A stretch of 64,000 nt of DNA from Bacteroidales bacterium (GCA_016935355.1 JAFGRC010000024.1:2795-66794), one strand, 5' to 3'; shown: positions 1 to 64,000, numbered from the stretch's first letter. A program made the numbers and translations. The notes: generated from the sequence alone by a model not told the origin.

Positions 1-485
1 AACTTTATATAAATCAGATATGTTATCGCATACCATAAAGACCATTTAAGATTCAGCCCTTGTTTCTGGCTATATTCTTCCGCATCCCAATCAATATTTT
101 TCAGATATCCTAATCCATCACTGAATAAAAGTTCCACAGGATAGGGAGCCGGAGTATATGGTTCAGAATAATAATCCGGTGTCAAATATCCCTGCCAATA
201 TAATGAACTATTAATCCATGCTTGTCCCCTGTATTTATATGAATCAGAAGTAAAAAGATCCAGGAAGGCATAATCTGTCTGGCTTTCAATCTGTACTTTG
301 ATATATGATTTTATGATCCGGTCCTCCAATTCATCATCATCCCCCCGGCCTTCCCTGATGCAAGGCCGGGCTGTACCTGTTAATTCAGTTGATGATCCTG
401 AATAATTCTCTTCCTGGATCCTGAATTCACCAGCCCTGTCCAGTATCGTATGGAAGGGAACCGTATATCTTGTGCCGTATGCCAT
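1..485 (-). CDS. Phage structural (tail-type) protein, N-terminal part, runs off the window edge
   Basis: Read manually: ATG at 485, MAYGTRYTVPF...YWQGYLTPDYYSEPY...PYPVELLFSDGLGYLK, open to position 1; resembles Bacteroidota prophage tail-module proteins from recall. Confidence 0.6.
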   Translation of the reverse strand, partial: MAYGTRYTVPFHTILDRAGEFRIQEENYSGSSTELTGTARPCIREGRGDDDELEDRIIKSYIKVQIESQTDYAFLDLFTSDSYKYRGQAWINSSLYWQGYLTPDYYSEPYTPAPYPVELLFSDGLGYLKNIDWDAEEYSQKQGLNLKWSLWYAITYLIYIK

Positions 486-504
486 GATTGTAAAATTTTA
501 ATGT

Positions 505-1017
505 TTATGGTTTCTCTTTATTCTCCAAATACTCTCTGAATTTTGATTTGGTTTCCTTCATTGGAATATGAATATTCTGGGCAGACGAAGGACTTAAACC
601 GAATTCTGCAGCTAATAACCGGGCTTGTTTTAAACATTCAATTGAATATCTTGTCAGCCCGTGCATTCTGATATCAATTATTTTCCGGTCCTGTGGATCC
701 TTCCCCGGATCATCATATTTAACCAGGATATGTTTTTTGATATCTTCCATTTCTATTTCACATTCATAGTGCGATCCAGCAAAAAAGCAGTACATGAAAA
801 ACATATGAATGTTTAAACGATTAATTATACCCATAATAAGCAGTCTGTTACCAATTTCATAATAAATCTGTTTGTGGATCTCCCGGAAGTGATCCGGGGG
901 ATCCGGGAGCTGTTGAAGTGATTCACATTGCAAATGATTCTTTGGAATTCTGCATTTTTGCATCGTCCCCCTTAATTTTTTCACCTCAATAGGTAAACTT
1001 TTTTTGCCTCTCTTCAT
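505..1017 (-). CDS. terS: Phage terminase small subunit, P27 family
   Basis: N-terminal RGKKSLPIEVKKLRGT, PDPP, and C-terminal AAEFGLSPSS motifs typical of P27-family TerS. Confidence 0.85.
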   Translation of the reverse strand: MKRGKKSLPIEVKKLRGTMQKCRIPKNHLQCESLQQLPDPPDHFREIHKQIYYEIGNRLLIMGIINRLNIHMFFMYCFFAGSHYECEIEMEDIKKHILVKYDDPGKDPQDRKIIDIRMHGLTRYSIECLKQARLLAAEFGLSPSSAQNIHIPMKETKSKFREYLENKEKP

Positions 1018-1039
1018 AATATAAAAACTATGTTTCTAA

Positions 1040-1130
1040 ATAAATTCTTATTTGCACCTGAAAAATATTGATGAAGCCACCGGTTTCTGGCTGATAGGTT
1101 GGGAGAATTTACCCCCCATACCCCCCTGGA
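1040..1130 (-). other. Putative cos/packaging-site region upstream of terS
   Basis: Minus strand reads GGGGGGTATGGGGGGT (1126-1111) then AAATTCTCC...GAAACCGGTG; G-run motifs in this position are typical of HK97-like 3'-cos phages. Confidence 0.55.
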
Positions 1131-1145
1131 CTAACAATCAAATAG

Positions 1146-1682
1146 TTATACATAGATAACATTATTATATTCATTAACTGGCTCATAATATTTTAATTCA
1201 ACTTCATGAATTTTTGAATTAGTTATTTCCCCAATCCAAACCAGGGAACCAGGATAAGCCGGATCAATACAAGGCCCAACATCAATTAATTGCAGAATAT
1301 TTTTTATGATAAGGACCCGGGATCCCTGCTCATCTTTTGTCCATTCCTGGAGCCTGGGAACATAATCATATTGCAGCGAACTTCCCCTCATCCTTTTGTT
1401 TCTGATATCTGATTCAAACAACCGATTGAATTTTTCCTGCATATATCCATCAATAGTTTTGGCTTCATAATATATCCCTTCCTTCCTGATCAGGATCCGG
1501 ACATCACCAGGATAAGATCCCAATAAACTTTCCCTTTTATCACAATGACTGATAATACATTCAACATGATCCATGTCTGCACAATCCAAGCAATGAGGAT
1601 CCAGGATCACCCGGTAGGATCCTTGGTTGTCATGGTAATAATGACTTTCTTTTGAAAACGGTATATAGCCGGAAATCTTCAT
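1146..1682 (-). CDS. HK97-family prohead protease (peptidase S78), divergent second copy
   Basis: IISH, RGSSLQY, EW, LIDVGPCIDPAYPGS align with LFNH, KGSSFGF, TW, IYDLSPVVFPAYPQT of 2067-2648. Confidence 0.75.
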   Translation of the reverse strand: MKISGYIPFSKESHYYHDNQGSYRVILDPHCLDCADMDHVECIISHCDKRESLLGSYPGDVRILIRKEGIYYEAKTIDGYMQEKFNRLFESDIRNKRMRGSSLQYDYVPRLQEWTKDEQGSRVLIIKNILQLIDVGPCIDPAYPGSLVWIGEITNSKIHEVELKYYEPVNEYNNVIYV

Positions 1683-1710
1683 TTTTAGACACGATATTTG
1701 TTAAGTGATA

Positions 1711-2070
1711 TCATACCATTACTTTTACTCGTTTCTGCTTCCCTGTGGACATTTTTGACTTGCGGGTATCAAATATATTCCCATCAATATAGTTGCTGAG
1801 GACTTCATCTTTAAATATTGCTGTCATGCACTTTTCAAATTTATCCTGACCAAATAATTCATTACCGATTATTGATTCCCCAAAAGTGATTTCTCTGCCT
1901 TCAATGACAATATTTTCATTTAAAGGCTTGCTGATCCTCCCGGTTTCATAACCGATGATCCTGCCATCCTGCTCATTACAATAAAGTTCAGCAAAGTACC
2001 TGGTACCTGACTTTTCAAGGATAAGATACCTCACATCGTTTTTAATAAATTCTGTTGGCAGTGTTTTCAT
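1711..2070 (-). CDS. Phage hypothetical protein
   Basis: 119-aa ORF with 4-bp overlap to the upstream protease gene. Confidence 0.65.
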   Translation of the reverse strand: MKTLPTEFIKNDVRYLILEKSGTRYFAELYCNEQDGRIIGYETGRISKPLNENIVIEGREITFGESIIGNELFGQDKFEKCMTAIFKDEVLSNYIDGNIFDTRKSKMSTGKQKRVKVMV

Positions 2071-2648
2071 GATAACTTGTATTTATAAAGATCCAACTCC
2101 CTTTGCTTATGCAGCCAATATCTCCGGATCCTGTCGGCCTCTGCAGGATTAAACCTTTTCAAAGAATTCAGGTTTATAGATGTTTGCGGATAGGCCGGAA
2201 ACACAACCGGGCTCAAATCATAGATCCTTTCAAATTTTTTGATCCTCCGTTCCCAAGTGCCATCTTCCCTTTTATTCCATGTATCGCCATCAGATGCAAC
2301 CTTAAATCCGAATGAAGATCCTTTGATATCTTTTCGGCTGATACCTTCCTTAACACGTTCACCAATTGAAGTAACGGGAAGATCCACAATGTACCGGACC
2401 CCTGCTGCAGTAATTTGAATATCCATTGTTACAGGATAACGGCCCAGGATATAATCCGTATTATGATTAAACAGGCTTGTTACATCAGTCCAGTTCAGGT
2501 CCCGGACTGATTCCGGCAATATCATTTCAATAAACCCTCCCAGGTTTTTGCTCCATTTGTTGAAAACAATGCCAAGTCCCTGAATTATCCGGGAATCTTT
2601 TTTAAGTTCCAAACCTTGTACATACCGCCTTTCAATTTCCTCTTTCAT
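2067..2648 (-). CDS. HK97-family prohead protease (peptidase S78)
   Basis: G-IVFN-S-NLGGFIE, LFNHN (His), GSSFGF (Ser), DLSPVVFPAY. Confidence 0.92.
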   Translation of the reverse strand: MKEEIERRYVQGLELKKDSRIIQGLGIVFNKWSKNLGGFIEMILPESVRDLNWTDVTSLFNHNTDYILGRYPVTMDIQITAAGVRYIVDLPVTSIGERVKEGISRKDIKGSSFGFKVASDGDTWNKREDGTWERRIKKFERIYDLSPVVFPAYPQTSINLNSLKRFNPAEADRIRRYWLHKQRELDLYKYKLS

Positions 2649-2649
2649 C

Positions 2650-3012
2650 TTAATTTGTATATTTGATTAATTCATCAATGTTGTTTATCCTTATGAAATC
2701 GTTGTATATTTCAATTCCGGTACCTGCTGTCATGCATTGCAGTTTTTTTTTATAACCGTCTGATAGTTTCAAATACTGTGCTGTAACTTTCTCAATCTCA
2801 TAAGGACGTAAGGATAAAATTCCAGCATCCTGTAAATCCAGAAAAAATGACTGAAAACTTACTGGCCGGAAGGATAAACTTTCTGTATGGTAAACCCCGT
2901 TTCGCTCAATAACTTTCTTTCCATTGATAACCAGGGTATCACTGAAAGGGCTGTTTGCTATCTCCCGTTCAATGACTTTATTTATTGCCGTTGCCAATAG
3001 ATTTAAATTCAT
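2650..3012 (-). CDS. Phage hypothetical protein
   Basis: 120-aa ORF in a tightly packed operon. Confidence 0.6.
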   Translation of the reverse strand: MNLNLLATAINKVIEREIANSPFSDTLVINGKKVIERNGVYHTESLSFRPVSFQSFFLDLQDAGILSLRPYEIEKVTAQYLKLSDGYKKKLQCMTAGTGIEIYNDFIRINNIDELIKYTN

Positions 3013-3176
3013 GATGCTTTGTATATACTAATTAAACACTGGTATTGTCGTTCACTTAATGATCCGGTTTGCTGATACCACCTTTGCAAAGATTTTATAA
3101 ACTTGATCTGTGGATCTGAAAGATCCTGGTTCAATGCCTGTTTGAATATTTCTATTATCTCGTCCTTCTGTTTCAT
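3009..3176 (-). CDS. Small phage hypothetical protein (55 aa, MKQKDEIIEIF...LSERQYQCLISIYKAS)
   Basis: Read manually, below the ORF-track cutoff; fills the gap and has an ATGA overlap with the next gene. Confidence 0.6.
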   Translation of the reverse strand: MKQKDEIIEIFKQALNQDLSDPQIKFIKSLQRWYQQTGSLSERQYQCLISIYKAS

Positions 3177-3183
3177 ATGGTTA

Positions 3184-3930
3184 TCATTTTACTGTTTGCC
3201 TGGCAATTATTTCACTCATTGACTGTTTATTCCGGTTTTCATCTTTGAACCATACTGATATCATTTGTTGTTTCCAGTTTTTTACTGCCTCACCATTTTT
3301 TTGATGCCAATCAGCAACATCATAATAATTGAAGGCTTTTATTGCCGATTGTTCTGAATATCCGTTCTCTGAAAAAAATTCTTTAATTTGCTGTAATGAA
3401 GGGGGAGTAAATTTTGGTTTTTTCCCTCTTCGTTCTTTACTTTCTTTACATTCTTTACATTCTTTACATTCTTCATTAGTTGCCACTTGTTTGCCACTTG
3501 TTTGCCACTTGTTTGCCACTTGTTTGCCGATTTGTTTGCCAGTTTCATTTTCATCAAGTTGGTATTCCTCCCATTTACAAATAGTTATAAGCCTTCCGGT
3601 CTTTGCCGATTCGTTTGTCAGAAATTTCCACTTTTCTAACTTAATTAATGCCGTTCTGATGTTCTTAATTGTAACATCACGGGCGCATTTTTCCTTTAGT
3701 GATTCCAATGATGTTATAAATTGACCTGGTTGACATTTGAATATTTTTTTATGCCACTCCCATTCATTTTCCTTGAAATTTGCCATTAACAAGCACTGGA
3801 TCATAACATCTCTTTGCTTACTGTTTAATGACCTGTATAATGGACTGTTAATAATCTTTCTATGGATTTTAACCCAGCCTCCGGAATTTTGACTATCTTT
3901 ACCCTCGCTCATTTTTTCTGATTGTTTCAA
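3184..3930 (-). CDS. Phage replication initiator (replisome-organiser/DnaD-like)
   Basis: GWVKIHRKI N-terminus, GQFITS, repeat-encoded linker, C-terminal FTPPSL...FNYY...W...VKNWK domain; start may be 3912. Confidence 0.8.
   Translation of the reverse strand: MKQSEKMSEGKDSQNSGGWVKIHRKIINSPLYRSLNSKQRDVMIQCLLMANFKENEWEWHKKIFKCQPGQFITSLESLKEKCARDVTIKNIRTALIKLEKWKFLTNESAKTGRLITICKWEEYQLDENETGKQIGKQVANKWQTSGKQVATNEECKECKECKESKERRGKKPKFTPPSLQQIKEFFSENGYSEQSAIKAFNYYDVADWHQKNGEAVKNWKQQMISVWFKDENRNKQSMSEIIARQTVK
3433..3545. repeat. Iteron-like tandem repeats inside the rep gene (putative origin)
   Basis: TTCTTTACA 9-mer x3-4 (3433-3477), then TTGCCACTTGT 11-mer x4 plus two degenerate copies (3480-3545). 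Confidence 0.8.
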
Positions 3931-4091
3931 GATTTAGGGGGATCTTCGGATCCCCTTTCCGTTTCAGAAAGATCATGTTCTAATTCCTTCGCCAGATCAT
4001 AATGTCCGGATTTTCGGAGTTCTTTGATCCGGTTAAAGACCAACTCCCGGAGACTTTCGTCTTGTTCAAGTGTCGCATTTTCGTGTTTCAT
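3927..4091 (-). CDS. Small phage hypothetical protein (54 aa, MKHENATLEQDESLRELVFNRIKELRKSGHYDLA...)
   Basis: Read manually; fills the gap between the 298-aa ORF and rep. Confidence 0.5.
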   Translation of the reverse strand: MKHENATLEQDESLRELVFNRIKELRKSGHYDLAKELEHDLSETERGSEDPPKS

Positions 4092-4119
4092 AGTTATAAT
4101 ATATATTGGTAATGATCAT

Positions 4120-5016
4120 TTACTTTGCTTTTTTCGTCTTCTGATACTGTTTCAATGTCCGTTTTTCCTGATCAGATATGGCCCCTTGGCGTTCCAGGAT
4201 CTCGCCTTCGACATCCCCGACTTTTGCCCAGGTAACAGCCGATCCTCCAGAGAAATGGACTTTGCCGGATGCATTTTTAGATTGTTCTAATCTTTTTTTT
4301 GCATTAACACCAAGTTCGACTTCAGATTTTTTCGGAAGTTCCGAATCCAAAATTTTAGTGCTAAAGCCAATCGTTGTCATCTGAGAATCGTAACTTTCAT
4401 TTGCTTTTACCTGTACCAGAAAATCTCGGGGTTCTGCAAAAAATGGCTGGCCTGGCCGTTTAAGATCATGAATCCGCACCATAGTTTCAAACGCCTTCAT
4501 CACTTCAACCACTTTTGGCATTATGGCTGCATAATCCTTTTTAAATTTGTTATCCAGGGAGTATTCGCATTTTTTACCGATGATTTCTTTCATGTCGGGC
4601 CTTAATGAAGGTTCCCCTGTTTTTTCATCATACTGATAACATTCAAAATCGACAAACCCCCGGTAACCATGCACCTCAGAACGTTTTTTCAGTTCAACGA
4701 TATTTTGGGGCATTGCCTGGTTAATTTGCTCATTTAATGTATCAACAGTTGGGAGTTGGGTATCGTCTTTTAGGACAAATAGCGGAAATTCCTTTTGCAA
4801 CTTTTCTCTACTCTTATCAAAAATCACTTTCAACTGTTGATGCATATAAGCACCTCCGAATTTTCTGATTCCTTCGCAATATTTCGCATTGAATAGCGGT
4901 AAATTTGGTTCGGTTTGCCAAACGCTGTATAATGCCAATACCACAGTTAAGTATTGTTCGGTCGTGTGTTCTACCAGGCTGGCCCGGCTTTCGTCAAAAA
5001 AAATTTCATCTTTCAT
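4120..5016 (-). CDS. Hypothetical protein of the element (298 aa)
   Basis: Long ORF co-oriented in the operon; no motif recognised. Confidence 0.7.
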   Translation of the reverse strand: MKDEIFFDESRASLVEHTTEQYLTVVLALYSVWQTEPNLPLFNAKYCEGIRKFGGAYMHQQLKVIFDKSREKLQKEFPLFVLKDDTQLPTVDTLNEQINQAMPQNIVELKKRSEVHGYRGFVDFECYQYDEKTGEPSLRPDMKEIIGKKCEYSLDNKFKKDYAAIMPKVVEVMKAFETMVRIHDLKRPGQPFFAEPRDFLVQVKANESYDSQMTTIGFSTKILDSELPKKSEVELGVNAKKRLEQSKNASGKVHFSGGSAVTWAKVGDVEGEILERQGAISDQEKRTLKQYQKTKKAK

Positions 5017-5020
5017 TTCA

Positions 5021-5368
5021 CTATAGTTTTATGTTTAACTTATTTTTCGCTGATTTCATGACTGATTTTGAAACCGGATCCCCTGTCTTTTTAATTTTGG
5101 ATTGTGCGTAATTTATCAGTTCGGATCTATTAAAAACCAGACGTCTTCCAATCTTTTGCTTTGGCATTTCTACCATGCTTAATTTATAAAACAGGGATTT
5201 AGAAACCGGGCTGCCCCAGGTCTTCTGTAAAAGATCCCGGGCCTCATCTGCATTGATATTAACAGGCAATTTTTCCTTCTCTGGCTGTTGAAGTATCTTT
5301 GATTTCTGAATAGCACTCAGGATTAAGGCCTCAAGTCTTTCCTCAGTAATAACAATAAGTGGTTCCAT
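5021..5368 (-). CDS. Excisionase/AlpA-like helix-turn-helix protein
   Basis: INADEARDLL...SKSLFYKL...PKQKIGRRLVFNRSEL (HTH_17-like). Confidence 0.8.
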   Translation of the reverse strand: MEPLIVITEERLEALILSAIQKSKILQQPEKEKLPVNINADEARDLLQKTWGSPVSKSLFYKLSMVEMPKQKIGRRLVFNRSELINYAQSKIKKTGDPVSKSVMKSAKNKLNIKL

Positions 5369-5450
5369 AATTCACAGCTTTATTTCATGCTGTAAAATTA
5401 CAGTCGCAATACACGAAATGCAAATTTAAAGTGCTGAAAATGATGATTTT

Positions 5451-5487
5451 AGGGTACCTGAGGGTACCTTTCAATTTTGGTACCCTA
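5451..5487. promoter_or_regulatory. Repeated AGGGTACC boxes upstream of the excisionase-like gene
   Basis: AGGGTACC at 5451 and 5461 (10-bp period) and inverted GGTACCCT at 5479. Confidence 0.5.
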
Positions 5488-5491
5488 CTTT

Positions 5492-6364
5492 TTAAACAAT
5501 GAATTCTTTGATATTCAAAGTATTATCCTTTATTCGGTTGGCTGTTTTGAAGATTTTGCCAATGTACCCTGGTTTAGAAGGCCCGTCAGGGAATAAAAAT
5601 GATTCGCTAAAATATTGAATAAGAAACTTTTGATTTATTATTTTCTCTCTTTGCAAAGTATAAATGTCTTTTGCATTAATGAGGCAACCCAAATCCCATA
5701 ATTCTGCAATTACTGAAATAAAATGATTTGCTGGTTTTTTAATTACAATAAGATTTTGTGGTTTTTGACCTTTTAGCCACAATAGAAAATGATTGACTTC
5801 AGATTGATCAAAATACCCGATTTGAGATAAATGGCTTGCCAGGCCAATTGAATACAGTTTACTGGAAATGCCTAATTTTTCAATTTTGAAATAATTTTTT
5901 ATGAACTGGATCTTTGCCCTTAACAGGTGCATTTGGAAGTTAATGTTTAATTTTATTGGTTGTGCATTGCCCTGTATCCTGACAATTTCTGAATCGACCA
6001 GATCCCGGATTTTTCTGTAATCGCTTCCCTTAACGAAATCAACATTTTTTTGTAATAGTGCATTATTCCAATGCCTTATATTTTTTACCCTTTCCTGTTC
6101 CAGTTCTTCAAGTTGTGAATTTAAAAATTCCTTTACATCTTTTGGATCCAGTTTTTCTATAACCTGATCAATAAAAGTCCCGAAACAATGCATATTTATT
6201 TCAACGCCTTTGTCAAAAGCCCATAATCGGGATTCTCTGATCTTATCCAGTTCGGATTTTTTGGGAGGTGCATCATCCAATTTATCAGGGAAATCACCAT
6301 CCCATTCATCATTCAGCCAGGCTGAATGAGCGTATTTATTTTTTAATTTTGCCATCCCCTTCAA
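5492..6364 (-). CDS. Hypothetical protein downstream of the integrase
   Basis: 290-aa ORF overlapping the integrase stop. Confidence 0.7.
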   Translation of the reverse strand: MKGMAKLKNKYAHSAWLNDEWDGDFPDKLDDAPPKKSELDKIRESRLWAFDKGVEINMHCFGTFIDQVIEKLDPKDVKEFLNSQLEELEQERVKNIRHWNNALLQKNVDFVKGSDYRKIRDLVDSEIVRIQGNAQPIKLNINFQMHLLRAKIQFIKNYFKIEKLGISSKLYSIGLASHLSQIGYFDQSEVNHFLLWLKGQKPQNLIVIKKPANHFISVIAELWDLGCLINAKDIYTLQREKIINQKFLIQYFSESFLFPDGPSKPGYIGKIFKTANRIKDNTLNIKEFIV

Positions 6365-7670
6365 ATCTTAGTAGTAATTCGGCATTTTTCTGCCGTTCTT
6401 CTTTTTCAAAACTGTCCAAATAACTTTCAGTAGTCTTTTGATTACTATGACCCAGGGATTCACTAATAAAAGCAATGTTTGTTCCACTTCTTTTTAATAC
6501 GGTTGCGAAACTATGTCTGGCCGTATATGTGCTGATATTTCCATATCCCAAATCCTGGCCAATCTTTGTCAATTTATCATTGATAAGTTTCGTCAAATTC
6601 TTTACTATTCGCTTTTCATCAATTGGAGTTATATCCCCATAAAGGAATGGAAAAATGTAATTTGTTGGTTTCCGATCAGAATTCCCCCATTTTTCAATTA
6701 TCGTTTGCATTTGAGGCAACAATGTTGCTGCTATTTCTTTTTGATCCGGGTTTGTTCTGGTAGTTTTCTTTCTGTAAAACCGGACTTCACTATCTTTGAT
6801 ATTTGAATACCGTAAACGTAAAAGGTCATTAACGCTTATGCCATTACACAAATACATGAAAAGCCATAGATCCCTACATTTTCTCTCTGTTTCAGTTACT
6901 AATGGATATTTAAGAACTTCATCAATCTGCGATAATGATAATGCCATTTTCCGGCCGGTCCAGTTTTGGATCTTAAATTTATCTTTCCCTTTGCCAAAAG
7001 GATATTCAGCATTTGTGATCACATCTTCTTCTTTTGCATCATTCATAATTGCACGTATGGCACGCATATACATTGAAATTGTTGTACGGCTTTTATCTTC
7101 TTCAATCAAAAAATTTTCATACTTCTGTAACCAGGTTTTATTAATATCAGAAAATTTCAAGTCTTTAATTATGAATTTTTCTATGTTTTTAACAGTACAT
7201 AAATACCACCCTGCAGTTCCAACTTGCCCGTTTTTATTTAACTTTTCTATCTTATTATAAAAGGCTGTTAATATACTGTTCTGCATTCCCCGGCTTAATC
7301 TTGCATTCAATTTATCATAAGAAAAGTTTCCATTTTTAATTAAAGCAATGATGTGGCTTTTAATGCCGTCAAATCCTAATTGAATTAACCCCTTTTGCTC
7401 CAGCAGGTCTTTTTTTCGTGTTGTTGTCATAGCATACCATTCATTTAATGATAAATCAACTCCTGCATTATAATAAACCTGTTTACGCTTATGAGTAACC
7501 CGAAATTTAACATTATAAAGCCCATTGGTTTTTTTTCGCCTGGTATCAAAAACTATTGATAAAATAACCCCGGCTTTAGAATAATTTTCTGATACAAGCA
7601 TTTTAGGCTCATCATTTTTCTGAAAAGATTTCTTTGTCATTACGTATGAAAATTTTTTTTGAGCATACAA
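6336..7670 (-). CDS. int: Tyrosine recombinase/integrase, Bacteroidota type
   Basis: Arm-binding N-terminus, SAM-like domain, YTARHSFAT, LGHS, TESY catalytic motifs; true start probably 7640 or 7601. Confidence 0.95.
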   Translation of the reverse strand: MYAQKKFSYVMTKKSFQKNDEPKMLVSENYSKAGVILSIVFDTRRKKTNGLYNVKFRVTHKRKQVYYNAGVDLSLNEWYAMTTTRKKDLLEQKGLIQLGFDGIKSHIIALIKNGNFSYDKLNARLSRGMQNSILTAFYNKIEKLNKNGQVGTAGWYLCTVKNIEKFIIKDLKFSDINKTWLQKYENFLIEEDKSRTTISMYMRAIRAIMNDAKEEDVITNAEYPFGKGKDKFKIQNWTGRKMALSLSQIDEVLKYPLVTETERKCRDLWLFMYLCNGISVNDLLRLRYSNIKDSEVRFYRKKTTRTNPDQKEIAATLLPQMQTIIEKWGNSDRKPTNYIFPFLYGDITPIDEKRIVKNLTKLINDKLTKIGQDLGYGNISTYTARHSFATVLKRSGTNIAFISESLGHSNQKTTESYLDSFEKEERQKNAELLLRFEGDGKIKK

Positions 7671-7805
7671 TTTTCATACAAATATAGAAATTAAATGAAA
7701 ATACAGGAATTTAAATGAATGAAATTTATCAACAAATATGTTGATAATCAGGATAGTTAATGGTGAATTGAATTTTTATGAATATGCCTGAATTTAAGCA
7801 AATTA

Positions 7806-7850
7806 TGCTTTGGGAGCAGGTGGTCGCCAGTTCGAGTCTGGCCACCCCGA
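7806..7850 (+). other. att site: 3' half of tRNA-Pro(TGG); not an intact tRNA
   Basis: TGC-TTTGGGA-GCAGG anticodon arm, T-arm GCCAG-TTCGAGT-CTGGC and acceptor 3' strand CACCCCGA present; D-arm and 5' strand absent upstream. Confidence 0.88.
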
Positions 7851-7904
7851 CTTTATTTAAAATAAGGTCTTATAAATAAAATACTTACAAGGCTTTTTTT
7901 ATCG

Positions 7905-7927
7905 GTAGTACAAAAAGTAGTACAAAA
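7905..7927. repeat. Direct repeat GTAGTACAAAA x2, integrase arm-type site candidate
   Basis: Copies at 7905 and 7917, about 55 bp downstream of the att core; CATACAA x2 (7664, 7675) lies on the other side. Confidence 0.55.
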
Positions 7928-8080
7928 CATCTGTAATTTTTCAATGTAATTTTGCTGCCAGAATTGGTAATTGCCAGCATGGCAAAAATCATCTTCAGAG
8001 AACAGACCTGGATTAGAAAGTCTTCTTCATAAATTGAATTTTATAACTTTTTCAATAATAGCTGTATATTTATACTCCAT

Positions 8081-8794
8081 ATGGCTACCACAAAGGACGA
8101 AATAGAACTTATCATTCAGGAAGGAGAAGGTTATCGCATTGAATTTAAAGAACGCCTTACGAACCTTGACCGTGAAATGGTTGCTTTTGCAAATGGTTAG
8201 GGCGACAGAATTTTCATAGGCATTACAGATGATGGTCGCAAAGTCGGATTTCGTGCCCCAAATGATGTAAAATCGCAAATCCAGGATATTGTCAATAATT
8301 GTGATCCACAGATAAAAATCATCATTCAACAGGTTAAAGATGTTTTGGTTGTTGAAGTTCGTGAAGGAACCGATAAACCCTATAAATGTGCAACTGGTTT
8401 TTCTAATCGTATTGGGCCAAATTCAATGAAATTATCAAGAGATGAAATTGTTGAATTTGTCAAGTCAGAAAGGAAGATTCGCTTTGACGAAATGATTAAT
8501 AAACAATTTACTTCTAATGATTTCTCAATAGAAAAATTAAGTTCATTCCTGCAGCAAGCTGGTATTTCGCAGGTATTACCAATGCCGCAAATAATTAAAA
8601 ATCTAGGAGCCGGTGATGTTGAAGCGGGTCAAATTGCTTATAATAATACTGCAGTATTGTTTTTTGCTAAAAATTTGAGCAGTCATTATTTTCTAACTGC
8701 GGTTACTTGTGCATTATATAAGGGAAACGAGAAAGTAACCATACTTGACCGAAAGGATTTTAACGAAGATCTGATTTCGAAAACTTATACATGA
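8081..8794 (+). pseudogene. AlbA_2/Schlafen-domain DNA-binding protein (RecG-annotated family), disrupted
   Basis: MATTKDEIELIIQEGEGYRIEFKE...VAFANG*GDRIFIGITDDG; in-frame TAG at 8198 then continues into ORF 8345-8794; C-terminus truncated. Confidence 0.8.
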
Positions 8795-8889
8795 ATGTGA
8801 TTGCTGAACGTTAAAATGAAGAATGTAATTTAATTATTCTTTATTTTTATTTCATTTCAGGTACTCAGAGTGACTTAAATTGAATAAAA

Positions 8890-9311
8890 TTAAAGTAGAT
8901 GTGATGCCTACTGATGAGGATATTCTGGGATTTAACAATAAGTAGTGCACTACCGGGATTAAAAAGAAGATTTCTAAAATATTGCCTGATGGGACGAAAA
9001 TATTTGTATTTCCTCCAGAGTATTATTTGGCATCGAAGTCTGAAGCACACAAAGACCGTGGAGGGAATGATCTTAGACAAAGTCATGATTTTGAAGATAT
9101 TATATACATATTTGACAATTGAATTGATATCGTTAATATTATTAAAAACGCAGATGAGGATGTAAAATACTATCTTAAAGCTGAATGCTTAAGCTTATTG
9201 GATGAGGATAATTTATCAGAGTGGATAACTTGTGCCTTACCTTTTAGTTCAGATTCAGATAGAACAGAATTAATAAATGAATTAATTTGGGATATAGCAC
9301 ATATTGAATAA
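8890..9311 (+). pseudogene. Nucleotidyltransferase (AbiEii-like) 3' remnant
   Basis: KVDVMPTDEDILGFNN* / FPPEYYLASK.EAH.DRGGNDLRQSHDFEDII with stops and a frameshift. Confidence 0.6.
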
Positions 9312-9417
9312 GTGTTCGCGAAAAATTCCCAATAAAATTACCAGGCTAGAAATTGTACTTAGAATTTCAATAAGCTTTAAGCTATATAATTCGTCGTTAT
9401 TATACAAAGCTTGAAAA

Positions 9418-9594
9418 ATGGAAGTCAACGGGCTGGTTATTTATCCGAAAGATGTGCAGCGAATAGCAGGGAAAAGCGAAAAGTAATGCAGGAAACTGAT
9501 CAGGATGATTAAGGAGTATTTAATGAAAGGACAACATCAGTTTGTAAGCATTACAGAATTCTGCCAGAAAACCAGGAAGAAACTAAAGGTATAA
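9418..9594 (+). pseudogene. Small Bacteroidota DNA-binding-like hypothetical protein, premature stop
   Basis: MEVNGLVIYPKDVQRIAGKSEK*CRKLI...HQFVSITEFC; TAA at 9484. Confidence 0.6.
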
Positions 9595-9642
9595 AAATTG
9601 AGCATGAATTATTACTGTTTCTTAGTACAGTAATGAAAAAGT

Positions 9643-9933
9643 TTAAATCGTTGCAAGAAAACCGTTTAAATCAGTCTTGTTTTTAAAATGAGTTATTGCA
9701 ACATAGTCATAATCATTCTTATCGTATTCCTGTGTTTGTTTTACAGCTTCTATCATTGCCTTAACATTTGAATTGGCATTTTTTAATTGCCATTTAATAT
9801 TAGCTGTTTTCAAGTATTTTATGAACTCATCGGAGAATGACCTGGAAATAAAAACTATAAGTTTTCTCAACTCCCTACTTTTTTGTCGGATGTCTTTACT
9901 ATAAAAATAACCCTCAGCACAGAAATAATTCAT
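9643..9933 (-). CDS. Hypothetical protein or gene fragment
   Basis: 96-aa AT-rich ORF; no motif recognised. Confidence 0.3.
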   Translation of the reverse strand: MNYFCAEGYFYSKDIRQKSRELRKLIVFISRSFSDEFIKYLKTANIKWQLKNANSNVKAMIEAVKQTQEYDKNDYDYVAITHFKNKTDLNGFLATI

Positions 9934-9967
9934 ATTTTTAAAATCGAAAGAATGGTCATAAAACGAT

Positions 9968-10747
9968 ATGAAAAGACATTATAAAGGGATTTCAATAAAC
10001 ACATCAAAAAATACTCATGAAAAAGTCTTTGACCTGATAGAAAAAGACAAGAATTCAAGAATCGTTGATATTCCATGCGGATCAGGTGCATTTGTTATGA
10101 GACTGAAGGATCATGGATATCATAATGTAACTGCCATTGATATTGAAAATATTCTGGAAATTGATCATGATGATTTTATGACCGGGGATATGACAAAGGG
10201 TCTTCCACTGGAAAATCATTCCGTAGATGTTCTGGTATGCATAGATGGCATTGAACATATCAGCCAGCAGTTCTCTTTTGTAAAAGAAGTCAACAGAATT
10301 CTGAAAGCCGGTGGAGAATTCATTATTTCAATCCCAAATATCAGCGCACTCAGATCCAGATGGAGGTGGTTCATGACCGGACACCATCACAAATGTAAAT
10401 CACCTCTGGATGAAAATAATCCCAACCCCCTGCATCATATCGGGATGATCTCTTACCCGGAGATAAGGTATCTGTTGCATACAAGCGGGTTTCGGATTGT
10501 GAAAGTTATCACAAACAGAACTAAACCGATCAGCTGGTTGTATGTTATCTTTATACCTTTCAGTTTTTTATGGACGTCATTTGTGTATCACAAGTCTGGG
10601 AAAAAGGAAGGGACATCAAAAATTAACAGGGAGGTGAGAAGAAAAATGTACTCTAAGGCAATATTATTGGGTGAAAGTCTTATTGTTAAAGCAATAAAGA
10701 CTTCAGCCGGCCAGGCTTTGCAATCATATAAAATAGAAAATCAATAA
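9968..10747 (+). CDS. Class I SAM-dependent methyltransferase
   Basis: IVDIPCGSG motif I, DGIEH, LKAGG. Confidence 0.9.
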   Translation: MKRHYKGISINTSKNTHEKVFDLIEKDKNSRIVDIPCGSGAFVMRLKDHGYHNVTAIDIENILEIDHDDFMTGDMTKGLPLENHSVDVLVCIDGIEHISQQFSFVKEVNRILKAGGEFIISIPNISALRSRWRWFMTGHHHKCKSPLDENNPNPLHHIGMISYPEIRYLLHTSGFRIVKVITNRTKPISWLYVIFIPFSFLWTSFVYHKSGKKEGTSKINREVRRKMYSKAILLGESLIVKAIKTSAGQALQSYKIENQ

Positions 10748-10839
10748 AACACGAGCGTAAAAGCTTTGCCACCAATAAAAATGATTATTCGGGTGTTCTC
10801 CCGATCAATCGGCAACCATAATTAATAAAAATTATACGT

Positions 10840-11820
10840 ATGAATTACAGAAACCTTGGTAACACCGGAGTAAAATTATCAGCGATCGGGCTGGGATGTA
10901 TGGGTATGAGCCATGCATACGGTGGAAGGGACGAAAAAGAATCGATTGCAACTTTGCACAAAGCCATAGAATTGGGTATAAATTTCTGGGATACAGCAGA
11001 TTTTTATGGTAATGGCGAGAACGAAAAACTGATTTCCAAAGTCCTGGTTCCCAACCGGGATCAGATTTTCATTGCCACAAAGTTCGGCTTCAGGGCGACG
11101 ACCGAAGATGCATTTCATTTGGATGCATCGCCGGCATATATGAAAATTGCTGTTGAAGCAAGTCTGCGCAAGCTTGGAATCGAAACCATCGACCTGTATT
11201 ATGCCCACCGCATTGATCCCAACGTGCCGGTCGAAGAAATGGCCACAGCCATGGGCAATCTCGTTAAGGAAGGAAAAGTAAGGTATATCGGACTGTCGGA
11301 GGCATCAGCCGAATCCATCCGGAAAGCACATGCTGTGCATCCGGTCTCAGCGCTGCAAAGCGAATATTCAATAATAACACGTGATGCGGAAACAGAGATC
11401 CTGAATTTCTGCAAAGAGCAGGGTATTACATTTGTCGCATTCAGCCCGCTTTCCAGGGGACTGATCACCGGTACAGTCGATCATGAGAAGCTGGAAGAAA
11501 ATGATTTCAGAAGAACACTTCCCCGTTTTAAAGGTGAATACTGGAAAAACAATCAGCAACTGTCCGGAGCCCTGGCTGACATAGCTTACGGTCTGGATTG
11601 TACACCGGCACAACTTTCACTGGCCTGGATTCTGGCACAGGGTAGCCACATCATTCCCATCCCGGGAACGAAACGAAGAAAATATCTGGAAGAGAATGCG
11701 CGTGCGGTCGATATAAACCTGACTTCAAAAGATCTGAAAGCAATAGAGGATTTGCTCCTCAAATTTCCCAACATTGGTCCGCGATACAGTGAAAACCTGT
11801 CCAGACTTGTCAGCAAATGA
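10840..11820 (+). CDS. Aldo/keto reductase
   Basis: [33 protein letters not shown]. Confidence 0.95.
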
Positions 11821-11964
11821 TCCTTCGGATGTTTTAATAATAGAGAAGTCTGCAGGCAAGGAATGTGTATGGTTCTTTATTAATGTTCGCAACTTGTGAA
11901 AAACCAGGCATGTAACATATATATCAAAACTATCAGCAACCGTAAATAGCTGAAAATATACTGC

Positions 11965-12957
11965 CTATTTCTTTTCGAAAACCGAATCAAATGCAGTTTT
12001 TGAGGGCGTGAAATCTACATTTTTCACAAATTCACACGCTTCCCTTGCTCCGTGTTCACGGTCCATTCCGCTGTCCTCCCACTCGACTGAAAGCGCTCCG
12101 CTGTAATTGATATGATTCAGGGCCCGTATGATCTCCCCGAAATCGATGTTACCGTGCCCCAGGCTCCTGAAATTCCAGTAACGGCGACGATCACCGAAAG
12201 GTATATAGCCTCCGAAAACACCTGCTTCCCCTGAACCTCCGTACCAGCCCACATCTTTCATATGCACATGAAAAATACGGTCTGCAAACCGGTAAATGAA
12301 TTCGAGATAATCAATGCCTTGATAGCCCAGATGACTCGGATCAAAGTTAAATCCAAAGGCCGGATGATAATGCACGGCCTTAAGTGCCCTTTCAGCAGTG
12401 GCAATGTCAAAAGCGATCTCGGTTGGATGAACTTCCAGGGCATATCTGATACCCAGCTTCTGGTATTCATCAAGAATGGGAATCCAGCGCCGGCCAAAAT
12501 CCTCATAACCTTTTTCAATCATAGACTCAGGAACCGGCGGGAATGAATAAATCAGGTGCCATATGGAACTGCCGGTAAATCCATTTACAACATTAATCCC
12601 CAGTCTTTTTGCCACACGGGCCGTGTCAATAACATCTCTGGCAGCGCGTTGCCGGACGCCTTCCGGAGATCCGTCGCCCCAGATATAAGCAGGCACGATG
12701 GACTTGTGACGTTCATCAATGATGTCACAGACGCATTGACTGACAAGGTGTGTGGCAACAGCAAACAGCTTGAGTCCGTATTTTTCAAGCAGGTCCTTTC
12801 TTGCTTTGCAGTATGCATCATCAGCCTTGTTGACTTCGATATGGTTGCCGCAGCATGCAAGTTCGAGTCCGTCATAACCAAATTCTTTGGCTTTACGGCA
12901 CACTTCCTCAATATCCAGATCGGTCCATTGAAGTGTGCACAGCGTTACAGGTCTCAT
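11965..12957 (-). CDS. Sugar phosphate isomerase/epimerase (IolE/TIM-barrel family)
   Basis: [32 protein letters not shown]. Confidence 0.9.
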
Positions 12958-13253
12958 AACTATTGGTTTTAATGGTTTAATATCATGTTCAGACTAAATT
13001 TATTTATTAAGATAAAATTCCGGAAATCAAAGTATATTTTATTTCTGCTATGATTCCGGAAATTACTGAGGGTATCAGGGCATTATTGATTCCTCTGATT
13101 TCATTCGAATATAATGAATATATTTATGTTATTAAATTGGTCTTGTGTAACTTACAATGATCATATTTTCATCTTCTTTTGTGAATATATTGAAAATATG
13201 ATCGTGGACGTTCATTTGAAATAAGTCCTATAATTATTCATTATTTCCTTTGG

Positions 13254-14414
13254 TTATTCCGGAAATTTGAACCACTTCTGACTGTTATTGTTTCCGGATT
13301 CAACAACAACATCAATAAATTGCATTCCGCGAATGCCATCATCAACTCCAGGAAAGTCGAGCCATTCAGGTTTTATGGCACTTCCATTCATTTTGGCCCT
13401 TACGGTCAGTGAGAAATTGCGGTATATATTGGCAAAGGCTTCAATATAACCTTCCGGATGGCCCCCGGGAGTCCTTGTGTTATGCTTTGCAATATCGCTC
13501 ATGTAAGACTGACCGGTACGAATAATTTCAGCAGGACGATCAATCCATCTCACAATTAGAGTATTGGGCTCCATCTGTGACCACTTCATTCCTCCTTTCT
13601 CACCATAAATCCGGATATTCAGGTCATTTTCCTCTCCTGCAGCAATCTGTGATGCGACCAGAACACCGCGTGCACCATTGTCAAAACGGAGCAATGCAGC
13701 ACCATCATCATCGAGCCGGCGGCCGGGGACAAAAATGTTCAGATCGGCACAGATTTCCGTTGCTTTAAGTCCGGATATATACTCTGCAAGGTGCAAAGCA
13801 TGTGTACCGATATCTCCCATACAACCTGCCTTGCCGGAACGTTTGGGATCGGTGCGCCAGGCTGCCTGGGCGTTGCCGGCATCTTCAGCTTTTTCAGAAA
13901 GCCAGCCCTGGGGATATTCGACCAGGATTTTGCGTATTTTCCCCAGATCGCCCCTTCTGATCCTTTCACGCGCTTCCTTAACTGCAGGATAGCCTGAATA
14001 GGTATGGGTCAGGGCCAGTACCAGTCCGGTTTCCTGAACTTTTGCTTTCAGTCTCCCTGCCTCGTCCAGAGTAAATGTGATCGGTTTATCGATGACAACA
14101 TGAAAGCCGAGGTCCAGTGCCATATAGGCAGGCTCAAAGTGAGCCACATTGGGCGTGACGATTGTTACAAAATCCATCCGCTCCCCGTCAGGTAATCCGG
14201 CCTCCCTTTCGAACATTTCTTTGTAAGTCTTGTAAATCCTGTCATCCGGGAGGTAATAGCACCTGCCCGAGCTAAGCGATGTTGCCGGATCAATGCTGAA
14301 ACAGCCACTAACCAGTTCAATCTGGCCGTCCATAAGGGCAGCAAGCCGGTGGATCGCACCGATGAAAGCATCACTTCCACCGCCCACCATGCCCATTTTA
14401 AGTTTTCTGTTCAT
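13254..14414 (-). CDS. Gfo/Idh/MocA NAD-dependent oxidoreductase
   Basis: GMVGGG, IDKP, GDIGTH, PGGHPEGY. Confidence 0.92.
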   Translation of the reverse strand: MNRKLKMGMVGGGSDAFIGAIHRLAALMDGQIELVSGCFSIDPATSLSSGRCYYLPDDRIYKTYKEMFEREAGLPDGERMDFVTIVTPNVAHFEPAYMALDLGFHVVIDKPITFTLDEAGRLKAKVQETGLVLALTHTYSGYPAVKEARERIRRGDLGKIRKILVEYPQGWLSEKAEDAGNAQAAWRTDPKRSGKAGCMGDIGTHALHLAEYISGLKATEICADLNIFVPGRRLDDDGAALLRFDNGARGVLVASQIAAGEENDLNIRIYGEKGGMKWSQMEPNTLIVRWIDRPAEIIRTGQSYMSDIAKHNTRTPGGHPEGYIEAFANIYRNFSLTVRAKMNGSAIKPEWLDFPGVDDGIRGMQFIDVVVESGNNNSQKWFKFPE

Positions 14415-14601
14415 TTGTTATTATATTAGATATCAATCTGTTTTACCCTTAAATTCAGGTTCTCTGTCCCCTGGCTAAGGATAGGAAATTTGCCGTCAAA
14501 TCCGGATTTCAAGTATAAATGTATGAAAATATTCCCTATTCTTTAGAACTTAGCCTATCTTTCAGCATGGTCTAAACTTATAACCTGAAAAAATATATAT
14601 T

Positions 14602-14908
14602 ATGCTGCTCAGTTTTGTCATTTATTCACTGTTTATCGTCCTGATGGGGATTATGTTTGGCGGGACCCGGAGCAAGTTTTGGTCCGCCACTGATTTTTAC
14701 CGTGTTCTGGAAGAAAACAAGCAAAACGGGAATTATTCTGGGTATGCTGGGAGGTTTTATCACCACAATTATATGGAAAGAAACGGGGCTGGATTCCGGT
14801 ATTGTTTATGAAACCATTCCGGCAATTCTGGTTTCTGCATTGTTTACTTTATTTTTCAGTTCCTTCCAGAATTACACTCATAAACAAATTATTGAAGTTG
14901 GCCGGTGA
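14602..14908 (+). pseudogene. Sodium:solute (PutP-like) symporter remnant with large internal deletion
   Basis: N-terminal helix MLLSFVIYSLFIVLMGI joined out of frame to C-terminal AG.GASFGPPLI...WKK...GMLGGFIT..IW...YETIPA. Confidence 0.65.
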
Positions 14909-14995
14909 TCAATTGTTTACCTATTAGAATATATTAAAACTGAGAGGATAAGAAATATGACTCCGGATTGTCAATTACAATAATATCCGAATCCA

Positions 14996-15238
14996 CTAAT
15001 CAAAGCCTTTGGAAAAAAAATCCTTTACAGAAATGCCAAGCGCCCGGATCACTTTCATCAAACTGGAAAATTTCAGATCCTCACCTTTTTCATATCTGCC
15101 ATATTGTGCACGGGGTAAATCATTCACATATGCAAAATCTTCATAATTGCCGTAACCTTTCTCCCGGCGCAGTTCCTTAATCCGCTTTGCAAGTTTTCTT
15201 AAGTCTTCCTCTTTGTTCTTTTTTACACCCTCTTCCAT
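14996..15238 (-). CDS. XRE-family HTH regulator
   Basis: RIKELRREKGY.NYEDFA...RAQYGRYEKG.DLKFSSL. Confidence 0.85.
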   Translation of the reverse strand: MEEGVKKNKEEDLRKLAKRIKELRREKGYGNYEDFAYVNDLPRAQYGRYEKGEDLKFSSLMKVIRALGISVKDFFSKGFD

Positions 15239-15357
15239 TCTGCAAAAAAAGGAAGAAAACCACACAAATATTACTACTTCAAAGTTACTACTTATTAGTG
15301 GTTTTTATATATATTTGCCACAAGTTGTTATATGCTGACAATTTAAGTTATCAGATA

Positions 15358-15759
15358 ATGGTTGACGAGCCACCAAACTCTTATGAACGAAAGAAAAAAA
15401 TCCTTTTCGTTGACCCTGACACATCGAGCTACCTTCTTGTTGCAAGATTATTGGCCGGCTATGATACTAAAATCATTCATAGCGGTTTTGGTCCTTATGC
15501 TATTAAGATATTCAGGAAAAATCCTTTCATCGATTGTGTAATAACCGAAATCAGGGTACCCGGACTGGATGGCTTTGAGATTCTCAGGGCAGTAAGGGAA
15601 ATAAATCCTCTGGTTACCGTAATTGCACAGACTGCTTATGTCCATGATAACATAAAACAGAAATGCCAAGATGCCGGATTCAATGAATATATCTCAAAAC
15701 CGGTTGATCTGAAATTGTTTTTGTGCATCATCAATAAAAATGTATTACATTCTGTATAA
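15358..15759 (+). CDS. Single-domain response regulator (atypical receiver)
   Basis: KKILFVD, ITEIRVPGLDG (Glu at the phosphoacceptor position), IAQTA, YISKP. Confidence 0.85.
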   Translation: MVDEPPNSYERKKKILFVDPDTSSYLLVARLLAGYDTKIIHSGFGPYAIKIFRKNPFIDCVITEIRVPGLDGFEILRAVREINPLVTVIAQTAYVHDNIKQKCQDAGFNEYISKPVDLKLFLCIINKNVLHSV

Positions 15760-15903
15760 ATAACCGTTAAAATTGGTTATTGCGTTTTTTATAAATACAA
15801 ATTGCAGAAACGACATTTATTGATGACTTTTTTAAGTGCAATATGTGAACAGGATTACCTTTCAGTTTGTTATACAATATATTCAACTGAAATATTAATG
15901 ATT

Positions 15904-16332
15904 ATGAAAAAAAATGAAGCTTATGCAACCTGGCAAGGTAATCTGAAAAATGGAAACGGTCAGATGAGATTGCATTCGGTATCCGGTGTGTTCAATTATA
16001 CCTTTTCTTCCCGGTTTGAAAAAGACAAAGGTACAAATCCGGAAGAACTCGTTGCTGCAGCACATGCCGGATGTTTTTCAATGGCACTTGCAGACATTGT
16101 GGCAAAAAAGGGTTATGAACCCGAAGAAATAAAGACAACTGCCAATGCGATCCTCTCCAATCCCGGAGACGGCTATTCAATAACTGATATGGAACTTTAC
16201 ACAGAGGCAAAGATCAGGGACATTGACGATACCGCATTCCAGTCACTGGCATCCGAGGCAAAACAAAACTGTCCTGTCTCCAGAACATTATCTTCAGTTA
16301 ATATCAGGCTAACTGCCAGGCTTATTCAGTAA
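15904..16332 (+). CDS. osmC: OsmC-family peroxiredoxin
   Basis: GTNPEELVAAAHAGCFSMAL and AKQNCPVS. Confidence 0.92.
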   Translation: MKKNEAYATWQGNLKNGNGQMRLHSVSGVFNYTFSSRFEKDKGTNPEELVAAAHAGCFSMALADIVAKKGYEPEEIKTTANAILSNPGDGYSITDMELYTEAKIRDIDDTAFQSLASEAKQNCPVSRTLSSVNIRLTARLIQ

Positions 16333-16404
16333 TTCTCAAAGCCTGAAATAGCAGCCTTTTCATGCATTTGCTGCAAATGGCCATAACGAACAGCGAAGAT
16401 TATT

Positions 16405-16584
16405 TCAGTCGCTGTACCTTAATCTTCTGCCCCTGCCTTCACCGCCGCCTGATTTGCGTCGTTTGCCCATGCCTTTTCCGAGTTGGCGGGCAGATTCTTC
16501 CTGACTTTCGTCCTTGCATTTTCCCAGTCCGCGGCCTGTTCTTGACCCTTTTCCTTCCGGACCGGTTCCATTCATTCGTGGCAT
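16405..16584 (-). CDS. DUF5320-like small Gly/Arg-rich protein (59 aa)
   Basis: Read manually: MPRMNGTGPEGKGSRTGRGLGKC...GKGMGKRRKSGGGEGRGRRLRYSD; same N-terminal motif as 20364-20741. Confidence 0.8.
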   Translation of the reverse strand: MPRMNGTGPEGKGSRTGRGLGKCKDESQEESARQLGKGMGKRRKSGGGEGRGRRLRYSD

Positions 16585-16631
16585 AATCTCAATTTTTAAA
16601 ATTAGTATTGGTTACCTTAGTATCAGTATCT

Positions 16632-17150
16632 TTAGCTGTTAGCCGTCCTGACTATTTCCCGCAGTTTGCTTTTCAGGAGTTTCTTTCTGAGCGGACTGAT
16701 CCTGTCAATAAAAAGCACTCCCTGTAAATGGTCGTATTCGTGCTGAAATATCCGGGCGATAAGTCCTTCAAGAACTTCCTCCCTCCAGTCGAAGTTATCA
16801 TCCCGGTAACGTACTTCAATTTTAGCGGGCCTTATAACATCTTCATTGATGCCCGGAATACTCAGGCAACCTTCATTGTAAAAAACAGGATCCTCACTGT
16901 AATGCAAAATGACCGGATTATAAAAAGCCTTTTCCACAATTATCACTCCATTATCCTTTATCGGCGATGTGTCAATTATAAAGAGGTTCTTAAGGGCACC
17001 TACCTGTGGTCCTGCCAGACCGATCCCTTCGGCATTTTTCAGGGTCAATGCCATGTTGGCCGCCAGGGTCAGAAAGTCATCCCCTTTGTCAATATCGAAA
17101 GCTTTCTTCCTCAGTTTCGAAGAACCATATTTTATAATTGGCAGAATCAT
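16632..17150 (-). CDS. def: Peptide deformylase
   Basis: GIGLAGPQ, EGCLS, QHEYDH. Confidence 0.95.
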   Translation of the reverse strand: MILPIIKYGSSKLRKKAFDIDKGDDFLTLAANMALTLKNAEGIGLAGPQVGALKNLFIIDTSPIKDNGVIIVEKAFYNPVILHYSEDPVFYNEGCLSIPGINEDVIRPAKIEVRYRDDNFDWREEVLEGLIARIFQHEYDHLQGVLFIDRISPLRKKLLKSKLREIVRTANS

Positions 17151-17163
17151 AATTTAATATTTG

Positions 17164-18102
17164 CTAAAAATGATAACTCCTTATATAATATGTTTTACCA
17201 GAATAACTTACACTTTTTATCAAACCCTGATTTATCAGGGAATCAACCACCTTGCCATTTGTTTTATCCTGTTTAAGCAGTTCAGCCATTGTATCTTCCC
17301 GCAACGGATGAACAGCAGTAATGTTTAAAATATCCTCAAAAGCATTGCCGGTAAAGCCTGTATCCGTTCCTTCAAAACCTGTCAGCAATTCTGTGTGGAT
17401 CCCGCTTTGTTGATAAATCTGCCATGCTTCTGTAATTTTATTTTCTGAAACAACTTTTACTGTTCTGACCGCCGGAGGTCTTACAGGAACCGAAAGATAA
17501 GCTTTTTCGGGATTCAGTGTTGCAATGAAGGATGCTGTTTGCTGCAGGTGCCTGTCAGAATCATTCAAACCGTCGATGAGCATGGTTTCCGTATTCAGTT
17601 TACCGGGATAATCAGCGGCAAATACTTTTAAGCCCTCCATAATCCTTTTTAATTCAATTCCTTCACAGGGCCGGTTAATTTCTCTCCAGATGCTTTCGCT
17701 GACTGCATCCACTTTAACCGAGACCCAGTCAGCTTTCATCAGATCAGCCTGCACATGCTGATCATGAATGAGTGAGGAATTGGTAATGACTGCAATGGGA
17801 ATATTGAATTCCTTTAACATTCTGATCGCTTTCCCAAGGTTCAAATCCAGGGTAGGTTCACCATTGGGAACAAAAGTCAGGTAATCCGGATAATGCTCAG
17901 GATCCAGCTTTTTCAGATGGGACTCAATATTTTCATACAGCTGTCCGGGTTCATAAAATGTTTGTCTTGTAACGGACATGTTTTTGGTAATACCGATCTG
18001 GCAATACACACAGCTATATGAACAGATCTTATGTGAAACAATGTTGTTGATACCCAGACTTAAACCAAGTCTTCTCGATGGTATGGGGCCAAAAGCAATC
18101 AT
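17164..18102 (-). CDS. Radical SAM protein (COG0731 type)
   Basis: FGPIPSRRLGLSLG, CSYSCVYC, GEPTL. Confidence 0.9.
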   Translation of the reverse strand: MIAFGPIPSRRLGLSLGINNIVSHKICSYSCVYCQIGITKNMSVTRQTFYEPGQLYENIESHLKKLDPEHYPDYLTFVPNGEPTLDLNLGKAIRMLKEFNIPIAVITNSSLIHDQHVQADLMKADWVSVKVDAVSESIWREINRPCEGIELKRIMEGLKVFAADYPGKLNTETMLIDGLNDSDRHLQQTASFIATLNPEKAYLSVPVRPPAVRTVKVVSENKITEAWQIYQQSGIHTELLTGFEGTDTGFTGNAFEDILNITAVHPLREDTMAELLKQDKTNGKVVDSLINQGLIKSVSYSGKTYYIRSYHF

Positions 18103-18141
18103 ACTTTATCCTTTTATATTTGATTTACCGAATCTGAAATA

Positions 18142-19041
18142 TTATGCAATACTTTCCTGCTCATAAACGATGCTGATTAAATTATTCCACATTTTTTCAA
18201 ATTCCCGGGTCAGCAATCCGTCGGGCATGAATTCACAAATTGTTTTTCCCTCTATAAGGGCATAAATCATGGATTCATCATAAGGAATTTTCCCAAGGAT
18301 TTGAATTCCTTCACTTTTTAGTCTGTTTTCAATCGTATAACTCATATCCTCATTCAGGTCATATTTGTTTATGATGACATATACCGGAGTGCGAAAACGT
18401 CCGGTCATTTCAATAAGCCTGTTAAGATCATGCCAGCCCGACAGGGTAGGTTCCGTGACCGCTATCACCAGGTCGGAACCGGTTACGGATGAGATTGCGG
18501 GACAGCCGATCCCCGGTGGACCATCTGTTATGATGTATTCTGCATTTATTGTATCAGCCGTTTCTTTGGCATATTGCCGGATCTGCGAAACCAGTCTCCC
18601 GGAATTTTCCTCAGCTATGCCCAGTTTGCCATAAATCACAGGTCCGAAGCGGCAATTTGCAAAAAAAATACGGTTGTTTTCAAACTTTTCGATCCCGATT
18701 GCTTTTTCAGGACACGCTTCCGCACATAATCCGCACCCTTCACATGCATATTCGTCGATTATAAATTCTTCCTTTTTTACAGATATGGCGTCAAAACGGC
18801 ACAATTCCATACAAAGTCCGCAACCGGTGCATTTTTCCCGTTCAATTGAAGCTTTTGCTCCACTGGTAAAACTCTCAGACTTATAAACTTCGGGGGACAA
18901 TACCAGCTGAAGATCAGCAGCATCCACATCACAGTCGGTAAATACGGTTTTTTCGGTCAGTGCTGCAAATGCGGCGGTAATACTTGTTTTACCAGTCCCT
19001 CCTTTCCCGCTTAATACAACGATCTCAAACGGCTTTCCCAT
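18142..19041 (-). CDS. MinD-superfamily P-loop ATPase with inserted ferredoxin domain (COG1149)
   Basis: SGKGGTGKT, DCDVDA, two CxxCxxCxxxC motifs, DGPPGIGCP. Confidence 0.92.
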   Translation of the reverse strand: MGKPFEIVVLSGKGGTGKTSITAAFAALTEKTVFTDCDVDAADLQLVLSPEVYKSESFTSGAKASIEREKCTGCGLCMELCRFDAISVKKEEFIIDEYACEGCGLCAEACPEKAIGIEKFENNRIFFANCRFGPVIYGKLGIAEENSGRLVSQIRQYAKETADTINAEYIITDGPPGIGCPAISSVTGSDLVIAVTEPTLSGWHDLNRLIEMTGRFRTPVYVIINKYDLNEDMSYTIENRLKSEGIQILGKIPYDESMIYALIEGKTICEFMPDGLLTREFEKMWNNLISIVYEQESIA

Positions 19042-19885
19042 TCATAATGGATTTGATGATATTAATATATATTTTTTTCAATCGGTCATCCTTTTCCGGA
19101 AGTATTTCACCTTTTGAATATGCTCTGGCATATTCTTTTTTGAAAGGGATTTCTCCAAGTAAAGTAATTTCCTGATCCCTGATATAATCATATAATGGTT
19201 CATATTCCAGTCCAGCTTTATTGACAACGATCCCGCATTTTTTGCCCAGTTGTTTCACGGTTTCCGTCATCAGTTTAAGATCATACAGTCCGAACGGGGT
19301 TGGTTCTGTTACCATTACAACATAATCGGCTTTGGAAACCACAGCCACTACCGGACAGGATGTGCCTGGCGGAGAATCATACAACACCAGGCTTTTTTGA
19401 TTCGCATGATCTATCGTTTCCCTGATCACACGGGTCTGTAATGAAACCCCAACATTCATCCTGCCTTCAATGAATTCATCTTTTGCGTAGTAATCATAAT
19501 GCGTAATGCTGCCGATCATACTGTTTTGTTCAACAACCGCTTGATCCCTGCAAACATATGAACAGGCACCACAACCATGGCACATGTCCTCCACCACTTC
19601 AATGAACCCGACAGCTGGTAACATGACAATTGCATGAAAGGCGCAAATGTCCTTGCACCTACCACAATAAGTACACAGCTCAGGATTTATACGGGGGATG
19701 GAAATTGAAACCGGGTAACTTGCTGATTTTTGTCCATGAATAAAAATATGGCAATCGGGTTCCTCCACATCACAATCCAAAAGTTGAACATTGTAATTAA
19801 AATATTTGGTAAGTATATGAAAAAGCCCCGTGCTTAAGGTAGTTTTTCCTGTACCTCCTTTCCCGCTTGTAATTGCGATTTTCAT
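19025..19885 (-). CDS. MinD-superfamily P-loop ATPase with inserted ferredoxin domain (COG1149), paralog
   Basis: SGKGGTGKT, DCDVEEP, CTYCGRC, CHGCGAC, PPGTSCP. Confidence 0.92.
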   Translation of the reverse strand: MKIAITSGKGGTGKTTLSTGLFHILTKYFNYNVQLLDCDVEEPDCHIFIHGQKSASYPVSISIPRINPELCTYCGRCKDICAFHAIVMLPAVGFIEVVEDMCHGCGACSYVCRDQAVVEQNSMIGSITHYDYYAKDEFIEGRMNVGVSLQTRVIRETIDHANQKSLVLYDSPPGTSCPVVAVVSKADYVVMVTEPTPFGLYDLKLMTETVKQLGKKCGIVVNKAGLEYEPLYDYIRDQEITLLGEIPFKKEYARAYSKGEILPEKDDRLKKIYINIIKSIMNGKAV

Positions 19886-19933
19886 AGAGGATCCTGATTC
19901 TCTGCCAATATTGAAAAGGTGATGGTTTTGCAA

Positions 19934-20272
19934 TTAATGGTCGCAGGTATTGATGCCTGTTTTCAGATTATTCTTTATGAATTCTTCTGCCAGAACCCTG
20001 ACATGTTTTTCTTCAGCACCGGTATGTACCTGTATGTTTTGTTGGTTGAATAATGATATTGCCCGGTGTCCCATGCCTCCGGCAATAACATGAGTAACGC
20101 CCCTGGATGCAAGCCAGACAGGTAAAATTCCCGGTTCATGCCGAGGTGGAGTCAGATAGGATTCTTCAGTAATTTCCTCCCCCTCAGCCTGAAAAACAGC
20201 AAATTGTTCACAATGACCGAAATGTTGGCTCAGATAATCTCTGCTTGCCGGAATAGCAATGACTTTCTTCAT
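19934..20272 (-). CDS. NifB/NifX-family (COG1433) cofactor-binding protein
   Basis: HFGHC, PPRHEPG, IAGGMG, C-terminal CDH. Confidence 0.88.
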   Translation of the reverse strand: MKKVIAIPASRDYLSQHFGHCEQFAVFQAEGEEITEESYLTPPRHEPGILPVWLASRGVTHVIAGGMGHRAISLFNQQNIQVHTGAEEKHVRVLAEEFIKNNLKTGINTCDH

Positions 20273-20363
20273 TTTTAACATTTTAATTTTCTCATCATAC
20301 AAATTCCAGGAAAGAATCTTGAACAAATCCTGTTCTTTTGACAATGCGGAGCAGGAAGTATGA

Positions 20364-20741
20364 TCAATCCCTGCCCTTGTTCAGCTCCTGAATCCTTTTT
20401 TCAATCTCTTCCTGAGAACGTTTAAGGTCTTCAGCCTGTGATTTCAGCATTTTAATCTCATCATCCTTGCTGATCGTCTGCATCCACGGCGTGGTCTGAT
20501 AGTATCCGGCAGACGACCATCCAAAGTGACGTCCCCAGCCATAACCACGGCCCCTTCCCATACCTCTCCCAAATCCCCTGCCAAAACCTCCTCCAAAGCC
20601 TCTTCCAAAACCAAAACCCTGGCTCATTCCGATTCCAGGTCCTTTTGTATATCCGGGTGTGTCATACCCAGAACAAAAACCTAATCCTCTTCCGGTCCTG
20701 GGACCTTGTCCCATCGGTCCGGTACGATCTCCCTGTGGCAT
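20364..20741 (-). CDS. DUF5320-family protein
   Basis: MPQGDRTGPMGQGPRTGRGLGFC, GRGFG repeats, C-terminal coiled coil. Confidence 0.88.
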   Translation of the reverse strand: MPQGDRTGPMGQGPRTGRGLGFCSGYDTPGYTKGPGIGMSQGFGFGRGFGGGFGRGFGRGMGRGRGYGWGRHFGWSSAGYYQTTPWMQTISKDDEIKMLKSQAEDLKRSQEEIEKRIQELNKGRD

Positions 20742-20752
20742 AATAATACTTT

Positions 20753-21067
20753 TTACGGGTTTAACATTTTTATTACTTCCTCTAAAGTTTTTTGCGTATT
20801 TAATAACTTTATCGTGATATTCAATTTGTTCAGTATCATCTGTGCCTTCGGTCCTACTTCCATAGCATGAACTTCTTTTGCACCATGATTGGCCAATAGT
20901 TCTGCCACTTGCGGTCCAAGTCCCGATGCCGCATCCTTTTTATCGTTTACAATAAACCTGCTTTGTCTTGTATCAGTATCATACAGACAAAAGAAAGGAC
21001 AACGCGCGAAACGTTCGTCTGTAAATGCATCTGTTCTATTATCTGATGCCGGTATTGCTATAATCAT
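20753..21067 (-). CDS. NifB/NifX-family (COG1433) protein
   Basis: IAIP, RFARCPFF, ASGLG, VGPKA. Confidence 0.88.
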   Translation of the reverse strand: MIIAIPASDNRTDAFTDERFARCPFFCLYDTDTRQSRFIVNDKKDAASGLGPQVAELLANHGAKEVHAMEVGPKAQMILNKLNITIKLLNTQKTLEEVIKMLNP

Positions 21068-21100
21068 TTCATGATTTTTTTTACAAAAATAATATTTTAT

Positions 21101-21116
21101 ATGAACATATGTTCAT
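21101..21116. promoter_or_regulatory. Perfect palindromic operator ATGAACATATGTTCAT
   Basis: 9 bp upstream of a minus-strand TATTTTTG -7 box (21084-21091) of the NifX/DUF5320 operon. Confidence 0.75.
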
Positions 21117-21145
21117 TTAATTGATTTTTTTAAATTATCTCACCA

Positions 21146-22168
21146 TTACAGTCCCGTTGCCAACATCACCGAACCAACCACCAATCCAACCAACAGATTG
21201 ATAAATTTTACCCTGACAAAATCTTTTCGTGATTCCGCCAACAGTGGCAACATGCCGTGCCCGTCCTGTACAATCGAATTGGCAATCAATATACTGAACG
21301 GCAGCAGGTTTTGTGAATACAATGTCACAAACAGCAAATGTGGTCCTGATTCAGGAATGAGTCCGAGTAAAACAGCTGTGAGCAAAACTATATAAACATT
21401 ATTCTGTATAAGGTTATTCAGCATCAGGTTCGTCTGAATGAAATGCAATATAATGAAAGCTCCCCACGTCCACAAGAATATCCGTAATAAATGCTTCTTC
21501 AGAATATGGTTGTATAAATGCTCTTTCAGAAAATGTTCGGGTACTGTTGCAAATACAAACAGCAGGAACATGCTTCCCACCAGGAATGTGACCTTTTTCC
21601 AGTCCCATACCGGACTGCCGGTCAATCCCGTAAGCAGCATGATCACGAACAAAAGATTGAACAATATGAGCGTTGCTCTTTCGAATGACAGGTTTCTGAA
21701 TTGCGGAATGATCAATTTATTGTCGAAACATTTACAATATTCCCTGTCATGGATCACAAACCCATGCTGTTTGTTTACCGGACCGTTTTTTATTGTCAGG
21801 TTCACAAACCATCCGGCAGTGATTGCTGCTGCAAGTAAAATGCCATGAATTAAAAACGCTTTCGCCGGAAACATCGCAAACATCACAAAAGCTTCATCCC
21901 CCGAGGTGGCAATCATTACCGCTACCAATCCTGCAAGACCGATCATCCGGTGTGTATACAAAGAAACAACAGTGAATGCTCCCATACAACCCGGTATGAT
22001 TCCGAGTAATGCCGCGATGACAATTTGCATTATGGGAGATTTCCTAAGCTTGCCTGCCCATAAGTTTTTGCTCTGAACGTTGACGTATTCTATGGCAATC
22101 ATCATGATCAGTACGAAAACAGTGATCATCAATGTGTCTTTCAGGGTGGTAATGAAAACTCCTGTCAT
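21146..22168 (-). CDS. Putative metal transporter, multi-TM ('putative manganese transporter' family)
   Basis: LGIIPGCMG, ATSGDEA, GLIPESGPH, IVQDGH; about 10 TM segments. Confidence 0.8.
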   Translation of the reverse strand: MTGVFITTLKDTLMITVFVLIMMIAIEYVNVQSKNLWAGKLRKSPIMQIVIAALLGIIPGCMGAFTVVSLYTHRMIGLAGLVAVMIATSGDEAFVMFAMFPAKAFLIHGILLAAAITAGWFVNLTIKNGPVNKQHGFVIHDREYCKCFDNKLIIPQFRNLSFERATLILFNLLFVIMLLTGLTGSPVWDWKKVTFLVGSMFLLFVFATVPEHFLKEHLYNHILKKHLLRIFLWTWGAFIILHFIQTNLMLNNLIQNNVYIVLLTAVLLGLIPESGPHLLFVTLYSQNLLPFSILIANSIVQDGHGMLPLLAESRKDFVRVKFINLLVGLVVGSVMLATGL

Positions 22169-22218
22169 GATGCAACCTTGAAAAATTTTTATTCAAAATT
22201 AATCAAATTAATTTTAAT

Positions 22219-22234
22219 ATGAACCAAAGTTCAT
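22219..22234. promoter_or_regulatory. Operator variant ATGAACCAAAGTTCAT between divergent promoters
   Basis: Flanked by TAnnTTTG boxes on both strands (22194-22201 minus; 22236-22243 plus). Confidence 0.7.
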
Positions 22235-22277
22235 TTACATTTGTGGATGCTCTACTTTATTTAATCTTTCATACCGG

Positions 22278-22664
22278 ATGCTACAACATATAGGACTGAC
22301 AGTAAACGAATTGAAAGAAATTAAAAATTTCTATGAACAAATATTGCTTTTCAGAATGAAGTATCAATTCACCCTGGATGTTCAGATCACCCGAAAAATA
22401 TTCAGTCAGGACAAAAACGTTGATGTATATGTGATGGAATATCAGGGCACGCAATTTGAAATTTTTATGGATCCCTTACCGGAAAACAAAACATTCTCAC
22501 ACGTTTGCCTCGCATACCCGCAACATGAATCCATTTACAATAAAGCGGTTAAACAGGGTTATAAGGCTATAGTTAAGGAGAATCCGGGTCACAACACCTG
22601 CTTCATATGGGATAAAAGCGGAAATATGTTTGAATTAAAACCAATACAAAATAATATCAAATAA
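22278..22664 (+). CDS. VOC/glyoxalase-family protein
   Basis: LQHIGLTV, FYEQIL, HVCL, FIWDKSGNMFEL. Confidence 0.85.
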   Translation: MLQHIGLTVNELKEIKNFYEQILLFRMKYQFTLDVQITRKIFSQDKNVDVYVMEYQGTQFEIFMDPLPENKTFSHVCLAYPQHESIYNKAVKQGYKAIVKENPGHNTCFIWDKSGNMFELKPIQNNIK

Positions 22665-22674
22665 ATCTTAAAAA

Positions 22675-24036
22675 ATGAAAATGTATGATGTAATTATTAT
22701 TGGAGGCGGGCCGGCGGCTATTGTAACAGGAATAACAATTAAAAAATTTTTTAAGGAGCGATCGGTCTTAATGGTTAAGGAAGATACAGAAGGACTTGTC
22801 CCTTGCGGAATACCTTATATTTTTCATGCTCTGGAAAACGATGCGGATAAAAATAAAATGGGTCCAAAGCCATTTGTCGATCTGGGCGGTGAAGTTGTAA
22901 TCAATAAGGTTGTAAAAGTTAATAAAACCCATAAAGAGGTAACACTTGAAACCGGAGAAGTATACGGCTATCATAAACTCGTATTTGCAACCGGTTCTCT
23001 TCCACAAATTCCTGATTTTATACCGGGTTATAACCTTAAAAATGTCTTTTACATACAAAAGAATTTTCAGTATATAAAAGAATTGACATCCAAAATAAGA
23101 AATTATAAAAATATAATCATTGTAGGTGGTGGCTTTATCGGAGCTGAAGTGGCTGAACAATTGGCAGCAGCAGATTTGAATGTCACCCTTATTGAAAGTG
23201 AGCCGGTTTGTTTTTCAAAGGCTTTCTCACCAGAGCTGAGTCTGATCGCTACCAGCGAACTGCAAAAAACCAGGGTACAGGTAATGACATCCCGAATTGT
23301 AAAGGAGCTTGAAGGAATCAACGACAAAGTGAATTTCGTCTTGCTTTCAGACGGAACAAAGATTGAAGCCGATGCCGTGATTTTTTCAATTGGTTACAGG
23401 GCTAACACACAACTTGCAATAGAAACCGGTCTGGAGTTGAATAAATACGGCGATATCCATGTAGACAATTACGGACGGACATCCATCATGGATATAAGCG
23501 CTGTCGGGGATTGCGCCCAAACATTTGGTTTCCTTACCGGACGCAGTGATATTATTAAGCTGGCTTCAACCGCAACAGCTGAAGCACGTACACTCGGTCA
23601 CAATATTTTTGGGGTAAGGATTAAAAAATGTAATTTCGGTACTTTAGGTGTTTTCTCGACTGAAATTAACGGATTGGCTATGGCCGCAGCCGGAGCCAAT
23701 GAAAGAAATGCAGAAGAAGCCGGTGTACAACTTGTATCTGCTAAATTTTCATCTCCCGACAGGCATCCCGGTACCTTATCCGGGACATCCAACCTTACGG
23801 TTAAACTTTATGCTTCTCCTGTCGACGGCAGTATTATTGGTGGTGAAACCTGGGGTGGAAAATCAGCTGGCGAGATCATAAACATCATCAGCATGGCTAT
23901 ACAAAAATCCATTACGGTATACGAACTGGTTTCTTTTCAAATCGGTACGCATCCTTTATTGACAGCGTCACCCATTAATAATCCGATTATCAGGGCCGCA
24001 GAAGAAATCATACACCAACTGCATCAATACAAATAA
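22675..24036 (+). CDS. FAD-dependent pyridine nucleotide-disulfide oxidoreductase (CoA-disulfide reductase/NADH oxidase-like)
   Basis: GGGPAA, PCGIPY (single active Cys), ATGS, GGGFIG, GDC. Confidence 0.88.
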   Translation: MKMYDVIIIGGGPAAIVTGITIKKFFKERSVLMVKEDTEGLVPCGIPYIFHALENDADKNKMGPKPFVDLGGEVVINKVVKVNKTHKEVTLETGEVYGYHKLVFATGSLPQIPDFIPGYNLKNVFYIQKNFQYIKELTSKIRNYKNIIIVGGGFIGAEVAEQLAAADLNVTLIESEPVCFSKAFSPELSLIATSELQKTRVQVMTSRIVKELEGINDKVNFVLLSDGTKIEADAVIFSIGYRANTQLAIETGLELNKYGDIHVDNYGRTSIMDISAVGDCAQTFGFLTGRSDIIKLASTATAEARTLGHNIFGVRIKKCNFGTLGVFSTEINGLAMAAAGANERNAEEAGVQLVSAKFSSPDRHPGTLSGTSNLTVKLYASPVDGSIIGGETWGGKSAGEIINIISMAIQKSITVYELVSFQIGTHPLLTASPINNPIIRAAEEIIHQLHQYK

Positions 24037-24210
24037 ACAATTTCCTGAAAAGAAATCTTCTAATTTAATAAGTATTTTACCCATTATGAGCAGTGGTTTT
24101 TACACTTTAATGCTGATCAATAAAGATTATTCCTGATAAGATTTTATTTTGAGAATATTTTCATTACTTTAATGAAGAAATTAATTTTCACTAAATAAAT
24201 AAGGAGGTAA

Positions 24211-24462
<252 letters not shown>

Positions 24463-24477
24463 AACACATTTTTCAAA

Positions 24478-25155
24478 ATGGATGAAAATCTATTGGGCAT
24501 AATAAAAAAAAACACAACCGGCATATTATCTTCACTTCCTGCAGGAGTTACAATGGTCGCCGCGGCAAAAACACGGACTCCCGATGAAGTTAAAGCAGTT
24601 ATTGAGTCGGGAGTCAAAATACTTGGTTACAACTATGTGCAGGAGGCTGAAAGCATGCATGAGATTATTGGAAATACCGTTAAATGGCACATGATAGGCC
24701 ATTTACAGCGAAACAAAGTAAAAAAGGCAGTCCGTCTTTTTGATATGATTGAAACAATTGATTCTGAAGAACTTGCCCTGGAAGTAAACAGGCAATGTGC
24801 GGCAATGAATAAAATCATGCCTGTTCTTGTTGAAATCAACAGCGGAAAAGAATCCAACAAGACCGGCATTTTACCTGAAGAAGCAGAAAAGCTGATCCTT
24901 TATATAAGTGGTTTACCATATCTGCAGGTTCAGGGATTGATGACAATGGGTCCCCGATTCGGGAAACCTGAAAAAGCAAGACCATATTTTAAAACCACAA
25001 AATCATTATTTGATCTGATAAAACAAGCAGGCATCCCGAATATCGCCATGCGTCACCTTTCCATGGGCATGAGTAACAGTTATAAAATCGCTATTGAAGA
25101 AGGTGCCAATATCATCAGAATTGGTACCCTGTTATTTGGTGGAAGAAATTCTTAA
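24478..25155 (+). CDS. yggS: PLP homeostasis protein, YggS family
   Basis: AAKT, NYVQE, WHMIGHLQRNK, LSMGMS, RIGT. Confidence 0.93.
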   Translation: MDENLLGIIKKNTTGILSSLPAGVTMVAAAKTRTPDEVKAVIESGVKILGYNYVQEAESMHEIIGNTVKWHMIGHLQRNKVKKAVRLFDMIETIDSEELALEVNRQCAAMNKIMPVLVEINSGKESNKTGILPEEAEKLILYISGLPYLQVQGLMTMGPRFGKPEKARPYFKTTKSLFDLIKQAGIPNIAMRHLSMGMSNSYKIAIEEGANIIRIGTLLFGGRNS

Positions 25156-25197
25156 AGGGAAAAAGAAAACAGGCATCAGGAAGATGTTGATCATTGT

Positions 25198-26211
25198 ATG
25201 AAAGAAGCCTCATTATACTTCAAGCTCGATAACAGCAAAGTTCAATGCAACCTGTGCGCACACCACTGTGTAATCAAAACCGGGAAAAAAGGGATCTGCA
25301 AGGTTCGGGTAAATCATGAAGGAATATTATATACCAGAGCATACGGAAAGACCATCGCACAGCATGTTGATCCGGTTGAAAAAAAACCGTTGTATCATTT
25401 CTTTCCCGGTTCAAAAGCATATTCTGTCGCCACACCCGGATGCAATTTTCACTGCCGTTTTTGCCAGAACTGGGATATTTCTCAAATAATTCCGGATACC
25501 TTACTGGAATCCGGATATCCGGCAACTCCGGAACAAATTGTACGAAGTGCAAAACAAACAGGATGCCAAAGCATTGCCTATACTTATACGGAACCGACCA
25601 TCTTCTTTGAATACAGTTATGACACAGCACAGATAGCCAAAAAAGAAGGAATTCAGAATATTTATGTTTCAAACGGTTACATGACATTTGAAATGCTGGA
25701 AATCATGGCACCCTTTCTTGACGCCATAAACGTTGATCTAAAGGCATTCCGCGACGAGACGTACCGGCGGATCATCGGTGCGCGTTTACAACCCGTTCTG
25801 GATAATCTTAAAAAAATTAAACAGCTGGGTATCTGGCTCGAGGTTACCAGTCTGATTATCCCCGGAATTAACGATGACCCTCAGGAAATAAGGGATATGG
25901 CAGCTTTTGTGGCAGACGAACTGGGACGCGACGTGCCCTGGCACATCAGCCGGTTTTTCCCTTCTTACAATATGAGTGACATGCCGCCAACACCATTGCA
26001 AACTTTGCAAATGGCCAAGGATACCGGATTTGAAGCCGGACTTCAATATGTATATCCGGGCAATGTGGCATCTCACGAGGACGTTCATACAAAATGTCCG
26101 CAATGCAGACATTTACTGATCAGGCGTTCACATTTCGGCGTGATCATGAACCATATACGGGACGGGCTTTGCCCGGAATGCGGCATGAAAATATCCGGTG
26201 TGGGAATGTGA
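25198..26211 (+). CDS. amrS: AmmeMemoRadiSam system radical SAM enzyme
   Basis: DPVEKKPLYHF, GCNFHCRFCQNW, YTYTEP, PWHISRF. Confidence 0.9.
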   Translation: MKEASLYFKLDNSKVQCNLCAHHCVIKTGKKGICKVRVNHEGILYTRAYGKTIAQHVDPVEKKPLYHFFPGSKAYSVATPGCNFHCRFCQNWDISQIIPDTLLESGYPATPEQIVRSAKQTGCQSIAYTYTEPTIFFEYSYDTAQIAKKEGIQNIYVSNGYMTFEMLEIMAPFLDAINVDLKAFRDETYRRIIGARLQPVLDNLKKIKQLGIWLEVTSLIIPGINDDPQEIRDMAAFVADELGRDVPWHISRFFPSYNMSDMPPTPLQTLQMAKDTGFEAGLQYVYPGNVASHEDVHTKCPQCRHLLIRRSHFGVIMNHIRDGLCPECGMKISGVGM

Positions 26212-26222
26212 TGTGAAAAGTT

Positions 26223-26810
26223 TTAAACATGTGCAGAATAGTGTTCCGGATTCACCAGATCGCGGTATTTGAAGACAATCTTTTTAAAGTCTTCCCATGT
26301 GTCACGCTTCAATGAAGGATCTCTCAGCAATGCTGCCGGATGATAAACAGGCATGGCCAGTCTGTTTTGCAGGCTCAGCCAGTTTCCCCGTTCGCGGGTA
26401 ATTTTACGGTCGGCACCGGCCATATATTTTAATGCTGTAGCGCCTAGTAAAATAAGTATTTTGGGATTTATCAGATCAATTTGTTTCAACAGCCAGGGCA
26501 TACAGGTGGCGGCTTCCTGTGGCGTTGGTATCCTGTTATCGGGCGGACGGCATTTAACAATATTGCTTATAAATACATGTTCGTTACGGGTGAATCCGCA
26601 CGCATCCAGTATTTTGTCAAGCAACTGGCCCGACTTACCCACAAAAGGCCTTCCCTGCAAATCTTCATCCCTTCCCGGCGCTTCGCCAATAATAAATATC
26701 TGAGCGTTCGTATTACCCTCACCGAAAATTACGTGGTTGCGTGATGCCGCAAGATGGCATTTTGAACATTGCAAAATCTCCTTTTTAAGCAGATTAATTT
26801 CTATATCCAT
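26223..26810 (-). CDS. Uracil-DNA glycosylase, family 4
   Basis: CSKC, GEAPG, PFVG, KCRPP.NR, HPAALL. Confidence 0.93.
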   Translation of the reverse strand: MDIEINLLKKEILQCSKCHLAASRNHVIFGEGNTNAQIFIIGEAPGRDEDLQGRPFVGKSGQLLDKILDACGFTRNEHVFISNIVKCRPPDNRIPTPQEAATCMPWLLKQIDLINPKILILLGATALKYMAGADRKITRERGNWLSLQNRLAMPVYHPAALLRDPSLKRDTWEDFKKIVFKYRDLVNPEHYSAHV

Positions 26811-27108
26811 TTTTTAAAGTTATTGCCGCAAATCGAAAAGATCACAAATTACATATTTATAAATTTAAGTTCAAGAATTTCATAAGAAATCATCATGTTA
26901 TTCGTTATCGTTTAGTATTTTTGTAAGTGATCAATAAATAATTGTTGTAAAATTAAAATTTACAAATAAGGTTTTCCCCTGCTTTGTGTAAGAAATGATC
27001 TGATCATGAACAAGTAAAAAGATGAGGAATACTTATGACAGGGGCTGATAAAAGTCGAATGTTAAAATTTGTATATCAAGCATATATGAATATTTTTACA
27101 ATGTATGG

Positions 27109-27474
27109 ATGATGAACATTTACGCTAAAAACTTAACCATAAAATTTGTAACCTGTTTCATGATGGCTATTATGTGCATGCTGATTGCCAATAAGTCATT
27201 ATTCATGCATGCACATCAGCTGGTCAACGGCAAAATAATAATTCATGCCCATCTTTATAACAAATCAGCTGATACCAAGCCTTATAAGTCTCATGATCAT
27301 ACGGAAGACGAATTGCTTTATTTGACAATAACAGAAACCCTGTTCCTGTTTGTCTTAATATCACTTGCACTGATTCAACTTTTCATCAGATCAAAATACT
27401 ACTTTCACTGTTCGGCAAATATTGTCAAGATCTTTATGATCCGACTGACATGCAGGGCTCCTCCAATTTCTTAA
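27109..27474 (+). CDS. His-rich membrane leader protein ending in RAPP (DUF2946/CruR-like)
   Basis: TM - HAH...HAH...HDH - TM - RAPPIS*, directly upstream of a TonB receptor. Confidence 0.75.
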   Translation: MMNIYAKNLTIKFVTCFMMAIMCMLIANKSLFMHAHQLVNGKIIIHAHLYNKSADTKPYKSHDHTEDELLYLTITETLFLFVLISLALIQLFIRSKYYFHCSANIVKIFMIRLTCRAPPIS

Positions 27475-27604
27475 TTCAAATCTTTTCCTGACATTTAATA
27501 CATTTTCCAGGGTGTTTCCCAGATAACGACCTTTCAGGAATGGTGTGTACATTCGGATATGTTAACAATCTAAAATATAATGAATTAAAGCAATAAATAA
27601 CAAT

Positions 27605-29980
27605 ATGAATAAACTCATCATTATATTTATAATAATTTCTATTGTTTCTTCAAAACTTGTTTATTCCCAGAAAATAAAAACAGACGGAAATGTATTTGGA
27701 CATGTTGTAAGCAATGGACAGCATATTCCATATTGCAGCATAGCGGTCAAAGGAACAGTCATAGGTGTCGTTTCTGATGAAACAGGTCATTATCAGCTTA
27801 TTAACCTGCCATTAGGCACACATACCCTTGTCGTAAATTGCATCGGATATAAAACGGGTGAACAAACCATCACGATTGAAGCAAACAAAACTCTTGAGGT
27901 TAATTTTGCACTGGAGAAAGATATACTCCAAATCTCGGAAGTCATTGTTTCCTCAAGCAGAAGCGCACAGAAACGACTGGAGGCCCCTGTTATTGTCAAT
28001 ACCATTTCTCCGAATCTGTTTGCATCAACACAATCATTAACATTCGGTGAAGTCCTTAATTTCACACCCGGATTGCGACTGGAAAACAACTGCCAGAATT
28101 GCGGATTCACCCAGGTTCGCATAAATGGTATGGAAGGAGCTTATTCACAAATACTCATTAACAGCAAACCGATTTTCAGCGGTTTGGCCGCAGTATACGG
28201 ACTGGAGCTGGTCCCTGCAAACATGATTGAGCGGATTGAAGTTGTCCGCGGTGGTGGTTCAGCTATTTATGGCAGTAACGCTATTGCCGGAACCGTTAAC
28301 CTGATTCTGAAAAATCCTGCAGTAAATACATATGAGGTTGGTATAAATACAAATTTTACAGGGGTTGGAATGAACCAATCAAACAGTCCGGCTATGGATT
28401 ATTCAACACATTTCAATACCTCCCTGGTTTCTGAAAATGGGAAAGCGGGTATTACCGTTTATGGTTTTTCACGGGAACGCAAAATGTTTGATGCCAACGG
28501 TGACGGTTTTTCTGAGATTGCCCCTTTGAACAATCTCACAATCGGATCGAGCTTCACATATCGTATAAATAACCACAGCAAACTTGGGATTGATTTCTTC
28601 AATATAAAAGAAGAGCGCAACGGAGGCAACCGGCAGGAATACCCGGTACACGAACGCGATATAGCTGAAGTTGTAAAGCACGATATAAAAACCGCAGCAT
28701 TGAACTACGAACATATATTCAGGGAATATGATTTGTTTTCCACTTTCGCATCCGCACAATATCTGAACCGTGATTCATACTACGGGGCAAACCGTTCTTT
28801 AAAAAGTTACGGCAAATCTTATGATTTCACTTATAATACAGGCGTGCAATATAAAGCTGTTTTTCATAATGCATCATTGGTTGCAGGATTTGAAAATACA
28901 GGTGGCTTTCTTACCGATAAAAAACTTGGTTATCCCGACTATGACAATGCTGTTATTGTGAATGACTCAATTACAGAAGTTCCTCATACAATGAACAACA
29001 TCATCGCCGAACAATCTTCTATTACAACAGGGATTTTCGTTCAATTCGAACGTACAATTAACAAGATCAAACTGGAATTGGGCGGACGGTACGAAAATTA
29101 TAATCTAAAAAACCTCGCAAAAGATAATTACAAAAAAAGCGGTAATATAATCAGTCCGAGAATCAGTCTCATGTACAATATATCTGAATATTTACAGGTA
29201 CGAACCAGCTATTCGCAAGGATACCGTGCTCCGCAGATTTATAACGAGGACCTCCATATTGAGACCTCAGGTTCCCGGCAGGTCATCCATGAAAACGATC
29301 CTGAATTAAAACATGAGAACAGTTACAGCATTATGGCATCGCTTGATCTTAACAAGCGTATCGGGACCGTATATACCGGTTTATTAGTTGAGGCTTTTCA
29401 TACGAGACTCAAAAATCCGTTTTTAAATGAATTTGGTCTGCCCGATGAAAACGGGATCGTGGTTTATACCCGAAAAAATGCAAAAACCGGTGCAACAGTA
29501 TACGGATTCAATTTTGAAGCGAATCTTAAACTAATTGAAAACTTCGGATTTTCTTCGGGTTTTACGATCCAGACCAGCAAATATGATTCGGTTCAACAGT
29601 TTAATGAAAAACATTTCTTCAGAACGCCTGATCATTATGGATTTTTCACAGTGGATTGGGATTGTGCGAAAAGCTTCCGGCTGTCTGTTACGGGAAATTA
29701 TACAGGTAAAATGCTTGTTCCCTATTTTGGGACTGAAACCGATCCGGATCAGGGAGAAATACGGGAGTCCGGACTTTTTTTTGATGCAGGACTGAAACTT
29801 AGATATAATATGAAACTCAACGGATCAACCTTTCAATGGTTTGCCGGAATTAAGAATATTTTCAATTCATATCAGAAAGACTATGACTCAGGAGTCAACC
29901 GTGACCCCGGTTATACGTACGGACCCATTTTGCCACGCACTGTGTATTTCGGGATTAAAATCGGGGACATGCTTAACTGA
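27605..29980 (+). CDS. TonB-dependent outer-membrane receptor (metal-type)
   Basis: Signal peptide, N-terminal carboxypeptidase-regulatory-like domain, plug with ENNCQNCG, RIEVVRGGGSAIYG. Confidence 0.92.
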   Translation: MNKLIIIFIIISIVSSKLVYSQKIKTDGNVFGHVVSNGQHIPYCSIAVKGTVIGVVSDETGHYQLINLPLGTHTLVVNCIGYKTGEQTITIEANKTLEVNFALEKDILQISEVIVSSSRSAQKRLEAPVIVNTISPNLFASTQSLTFGEVLNFTPGLRLENNCQNCGFTQVRINGMEGAYSQILINSKPIFSGLAAVYGLELVPANMIERIEVVRGGGSAIYGSNAIAGTVNLILKNPAVNTYEVGINTNFTGVGMNQSNSPAMDYSTHFNTSLVSENGKAGITVYGFSRERKMFDANGDGFSEIAPLNNLTIGSSFTYRINNHSKLGIDFFNIKEERNGGNRQEYPVHERDIAEVVKHDIKTAALNYEHIFREYDLFSTFASAQYLNRDSYYGANRSLKSYGKSYDFTYNTGVQYKAVFHNASLVAGFENTGGFLTDKKLGYPDYDNAVIVNDSITEVPHTMNNIIAEQSSITTGIFVQFERTINKIKLELGGRYENYNLKNLAKDNYKKSGNIISPRISLMYNISEYLQVRTSYSQGYRAPQIYNEDLHIETSGSRQVIHENDPELKHENSYSIMASLDLNKRIGTVYTGLLVEAFHTRLKNPFLNEFGLPDENGIVVYTRKNAKTGATVYGFNFEANLKLIENFGFSSGFTIQTSKYDSVQQFNEKHFFRTPDHYGFFTVDWDCAKSFRLSVTGNYTGKMLVPYFGTETDPDQGEIRESGLFFDAGLKLRYNMKLNGSTFQWFAGIKNIFNSYQKDYDSGVNRDPGYTYGPILPRTVYFGIKIGDMLN

Positions 29981-30062
29981 TCAATGGTTTATTGATGAAT
30001 GCTTAATTTATCTAAATAACAAATCATGATCTGCTAATGTTCTTGGAACAGTTTTTAAATAC

Positions 30063-30476
30063 TTATGTTGAATTCCCCGGTTTGTTTATCTGAATAATAT
30101 TGTCTGAATCACATTTTCTGCAATGCTGCGCAGGTTTCAGGGTCACCATCGTCTCATTGCAGCTGTGGCACTTATACCAGTAATTTTCTGTAATATAAGA
30201 CCCGCCCCGGATTATAATAGCCTTTCCTTCAATAAAAGCTTTTGCTATATTTTTGCGTGCTTTCTCATACAGGCGGGTGAATGTCGGGCGGGATATGTGC
30301 ATTTTTTCAGCAGCTTCTTCCTGGGTAAGATTTTCATAATCTGCAAGCCTTATGGCTTCAAACTCTTCAAACAACAGATTGACCGATTCCAGCTCACGCA
30401 TGGGAATGCCAAACGGCTTGTACCCTTCCATGGGTGGCATCATGGCAATCCTTCTGCGTCTGATTCGATTCGGCAT
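30063..30476 (-). CDS. DUF134 (UPF0251) HTH DNA-binding protein with C-terminal Zn ribbon
   Basis: EEFEAIRLAD, QEEAAEKMHISRPTF.R, CHSC...CRKC. Confidence 0.9.
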   Translation of the reverse strand: MPNRIRRRRIAMMPPMEGYKPFGIPMRELESVNLLFEEFEAIRLADYENLTQEEAAEKMHISRPTFTRLYEKARKNIAKAFIEGKAIIIRGGSYITENYWYKCHSCNETMVTLKPAQHCRKCDSDNIIQINKPGNST

Positions 30477-30527
30477 TCTTTTTTATTTAAAAGTACAATA
30501 AATTTTTTTACAAATTTAACATATCAA

Positions 30528-30543
30528 ACGAACATAAGTTCAT
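30528..30543. promoter_or_regulatory. Operator variant ACGAACATAAGTTCAT upstream of DUF134
   Basis: 9 bp upstream of minus-strand TAAATTTG -7 box (30511-30518), the same geometry as the 21101 site. Confidence 0.7.
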
Positions 30544-30643
30544 TTAAAATGATTTTTATTATGAATTTGAAAAAAACTGTTTTATGTTGTATAAAAAATC
30601 GGAAATGATCATTACAATATCAGAAAAAATATATATTTGCAGA

Positions 30644-30670
30644 GTGTTACGAAATTTAAAATAATAACAC
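30644..30670. promoter_or_regulatory. NikR operator candidate GTGTTA-N15-TAACAC
   Basis: Perfect inverted half-sites between TATATTTG -7 box (30632-30639) and the nikR ATG. Confidence 0.75.
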
Positions 30671-30671
30671 T

Positions 30672-31073
30672 ATGTCAGTAATCCGGTTTGGAGTTTCCCT
30701 TGAACAGGAAATGCTTGATACTCTGGATGAATACAGCAATGACAATCAACTTGCAAACAGATCCCAGGCAATACGACATCTGATCAACAACAACCTGGTG
30801 GAAAAAAAATGGCAATGCAACCATATTGTAGCAGGTTCCATTACCCTGGTCTACGATCACCATAAACATGATATGTTGAACCACCTGACTCAAATTCAAC
30901 ACAAATATTTTTCCGTCATACTTTCATCGCTGCACTTTCATTTGAATCATGACAAATGCATGGAGATCATTGCAATAAAGGGGAAAGCCGTATTGCTGAC
31001 CAAACTTGCAGATGAACTCATTGCAGTAAAGGGGATACAACACGGAAAACTGACCATGAGCAGGGCCGATTAA
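30672..31073 (+). CDS. nikR: Nickel-responsive transcriptional regulator NikR
   Basis: RFGVSL ribbon-helix-helix, NRSQAIR, VYDHH, QH, HFHLNHDKCME. Confidence 0.95.
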   Translation: MSVIRFGVSLEQEMLDTLDEYSNDNQLANRSQAIRHLINNNLVEKKWQCNHIVAGSITLVYDHHKHDMLNHLTQIQHKYFSVILSSLHFHLNHDKCMEIIAIKGKAVLLTKLADELIAVKGIQHGKLTMSRAD

Positions 31074-31088
31074 TTTTTTTCTCAGTGA

Positions 31089-31115
31089 GTAACACGAAAA
31101 CATAAACAGTGACAC
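31089..31115. promoter_or_regulatory. Possible second NikR site GTAACAC-N13-GTGACAC
   Basis: Same 7-13-7 spacing as the 30644 site; between nikR and the TonB receptor. Confidence 0.45.
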
Positions 31116-31138
31116 CAATTATTATTTGCATTTTTCAC

Positions 31139-33172
31139 ATGTATTTCACAAAAAAAATAAAAACTGCATGGCTTTTTGTTGCCGTAATGATCCCGGTGCA
31201 AAACCTGTATTCCCAGGAAATGCTTATGGACACCATTATGCTGGATGAGATCGTTGTTACCGCGACAAAAACACAGCGAAATCTGAAAGATGTGCCGGCA
31301 AGGATCTCCGTCATCAGGTCCGGGATCATTGAAAACGCGCCGGTATTGGAGCTGGATGACATTTTGAGATTCACCGCGGGGATCAATGTGAACCGTTCCA
31401 CGGGTATTTACAGCCAGAGACCCATGGTTACCCTTCGCGGGCTTTCGGGTGACGAACAATCCAGGACACTGGTATTGATGAATGGCGTGCCCATCAATAC
31501 TTCCGATGAAGGCGGGGTGAACTGGAACCGTATGAATCCGAATGATATTGACCGCATTGAGGTATTTAAGGGTCCTGGCTCCTCACTTTACGGCAACAAT
31601 GCAATGGGAGGCGTGATCAACCTGATCACCAGAATACCATCAACCCCGCAGGAAGTATATGCGGCCATCTCCTATGGTACTTTCAATACCATAAGAGAGG
31701 ACCTGAACATCAGGATCCGTACAGGAAAGGGTTTTTACGGATCGCTATCACAATATTATGTACAAAGCGACGGCTACAATAATATTCCTGAAGAAGACCG
31801 CACGCCGTATGATGTCGCAAGGTCGCTCGAAGAAATCGGCATTTCCGCGAGGGCGGGATTCGATAAAAATCGCTGGTTCAATGCTGAAATGCAGTATGAT
31901 GTTTTCAGGGACAAAAGGGGTGAAGGTTATCAGATTTATACTCCTGATGGCTGTTATCGGAATTTCAACACGAATTTATTACGGGGTAACATAAAAGGCA
32001 GTGGTGAAAAAACACGCTATGACCTGAACCTTTACTATCAGCTGGAGCATTACTATGACGTAAATGAAAAGCTCAGAGGAACGGCTTATACACGATACGA
32101 TGTGAATTCTTTTCGTGTGGATATGGGGTTACTGTTCAGCATCAGCAGGGAATTGACTGAAAACAATACGTTGACCGGAGGATTTGAGTTGAAGCAGGGA
32201 AGCATTAAAGGGGGAGATTACTATCAGACAGAACCCTATGATACGGTCTACAATGCAGGAAAAATCCGTACCCTTGCAGGTTATATCCAGGATGAACATG
32301 CATTATTCAAAAATAAAATAAGGCTCATTGCCGGTTTACGCTTTGACCGGGTCACATTTGCCGACGGTGAATTTTATACTACCGACCCATGGAACACAAC
32401 ACCGGAACTGACCGATCACACATGGTCGGAAATATCACCCCGTCTGGGCCTGCGTTTTAATTTCATCCGGGAAGTCAGTGCCTATGTATCCTACTCTCAC
32501 GGTTTCAGGGCTTCCATTTTGGATGATCTTACCCGCACAGGCTGGATGTGGGTTGGTCCGAAATATGCAAATCCCGATCTGGGTCCCGAATCCATTAACA
32601 ATTATGAAACCGGACTGGATATCACACCCGTCATTAATATGAAAATATCAGCATCAGCTTATTATGCCAAAGGAGATGACATGCTGTATTATGTTACCAC
32701 CGGTGACAGCCTTTTCGGCCGTCCCATTTACATCAGGGAGAATGTTACCTCTGTAACGATGAAAGGTCTGGAATTTGAAATGAATTACGAACTTCTGAAT
32801 AATATTAACCTGCTGGCCAGTTATAATTATGCAGATTCTAAAATAGGTACTTTTGCCGAAAGACCGGAGCTTGTCAATAAACAACTGTCCTATGTGCCCA
32901 AACACAGGGCCTCCGTAACAGTACTCTGGAGAAACAAGATTGTCAACTTAAATATCAGGGGATTGTATAAAGGTGACCAATTTGGCAATGACTTAAATAC
33001 TGAAATAATTGACTCTTATGTCACTTTTGACGCACAGTTATCCCGGTCAATTAAGCAGAACTTTACCGTTTCACTGGATATTCAGAATATCCTTGACAAC
33101 CGGCACATGGAAACAATTGACTATATCGCACCGGGGAGAATCATGTCCTGCAGAATGGCTGTCAAGTTTTAA
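31139..33172 (+). CDS. TonB-dependent receptor
   Basis: LDEIVVTATKT TonB box, RIEVFKGPGSSLYG, terminal Phe. Confidence 0.92.
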   Translation: MYFTKKIKTAWLFVAVMIPVQNLYSQEMLMDTIMLDEIVVTATKTQRNLKDVPARISVIRSGIIENAPVLELDDILRFTAGINVNRSTGIYSQRPMVTLRGLSGDEQSRTLVLMNGVPINTSDEGGVNWNRMNPNDIDRIEVFKGPGSSLYGNNAMGGVINLITRIPSTPQEVYAAISYGTFNTIREDLNIRIRTGKGFYGSLSQYYVQSDGYNNIPEEDRTPYDVARSLEEIGISARAGFDKNRWFNAEMQYDVFRDKRGEGYQIYTPDGCYRNFNTNLLRGNIKGSGEKTRYDLNLYYQLEHYYDVNEKLRGTAYTRYDVNSFRVDMGLLFSISRELTENNTLTGGFELKQGSIKGGDYYQTEPYDTVYNAGKIRTLAGYIQDEHALFKNKIRLIAGLRFDRVTFADGEFYTTDPWNTTPELTDHTWSEISPRLGLRFNFIREVSAYVSYSHGFRASILDDLTRTGWMWVGPKYANPDLGPESINNYETGLDITPVINMKISASAYYAKGDDMLYYVTTGDSLFGRPIYIRENVTSVTMKGLEFEMNYELLNNINLLASYNYADSKIGTFAERPELVNKQLSYVPKHRASVTVLWRNKIVNLNIRGLYKGDQFGNDLNTEIIDSYVTFDAQLSRSIKQNFTVSLDIQNILDNRHMETIDYIAPGRIMSCRMAVKF

Positions 33173-33197
33173 AAATCGTGTTCATTCCGAATTCAAT

Positions 33198-34289
33198 ATG
33201 AGAACAATACAATATCTGATCCCGTTCATTTTATCCGCCCTCATCATGGGGTGCAAAAGCAATCCCTTATCAAATCAGGATGGGGAAACAGCTGTCACGG
33301 ACATGCTGGGAAGGCAGGTCATGATCCCGTCCGCTGTAAATAGAATAGTGGGATTGCGTGCAGGGGCATTGCGACTTCTGGTTTATATGGATGCAGTTGA
33401 TATGATTGCAGGAGTTGAAGAATCTGAAACAGATGAAACCAGACCGTATTTGCAGGCGCATCCGTCATTGAAAGAGTTACCTGTGGTCGGTCCCTCCATG
33501 GGCGGTGATGCCGAACTGATCGTAAAAATAAATCCCGATGTCATCTTTATCAGCTATACCACAAAAGAGGATGCTGATGCCCTCCGGCATAAAACCGGTA
33601 TACCGGTAATTGCCGTTGAATGTCCTGAGTTCGGTACGGAACGTGATATCCTTTATGCATCTTTATCCCTGATCGGCAAAGTACTGAACAAGGAACAGCG
33701 GGCTGATTCACTGATATCTTATATTGACCGGTCGGTTGAAGAACTCCACAACCGTACAGCAGAAATCCCCGTGCAAAAAAAACCTTCGGTTTACATCGGA
33801 GGTGTTCCATACAGCGGTTCACACGGTATTAACTCAACGCAACCCTGGTTCCCTCCATTCATGTTTGTCAATGCCATCAATGCGGCTTCAGAAATTGATG
33901 AAAGACTTGTTTCTCATGTTAAAGGTACCTATATTGATAAAGAACAACTGCTGATGTGGGATCCTGATGTGTTATTCATTGATGAGTCCGGTTTAAGCAT
34001 GGTCAGACAGGATCTGGCGAAAGGTACAGCCTTGTTCAGCAATTTAAAGGCTGTGCGAAATGACAGCATATTCATACTGCTACCTTATAACAACTATGCC
34101 GTTAATTACGAACTGGTCCTGGCAAATGCCTGGTATGCGGGTAAAATATTATATCCGGACAATTTTGCAGATGTTGAGATCCAGGAAAAAACGGATGAAA
34201 TATTGAATGTTTTTCTGGGCCAGGCATTTTATAAAAAACTGATGAACAACTCATCTGCTTTAAGGCAGCTTAAAAAAGATGAATTCTGA
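33198..34289 (+). CDS. ABC transporter substrate-binding lipoprotein (FecB/BtuF class)
   Basis: LIMGC lipobox, VTDMLGRQV, RIV, INPDVI. Confidence 0.9.
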   Translation: MRTIQYLIPFILSALIMGCKSNPLSNQDGETAVTDMLGRQVMIPSAVNRIVGLRAGALRLLVYMDAVDMIAGVEESETDETRPYLQAHPSLKELPVVGPSMGGDAELIVKINPDVIFISYTTKEDADALRHKTGIPVIAVECPEFGTERDILYASLSLIGKVLNKEQRADSLISYIDRSVEELHNRTAEIPVQKKPSVYIGGVPYSGSHGINSTQPWFPPFMFVNAINAASEIDERLVSHVKGTYIDKEQLLMWDPDVLFIDESGLSMVRQDLAKGTALFSNLKAVRNDSIFILLPYNNYAVNYELVLANAWYAGKILYPDNFADVEIQEKTDEILNVFLGQAFYKKLMNNSSALRQLKKDEF

Positions 34290-35359
34290 TGCCGGAAAGG
34301 ATTATCGCACAATACCGCAATTCCCTGAAAAGGAGGTCATACTTCATCATAACGGTGTCTGCCGTTCTGCTGATCACTATCTATATTGCACTGGTTTCGG
34401 GTTCGGCTGATATCGGCATCAAAGATCTGATCGACCTGCTGCTGGGTAAAGGAACGCCTTTAACATCGCAGATCGTTTTGCAGATCAGGATGCCACGCAT
34501 TACCGGTGCCATCCTGGGTGGCACCGCGCTTGCAATATCCGGTGCGGTGATCCAGAGCCTGTTGAGAAACCCCCTGGCTTCACCTTTCACGCTTGGGATC
34601 TCCGGAGCATCCGCGTTTGGTGCAGCTTTCGCCATTATTGTTCTCGGAGCGGGCAGCAGCTATGCCGGCTCAAATGATATTCCTTTAGTCACACAACCCT
34701 ATCTTGTCACGGGTTCAGCGTTTGTATGGAGCCTCGGCAGTGTTGCCGTTATCCTGCTGTTGTCGAGATACAGGGGAGCAACGCCTGAAATCATCATCCT
34801 TTCCGGTATTATCATCAGCTCACTGTTCGCGGCAGGTATTTCTGCCATGCAATATTTTGCTGACAACGTGCAACTGGCATCTATTGTATTCTGGACATTC
34901 GGGGATCTGGGAAGAGCGTCCTGGAAGGATACACTCATCCTGGTGTTGATACTCCTCCCGGTCCTGGTTTATTTCATATACCAGCGCTGGAACTATAAAT
35001 CCCTGAATTCAGGTGACGATTATGCCAGAAGTCTGGGAGTCAACGTTACAAGGGTCCGGTTGTCGGGTATGGTCGCGGCATCTCTTGCAACGGCTGTCGT
35101 GGTATCCTTTTACGGCATTATAGCCTTTGTCGGACTGGTGGTCCCTCATATTGTACGCCGCATCATCGGAAGTGACGAACAGTTCTTAATACCCGCCGCG
35201 GCTGTTTTTGGAGGAATGTTTTTATTGCTGGCCGATACACTGGCAAGAACCATCATATCTCCGGTGATCCTGCCGGTGGGTATTCTGACATCTTTTATCG
35301 GTGCTCCTTTATTCTTATTTTTGCTGATAAGGGGCATGGAAAAAAGTTACTGGACATGA
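34289..35359 (+). CDS. ABC permease (FecCD/BtuC class)
   Basis: IRMPR, LRNPLASPFTLGIS, ARSLG, FVGLVVPH. Confidence 0.93.
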   Translation: MPERIIAQYRNSLKRRSYFIITVSAVLLITIYIALVSGSADIGIKDLIDLLLGKGTPLTSQIVLQIRMPRITGAILGGTALAISGAVIQSLLRNPLASPFTLGISGASAFGAAFAIIVLGAGSSYAGSNDIPLVTQPYLVTGSAFVWSLGSVAVILLLSRYRGATPEIIILSGIIISSLFAAGISAMQYFADNVQLASIVFWTFGDLGRASWKDTLILVLILLPVLVYFIYQRWNYKSLNSGDDYARSLGVNVTRVRLSGMVAASLATAVVVSFYGIIAFVGLVVPHIVRRIIGSDEQFLIPAAAVFGGMFLLLADTLARTIISPVILPVGILTSFIGAPLFLFLLIRGMEKSYWT

Positions 35360-35375
35360 CTCATTCTTTGACCGT

Positions 35376-36134
35376 ATGAAAATAACTGTCCACGATATTG
35401 AATTCAGCTACAACGGGTCGCCTGCATTGCAAAATGTAAACACGGCAATAGAAAAAGGTGATTTTGTCGCCCTGGTAGGTCCCAACGGTTCAGGGAAAAG
35501 TACTTTAATCAAATGTCTGAACGGCATATTAAAGTACAGAAAAGGAGCCGTGCTCATTGATGACAGACCAATGGATGCTTTCACACCCAATGAACTGGCA
35601 AAAGAAATGGCTTACGTTCCCCAGAGCGAAAACAAAAAATCGGCATTGCATGTTTTCGACGTCATACTGTTGGGCCGTAAGCCCTATATATACTGGAAAC
35701 CTTCTGAGCATGACCTCAGGGTTACCGCCAATATCATGAAAACACTTCATCTGGAAGATCTGGCCATGCGTGACGTGAATACATTAAGCGGAGGACAGCA
35801 GCAAACCGTTTATATTGCAAGGGCACTTGCCCAGGAACCGGACATCCTGCTTCTCGACGAACCTACGGCCAATCTGGATATAAAACACCAGGTTGAGGTG
35901 CTGGAACTTTTAAAAAAACTGGCCAACAACGGAATTACCGTTATTATTGCCCTGCATGACATCAATATGGCGATGCGGTATGCCACCAGAATCATGATGT
36001 TGAAAAAAGGCAGCATATTTGCGAGCGGTGGCAGAGAAACCATTACAAAAGAGAATATTGAAGAGCTTTATGATATTAAAGTGCACATTATCAGGGACAA
36101 TGGCAATATTTTTATCGTTCCTGACAGATCGTGA
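35376..36134 (+). CDS. ABC ATP-binding protein (FecE/BtuD class)
   Basis: GPNGSGKS, LSGGQ, LLLDEPT, LHD. Confidence 0.93.
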   Translation: MKITVHDIEFSYNGSPALQNVNTAIEKGDFVALVGPNGSGKSTLIKCLNGILKYRKGAVLIDDRPMDAFTPNELAKEMAYVPQSENKKSALHVFDVILLGRKPYIYWKPSEHDLRVTANIMKTLHLEDLAMRDVNTLSGGQQQTVYIARALAQEPDILLLDEPTANLDIKHQVEVLELLKKLANNGITVIIALHDINMAMRYATRIMMLKKGSIFASGGRETITKENIEELYDIKVHIIRDNGNIFIVPDRS

Positions 36135-36156
36135 AACAAATTGAGATTATTATAGT

Positions 36157-37269
36157 ATGGACACATATCAAATTAAACCGGTTGGCTTTGTTGTCAATGA
36201 ATTTAATGATCCCGGCGACCGCCATAAAATAAAGGAACAACCGAGTACAATCATCATACATGATATTTTCATTGAAGGACTTCTTAATATCGAAGCATGT
36301 GCGTTTCTTGACATTGTTTATTATTTGCACAAATCCGAAGGGGATCAGTTGTCCGGCACTACACCTTCCGGTGCCTTGCGCGGCGCTTTTGCCTCCCGGA
36401 GTCCCTTACGGCCTAATCCGATAGGCATTACAACGGTAAAGCTCCTGGAACATGATCATAACAAACTGGTGGTAAAGGGACTTGATGCCATCAACCGGAC
36501 TCCTGTAATCGATATCAAATGCTGCGACACATCCCTGTTTGCTGCTGAACTGGATTCGAACTCCGTTCACAATTCCATTCTGATGGCGGACCCGCGGATT
36601 GAGATCAGGAATCATATAATAAATAGCCAGACTGAAATATTGATGTTGAAAGCCGGGCAAATGCACGGACATTATTGTCCGGGGCTCGCGATGGGTGTTA
36701 TGGCAGCAACCTATGCCATGCATGAATTGACGACCGACTCCGACGGTATGGAGGACCTGCTGGCCATCACCGAAACCAACAATTGTTTTTCCGACGGTGT
36801 GCAATTCGTTACAGGATGTTCGTTTGGCAACAATGCGCTGATTTTTAAAGATATAGGCAAAACAGCTTTTACATTGACAAAACGTGACGGCAAGGGCATC
36901 AGGATTTGTTCGAGGCATGAATCAAGAAATGTCATTCAGGAGGCATTCCCCGGTTATCAGCAGTTATATGAAAAAGTGATAGCACAACAGGATCATGATC
37001 CCGGACTGGTAGCAAAATATAAAAAATCAGCACTGGACCGGGCTTTCGGGACTTTATCCCTTCCGTTTGACAAACTTTTTACCGTCAGCCGCATCCGTGC
37101 TGACATCCCCCCTTATGCACCCGTTCATGAGAGTATGGTCTGTTCCGTCTGTGGCGAAAGTGTAATGGCTTCAAGGACCGTCAAACGGAACAAAAAACCG
37201 GTGTGTGCGGTTTGTGCCAGGACACCCTGTAATACACTTACCGGGGAAGGGATCATAATAAACAAATGA
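36157..37269 (+). CDS. TrmO/TsaA-like domain fused to FmdE domain and Zn finger
   Basis: IKPVG...GAFASRSPLRPNPIG...LDAINRTPVIDIK; HGHYCPGL, ETNNCFSDG, GCSFGN; CSVCGE...CAVC. Confidence 0.88.
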   Translation: MDTYQIKPVGFVVNEFNDPGDRHKIKEQPSTIIIHDIFIEGLLNIEACAFLDIVYYLHKSEGDQLSGTTPSGALRGAFASRSPLRPNPIGITTVKLLEHDHNKLVVKGLDAINRTPVIDIKCCDTSLFAAELDSNSVHNSILMADPRIEIRNHIINSQTEILMLKAGQMHGHYCPGLAMGVMAATYAMHELTTDSDGMEDLLAITETNNCFSDGVQFVTGCSFGNNALIFKDIGKTAFTLTKRDGKGIRICSRHESRNVIQEAFPGYQQLYEKVIAQQDHDPGLVAKYKKSALDRAFGTLSLPFDKLFTVSRIRADIPPYAPVHESMVCSVCGESVMASRTVKRNKKPVCAVCARTPCNTLTGEGIIINK

Positions 37270-37585
37270 TTGAAGGTGTTTACTGAAAAACATTATCAAC
37301 AGTATTTTTCCTGACCTTCCTCAAATACCAGTCCTTTTTGTCCTGAAATTCATGAAAACCGTCCGGTCTCATATACGCCTGTCCCTGTAACCGTAACAAA
37401 ATTAGCCAATTTATCCGAACCATCATGAAAGTGACAGATTCAACATAAACGGGTATATACAGCCAGTAAACAGTATAATATCCTGTTCGATATCGTACAA
37501 TACTGTTCAGAATCATAACATTGATACCGAATGCATACACTTGTAAAACACTGTAACATATTGAAATTCTGTTCAATATCTTCTT

Positions 37586-37601
37586 TGGCATGGTTCATGC
37601 A
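37586..37601 (+). promoter_or_regulatory. Sigma54 (-24/-12) promoter candidate TGGCATGGTTCATGCA
   Basis: GG-N10-GC about 47 bp before ATG 37648; near-palindrome TGTTCGATATCGTACA at 37484. Confidence 0.55.
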
Positions 37602-37647
37602 TTGATGATATTACACTGAATAACCTGCAGTATCAAATTAAAGCAAT

Positions 37648-37956
37648 ATGAAAATTACGCTTCAACCCAATGAAATGATCATCAGAGCAGGAAACTCAAA
37701 CCTGCTGCTGAATGGACAGAAGATAAACGGAAAACTGATTGCCACGAATCAGCGGATATATTTTAAAACCATCCGGGAAGACTACAGACAGAATGACAGG
37801 GAAATCATGCCCGGTGAGATCAGTGAGCTGCATTTTTTCAATACCATGTGGGTCTTACCCAATGGTATGAACATCAAGACCAAAAACGGTGGCGAAATTC
37901 ACTTTGAAGTAAACAATCGCAGCGAATGGGCCAAAATCATCACGAAAATGTATTGA
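37648..37956 (+). CDS. GRAM/PH-like small protein
   Basis: GKLIATNQRIYF and terminal EW helix pattern. Confidence 0.7.
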   Translation: MKITLQPNEMIIRAGNSNLLLNGQKINGKLIATNQRIYFKTIREDYRQNDREIMPGEISELHFFNTMWVLPNGMNIKTKNGGEIHFEVNNRSEWAKIITKMY

Positions 37957-38003
37957 CTTGTCCCGTATCTATCGTCAGGAACCGTTAACATCTCTTAAAC
38001 AGG

Positions 38004-39464
<1,461 letters not shown>

Positions 39465-39555
39465 TCATGCAATAAAAATATCAACTTTTACACCACCTGA
39501 TATTCTGTTCCATGCAGATTCAGTAATTCACGTATCAGATTCAGTGTTTTTCGTA

Positions 39556-40209
39556 TTATATGTCTATTATATTGTTCCGGATCGCAAACTTTATCATGTC
39601 GACCGATGTTTTCAGGTTGAGCTTCTGCATGATATGATTCTTATGAGTCTCGACGGTACGGACACTTAGAAACAGTTTGTCCGCTATTTCCTTGTTTGTA
39701 AGACTGCTGCCCCACAATCTCAGGATCTCGATTTCACGGACGCTGAGGTTGCTGATATCAGCAGAACCATCATCACTTTTCAGTTTGTTTACATATTTGT
39801 TCAATAGCAAACTGGTAATGGACTTGCTGAAATAATCATGGCCGTTTCGCAAAGTATAAATTGCTTCTATCAGCTCATTCCGTTCCGTCTCTTTGGAGAG
39901 AAAACCTTTCGCACCGGCCTTAATGATTTTCAGTACCGTTTCTTCGTCACTGTGGACGGAAATGACCAGGATCATAACTTTCGGATGGGATATACCGACT
40001 TGCATCATCAGATTCAGCAGCTGAATTGAAAGAATATGCACATTTATGATCAGAACATTGATCTTCAAAATCATGAGCTGATCCAAAAGCTTGTTTTTTG
40101 AATCAGTCTGGAGCATGATTTCCATATCTTTTACATTGTTCAGCAATGAGCTGATGCCCTCCCGAACAAGCCTGTGCTCATCATAAACAGCCAGTGTAAT
40201 ATTCCCCAT
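39556..40209 (-). CDS. NarL/LuxR-family response regulator with atypical receiver
   Basis: C-terminal LSVRE...NKEIADKLFLSVRTVETH; VLIINV has Asn at the Asp position. Confidence 0.9.
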   Translation of the reverse strand: MGNITLAVYDEHRLVREGISSLLNNVKDMEIMLQTDSKNKLLDQLMILKINVLIINVHILSIQLLNLMMQVGISHPKVMILVISVHSDEETVLKIIKAGAKGFLSKETERNELIEAIYTLRNGHDYFSKSITSLLLNKYVNKLKSDDGSADISNLSVREIEILRLWGSSLTNKEIADKLFLSVRTVETHKNHIMQKLNLKTSVDMIKFAIRNNIIDI

Positions 40210-40215
40210 AACGCT

Positions 40216-43200
40216 TTAATTATAAATGACTGCAGATGTTTTTATTCTTCCGTCCATATATACCAGCAGTGGTTTTTCGAAGCGGACATGTTTGAAATAC
40301 CTGGTCTGGTGCACAATGTATTGTTCGTCCAGTATGTTCCATCTGATAAAGTCGTTCATGGATGTTTCCTGAATGGAAAAATACCCGATATTCATGGAAG
40401 TCAGATTGTGGAAAAAATGCGAACCCAATGACGAATCCAGCGGAAAATTTGCCAGGCTGACTTCAACGATAACCTTGGCGTTTGAGATCTGCGGCCATAT
40501 GACGGGTATCCCGAGGAAAGGATCGCGCGTTCCCCATCTTCCGGGACCGATCAGGATATATTGCTTGTTTTGCCGGATCATTTTGTTGTTCAGCTTGTCG
40601 ATCTCAGCAACCATCTCCTGGGTTTTCAGCTTATCAAAATGTTTGATATCGATAAAGATCACATCCTGAATGTAATTGACTTCACCGTTACCCAAACTTG
40701 ATCTCGTATACAATAACATTTGTGATCTGTCAAGTTTGTCAAAATCAATACTGAGACTATAGTGGCTACCTATCAGCGGTTTGATCTGCAGCAGATAGAA
40801 CGACGGAAGGTTGTTTTCCGTCCTGTTCAGATCAACCGCATATTCAATCTCAACCGGGGATCCCAGGGCCTCTTCCATAGTAATAAGCATATTATCAATT
40901 GTTTCCGCAAGAGGTATGTAATCATACTTCAATATATCGGCAAAATTCAGTATGCGCGGACCGGCATCCGATAAACCGGGTTCTATCCTGTCATTATCAG
41001 GATTATAGACCGAAACACAATGATTTAATGTCTGCTGTTTTTCTGCTTCACTGATATCAAGCAATAAAAGAGAAGCCAGTTCACCGTTTTTGACGTAGTC
41101 AAAATCATTCTTGGAACAATCAAGCGCATAGAACTTTACCTGTGAGGTATTGATCAGGTCCTTGGTCGTGAACATTTCAACATTCGGGTATTTTGGTGAA
41201 AACCTGTAGGAATTCCATCCTTCCATAACATAAGAACCCAAACCGAAAGCCACAACCGCAAATCCTTCCTCCGGTTTCATATGGGCGACGGGATAATAAT
41301 TAAATGATTGTGCAACTCCGCTCAGATGCGGGTAATAATAACTGTCGTATTGTGCGCCAACCAGTTCCTGCAGGACAATAGCCATTTTTTCTTCCTCAAC
41401 CTTATGGTTTATGGATCTGAAGAAGTTCTTCGATTTCCCGGAAAAAACCGATGCGTATACCAGTTTTATGGCATTGACCAGACTTTTTAATACTGATTTT
41501 TTATTTCCCCTGTTGTTCGGCAGAATGTAAGTATCAAAAATACCTGCAAATGGCTGAGTGAGAGAATCTTCAGAAATACTTGATGAACGTACGGCAATCG
41601 GTTTCTCAACCTGATCCAGGAAAAACTCAAGCTTTTTAATCAGACTTTCAGAGAGATCTGCCCGGATGAAATGATTTTTTAAGTCACCGAATTCCATTTC
41701 AGGATTGATAATAAAATCAAACAAATCATTTCTTTCAATAAAATCTTCAAATTCATCCGTACCGACGATCGCCGTAACCGGGGCCCTTATGTTGATCCTC
41801 CCGTTCAGCGCTGAAAAGTCGAGGTTATTGACCAGTGCATTGATAAAGGCCAGCCCTCTTCCTTTCCCGCCAAACGATCCCGGGGATAACGACACGATGT
41901 TCTTTTCATCCAGCGTAGCCGTCTCATCAAAGTTCAATACCTTACCCTTCTTTTTTTCGTCTTTGTATTTTTTAATTGTATCAATAAATAATTTCTTTGA
42001 TTCCACAACCTGCCGGATATCGTCAATTCTTAAAGGATTCAATGTTCTTGCCAGTTCGATCTCCCCTCTTGCCATGAGCCATAATGAAAACTGGTTTTCC
42101 GAAGCGTGCAGATAAAATGTCTCATCAGGGATGGCTTTGAGCAGTGATTCGAATTCTCTCATTGAGCTGGCAACTGCTATCGGCCTGCCTTCTTTATCCC
42201 TGAAAATAAAGTCGCCAAAGCCCAGATAAGCATTCAGGAAATTCTTCAGATCATTTAAAAGGGTTTCTGAATTTTTATTGATGAAACTGACATTCAGCTT
42301 CCCGGCCAGCTGCTCATTGCTTTTTTCGGATGACTGAAGAATAATGGGCAGGTTAAGAATATGAGATTTCATGTATTTGATAAACCGGATCCCCGCTTTT
42401 TTATCAGGCCTGCCATCTCTTTCAAATTCCACATCCGATATCACACAAAGCAAGAAATCCTTATACTTTTCAAAGATGCTCATCGCATCCTCATAATTCG
42501 TGGCATGTAATATTTTTGGCCTCGACCTCATTTTGCAAATCTTGTCAAGTTCATTTTTTTCCACTTCAGGCAATACCTGCTGTACCTGACCAAATACTAT
42601 GGAATATAAAATGGGAAGGTATTTGGAATAGTACTGGGCAGAATCTTCGATCAGGAGAATAATCCTCACCAGACCTATTTTGGTGTCATTTTCAACATTT
42701 ACCTGATCCTCTATCGATTTGACCATCGCAAAGAAGATCTGTGAATCGCCGGTCCACATAAAAAGCTTATTAACCGAGCTGATGGTGGGAACCAGCTCTT
42801 CAAAATACTGTATGTTACTCTTCTGGTTCAGCAAAAGATATATCAGGAGATCCGGGCACTTTTCCCTGATCTGATCGCTCAACCTGACCGGAGTCTCCCG
42901 GTCCATTCCCACCATAATGATCACAAGATCAAAACGTGTATTGTCAAGCAGACCCATAGCTTCCTCGGTTGTGGTAACACCCGTGATCCTCGGCAGGGAA
43001 AAAAGACTGTACTGGTATATGATTCCCATGAACTGCTCAAAGAAACTGCTTTCATTTTCGAGCGTGAAGGCATCGTATAGGGTAGCGACAAAAAGTATCT
43101 CTTTCACCTTATACTTCATCATGTCAAGATATATATATTTCTCAATGGTTTGCTGATTGAAGAAAAGCTGCAGGGGTCGTTTATTCCTGATCAGGGATTG

Positions 43201-44799
43201 CCGGTATTCGTCAGGTTTAAAGACCGGTACCGCGCTGAACTTTATCTTGTTGATAATTTCCCTTCCCTTGTAATTATTCAGATAGCCGCTTATCAGTTTA
43301 CCCAGATTGAATATCAGATTCCGTTCTTCTTTCATAAACGGACCTTCGTATGAATCCGGAAATTCCTTCTGGTAGAATACTTCAATGATCCCCTTTTTGT
43401 TGTCAACAGTGATGAAATTCTCTTTCTGTACCCACATGGTTTCGGAAAAATTCCTGCTGACATAGGTTTTTCCTTCAAAGCGGATCCTTGCAGCGGTATA
43501 TCCGGGATACTGCCATGATCCTGGTATAATTGAGACGATTTTTTGTAATGTTTCATCGACGGGCCTGCTCATGGAAATGATCCGGGTGGTCTGATTAATA
43601 AGCTTCAGTTCCTTTAACCGTTCCCGGTTTTCATACAACAGGTTGTTAAAGACATTCCTGATTGCCGAACCGGCAATCAGGCTTGCAATATTGATCAGCA
43701 GATCCCGCTCCTCCTTTAAAAATGGACCTTCATCAGCTTCAGGAAATTCCTTCAGATAGAAAACCTCAATAATGCCTTTAAGCTTTTTGGGACTTTCAAA
43801 ACTCTGACGCTGAACCCATAATGTTTCAATAAAATTTTTACTGGTAAAGATCCGGGAATCATATGTGATCCTGACAGCTGTATATTCGGGATATTGATAG
43901 GCTTCCGGCAGAATGGCACAAATGGTCTGCAATGATTCATCCACAGTCCTGCTCTCCCTGAGGATCAGTGAAGTCTGATTAAGTCCCCTTAATTCCTTTA
44001 ATCTTTCAGCGTTCTTCTGGATCAGCTGCTCCAGTTCAATCTGGGAACCTGAATTTGAAATCAAAGAGGACAAGGTGTTGATGAGCATCAGTTCTTCCTT
44101 CAGGAAAGGACCTTCAAAGGCCACCGGGAATTCCTTCAGATAATAGATTTCAATAGTCCCGGTTTTCAACTTTGGTGTTTCGAATGTCTTGTTCAGCACC
44201 CAAGGTGTTTCCTTAAACTTTCTGCTTGTGAAGACCATGTCCCCGAATGTAATTCTGGCGGCTGTATACGCCGGATACTGAAAAGCTTCGGGAAGCAGCA
44301 GACAGATCTCCTGCAACGACTCTTCAAATGAAATGCCACGTTTCAGTATCTCTGCCGTTCTGTGTATGCTTGTCAATTCTTTGATCCTCTCGGTGTTTTC
44401 ATGCAATATGCCGGCCAGTAAATAATTGGATATTTTACCCGAGATCAGGTCACCAATATTTGCTATAAAACTGTTATCCTGTTTCAGCAACTCTTTGGCC
44501 GATATTTCATTTAATTTTCCCGAATGGTGGATTTCGATAATGCCCTTGATCTTATCCGTTATGTCAAACAAATGCCTTTCAAGCCAGCGTGATGTCTTGA
44601 AATCTGCACTTCTGAATTCATGATGATCATATGAAATATAAACTGACAGTTTGTCGGGTTCAACATATGCCTCCCGGATGATATCACAAATCTGCTGTAA
44701 AGCCAGCTCTATCGATCCTGTTTCATTCAGCAGCTTCGCAGTCTTTGTTATGGCTGATAACCTTCGACCGGCAACCTCATAATCCAAATGTTCCGCCAT
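40216..44799 (-). CDS. GAF-like repeats + receiver-like domains + PEP/pyruvate-binding (PPDK-N ATP-grasp) domain protein, 1527 aa
   Basis: Four repeats of about 127 aa (ER.KEL...QYP.YTA.RI...GPF.KEE..LI); GGKGRGLAF, AVRSSS..ED...FAG, VEIEYA, LLQIKP; C-terminal GSHFFHN. Confidence 0.88.
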   Translation of the reverse strand: MAEHLDYEVAGRRLSAITKTAKLLNETGSIELALQQICDIIREAYVEPDKLSVYISYDHHEFRSADFKTSRWLERHLFDITDKIKGIIEIHHSGKLNEISAKELLKQDNSFIANIGDLISGKISNYLLAGILHENTERIKELTSIHRTAEILKRGISFEESLQEICLLLPEAFQYPAYTAARITFGDMVFTSRKFKETPWVLNKTFETPKLKTGTIEIYYLKEFPVAFEGPFLKEELMLINTLSSLISNSGSQIELEQLIQKNAERLKELRGLNQTSLILRESRTVDESLQTICAILPEAYQYPEYTAVRITYDSRIFTSKNFIETLWVQRQSFESPKKLKGIIEVFYLKEFPEADEGPFLKEERDLLINIASLIAGSAIRNVFNNLLYENRERLKELKLINQTTRIISMSRPVDETLQKIVSIIPGSWQYPGYTAARIRFEGKTYVSRNFSETMWVQKENFITVDNKKGIIEVFYQKEFPDSYEGPFMKEERNLIFNLGKLISGYLNNYKGREIINKIKFSAVPVFKPDEYRQSLIRNKRPLQLFFNQQTIEKYIYLDMMKYKVKEILFVATLYDAFTLENESSFFEQFMGIIYQYSLFSLPRITGVTTTEEAMGLLDNTRFDLVIIMVGMDRETPVRLSDQIREKCPDLLIYLLLNQKSNIQYFEELVPTISSVNKLFMWTGDSQIFFAMVKSIEDQVNVENDTKIGLVRIILLIEDSAQYYSKYLPILYSIVFGQVQQVLPEVEKNELDKICKMRSRPKILHATNYEDAMSIFEKYKDFLLCVISDVEFERDGRPDKKAGIRFIKYMKSHILNLPIILQSSEKSNEQLAGKLNVSFINKNSETLLNDLKNFLNAYLGFGDFIFRDKEGRPIAVASSMREFESLLKAIPDETFYLHASENQFSLWLMARGEIELARTLNPLRIDDIRQVVESKKLFIDTIKKYKDEKKKGKVLNFDETATLDEKNIVSLSPGSFGGKGRGLAFINALVNNLDFSALNGRINIRAPVTAIVGTDEFEDFIERNDLFDFIINPEMEFGDLKNHFIRADLSESLIKKLEFFLDQVEKPIAVRSSSISEDSLTQPFAGIFDTYILPNNRGNKKSVLKSLVNAIKLVYASVFSGKSKNFFRSINHKVEEEKMAIVLQELVGAQYDSYYYPHLSGVAQSFNYYPVAHMKPEEGFAVVAFGLGSYVMEGWNSYRFSPKYPNVEMFTTKDLINTSQVKFYALDCSKNDFDYVKNGELASLLLLDISEAEKQQTLNHCVSVYNPDNDRIEPGLSDAGPRILNFADILKYDYIPLAETIDNMLITMEEALGSPVEIEYAVDLNRTENNLPSFYLLQIKPLIGSHYSLSIDFDKLDRSQMLLYTRSSLGNGEVNYIQDVIFIDIKHFDKLKTQEMVAEIDKLNNKMIRQNKQYILIGPGRWGTRDPFLGIPVIWPQISNAKVIVEVSLANFPLDSSLGSHFFHNLTSMNIGYFSIQETSMNDFIRWNILDEQYIVHQTRYFKHVRFEKPLLVYMDGRIKTSAVIYN

Positions 44800-44985
44800 T
44801 GATATGTTTTTTAATCAATATCCAAAATTACAAAACTGTCGGATATATTTTGTCATCCAGAGGATCAGAGAAACATCTCTTAAAGCAAAAAATGGGATGA
44901 GTGCACTCCGGGGTAAGGTTTAGTGCTGATGAAATGCAACGAGCAGCTTATGAAACCGAAAATTTCAAAAAGGATGTTGATTCCG

Positions 44986-46476
44986 TCAGATCCCGGATAA
45001 GTACCTGTGTATTGCAAATGCGGCCTTTCTTCCATCTCCCATGGCAGCAATAACAGTGGCACCACCCCTTACGATATCACCTCCTGCATAAAATCCTTCA
45101 ACATTTGCTTTCATCAGTTCTCCGCAAACTTCAATAGTACCGGAAGGAGTGACCTTAAGTTCGGGCATGTGCATTGATATTAAAGGATTGGGGGAAACCC
45201 CGATGCTGACAATTACCATATCTGCCTGGAGAGAATATTCCGAATCTTTGAGCGGTACCGGTCTGCACCGTCCCGATGCATCGGGCTCACCCAATTCCAT
45301 TCTGCGAAGTTTAATCCTGTTCACCCTTCCGTTTTCATCTGCAAGATATTCAACCGGTTCATTCAGGTTTAAAAATTCGACTCCCTCTTCCATGGCGTGC
45401 TTGATCTCTTCTTTTCTTGCAGGCATTTCATTAAAAGACCTCCGGTAGATGATCATTGCCCGTTCAGCACCCAGCCTTTTTGCCGTTCGAACGGAATCCA
45501 TGGCTGTATTTCCTCCGCCGATCACGGCTACATTTCTTCCATAAAACACAGGAGTGTCATAATCCTGTTTTGCTGCGCCCATCAGATTGATCCTTGTGAG
45601 ATATTCATTGGCAGACATGATGCCAACGTGATTTTCTCCGGGAATGTTCATAAACTTTGGTAATCCGGCACCACTGCCGATAAAGAAAGCTTTATAACCC
45701 GACTCTTTCAGATCATCATGCGACAATGTTTTACCGATGATGATATTTGTGTAGAACTTAACGCCTATCTTTTTCAGGTTGTCGATCTCAAATTCTATGA
45801 TATGATTCGGCAGCCTGAATTCAGGTATGCCATAACGCAACACTCCTCCCAGTTCGTGCAATGCTTCATAGACCGATACCTGATACCCGTAACGGGCAAG
45901 GTCACCTGCTGCTGCAATACCTGCGGGGCCCGATCCGACCACAGCCACTTTTACCTGTGATATTTTCCCGATTTCAGGAATATAAGTTGTACCGGATTCT
46001 CTTTCGTAATCTGCAACAAACCTTTCGAGATAACCGATTGCAACAGGTTCTTTATTCAGCTTATCAAAATAAATGCAATTCTTCTCACACTGAACCTCCT
46101 GCGGACAAACACGGCCGCAAATTGCAGGGAAAAGATTGCTTTGTTTGATGACCTGTGCAGATTTTAAAAAATCACCGGCCTCAATGTACTTTATGAATGT
46201 TGGTATATCAACACCGACCGGACAACCCTGTATGCAGGGCGGATTGGCACAATCCAGGCAACGCTGCGCCTCCTTTACGGCCTCAAAGACTGACAAACCC
46301 TTATTCACCTCGGTATTGCCCTTCAATCTTTCAATAGGATCTTCCATGGGCATCACGACCCTTTTGATCGCCATTCTTTCCTTTGCTGTCATCGATTTGC
46401 GCAGTTCTTTGCGCCACTCATCTCTTATCATAACAGGCTCAATGCTTAATTCCTTCATATTGATATCAATTGGCAA
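44986..46476 (-). CDS. nfnB: NADPH-dependent oxidoreductase, GltD-like (NfnB/SudA)
   Basis: EAQRCLDC..PPC..GCP, CGRVCPQE.QCE, GSGPAG, GGGNTAMD. Confidence 0.88.
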   Translation of the reverse strand: MPIDINMKELSIEPVMIRDEWRKELRKSMTAKERMAIKRVVMPMEDPIERLKGNTEVNKGLSVFEAVKEAQRCLDCANPPCIQGCPVGVDIPTFIKYIEAGDFLKSAQVIKQSNLFPAICGRVCPQEVQCEKNCIYFDKLNKEPVAIGYLERFVADYERESGTTYIPEIGKISQVKVAVVGSGPAGIAAAGDLARYGYQVSVYEALHELGGVLRYGIPEFRLPNHIIEFEIDNLKKIGVKFYTNIIIGKTLSHDDLKESGYKAFFIGSGAGLPKFMNIPGENHVGIMSANEYLTRINLMGAAKQDYDTPVFYGRNVAVIGGGNTAMDSVRTAKRLGAERAMIIYRRSFNEMPARKEEIKHAMEEGVEFLNLNEPVEYLADENGRVNRIKLRRMELGEPDASGRCRPVPLKDSEYSLQADMVIVSIGVSPNPLISMHMPELKVTPSGTIEVCGELMKANVEGFYAGGDIVRGGATVIAAMGDGRKAAFAIHRYLSGI

Positions 46477-47299
46477 CCTTTCCTTTCAGAAACTCCCCGT
46501 AATTATATTTCTCTTCTTTTTTGTATCCGGCGAGCCGGATAAGCAATTCATCAAAATCGACTTCATGAGCATTGAACTCAGGTCCGTCAATACATGCGAA
46601 TTTTCTTTGTCCTGCCACGGTAACCCTGCATGCCCCGCACATCCCCGTCCCATCTATCATAATTGTATTCAGACTGGCAATTGTGGGAATGTTGTACTTT
46701 TTCGTAAGCAAGCTGGTGTATTTCATCATAATGGCCGGACCAATGGTAACCGCCTTATGAATTGTTTCTCGCCGGATGATTTGCTCCATCCCTTCCGTGA
46801 TCAGTCCTTTCATGCCCTGACTGCCATCATCCGTCATCACCAGTAATTCATCGGAAAAAGCACGCATCTCTTTTTCGAGTATAACCAGCTCTTTTGTCCG
46901 GGCAGCCAATACCGTTACAATACGGTTGCCTGCTTCGTGAAATGCCTCAGCGATGGGTAAAAGCGGTGCTATTCCAACCCCGCCACCGGCACACAGTACG
47001 GTCCCGACTTTTTCAATGTGTGTGGGACGGCCCAGGGGACCGACAACATCGGTTACCGTTTCTCCGACTTTCAGACTCGCAATTTTATGACTGCTGACAC
47101 CAACAATCTGTACAATCAGCGAAATGGTTCCCTTCTCTGCATCCGATCCGGTTATTGTCAGCGGAATCCGTTCACCCTTCCGTCCTATTTTCACAATCAC
47201 AAAATTTCCGGGTTGTCTTTTTCTGGAAATCAGTGGCGCTTCAATTTCAAACCTGACAACATTCTTTCCAAGGTTTTCTTTTGCAATAACCTTATTCAT
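46466..47299 (-). CDS. nfnA: Ferredoxin-NADP reductase small subunit (NfnA/SudB)
   Basis: GERIPLTI, GPLG, GGGVG, DGTGMCGACR...CIDGPEF. Confidence 0.9.
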   Translation of the reverse strand: MNKVIAKENLGKNVVRFEIEAPLISRKRQPGNFVIVKIGRKGERIPLTITGSDAEKGTISLIVQIVGVSSHKIASLKVGETVTDVVGPLGRPTHIEKVGTVLCAGGGVGIAPLLPIAEAFHEAGNRIVTVLAARTKELVILEKEMRAFSDELLVMTDDGSQGMKGLITEGMEQIIRRETIHKAVTIGPAIMMKYTSLLTKKYNIPTIASLNTIMIDGTGMCGACRVTVAGQRKFACIDGPEFNAHEVDFDELLIRLAGYKKEEKYNYGEFLKGKVAN

Positions 47300-47519
47300 G
47301 CCCTTTTTCGTATGAAAATAATGTATCTTCACTAAACAAATAAAAGACTAATAAATATTACGTATTTCCTCTACGTAAATGACGTAACGGATTTTCTCAC
47401 GCGTTTTCCGTTTTCAGGTACTGACCGTGTATTAATTCCGCCCTTTAATCTTTTATTCACCAAATTGAATTTGTAAATTTACATGAGATGCAAACTGCAA
47501 AGGTAATCAAATATACTAT

Positions 47520-48356
47520 TTGCATATTGCTATGATGTTGCTGAAACAAAACATGCGACAAATGAATGGCACCAGTCATAAAGGTTTTCTGCCATATCAG
47601 CCGGTCCGTGAAATTTTTAAAGAAATTGGGGCTATTGCATCGTTTTCTACAACAGTAACCAGGCAACTCTTTAAAAGGCCTCTGGAACTCCCGGAATTAT
47701 TAAGGCAGTCCTATTACCTGGGATACAAAGCCCTGCCGCTGGTACTGATCACGGGATTCATCCTGGGTATGGTATTGACTATACAGATGAGACCCCTGCT
47801 GGTGGATTTTGGGGCTGAATCAGAATTGCCCGGATTGGTTACCATTTCTATTGTCCGTGAGATCGGACCCGTTATAATCGCCCTGATCTGTGCGGGGAAA
47901 ATTGCCTCGGGAATAGGCGCGGAACTGGGTTCCATGCGCGTCACAGAGCAAATTGACGCCATGGAAGTATCAGGGACAAATCCTTTGAAGTTCCTTGTGG
48001 CAACACGTGTTTTATCAACCACATTCATGGTTCCCCTGCTTGTTATTGTTGCCGACTTTATTTCCCTGATCGGATCTTACACTGCCATGAACATTCACAG
48101 CAATATATCCCTCTCACTGTACCTGTCACTTTCCTTTGATGATCTTACCTTTCTGGACGTGATCCCGGCTACGGTAAAAACTGTTGTGTTTGGTTTTATC
48201 ATAGGTATTGTGGGCAGTTATAAAGGCTATCATGCAGAAATGGGTACCGAATCGGTCGGAATAGCAGCCAATTCAGCTGTGGTAACCGCCTCCCTGTCTA
48301 TTTTTGTGATCGACCTGCTTGCTGTACAAATCACGGATCTGATTTCCATTCTGTAA
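47520..48356 (+). CDS. mlaE: MlaE-family ABC permease
   Basis: REIGPV, GAELGSMRVTEQIDAMEVSG; true start probably 47553-47562. Confidence 0.92.
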   Translation: MHIAMMLLKQNMRQMNGTSHKGFLPYQPVREIFKEIGAIASFSTTVTRQLFKRPLELPELLRQSYYLGYKALPLVLITGFILGMVLTIQMRPLLVDFGAESELPGLVTISIVREIGPVIIALICAGKIASGIGAELGSMRVTEQIDAMEVSGTNPLKFLVATRVLSTTFMVPLLVIVADFISLIGSYTAMNIHSNISLSLYLSLSFDDLTFLDVIPATVKTVVFGFIIGIVGSYKGYHAEMGTESVGIAANSAVVTASLSIFVIDLLAVQITDLISIL

Positions 48357-48359
48357 CAT

Positions 48360-49091
48360 ATGGAAAAATTAATTGAAATACAGGACTTACGAAAGTCATT
48401 TGCGGGCAGAGAAGTATTAAAGGGCATTGACCTTACATTGAAAAGGGGTGAAAATGTTGTGTTGCTGGGCAGGTCGGGTATCGGAAAAACGGTGCTGATA
48501 AAGTGTATTGTCGGTTTGGTCATACCGGACTCAGGTATCATTAAAGTGTTTGGTGAAAACATAAAAGGCCTGAACGGCGAAGGATTTAATGAGTTGCGAA
48601 AGAAAGTCGGCTTTTTATTCCAGGGTGGTGCTGTGTATGATTCCATGACGGTCCGTGAGAACCTTGAGTTCCCGGTCCGGAGAAACCTCATGATCAAAAA
48701 AAATCAGGGTGAGATCGAAGAAATGGTAAAAAAGGCACTGGGCAATGTCGGTCTGCTTGATGCGATCGACAAAATGCCCTCCGAGCTGTCAGGCGGTATG
48801 CGAAAACGTTTGGGACTGGCCAGGACCTTAATTCTGAATCCGGAGATCATACTCTACGATGAACCGACGACGGGACTGGATCCGATTACTTCAAAAGAAA
48901 TTATTGAGCTGATCCTGAAAATTCAGGAGAAGTACAATACCTCTTCGATTATCATCACACATGATATGCATTGTATCAGATCAACAGCAAACCAAATCCT
49001 GCTGATCAAAAACGGTATCATTTACGCGGAAGGTACTTTGAGCGACTTTATGAACAGTCAGGATAAAGAAATTAAATCGTATTTTTCTTAA
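48360..49091 (+). CDS. mlaF: MlaF-family ABC ATPase
   Basis: GRSGIGKT, LFQGGA.YDSMTV.ENL, LSGGMRKR, YDEPTTGLDP. Confidence 0.92.
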   Translation: MEKLIEIQDLRKSFAGREVLKGIDLTLKRGENVVLLGRSGIGKTVLIKCIVGLVIPDSGIIKVFGENIKGLNGEGFNELRKKVGFLFQGGAVYDSMTVRENLEFPVRRNLMIKKNQGEIEEMVKKALGNVGLLDAIDKMPSELSGGMRKRLGLARTLILNPEIILYDEPTTGLDPITSKEIIELILKIQEKYNTSSIIITHDMHCIRSTANQILLIKNGIIYAEGTLSDFMNSQDKEIKSYFS

Positions 49092-49102
49092 AAAAACCTG
49101 TC

Positions 49103-50041
49103 ATGCAAAACAAAACATCGAATTATGTTAAACTGGGTATTTTCGTTGTATCCGCAATCCTCATATTCGTGCTCGCCATCTATTACCTTGGTAGCAAACA
49201 ACACCTTTTCAGAACAAATTTTGTTGTTTATACCGATTTCAGAACTGTAAAGGGACTCAAGACAGGGAACAACGTCAGGTTTTTGGGAATAGATGTCGGG
49301 ACCGTATCCGCCATTACGATCATCAATGAGTCACTGATCAGGGTCAGAATGACCATTGACGAGGACGTAAAACAATTTATCAAGAAGGACTCAAAAGTTG
49401 AGATCGACAGTGAGGGACTTATGGGAAGCAAAATCATCACAATCATTCCCGGAACGATGTCTGCCGGTATTGTTGATGATGACGATACGCTGGAATCCAT
49501 AGAAACGGTAAATGTTGAGGATATTCTGTCAGAACTGGAAAGAACAACAGGATACACAACCCGCGTAGCTTCCAACCTTGATGAAATTACCCGGAAAATT
49601 AACCAGGGCGAAGGCGATCTGGGAATGCTTGTAAACGAAACCTCTCTGAAAAACGAACTGGACCGGTCCACCCGGGAAATTAATCTGCTGGTGCAGGAAC
49701 TCAGACAGGTGATCAGTAAGTTCAACTCCACTGATAATGATATGGGCCGGTTGCTTAACAATAACAGCGTTACGGAAAGGTTTGCCGGCATTGCCGAAAA
49801 CCTTGACAGTGCCTCTTCTGATGCGCGCAAAATAACGCAGGAACTGAACCGGGCTGCCGAAGCCATCAATTATGGCAGTGGAACCATACACCGGTTGATA
49901 TACGACACCATTTTTATCCGGGGAATTGACACTACCTTATTGAATGTAAATGCCGGGATCGATGAGGTAATCGAGACTGCCGACGCAATTAAGAAAAGCT
50001 GGATCATAAACGTGGGCTCAAAAAAAGGGAAGAATAAATAA
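49103..50041 (+). CDS. mlaD: MlaD/MCE-family protein
   Basis: N-terminal TM, GL..G..VR..GI.VG.V MCE motif, helical tail. Confidence 0.9.
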   Translation: MQNKTSNYVKLGIFVVSAILIFVLAIYYLGSKQHLFRTNFVVYTDFRTVKGLKTGNNVRFLGIDVGTVSAITIINESLIRVRMTIDEDVKQFIKKDSKVEIDSEGLMGSKIITIIPGTMSAGIVDDDDTLESIETVNVEDILSELERTTGYTTRVASNLDEITRKINQGEGDLGMLVNETSLKNELDRSTREINLLVQELRQVISKFNSTDNDMGRLLNNNSVTERFAGIAENLDSASSDARKITQELNRAAEAINYGSGTIHRLIYDTIFIRGIDTTLLNVNAGIDEVIETADAIKKSWIINVGSKKGKNK

Positions 50042-50098
50042 GAACATATTTAAAATACCATCATATTTGCATAGATGATTAATAAGTAAAGTTTACCG

Positions 50099-52312
50099 AT
50101 GGATCGTATCAGGAAATTTGGCACGGCACCTGTTTTCTTTACAGCGATATCAACCATACTGGGGGCCATACTATTCCTAAGGTTCGGATATGCCGTCGGT
50201 ACCCTGGGTTTCTGGGGTGTTGTTCTGATCATCATGCTCGGTCATGCAATAACCATCCCCACTGCCCTTGCCATTTCCGAGATAGCCACCAATAAAAGGG
50301 TTGAAGGCGGAGGCGAGTACTTTATCATTTCAAGGTCATTCGGATTGAACATCGGGGCTACCATCGGTATCGCGCTTTTCCTTTCTCAGGCCATCAGCGT
50401 GGCTTTTTACGTTATCGCATTTACCGAAACCTTCGAGTTCTTCTTCAATTTCATGAAGGACAAGGCTGGTATAAACCTTCCCAGACAGATCATCAGCATA
50501 CCTGTAATGCTGCTGCTTGCCATGATGATCTTAAAAAAAGGTGCAAACCTGGGTGTTAAAACACTTTATCTGGTTGTTGCCGTATTGTTCATTTCTCTTT
50601 TTTTATTCTTTATCGGAAAAACTGCGCACGCCGACCAGTCTTCCTTTAACCTGGCAAACGCCCAGTTCCGCAATACTTTCGATTTTTTTAAGGTTTTTGC
50701 CATTGTCTTTCCGGCATTTACAGGAATGACGGCGGGAGTGGGACTTTCAGGTGACCTTAAAAATCCGTCCAGATCCATTCCGCTCGGCACGACACTTGCG
50801 ACAATTTCCGGAATGATCATTTACTTCTTTGTGATCTACAAACTTGCCCTGTCTGCCAGTCCGGATGACCTTGTGAACAAACAACTGATCATGAGTGAAA
50901 TTGCAGTTGCCGGGATGGTGGTGATACCCCTTGGACTTGCAGCTTCAACAATATCTTCGGCACTCGGTTCCGTGATGGTGGCACCCCGCACGCTTCAGGC
51001 ACTTGCATACGATCATTCCTTTCCGATACCCATCGTGAACCGCTGGCTTGCGCGCTCCAGAAAAACTGATCAGGAGCCCGTCAATGCCTCTTTTGTCACG
51101 TGTTGCATTGCATTGTTGTTTGTCGCTCTGGGAAATGTTAATGCTGTCGCCCAGATCATCTCCATGTTCTTCATGGTCACTTATGGTTCATTATGTCTGA
51201 TCTCATTCCTGAATCATTTCGGTTCTTCACCTGCATATCGGCCTTCATTCAAATCAAAATGGTACCTTTCGCTTACCGGATTTATCGTTTCCGTCTGGAT
51301 CATGTTTAAGATCAATACCGTTTATGCTGTAGTTGCATTTTCCTTAATGACTGCACTATACATTTTTATAAATACTTATCATTCAAAAAGGAAAGGACTG
51401 GTTTCCATTTTTGCAAACACCATCTTCCAGATCAACCGCAACCTTCAGGTTTACCTGCAGAAAAGAGGCAGCCACAAGACCTATACTGAATGGCGCCCGA
51501 GTGCCATCTGTATTTCCAGGTGCTCATTCGAACGCAACAATGCGCTGAAACTCCTCAGCTGGATTTCGTACCGGTATGGATTCGGGACCTACCTTCACCG
51601 CATTGAGGGCTATTATTCAAAAAGCACATACCAGCGGGCCCGTGAGGAGCTGCAAAAATTACTGAAAAATATTAACACTGACAGCTATGTGTACATCGAC
51701 ACCATCATATCACCTTCTTACACAACCGCCGTTGCCCAGGCTATTCAGATACCGGGCATTGCCGGAATGGAAAACAACATGGTTATTTTTGAATTCGATA
51801 AGGAAAAACCGGATGAACTGCCTGCCATTATTGATAATTTCAATCTGGTTAATGCCGGTAATTTTGACGTGTGTATTCTTGCAGCAAGCCACAAACCCAA
51901 GTATTATAAGAACGGTATCCACATATGGATCAAATCGACCGATTCGGAAAATGCCAATCTCATGATCCTGCTGAGCTTTATCATTCTGGGGCATCCCGAC
52001 TGGCATCAGGGGAACATCAGAATCTTTGATATTTGTAAGCAGAAAAATTATAATGAGACCAGTGACCTTATGGATGATCTGATCGAAAGCGGCCGGCTTC
52101 CCATTACCTCAAAGAATGTTGAGATCATCGTCCAGAAAGACGATGTATCCTCCAAAAAGCTGGTCAATACCTATTCCGCCGAAGCCGGATTAACCATCAT
52201 CGGTTTCCGGGAGGAAACCCTGAACCACGAGGGAGAGAAGCTGTTCACCGGATATGATGATCTGGGAGATCTTCTCTTTGTCAATTCCTGCACACAAAAG
52301 ATCATAGATTGA
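50099..52312 (+). CDS. Amino-acid permease / cation-chloride cotransporter (SLC12-like)
   Basis: ILGAILFLR, SEIATN...GGGEYFIISRSFG, FPAFTG, SGDLKNP, WRP cytoplasmic C-domain. Confidence 0.88.
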   Translation: MDRIRKFGTAPVFFTAISTILGAILFLRFGYAVGTLGFWGVVLIIMLGHAITIPTALAISEIATNKRVEGGGEYFIISRSFGLNIGATIGIALFLSQAISVAFYVIAFTETFEFFFNFMKDKAGINLPRQIISIPVMLLLAMMILKKGANLGVKTLYLVVAVLFISLFLFFIGKTAHADQSSFNLANAQFRNTFDFFKVFAIVFPAFTGMTAGVGLSGDLKNPSRSIPLGTTLATISGMIIYFFVIYKLALSASPDDLVNKQLIMSEIAVAGMVVIPLGLAASTISSALGSVMVAPRTLQALAYDHSFPIPIVNRWLARSRKTDQEPVNASFVTCCIALLFVALGNVNAVAQIISMFFMVTYGSLCLISFLNHFGSSPAYRPSFKSKWYLSLTGFIVSVWIMFKINTVYAVVAFSLMTALYIFINTYHSKRKGLVSIFANTIFQINRNLQVYLQKRGSHKTYTEWRPSAICISRCSFERNNALKLLSWISYRYGFGTYLHRIEGYYSKSTYQRAREELQKLLKNINTDSYVYIDTIISPSYTTAVAQAIQIPGIAGMENNMVIFEFDKEKPDELPAIIDNFNLVNAGNFDVCILAASHKPKYYKNGIHIWIKSTDSENANLMILLSFIILGHPDWHQGNIRIFDICKQKNYNETSDLMDDLIESGRLPITSKNVEIIVQKDDVSSKKLVNTYSAEAGLTIIGFREETLNHEGEKLFTGYDDLGDLLFVNSCTQKIID

Positions 52313-52746
52313 AACGCAGATTAAACCGTTTTCTTTACCCTGCAACATTGGTGTTGTTTCTTACTGCAGGCTGCTTCCGGGATAAGGTCTATACCCGGAC
52401 AAATGAAAGTCAGTCCGGGCGAAACAAAAACAATCAGGTTGCACAAAACACTGAAAATACCGCTCTTCAGGTTGTTGAAAACAAAAGTATCGAAAATACC
52501 GGAAGCCAGAACCCGGTAAACCCCGACAGAAAAGTGGAAGATTTTCTGAACAGCAGAATCAGAAGCTGGCGTGACGCAAATGTGCCCTATGCCGATGGTA
52601 AATTGCTGCATGATATTATAGTTGATCACAACTATCAGCATGCTGTTGAAATCGGTACTTCAACGGGCCATTCTGCCATATGGATCGCATGGGCATTGAG
52701 TAAAACAGGGGGCAGACTGATCACCGGAATCTGGCTTCCGTTTTAG
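52309..52746 (+). pseudogene. Truncated lipoprotein O-methyltransferase, paralog of 56196-56858
   Basis: LTAGC lipobox, WRDANVP, EIGTSTGHSAIW; diverges after GGRLIT and stops at the convergent gene. Confidence 0.75.
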
Positions 52747-54086
52747 TGGTAATAGCTTCCTCCGCCTCCTCCAAACCTCGGATTCACAATATTGTTGTAA
52801 ATCGATCCGAATGTATAGCTGATGCCGACACCGCCATCATACCTGAAATTGGTTTCCAGCTCCTTCAACCTCAGGTAAATTTCCTGCTCCGACCGGCCAC
52901 CTTTTGCAAGTTCGATCTGGTTGTGTATGAGCGCTACCCCTCCGTTAACATTCAGTGAAAGCCCCTTAAAGAGTCTTATTCTGATATAACCGTCAAGCTC
53001 AACGCTGTTCTTTCTAAAATCATGCAAATAATTTGATGCTCCCAGGGAAATATTGACCGAACCCCATCTTTGCTCAACATCCAGGGAAATATCAAGCACC
53101 TGCTCAATCAGCTTTTCCTCCACCTGGTCATAAACCGTTGAGTCGACATAATTGTTGTATATAAATCCCAGGCTGTACCTGATCACCAGCTGTCTTTGAT
53201 TGGACTGGGTATACGGGAAAATGTTGTATTCAATCGCCGGTTGCAGTCCTATTTTCAGATTCAGGTTGCTGTAAGTAGATGATGAAGTACGTGCAATCAA
53301 ACCAACCGACCAGTGATCCGCTATACTTTTTACCGTCAGACTGTTAAAACTCCAGGATTTTCTTATCGCTTCGGTCCTGACTTCGACTGTATCCCCCGTT
53401 TCCTCATCTTTTTTTTCACGGATGAATATATTCATATTGAAACTGTGGTTAAAATTGTTCTGCAGTTTCCATTCGGGCGTTACCCTGTTTGCGGATATCC
53501 TGTTGCTCCAGGAATATTCCCGCTCACTTTTTTCCAGACTGAATTCGGGTTCCGTCTCGAGGTCAAAAACCCAGAAGTTCCATTTATCGGCAACCTGTTC
53601 ATGTTCCTCCTGTGTCTCTCCTTCATACCTGATCGATACATTCCTGATGATCGGAGTTTTTGCCACATAGCGCATGAGTCCTGCTGCTATTGTATTGGTG
53701 AGTCCCGTGCGGGTAATGTCCTGGGTATCATCCGGACTGCTGCTATAGGTCAGTGTATCCTTTATGCCTTCAAAATTCTCCTGGCCTGAATAAAACAGTG
53801 TATATTCCGAACCTCCGCTTCCGGTCGATTGTCGCGTAACCTGCAAATAGACCTGAGCCTCACGGACATCCCTGACATAATTGATATAGGGCATTTCTTC
53901 CCGCATGTAATTCATGTCACACGACTGGCAATCCATGAATAAACGTATCGCATTTTTTCGTGTTGTATCCGCATCTGAAACGTCATCCTGCGCAGATACC
54001 AATGCAGTAAAAAACAGTGGTAATATCAGCCAGGCAATGATAACCTTCCCGGCAGCAATCGATAATTTTCTTTTGGTCATAACCAT
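52743..54086 (-). CDS. Predicted outer-membrane beta-barrel protein
   Basis: Signal peptide, N-terminal DCQSCD domain, amphipathic strands, SYTFGSIYNNIVNPRF end. Confidence 0.7.
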   Translation of the reverse strand: MVMTKRKLSIAAGKVIIAWLILPLFFTALVSAQDDVSDADTTRKNAIRLFMDCQSCDMNYMREEMPYINYVRDVREAQVYLQVTRQSTGSGGSEYTLFYSGQENFEGIKDTLTYSSSPDDTQDITRTGLTNTIAAGLMRYVAKTPIIRNVSIRYEGETQEEHEQVADKWNFWVFDLETEPEFSLEKSEREYSWSNRISANRVTPEWKLQNNFNHSFNMNIFIREKKDEETGDTVEVRTEAIRKSWSFNSLTVKSIADHWSVGLIARTSSSTYSNLNLKIGLQPAIEYNIFPYTQSNQRQLVIRYSLGFIYNNYVDSTVYDQVEEKLIEQVLDISLDVEQRWGSVNISLGASNYLHDFRKNSVELDGYIRIRLFKGLSLNVNGGVALIHNQIELAKGGRSEQEIYLRLKELETNFRYDGGVGISYTFGSIYNNIVNPRFGGGGGSYYH

Positions 54087-54347
54087 TTCATTTAAATTAG
54101 TATGGTGTTATGCCTGCTGTAAGAATGGCAGACACCAGAAAATGTTAATATTCCTGCCGTAAATATTCATAAAATATTGAATATCATAAAAGAATTTGAA
54201 CCAATTGACTCACTGGGCATACCAATAACCCTACGCCATTAATATTATGCATAATATGGGTTTACATTATGAGAAACCGGGATTTGGTACATTTTTTTTC
54301 AAAATGATTTTTCAAATCAATACTTTTGACGGCATGATGACGAAAGA

Positions 54348-55349
54348 ATGAAAAACAAAATTGCACTTCAAACGGTCTTCTGGATCATCGTATTGGCTAT
54401 AAATATAGCGTTATGGTACCGCTTTGATGATTTCAGATCGGAATGGCTTGATGAAACCGCCTATATCATTTGTTACGGTTTCGTATTTTATTTCAATGTT
54501 CTGTACCTTTTTCCAAAATACTACAGTACAAAAGGAGAAATTTATTTTCTTTTCAGTATACTGCTGATCCTGTTTTTTACCATAGCAGGACCAATACTCA
54601 ACGGTCTGATTTACTACCTGCTGGGGCACCATCGTATTCGCTGGTTCAGAAGTACTGAAGTTTTTACTCAGTCCCTCTGGTTAATATTGATCTATCTTGC
54701 AGGAACCGTTTATTCCATTCAGGAAATGCTTAACAAGCAAATCAAACGCAATCAGAAAATTACGGAAGAAAAACTGGAAACGGAATTGCAATTGCTTAAA
54801 AACCAGATAAATCCACACTTTCTCTTCAATGCATTGAACAACATCTATTCGCTTTCCTATACGAAATCGGACCGGGCCCCTGAAAGCATTCTGAAACTGT
54901 CCGACATGTTGCGTTATGTAATTGAGGACTGCAGCAAGGATCATGTAACCCTCAACGAAGAAATTGCTTACATCATTAATCTCGTTGATTTTTACAAAAT
55001 GAAGAGCCCTGAAAAAAGAAATATTAAGTTATCCTATAAAGTTGATCACCCCGGCCTATCCATTGCCCCGATGCTTTTTATCCCCTTTGTCGAGAACAGC
55101 TTTAAATACAGTAGGATAGAAGAAGATCCCTCAGGTTTTATTGACATAACACTCAATGAAAACAATAACACGGTTATCTTTGCAATTCAGAATTCAATAT
55201 TTTCAAAAAGAACTATTTTACAGGGTTCCGGACAGGGGATCTCCAATGTAAAACAAAGACTGGATATTATTTATCCACAGCAGCATTCGTTGACAATTGA
55301 GGGTGATGACAAAGCATATTATCTCGAATTGAAAATAGATCTGGTATGA
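54348..55349 (+). CDS. LytS/YehU-family sensor histidine kinase
   Basis: 4 TM, LKNQINPHFLFNALN, PFVENSFKY, GQGISNV. Confidence 0.93.
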   Translation: MKNKIALQTVFWIIVLAINIALWYRFDDFRSEWLDETAYIICYGFVFYFNVLYLFPKYYSTKGEIYFLFSILLILFFTIAGPILNGLIYYLLGHHRIRWFRSTEVFTQSLWLILIYLAGTVYSIQEMLNKQIKRNQKITEEKLETELQLLKNQINPHFLFNALNNIYSLSYTKSDRAPESILKLSDMLRYVIEDCSKDHVTLNEEIAYIINLVDFYKMKSPEKRNIKLSYKVDHPGLSIAPMLFIPFVENSFKYSRIEEDPSGFIDITLNENNNTVIFAIQNSIFSKRTILQGSGQGISNVKQRLDIIYPQQHSLTIEGDDKAYYLELKIDLV

Positions 55350-56077
55350 AATTGAATTGTGCTGTTATTGATGATGAATACCTGGCAAGGCAATATATTA
55401 TAGACTATATAAAAAAGCTGCCTTTTTTAAATCTTGTTGGTGATTATAATTCACCTTTGCTTGTCATTGAAGAAATCAAGCATAACAAAATAGATATTCT
55501 TTTTCTTGACATCCAGATGCCGGATATAACAGGACTGGATTTTCTGAGATCGCTGAATCCCCAGCCCTATATAATCTTCACCACTGCGTACAAAGAATAT
55601 GCTCTTGACGGGTATGAACACAATGTGGTTGATTACCTGCTTAAGCCATTTTCATTCGACCGTTTTCTGAAGGCTGTAAATAAGGTTATCGATAAGATAC
55701 AGCAAGAAACAAAGCAGCCGGCTGGTGATAATAATCATGACATAAATGAGAAACCCCGGATTGAGGATACTTACATGATCATCAGGGCAGACCGGAAACT
55801 CTATAAGATAAATTACGATGATCTGATATACATGGAAGGACAAAAAGCCTATGTTACCTTTCATACAAAAGAAAGAAAAATTACCGCACTGATCACTTTA
55901 AGGGAACTTGAAGATACTTTGCCTGAAGATCTGTTTGTGAGAATACACAAATCATTCATAGTGTCCGTTAAACATATCGATTCACTGGAAGGGAACCTGC
56001 TTGAGATCGACGGTAAGAAGCTTTCTGTCGGTACCAGCTACCGTGGTCGTGTTGAAAAACTGTTCAGAATAAAATGA
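55346..56077 (+). CDS. LytTR-family response regulator
   Basis: VIDDE, FLDIQMP, DYLLKP, FVRIHKSFIV. Confidence 0.95.
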   Translation: MKLNCAVIDDEYLARQYIIDYIKKLPFLNLVGDYNSPLLVIEEIKHNKIDILFLDIQMPDITGLDFLRSLNPQPYIIFTTAYKEYALDGYEHNVVDYLLKPFSFDRFLKAVNKVIDKIQQETKQPAGDNNHDINEKPRIEDTYMIIRADRKLYKINYDDLIYMEGQKAYVTFHTKERKITALITLRELEDTLPEDLFVRIHKSFIVSVKHIDSLEGNLLEIDGKKLSVGTSYRGRVEKLFRIK

Positions 56078-56195
56078 ATTCCTCAGGTCAATACCTGTTA
56101 AAAGTTGTTAAATCTTTAAACCAAAAAGCAGATACTTATATTTATTTTGAATAAGAACATTAGATTTACCATAAAATACAAAAAACAACAGTAAA

Positions 56196-56858
56196 ATGAA
56201 CCTTATTTCCAGTAAAAATATCAGCATCCTGATCATGCTGTTCTTTATTGCTGCCGGCTGTATGCAGGATAATGCCTATACACAGACCGGACAAAGACCT
56301 GCTGTAAATGAAATTGACAGGCAGGTGCAGGATTTTTTAAACAGTAATGCCTACCGCTGGCGTGATATGAATGTTCCGGCAACTGATGGACAGTTGCTGT
56401 ACGACATCATTGTGGAAAATAATTATAAAAACGCCGTTGAAATCGGTACTTCAACGGGCCATTCGGGAATATGGATCGCCTGGGCCCTGAGTAAGACCGG
56501 AGGCAAACTGATCACAATTGAGATCGATGAAAGACGGCACAAAGAAGCTCTTGCCAATTTCGAAAAAGCAGGCGTAGCCGATTATGTTGATGCCCGGCTC
56601 GCCGATGCCCATGAACTTGTGCCACAATTAAAGGGACCTGTGGACTTTGTTTTCAGTGATGCCGATAAAGACTGGTACATCAATTATTTCAAAGCTCTGG
56701 ATCCAAAGCTTGTTGTCGGAGGATGTTTTACAACACACAACGTAAGCAGGAGAAGCAACTTCAATTTTTACAACTATGTCAGCAGTCTGTCCAACTATGA
56801 AACCACGCTGGACACCAGGGGTGGTGGTGTGGCAATAAGTTATAAAATAGCAGATTAA
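56196..56858 (+). CDS. O-methyltransferase (Methyltransf_3 type) with lipoprotein signal
   Basis: FIAAGC lipobox, EIGTSTGHS, ITIEID, FSDADK, HN. Confidence 0.88.
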   Translation: MNLISSKNISILIMLFFIAAGCMQDNAYTQTGQRPAVNEIDRQVQDFLNSNAYRWRDMNVPATDGQLLYDIIVENNYKNAVEIGTSTGHSGIWIAWALSKTGGKLITIEIDERRHKEALANFEKAGVADYVDARLADAHELVPQLKGPVDFVFSDADKDWYINYFKALDPKLVVGGCFTTHNVSRRSNFNFYNYVSSLSNYETTLDTRGGGVAISYKIAD

Positions 56859-56866
56859 AAGGACAG

Positions 56867-58222
56867 ATGGTTGACGGATCGGAAAATCATTTACCGCGTA
56901 AGATAGGTTTATTTTCAGCTTCCAACATCGTTATTGCCAACATGATCGGAGCCGGGATCTTCACAACTTCCGGACTGCTGATGAGTGGACTGAACAATCC
57001 GTGGTTACTGATCACACTGTGGGTGGTTGGCGGCGTTGTTGCCCTGTGCGGAGCCCTTTCCTATGCAGAACTCGGAGCCGCCATGCCTCATGCAGGTGGA
57101 GAATATGTCTTCCTTTCGCGGTTGTACCATCCTGCATTCGGTTTTCTGAGCGGATGGGTCTCTTTTATCGTGGGGTTTTCCGCACCCATAGCCGCCTCAG
57201 CAATCGGATTCAGTGAGTATTTTTTCAGGGCGTTCCCCGGACTTATTGAAGTCGGTACCTCTGGTGTTTTCCTGTCCACCTACCTGAGCAAGATCCTTGC
57301 CATTTTCATTATACTGCTATTTACTTTCATTCATTTACGGGGACTTGAATTCGGTGCAAAAGTACAGAACTACCTTACGCTGTTAAAAGTCGGTCTTATT
57401 GTGGTATTGATTTTCCTGGGTTTGTCATTTGGAAATGGAAATTTCAGCCATTTTTCCATGGGTACCCCGGTCGCTTTTAATTTCAACGCACTCAAAACCA
57501 TGGGACTGTCACTCATGTGGATCATGTTTGCATACAGCGGATGGAATGCCTCGACTTATATCGGCTCCGAAATCACCAACCCGGTCAGGAACCTGCCTCG
57601 CTCACTGTTGTATGGGACCGGTATCGTAATGATCATGTATGTTCTGCTGAACATCATTTTTGTATATGCAACACCCCCTGAAGAAATGAAAGATGTCATA
57701 TCCATCGGGGGACTGACGGTCCGGAATCTGTTTGGAAGCTCAATGGAATTCACTTTCTCACTGCTCATAGCATTTGCATTGTTCTCATCCTTAAGTGCCT
57801 TTATTATAATTGGCCCCAGGGTTTATTATTCCATGGCACTGGACGGATATTTTTTTAAAGTTATGGCAAAAGTTCATCCGAGATTCAACGTGCCTTCAGC
57901 TTCCATCATGTTACAGGCAGGTATTGCGATCATCATGGTCCTCTCAGGAACATTCGACCAGATCCTTACCTATATGGGTTTTTCACTCGGACTATTTCCG
58001 ATATTAGCTGTTGCAGGTGTGTTTAAACTGAGGGCATCGGGAAAGAGCAAGCTGATGCTTCGTGGTTTCCCCTGGCACCTGGTTGTTTATCTGTTTTTTG
58101 GAATCATGATGCTCGTACTTTCATACCTTGAACGCCCCGTCGAGTCTTCCATAGCACTGGCTACTGCAATCGTAGGGATACCTTTATTTTATTTCTTCAA
58201 AAAGAAAAACCACGGTAATTAA
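56867..58222 (+). CDS. APC-family amino-acid permease
   Basis: MIGAGIF, YAELG...GGEY, FAYSGWN, NLPRS. Confidence 0.92.
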   Translation: MVDGSENHLPRKIGLFSASNIVIANMIGAGIFTTSGLLMSGLNNPWLLITLWVVGGVVALCGALSYAELGAAMPHAGGEYVFLSRLYHPAFGFLSGWVSFIVGFSAPIAASAIGFSEYFFRAFPGLIEVGTSGVFLSTYLSKILAIFIILLFTFIHLRGLEFGAKVQNYLTLLKVGLIVVLIFLGLSFGNGNFSHFSMGTPVAFNFNALKTMGLSLMWIMFAYSGWNASTYIGSEITNPVRNLPRSLLYGTGIVMIMYVLLNIIFVYATPPEEMKDVISIGGLTVRNLFGSSMEFTFSLLIAFALFSSLSAFIIIGPRVYYSMALDGYFFKVMAKVHPRFNVPSASIMLQAGIAIIMVLSGTFDQILTYMGFSLGLFPILAVAGVFKLRASGKSKLMLRGFPWHLVVYLFFGIMMLVLSYLERPVESSIALATAIVGIPLFYFFKKKNHGN

Positions 58223-58246
58223 TTACATTTCGTTATTTACAAGAAA

Positions 58247-59191
58247 ATGAACCATGATCATATACTTGTAAAGATTTTGTTTATTATATTTACACAAATT
58301 ACAACCGTGACAGGCAGTAAAATCAACCGGGTGATTCAGATTGGAAGTAAAGAACTCGGTATTCTGGCAGTCATCAGTCTGGGTGTTTTTCTGTTCGTCC
58401 TTTTCTTTCAACCTTTCCCATTTGAATACAGGGATTTTAATGACAGTTTACTGTTTATTGCAGGACTGGGAGGTATTGTTTTTCTCATCCTCTGGATCAC
58501 CAGGATCATATTCTCTTTCCCCTGGAATTCAAGGCAGGATCAAAATCCTGATGACCTGATGCCATCCTATCTTCATGGATTCCTGATCCTGGTCCTCTGT
58601 TCGGTTGCTTTTTTATTCTATCTGCGTTATGTGGGAAAAATACCCGTTACTTTTTATAATGCCTTTAAGGTGGTTTTAATTTGTTTTGTTCCTCCGCTGG
58701 TACTTAGGCTGTATTATACATACAAGCGTCTTGCGCTTCAAAGCAAAATCCTGGAATATGAAAGAGAAAGCCTGCAAGGGCAAATTGAATCTTACAGGGA
58801 AAACAACCTGAACAAAAGAATTGAGTTCATTACCGATAACATCAGGGAAAACCTGATGCTGCTGCCGAGAGATATCGTATGTATCAGATCAGCAGACAAT
58901 TATGTGGAAATCATTCATAAGGAAGAAGAACTTTTTAAAAAGAAACTGATCAGAAATACACTCAGAAATGTTGAACAAATGCTGAAACCCTGGTCGGTTT
59001 TTATCCGTTGTCACCGTACCTGCATTGTAAACATTCTTCATGTACAAAATCTCTATAAAAAGTATAACAACCACCACATTAAGATCAAGGGATATGATGA
59101 AGAGATTCCTGTCTCGCGGCAGTACCTTTTCCGACTTAAAGAAGCCCTGGATAAGGGCCAGGGGCAGATAAAATTCGCCCCCGCCGACTGA
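58247..59191 (+). CDS. Membrane-anchored LytTR DNA-binding protein
   Basis: 4 TM with FFQPF, then SADNYV, RNTL, FIRCHRTCIVN, IPVSR. Confidence 0.85.
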   Translation: MNHDHILVKILFIIFTQITTVTGSKINRVIQIGSKELGILAVISLGVFLFVLFFQPFPFEYRDFNDSLLFIAGLGGIVFLILWITRIIFSFPWNSRQDQNPDDLMPSYLHGFLILVLCSVAFLFYLRYVGKIPVTFYNAFKVVLICFVPPLVLRLYYTYKRLALQSKILEYERESLQGQIESYRENNLNKRIEFITDNIRENLMLLPRDIVCIRSADNYVEIIHKEEELFKKKLIRNTLRNVEQMLKPWSVFIRCHRTCIVNILHVQNLYKKYNNHHIKIKGYDEEIPVSRQYLFRLKEALDKGQGQIKFAPAD

Positions 59192-59322
59192 AACTCGCCT
59201 CCCGTAATCGTTTTATGCCACTTATCAGCCGCTGCTGGTCCCTAAAATTTTCCCGGAACATGTTATGGATATAACTTTATCCCGGATTATGAATTCTTTA
59301 TTTTATTAATTCTTTATTGATC

Positions 59323-60804
59323 ATGAATATATTACTTGTATATCCCAAATTCCCCGATACTTACTGGAGTTTCAAACATGCACTGAAATTCATTTCCAAA
59401 AAATCCCTGAACATTCCGCTCGGACTGATCACTGTTGCTTCAATGTTGCCGGAAACGTGGAATAAGAAACTAACCGATATGAATGTTTCAAAGTTGAAAG
59501 AAAAGGATATTGCATGGGCTGACTTTGTATTCATCAGTGCAATGGCTGTGCAGTCCGCCTCAGTCAGGGAGGTTGTCAGACAATGCATACAATTAAATAC
59601 CAGAATTGTGGCCGGTGGACCATTGTTTACTGAAGAATTTGAACAGTTCCCTGATGTTGATCATCTTGTTCTGAATGAAGCGGAAGTCACACTGCCTTTG
59701 TTTATCAGTGATCTGAACAACGGGGTTTTAAAGAGAATTTACCGGACCGATCAGTTTGCAGATATAACCCAATCACCTGTTCCGGATTATTCACTGCTCA
59801 GCCACCGGCATTATGCAATGGCCGGGATCCAATATTCCCGGGGTTGTCCGTTCGATTGCGAATTCTGTGACATCACTGCTTTGTTCGGACGGCGTGTCCG
59901 GACAAAAACTCCCGCTCAGATCATTGATGAACTCACCTTGATGCATAAATCGGGATGGCGTGGAAGTGTGTTCTTTGTTGATGACAATTTTATTGGACAT
60001 AAAAAGAAAATTAAGACCGAACTTTTACCGGAAATGATCAGATGGATGAAAGCAAATAAACAGCCGTTTATTTTTACTACTGAAGCATCCATAAATCTTG
60101 CGGACGACAAGGAACTTATGGAGATGATGGTCGCTGCCGGTTTCAACAAAGTCTTTGTTGGTATTGAAACACCCGAAGAATTATGTCTGACGGAATGTAA
60201 CAAGTTTCAAAACAACAAGCGGGATATGGTATATAATGTAAAATGCATTCAACAGTCGGGAATGGAGGTCACCGCAGGTTTTATCGTTGGATTTGACAAT
60301 GACCCGGACAATATTTTTCAGCGCCAGGTCGATTTTATTCAGCAGAGCGGCATCATCACTGCGATGGTAGGATTGCTCAATGCACCACGTCTGTCAAAAT
60401 TATACCAGCGTTTGCATGGTGAAGGAAGAATCATTTCGTCATTCTCCGGTGACAACACCGATTATTCCATGAACTTCATCCCCAAAATGGACAGGGAAAC
60501 GCTGATGAAAGGTTACCAGAAGATCATTCACGGGATCTATTCCAGTAAATCCTATTATGACAGGGTGCTGCTGTTCCTGAAAAACTATGATCCGCCCTTC
60601 AAGGCACAACGCAAAATCACATTGAAAAAGCTCTCAGCACTTTTGAAATCCATCCTGATTCTGGGGATCCTGAAAAAAGATCGGCAATACTACTGGAACC
60701 TCTTTTTCTGGGCTCTGTTCAATAAACCGAAATCCTTTCCCCTGGCCGTTACATACAGCATCTACGGTTATCATTTCAGAAAGGTATTCCACAGGGACAT
60801 TTGA
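59323..60804 (+). CDS. B12-binding radical SAM protein (DUF4070 C-terminus)
   Basis: YP.FP.TYWSF, SRGCPFDCEFC, FVDDNF, GIETP. Confidence 0.9.
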   Translation: MNILLVYPKFPDTYWSFKHALKFISKKSLNIPLGLITVASMLPETWNKKLTDMNVSKLKEKDIAWADFVFISAMAVQSASVREVVRQCIQLNTRIVAGGPLFTEEFEQFPDVDHLVLNEAEVTLPLFISDLNNGVLKRIYRTDQFADITQSPVPDYSLLSHRHYAMAGIQYSRGCPFDCEFCDITALFGRRVRTKTPAQIIDELTLMHKSGWRGSVFFVDDNFIGHKKKIKTELLPEMIRWMKANKQPFIFTTEASINLADDKELMEMMVAAGFNKVFVGIETPEELCLTECNKFQNNKRDMVYNVKCIQQSGMEVTAGFIVGFDNDPDNIFQRQVDFIQQSGIITAMVGLLNAPRLSKLYQRLHGEGRIISSFSGDNTDYSMNFIPKMDRETLMKGYQKIIHGIYSSKSYYDRVLLFLKNYDPPFKAQRKITLKKLSALLKSILILGILKKDRQYYWNLFFWALFNKPKSFPLAVTYSIYGYHFRKVFHRDI

Positions 60805-61004
60805 TTCAGCCGTTTTTTTAATAATTGGTTGTATCTGGTATTTTTGTATCCGGAAATCAATCAGACACTTTGGAACCCATACACAGCTGCTGGGCAAAAC
60901 AGACTGCCAAAAACGCAATTTTATACAGGAGCGTGGTCTTTGTGAGAACATTGCATTATATTCGCTGGCAACAACAATGCATCGTTAACCATTATTATCA
61001 TAAC

Positions 61005-63152
61005 ATGTCACGGAAAATCATCCTGTTCATCATTGGCATCCTGTTTACAGCCAATTTCTTCGTCACAGCTCAAAAAAATCTTTCCATTGAAGATTGCGTA
61101 ACCGGATACGCATCTTACCTCAGGCCTGCGGACCTGGAAAAGATATCATGGCGGCCGGCAACCTGCAACTTCACCTATGTCGAAGCGGAAAAACTGGTAC
61201 AGGTACCGGCAACCGGAAGCAAAGCGGATCAACTGACCGATCTGCAAAAACTCAATGCCTGTTTGTCGGAACGGAATATGGGACCGTTTTCCACTTTTCC
61301 CGACCATCACTGGATCAATGAACATGAAATATTGTTTAACGACAATGTGCTGTTTATCTGGTACAACATTGATGAGCAAAAGATCAATAAAGCAACCCGA
61401 TTGGCAGACCAGGCAGAAAACATAGATTTCAGTCCATCCTGCGATCATATTGCCTATACCGTTGAAAATAATCTGTTTGTTGCTGATCCGGAAGGTAAAA
61501 TTTACTCAGTCAGCATCAGCCGGGACAGGTCAATTGTCAGCGGACAGACTGTGCACAGAAATGAATTCGGGATTTCAAAAGGTACTTTCTGGAGTCCGGG
61601 AGGAAATGTTCTCGCTTTCTATGTTAAGGATGAAACAGATGTTAGCGATTATCCCCTGGTGGATGTTACGGAAAGCGTGGCCGCGCTGCAGCAAATCAAA
61701 TATCCTATGGCAGGAATGCAAAGTGAAAAAGTAAAAGTGGGGATTTATCATATGGAAAGCCATACATCTGTATTTCTTGACACGGGAGATCCCGACGATC
61801 ATTACCTGACCAACATTGCATGGAGTCCCGATGAAAAATACATTTATCTGGCTGAACTGAACCGTGACCAGAATCATTTAAGGATGAATCAGTACAGTGC
61901 TGAAGACGGTTCTTTTGTTACCACCATTTTTGAAGAAAAAGATCCCATGTATGTTAATCCCCTGCATCCAATAGTATTCGTGCCAGGCAAACCGGATCAG
62001 TTCCTCTGGCAAAGCAGAAAAGACGGATACAATCATCTTTATCTGTATCACCTAAACGGTACCATGTTGAAGCAAGTTACGAACGGTAAATGGGAAGTAC
62101 TGACGTTCTATGGTTTCAGCCAATCGGGTGGTGAGGTATTCTTTATTGCAAATAAGGACGGAGTGTTGAATGAAATGCTTTACAGGGCAACCCTGTCAGG
62201 CGAAGATGTACATGTCGTTACTCCTGAACCGGGAGTGCATGAGGTCATGTTAAATACCACCGGAGATCTCATCATTGACAGGTTTTCCAGTACCACCGTT
62301 CCAAACACCATTCAAATCAGAAACGGAAATGGTAAGCTGGTCAACCTTGTCCTGAAAGCCGGCAATCCATTGAAGGAATATGCCCTGGCAACCATTGAGG
62401 ATGGAACCATCCGTGCAGCAGACGATACCACAGAGCTGCACTACAGGCTTTTCATACCAAATCAGATGGTCCCGGGACAAAAATACCCGGCTGTTGTTTA
62501 TGTGTACAACGGACCTCTGAATCAGCTGATCAAAAATACATGGATAAACCGTACGGAACTCTGGCTGCATTATATGGCAAATCAGGGCTATGCCGGATTT
62601 ATTCTGGACGGTCGCGGATCGGCCAACAGGGGCAGGGATTTTGAGCAGGTTATTTTCAGATCGCTGGGAACTCATGAAATGAAAGACCAGATCAAAGGCG
62701 TGGAATTCCTCAGATCGCTTGAATTTATTGATCCCGGAAGAATCGGTGTCTACGGTTGGAGTTACGGCGGTTTTATGACGATTTCCTTAATGACATCATA
62801 TCCGGAGGTATTCAGGACGGGTGTTGCCGGGGGACCGGTGACGGACTGGAAATACTATGAGGTAATGTACGGAGAACGTTATATGGATACACCGGACACC
62901 AATCCCGAAGGCTATGCCGGAACGAGCGTATTGAACAAGGTGCAAAACCTTAAAGGTAATCTGCTTGTCATTCACGGTGCCATGGACCCTGTGGTTGTCT
63001 GGCAGCACAGTCTGATGCTGCTCAGGAAATGTGTGGAGGAAAATGTCCTCGTCGATTACTTTGTGTACCCCACCCATGAGCACAATGTTACAGGCACCGA
63101 CCGGGTGCATCTGATGCGGAAAGTGACGGATTATTTTGTAAAAAATCTGTAA
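61005..63152 (+). CDS. S9B dipeptidyl/prolyl tripeptidyl peptidase (DPP-IV family)
   Basis: Signal peptide, HRNEFGI, GWSYGG, DPVV, HEH. Confidence 0.93.
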   Translation: MSRKIILFIIGILFTANFFVTAQKNLSIEDCVTGYASYLRPADLEKISWRPATCNFTYVEAEKLVQVPATGSKADQLTDLQKLNACLSERNMGPFSTFPDHHWINEHEILFNDNVLFIWYNIDEQKINKATRLADQAENIDFSPSCDHIAYTVENNLFVADPEGKIYSVSISRDRSIVSGQTVHRNEFGISKGTFWSPGGNVLAFYVKDETDVSDYPLVDVTESVAALQQIKYPMAGMQSEKVKVGIYHMESHTSVFLDTGDPDDHYLTNIAWSPDEKYIYLAELNRDQNHLRMNQYSAEDGSFVTTIFEEKDPMYVNPLHPIVFVPGKPDQFLWQSRKDGYNHLYLYHLNGTMLKQVTNGKWEVLTFYGFSQSGGEVFFIANKDGVLNEMLYRATLSGEDVHVVTPEPGVHEVMLNTTGDLIIDRFSSTTVPNTIQIRNGNGKLVNLVLKAGNPLKEYALATIEDGTIRAADDTTELHYRLFIPNQMVPGQKYPAVVYVYNGPLNQLIKNTWINRTELWLHYMANQGYAGFILDGRGSANRGRDFEQVIFRSLGTHEMKDQIKGVEFLRSLEFIDPGRIGVYGWSYGGFMTISLMTSYPEVFRTGVAGGPVTDWKYYEVMYGERYMDTPDTNPEGYAGTSVLNKVQNLKGNLLVIHGAMDPVVVWQHSLMLLRKCVEENVLVDYFVYPTHEHNVTGTDRVHLMRKVTDYFVKNL

Positions 63153-63161
63153 AAATAACGA

Positions 63162-64000
63162 TCAGATTATTATTTCCTCATTTGCAGCATCCCAGAATAT
63201 TTGCCTGTTGTTCCTGTAAGCCAGTGTTCCCATATGTGCCGTCATGGCTTCCTCAAAAGCCTCGTCTATATTGCAGCTTGGAACTTTATTCGTGCGTACG
63301 CAATCGATCCATTCCTTAAGATGCAGATGCGTGGTATCGACCTCCAATCCATTTCTTACTGTAGTCAGGAGTCCTCTTGCAGCAAAATAATCAGCTGTTG
63401 CAGATGAGATACCATCCACTCCTCCTGCAAGTCCGGGAGTAAAAATGTATATGGGTTCAGCCGTATCGATTTCTCCGTTCTGGATTTTTTCGGCATATTT
63501 TGTCGAATTCTGATCGGCAAATATCTGCAGGGAGCGTCCGATATCCATGTATCCGTCATGACCCATGATCTTCTTACCCCTGTCCATTGAGCTTGCAAGT
63601 GTCGCACTGTACATAAAAGACAGGTTTCGGTTGGGATACTCGAACTGAGTCGTCAAAACATCAGGAACAGTGCGCCCGTCCTTAAAGAAATAAACCCCTC
63701 CTGAAGAAACGGCGGATGACGGGATCCCCAGATCCAGGATCTGGTTCAGGGCATCATATTCATGGGTGAGCAGGTCACCTGACAATCCGGTACTGTAATC
63801 CCACCAGCACCTCCAGCGGAAGAATCTTTCCAGACTGAAATCATGCCAGGGTGCGGGACCGATAAACTGTTCCCAGTCAATGGTTTCCTCACTGGCATCT
63901 TCGTGTATCGGATAAACCCAGGCCCCGTTGCCAGAATTCCGGTTTGTCGTGACCTCGATCAGATTCACCCTGCCGACAATTCCTTTCTCATATGCTTCTT
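63162..64000 (-). CDS. Gfo/Idh/MocA oxidoreductase, C-terminal part (start outside window)
   Basis: DWEQFIGPAP, WRCWWDYSTG.SGDL..H, GRTVPD. Confidence 0.85.
   Translation of the reverse strand, partial: EAYEKGIVGRVNLIEVTTNRNSGNGAWVYPIHEDASEETIDWEQFIGPAPWHDFSLERFFRWRCWWDYSTGLSGDLLTHEYDALNQILDLGIPSSAVSSGGVYFFKDGRTVPDVLTTQFEYPNRNLSFMYSATLASSMDRGKKIMGHDGYMDIGRSLQIFADQNSTKYAEKIQNGEIDTAEPIYIFTPGLAGGVDGISSATADYFAARGLLTTVRNGLEVDTTHLHLKEWIDCVRTNKVPSCNIDEAFEEAMTAHMGTLAYRNNRQIFWDAANEEIII

Follow-up and report, generated by a model that had tools for sequence, protein, structure and literature searches.

A 12.1-kb PICI-like island with two prohead protease genes, probably a phage satellite, in a Bacteroidales genome

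We describe a 12,101-bp island, E1, in a Bacteroidales genome. E1 is probably a satellite of PICI-like type that depends on a helper, an HK97-like siphovirus of Bacteroidota. The window, the whole stretch of DNA that we analysed, is 64,000 nucleotides long, and its first 7.85 kb form the right-hand part of the island (Table 1). An initial annotation had described there a one-directional module of integrase, replication initiator with iterons, two proteases, G-run, small terminase (TerS) and tail-type gene, and Pfam, PHROGs and repeat searches recovered all of these elements. Because E1 contains only a few phage parts, it is suggested to parasitize a helper phage. The source is a 173-contig binned assembly, 94% complete, from a sediment metagenome; sequence of the source sample was compared as contigs.

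Table 1. Features of the E1 island in the window (window positions).
Feature	Position	Strand	Evidence
Tail protein N-terminus, 161 codons of 637 aa	1..485	-	whole gene C133:1366-3279
Small terminase subunit, P27/Terminase_4 type, 170 aa	505..1017	-	PF05119 25.8 bits (cut-off 24.7); phrog_83 2.5e-17
G-run motif G6-TAT-G6-TAAATTC	1105..1126	-	88 nt upstream of terS
Second, divergent S78 paralogue, 178 aa	1146..1682	-	PF04586 31.5 bits (cut-off 21)
ORFan, 119 aa	1711..2070	-	between the two proteases
S78 prohead serine protease, 193 aa	2067..2648	-	PF04586 1.5e-32, 113.4 bits (cut-off 21)
ORFan, 120 aa	2650..3012	-	upstream of protease; E2 ORF 47-49% identical
55-aa ORF	3009..3176	-	50% identical to E2 ORF just upstream of E2 terS
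Replication initiator, DnaD-like/lambda-O-like, 248 aa	3184..3930	-	phrog_2514 4.3e-26, phrog_345 1.4e-4
Iteron-like tandem repeats, candidate replication origin	3433..3541	.	9 bp x4.6 + 11 bp x5.5, inside initiator gene
54-aa ORF	3927..4091	-	E2 ORF at same position 57% identical
ORFan, 298 aa	4120..5016	-	kept in E2, 32-33% identity
Probable HTH_17 (Xis/AlpA-type) DNA-binding protein, 115 aa	5021..5368	-	match below threshold
ORFan, 290 aa	5492..6364	-	overlaps integrase stop; E2 counterpart 27% identical
Tyrosine integrase, 444 aa	6336..7670	-	PF13102 1.8e-19, PF00589 1.4e-12
Candidate arm-type recombinase sites	7644..7719	.	inverted GTATGAAAAT pair at 7644 + 7670; 19-bp tandem repeat 7680-7719
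attR core	7806..7851	+	exact 46-nt match to tRNA-Pro(tgg) 3' part

The tRNA-Pro att fragment claimed at the right end proved to match the 3' part of tRNA-Pro(tgg) exactly, and ARAGORN found no whole tRNA in the window. The intact tRNA gene (attL) is on the adjoining contig (C135:1561-1635), some 4.3 kb to the left of where the window begins. An exact 58-nt overlap, present in no other pair of the 346 oriented contig ends, joins the two contigs, and an ORF stays in frame through the joint. E1 is thus bounded by 46-bp att repeats at tRNA-Pro with an integrase at one end, showing site-specific integration as in PICIs. Extending the module leftwards to the intact tRNA, as had been proposed, gave a 12.1-kb element and not a 30-50 kb prophage with a full head, tail and lysis set. 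The G+C content of E1 is 35.4% (versus 42.7% for the genome) and even along its length. The minus strand carries every gene, in a tight operon (95.6% coding); all ORFs are intact, and several stop and start codons overlap. Further copies of GTATGAAAAT were found at 7113 (one) and 40-70 bp from attL on C135 (two), so that the island ends hold 5 of the 32 copies in the genome. An AlbA_2 gene flanking E1 is broken, and the neighbourhood holds decayed DNA.

An assembly or binning chimera would have joined phage-derived fragments of different metagenome populations, and no such island would exist in one cell. The origin of the assembly, 173 contigs from a sediment metagenome, leaves room for this, and cover by source-sample contigs is as low as 0-1.7 in L001 1601-3200, a stretch within the tail gene, versus about 12-42 in the remaining bins of the island. 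One source-sample contig also joins 1413 to 3207 across the tail gene; this joint is weak, its shorter side being 30 letters. Between the terS region and a point past attR, however, the listed source-sample contigs run nearly end to end at 24-34x, with overlaps at 3397-3422 and 6293-6303 and one gap at 3916-3978, and a single 4,337-nt contig spans window positions 3499-7835. The att repeat, the in-frame ORF over the 58-nt overlap and the even G+C likewise fit one element. We consider a chimera very unlikely, and the doubt is confined to the tail gene: the contig cover weakly suggests that this gene may be absent or different in most copies. Neither excision nor circles were seen in the source-sample contigs, which simply break at the att repeat.

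The reported lack of capsid, portal and TerL genes holds across the bounded island. Pfam and PHROGs detected none of the three in the 12.1 kb of E1, and no HNH or head-tail connector gene, which sets E1 apart from cf-PICIs. The same searches found no lysis gene, and E1 is not a complete prophage, which would have head, tail and lysis modules in full over 30-50 kb. The profiles PF05065, PF04860 and PF03354 had no match in the whole assembly. When ORFs from 12 phage contigs, from the L116 prophage and from the L117 island (14 loci in all) were compared with the genome, nothing phage-structural appeared besides protease, TerS and tail genes. By these profiles and ORFs, no helper phage was found in the assembly, which counts against the satellite reading, though prophages often drop out of binned genomes. 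We also considered a capsid gene hidden among the ORFans and rejected it, as hhalign of two ORFan pairs against an MCP profile returned probabilities of 0.1-0.2%.

All four virion and packaging genes of E1 (terS, the two S78 genes and the tail gene) have homologues among HK97-like Bacteroidota siphoviruses, on contigs of up to about 36-37 kb. Both proteases belong to the S78 family, scoring above the PF04586 gathering threshold and keeping the His and GSS motifs. Across seven aligned S78 proteases, the His is kept in six and the second Ser of GSS is invariant; we take these motif residues to be catalytic. The 193-aa protease resembles phage enzymes, with 44% identity to that of siphovirus contig L029. 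The 178-aa paralogue is 57% identical overall to its copy in a second island of this genome, E2, and the C-terminal 17 residues of the two are identical. E1 also has the small terminase expected of a PICI. The G-run upstream of terS recurs in E2, 70 nt upstream of that island's terS. The pattern G5+..GGTAAA(A)TTC has two occurrences in 2.83 Mb, each upstream of a terS, and none in 1.47 Mb of other loci. We regard the G-run as a candidate site for packaging (cos/pac) or regulation.

The 637-aa ORF is intact and extends 1,429 bases beyond the left edge of the window. Its product matches virion-structural PHROGs and has relatives in 93 IMG/VR stretches; a relative of the 193-aa protease is also present in 15 of 100 loci examined. 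In L029 the homologue directly follows the tape-measure gene. In Flavobacterium phage 11b it lies within the tail module, in a position that only roughly corresponds to one after the tape-measure gene. The AF2 model is poor (pLDDT 51.9); with it, BFVD gave 69 matches at E <= 1e-3, tail and structural proteins among them, and the PDB gave none at that threshold. The centre of the protein is hypervariable. From these matches and positions, the 637-aa protein is a candidate siphovirus tail-tip protein. A tail gene is untypical for satellites and counts against the satellite reading.

The integrase is of Bacteroidota type, with SAM_5 and an arm-binding N-terminus. The AlpA/excisionase-like HTH protein of the initial annotation stood only in part: the 115-aa product of E1 is under the HTH_17 cut-off (E 0.12, 13.1 bits; cut-off 27), whereas its positional counterpart in E2 passes at 32.1 bits and matches phrog_66 (excisionase) at 1.4e-6. 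The protein also has a homologue in L117. There is no Phage_AlpA match in E1 and no AlpA, Stl or MerR match above cut-off. No E1 ORF contains a primase or helicase domain, so the primase-replicase family of PICIs is missing; judging from its initiator and iterons, E1 has an own-replication function, but via a different family. The missing AlpA and primase-replicase homologues, and the sub-threshold Xis-like match, speak against the satellite reading. The 298-aa ORFan has no relative beyond E2 among 1.84 billion representative proteins. As a lead only, a language model returned the Bacteroidota hypothetical proteins DUF6617 and DUF6043 as look-alikes of the 290-aa ORFan.

E2 is a diverged island with 10 gene families in common with E1, at 19-61% protein identity. 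It has two S78 genes and one TerS and, in the sequence recovered, no capsid, portal or TerL; its halves lie on two contigs without overlap, and an att repeat for it was not found. E1 might instead be an immobile, decaying remnant of an HK97-like prophage, in which deletions and rearrangement left int, a replication gene, a protease, terS and one tail gene. Homologues of all four virion and packaging genes in ordinary Bacteroidota siphoviruses would fit decay, as would the broken AlbA_2 gene and the search for the same synteny elsewhere, which found the E1 arrangement in no other genome searched. Yet the att repeats are exact, the ORFs are intact with 95.6% of the strand coding, and the tail gene aligns over its full length with its phage homologue (residues 1-636). 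The protease is duplicated, and one copy has diverged strongly but is conserved in both islands. The order of genes also speaks against decay: L116 and L029 run TerS-TerL-portal-protease-MCP ... TMP-tail, whereas E1 has this reversed, with its proteases upstream of terS, and protease-protease-terS-tail cannot be reached from the phage order by deletion alone. As E2 keeps the same selective repertoire, simple prophage decay is unlikely. Taken together, the 12.1-kb size, an order that deletions do not explain and E2 support the satellite architecture first proposed. In the databases searched, the island-specific genes had no relatives outside this genome, so the "family" rests on two islands of one binned assembly.

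As a satellite, E1 would be mobilized when a helper siphovirus of the HK97-like lineage infects or is induced. The integrase and the HTH_17 protein would excise the island, which would replicate from its iterons. TerS would bind the G-run site upstream of terS and recruit the helper's TerL, and island DNA would be packaged. The two protease paralogues would enter helper proheads and alter or pre-empt their maturation; the conserved C-terminal tail of the island-specific protease may dock on the helper capsid protein, the other paralogue being phage-like. As the E1 genome is one third of the helper's, redirection to small capsids is suggested. The 637-aa tail-tip protein may enter helper tails and set adsorption specificity.

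E1 might also be an integrative element that serves anti-phage interference only, its decoy TerS, proteases and tail hub poisoning phage assembly while the element itself stays unpackaged. Just single parts of assembly pathways are present, and the tRNA-proximal arm holds weak HEPN-like and GIY-YIG-like ORFs, reminiscent of the defence cargo of satellites and defence islands. These ORFs score far under the cut-offs, however, and with PADLOC no family passes in E1 save one marginal PDDEXK match on the HTH protein. The initiator with its iterons, and the site kept upstream of terS in both islands, fit a replicating, packaged element better, and we find pure interference distinctly unlikely. A bolder form of the satellite reading is that E1 and E2 represent a new Bacteroidota satellite class, which takes over its helper siphovirus without a capsid or scaffold homologue. 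A dedicated, diverged protease paralogue, guided by the conserved tail at its own C-terminus, would reprogramme prohead maturation, possibly to small capsids fitting 12 kb, and the island's own tail-tip hub with its hypervariable centre would determine to which hosts particles with satellite DNA adsorb. We put this forward tentatively and think it rather unlikely; if true, the satellite would modify the helper's head as well as the helper's host range.

How does E1 compare with known systems? Among the nearest systems is L117, an element in a Bacteroidota MAG (JAUZOO010000002.1). Like E1 it is small (~12.4 kb) and ends at a tRNA, tRNA-Arg(tct). Its integrase is 38-39% identical to that of E1, both elements encode an S78 protease and a replication initiator, and one L117 product is homologous to the 115-aa HTH protein. 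Unlike E1, L117 encodes a homologue of the major head protein (329 aa) and a protein of 687 aa whose weak matches are tape-measure-like; neither a TerS, nor a second protease, nor the 637-aa tail protein was detected in it. SaPIs remodel capsids by CpmA/CpmB and have a divergent Stl repressor; they are not known to encode a protease or tail gene.

In de Sousa et al. (2023, PMC10085698), PICIs are defined by five core components, and >99.9% of those detected are in Proteobacteria or Firmicutes. Gram-negative PICIs of the EcCICFT073 type resemble E1 in size (10-15 kb), site-specific integration, an own TerS and a one-directional layout that begins with int, regulatory and replication genes and goes on to genes for packaging and capsid interference, the regulator and interference genes of E1 being candidates (PMC10085698). 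E1 differs in its host phylum, Bacteroidota, in a DnaD/lambda-O-like initiator instead of a primase-replicase, in having no AlpA, Stl or MerR match above cut-off and in its tail gene. In contrast to the published PICI model, its morphogenesis genes are two S78 proteases, without a capsid or scaffold homologue. The cf-PICIs share an HK97-lineage prohead protease and TerS with E1 (PMC10690885; PMC13230959), but they also bring their own major capsid protein, portal, TerL, HNH and head-tail connectors and depend on the helper for tails alone, whereas E1 has a tail gene and none of these head genes.

The initial view that E1 matches no satellite class was somewhat overstated, as a PICI-like Vibrio element with capsid protein E, head-maturation protease and small terminase has been published (PMC13230959). 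This element, TG93, a plasmid satellite of Vibrio crassostreae, combines protease and small terminase without portal or TerL, as E1 does. TG93 differs in its capsid protein E homologue, its MerR regulator, the lack of an integrase and its plasmid state. E1, unlike TG93, has no capsid homologue, is integrated, and carries two proteases and a tail protein.

Extending the sequence leftwards from the window reached the intact tRNA-Pro gene and gave the size of the island, hereafter E1. Window 7806-7851 reproduces 46 nt from the 3' portion of tRNA-Pro(tgg) without a mismatch; the intact gene lies on a separate contig (C135:1561-1635). Past this gene, the end of C135 shares an exact 58-nt overlap with the start of C133, the contig of the window (G000:C133:2795-66794); the overlap is unique among 346 oriented contig ends, and a coiled-coil ORF crosses the joint in frame. 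The contig overlap, the att repeat and the in-frame ORF thus define an element of 12,101 bp between the att cores, with a G+C content of 35.4% versus 42.7% for the genome. GTATGAAAAT has 32 copies genome-wide, five of which sit at the two E1 ends, placed as arm-type recombinase sites would be. E1 is very probably a mobile island that is intact and was integrated site-specifically.

The surroundings of the integration site were also inspected. Right of attR lies a Schlafen/AlbA_2-domain ORF (window 8081-8797, plus strand; PF04326, 33.1 bits) that is interrupted by one in-frame TAG at 8198-8200. Immediately upstream of tRNA-Pro is a GT/GTGAGT-rich simple repeat (C135; L002 1636-1750), and related repeats recur on several further contigs. 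We looked for an empty attB in relatives, and the tRNA-Pro surroundings of six congeners had no synteny to the window's right flank. In one congener, the locus corresponding to the E1 integration site carries a tandem array of 12 genes or gene-like copies of tRNA-Pro(tgg) with a period of ~152 bp (ARAGORN; G016:C6, L138 55-1987), and another has an integrase-like match ~1.2 kb from tRNA-Pro(tgg) (G002:C13, L135 6991-7113). Other elements of this genus may also integrate at tRNA-Pro(tgg).

Between window positions 1 and 7670, every sizeable ORF lies on the minus strand; packing is tight, with several stop/start codon overlaps and 95.6% coding sequence. The initial annotation had read the module as integrase, excisionase, replication gene, two prohead proteases, TerS and a tail-type gene, and this gene anatomy proved correct by Pfam and PHROGs matches and the ORF map. 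Its single weak spot is the "AlpA/excisionase-like HTH", whose HTH_17 match stays below threshold (E 0.12). Among the ORFs of the left arm, the 4.3 kb of E1 outside the window on its left, Pfam and PHROGs searches detected no TerL, portal, capsid or lysis genes.

Features of E1 (window coordinates) and of its sister island E2, each in gene order from the integrase end
Element	Feature	Position	Strand	Match or remark
E1	Tyrosine integrase, 444 aa	6336-7670	-	PF13102 1.8e-19; PF00589 1.4e-12
E1	ORFan, 290 aa (hyp290)	5492-6364	-	
E1	115-aa protein	5021-5368	-	HTH_17, E 0.12, sub-threshold
E1	ORFan, 298 aa (hyp298)	4120-5016	-	
E1	54-aa ORF	3927-4091	-	
E1	DnaD-like / lambda-O-like initiator	3184-3930	-	phrog_2514 4.3e-26; phrog_345 1.4e-4
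E1	Tandem repeats, 9-bp x4.6 and 11-bp x5.5	3433-3541		iteron-like; within initiator gene
E1	55-aa ORF	3009-3176	-	
E1	120-aa ORFan	2650-3012	-	
E1	S78 prohead protease, 193 aa	2067-2648	-	PF04586 1.5e-32
E1	119-aa ORFan	1711-2070	-	
E1	Second S78 paralogue, 178 aa	1146-1682	-	31.5 bits, cut-off 21
E1	G-run	1105-1126		
E1	P27-type TerS	505-1017	-	PF05119 above cut-off; phrog_83 2.5e-17
E1	637-aa ORF, start only	3-485	-	rest beyond window's left edge
E1	Remainder of 637-aa gene	left arm		
E1	105-aa ORF	left arm		very weak GIY-YIG match
E1	81-aa ORF	left arm		relatives in phage loci; in prophage L116, between the ORFs at the TerL and portal positions
E1	Coiled-coil ORF	left arm		
E1	116-aa ORF	left arm		
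E1	153-aa ORF	left arm		very weak HEPN matches
E2	Recovered sequence	G000:C42:51539-57820 (L003 5540-11821) and G000:C1:25403-28761 (L004 5404-8762)		
E2	Integrase	gene 1		
E2	299-aa ORFan	gene 2		
E2	HTH_17 / excisionase-like	gene 3		32.1 bits; phrog_66
E2	275-aa ORFan	gene 4		
E2	56-aa ORF	gene 5		
E2	DnaD-like initiator	gene 6		
E2	DnaC-like loader	gene 7		
E2	95-aa ORF	gene 8		
E2	S78 paralogue	gene 9		contig break after
E2	Cut 73-aa ORF, 60-aa ORF, G-run, TerS, two small ORFs	past contig break, in this order		
E2	Second S78-like gene	after the two small ORFs		22.5 bits, cut-off 21
E2	More small ORFs	far end, up to tRNA-Arg(tct)		include 130-aa relative of E1 116-aa ORF

When the genome was searched by tblastn with the E1 proteins, the diverged sister island, E2, emerged, split across the ends of contigs C42 and C1. 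The two islands share 10 families at 19-61% identity, and their order is mostly kept. No capsid, portal or TerL gene was detected in the E2 sequence recovered, whose two halves do not overlap; its boundaries showed no tRNA-Arg repeat and no shared direct repeat of more than 12 nt. Arsenic-resistance-like genes lie on its left flank. That both diverged islands retain one and the same unusual set of phage genes speaks against random prophage decay.

We aligned the S78 proteases of E1 and E2 with three phage or island proteases. The histidine was kept in six of the seven sequences and the second serine of the GSS motif in all seven; we take these two to be the catalytic residues of S78 enzymes. 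The 193-aa protease is 44% identical to the protease of a siphovirus contig (L029). The 178-aa protease shares only ~25% identity with the L029 enzyme and has insertions and a different C-terminal tail, in which 17 residues are identical between E1 and E2 although the whole proteins are only 57% identical. Certain phage proteases enter proheads by way of their C-termini and, by analogy, this tail may be a docking segment. A search with the protease sequence found no PDB match below E 0.65. We propose that the two proteases would act in helper prohead maturation.

Both islands have a G-run ahead of terS. The 2.83-Mb genome has just two copies of the motif G5+..GGTAAA(A)TTC, 88 nt (E1) and 70 nt (E2) upstream of terS, and there is none in 1.47 Mb of other loci, a post hoc count since the pattern was derived from these same two sites. 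We regard the G-run as a candidate cos or pac site.

The 637-aa protein has nine relatives, itself included, in a large protein collection, and others in 93 IMG/VR stretches (80 kept) and 20 metagenome loci; a relative of the 193-aa protease is co-encoded at 15 of 100 loci carrying such relatives. L029, part of a 37.5-kb contig, begins this stretch with the portal gene, followed by S78 protease, major head protein, neck and tail genes and tape-measure gene; the 637-aa homologue directly follows the last of these and precedes three large ORFs. In Flavobacterium phage 11b (36 kb), the homologue lies within the tail module. An AF2 model of the protein was poor (mean pLDDT 51.9; ~70 for residues 1-255). 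Against PDB it had no match at E <= 1e-3, the best weak hits being carbohydrate-binding modules and baseplate proteins; against BFVD it had 69 at that threshold, including a structural protein of Cellulophaga phage phi12:1 and proteins annotated as tail. In the three closest relatives, both ends are well preserved (up to 75% identity) and residues ~320-480 drop to 12-35%. A role at the tail tip or distal tail is likely, perhaps with a Dit-type fold, and we propose a corresponding role in E1.

One sediment-metagenome run holds 99% of the sampled words and is probably the source of the genome. Contigs from this run cover E1 at ~22-42x from the terS region rightwards. Inside the 637-aa gene (L001 1601-3200, in C133 numbering) depth was 0-1.7 versus ~12-42 in the other island bins, and one contig (depth 19.9) joins L001 1413 to 3207 (window -1381 to 413), a weak hint given that the shorter side of the joint has 30 letters, 90% likeness was allowed and ~56% of the run was read. 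These contigs weakly suggest that the 637-aa gene may be deleted, or swapped for a divergent allele, in many copies in the population. A run from another study (X2) contained near-identical pieces only (L001 9865-10465, 10600-10644, 11189-11443 and 11681-11872), the gaps in its cover being uninformative as to absence, and no RNA runs were listed among those holding island sequence. Loose contig ends at the att core derive from another tRNA-Pro and, like the rest of these data, are uninformative on excision.

How widely is this family distributed? As a single query, hyp298 matched itself only, and an E1+E2 profile of it, run against 1.84 billion representatives, found the two island copies only. 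The 178-aa protease search returned E1 and E2 only; 12 loci from a genome-collection scan with this protein were all ordinary S78 genes (24-37% identity). Across 61 related genomes, matches were confined to two, the genome itself and one weak match (4.6e-4). TerS was found in one of 401 Bacteroidota genomes, namely its own, in none of the cultured-phage records and at five IMG/VR loci (29% identity). Scanned singly against IMG/VR, hyp298 and the 637-aa protein gave nothing.

A Bacteroidota MAG (JAUZOO010000002.1; L117 700-13400) carries a ~12.4-kb island with one end at tRNA-Arg(tct) and an integrase that shares 38-39% identity with that of E1. This island also has another integrase-like gene, an HTH protein homologous to the 115-aa one, genes for an initiator and an S78 protease, a 329-aa major-head-protein homologue and a 687-aa protein with weak tape-measure-like matches; portal and TerL were undetected among the ORFs scanned. 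This island may be another candidate satellite type. In a Bacteroidales MAG, the L116 locus reads TerS, a 522-aa ORF (TerL position), a small ORF, a 421-aa ORF (portal position), protease and a 477-aa ORF (capsid position), TerS and protease being assigned by homology to E1 and the other roles by position and size only. Judged by gene order and ORF sizes, L116 is an ordinary prophage. For the E1 TerS, 193-aa protease, 81-aa ORF and tail protein alike, counterparts exist in HK97-like siphoviruses; where a host or source is named, most of these come from Bacteroidota. Such siphoviruses are the probable helper lineage of E1.

We then asked whether capsid genes or a helper could be seen. Against a profile of major capsid proteins of related phages, the two conserved ORFan pairs gave profile-profile probabilities of 0.1-0.2%, revealing no hidden capsid gene. 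PF05065, PF04860 and PF03354 had zero matches across the assembly (94% complete). When all ORFs of at least 100 aa at 14 loci (prophage L116, island L117 and 12 phage contigs) were searched against the genome, the only structural matches were protease, TerS and tail genes. A helper phage is thus not visible in the assembly, although for a binned metagenome assembly this counts only weakly towards absence. Searches of NCBIfam and PADLOC for ORFan functions yielded nothing beyond sub-threshold noise. An assignment of hyp298 to DUF3114 (Atlas, 0.88) was uninformative and its AF2 model (pLDDT 41.6) unusable; the Atlas look-alikes of hyp290 are Bacteroidota hypothetical proteins, a lead only.

On balance, we favor with moderate confidence the reading of E1 as a helper-dependent satellite. 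If E1 is mobile, it would show that Bacteroidota have satellites equipped in another way, that capsid hijacking can rest on prohead proteases alone, and that a tail-tip gene can be part of a satellite. Experimental handles are offered by the att core, iterons, G-run site and the two proteases with their mutable catalytic motifs; the value of the finding is limited by the E1/E2 family being known so far from one metagenome-derived genome, without a helper phage.

In the 2023 census of ~5,000 satellites, most are placed in Proteobacteria and Firmicutes, as are >99.9% of PICIs, and a tail-tip gene is absent from the satellite families compared there (PMC10085698). cf-PICIs are described as carrying a complete head and packaging set (PMC10690885, PMC13230959), and TG93 of Vibrio as encoding capsid protein E, protease, small terminase and MerR (PMC13230959). 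Marine VEIMEs are reported to be packaged as concatemers without capsid genes of their own, some encoding TerS or serine proteases (PMC9618062). Among the titles and abstracts listed, none described a characterised Bacteroidota phage satellite, and supplements (SatelliteFinder models, VEIME gene tables) may list similar elements of this phylum; we found no paper uniting satellite, prohead protease, small terminase and PICI. The census names five PICI components: integrase, regulator, primase-replicase, capsid morphogenesis and TerS (de Sousa et al. 2023, PMC10085698). E1 has the integrase and the TerS. Its candidate regulator is the 115-aa protein with its sub-threshold HTH_17 match (E 0.12), and its candidates for capsid morphogenesis are two S78 proteases, with no capsid or scaffold homologue. 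By family it lacks the primase-replicase, yet it has its own DnaD-like/lambda-O-like initiator. In the way it works, E1 most resembles a PICI or SaPI; we do not assign it as a member of either. What sets it apart among satellites is that two S78 proteases replace a capsid or scaffold homologue, together with the tail-tip gene and the Bacteroidota host.
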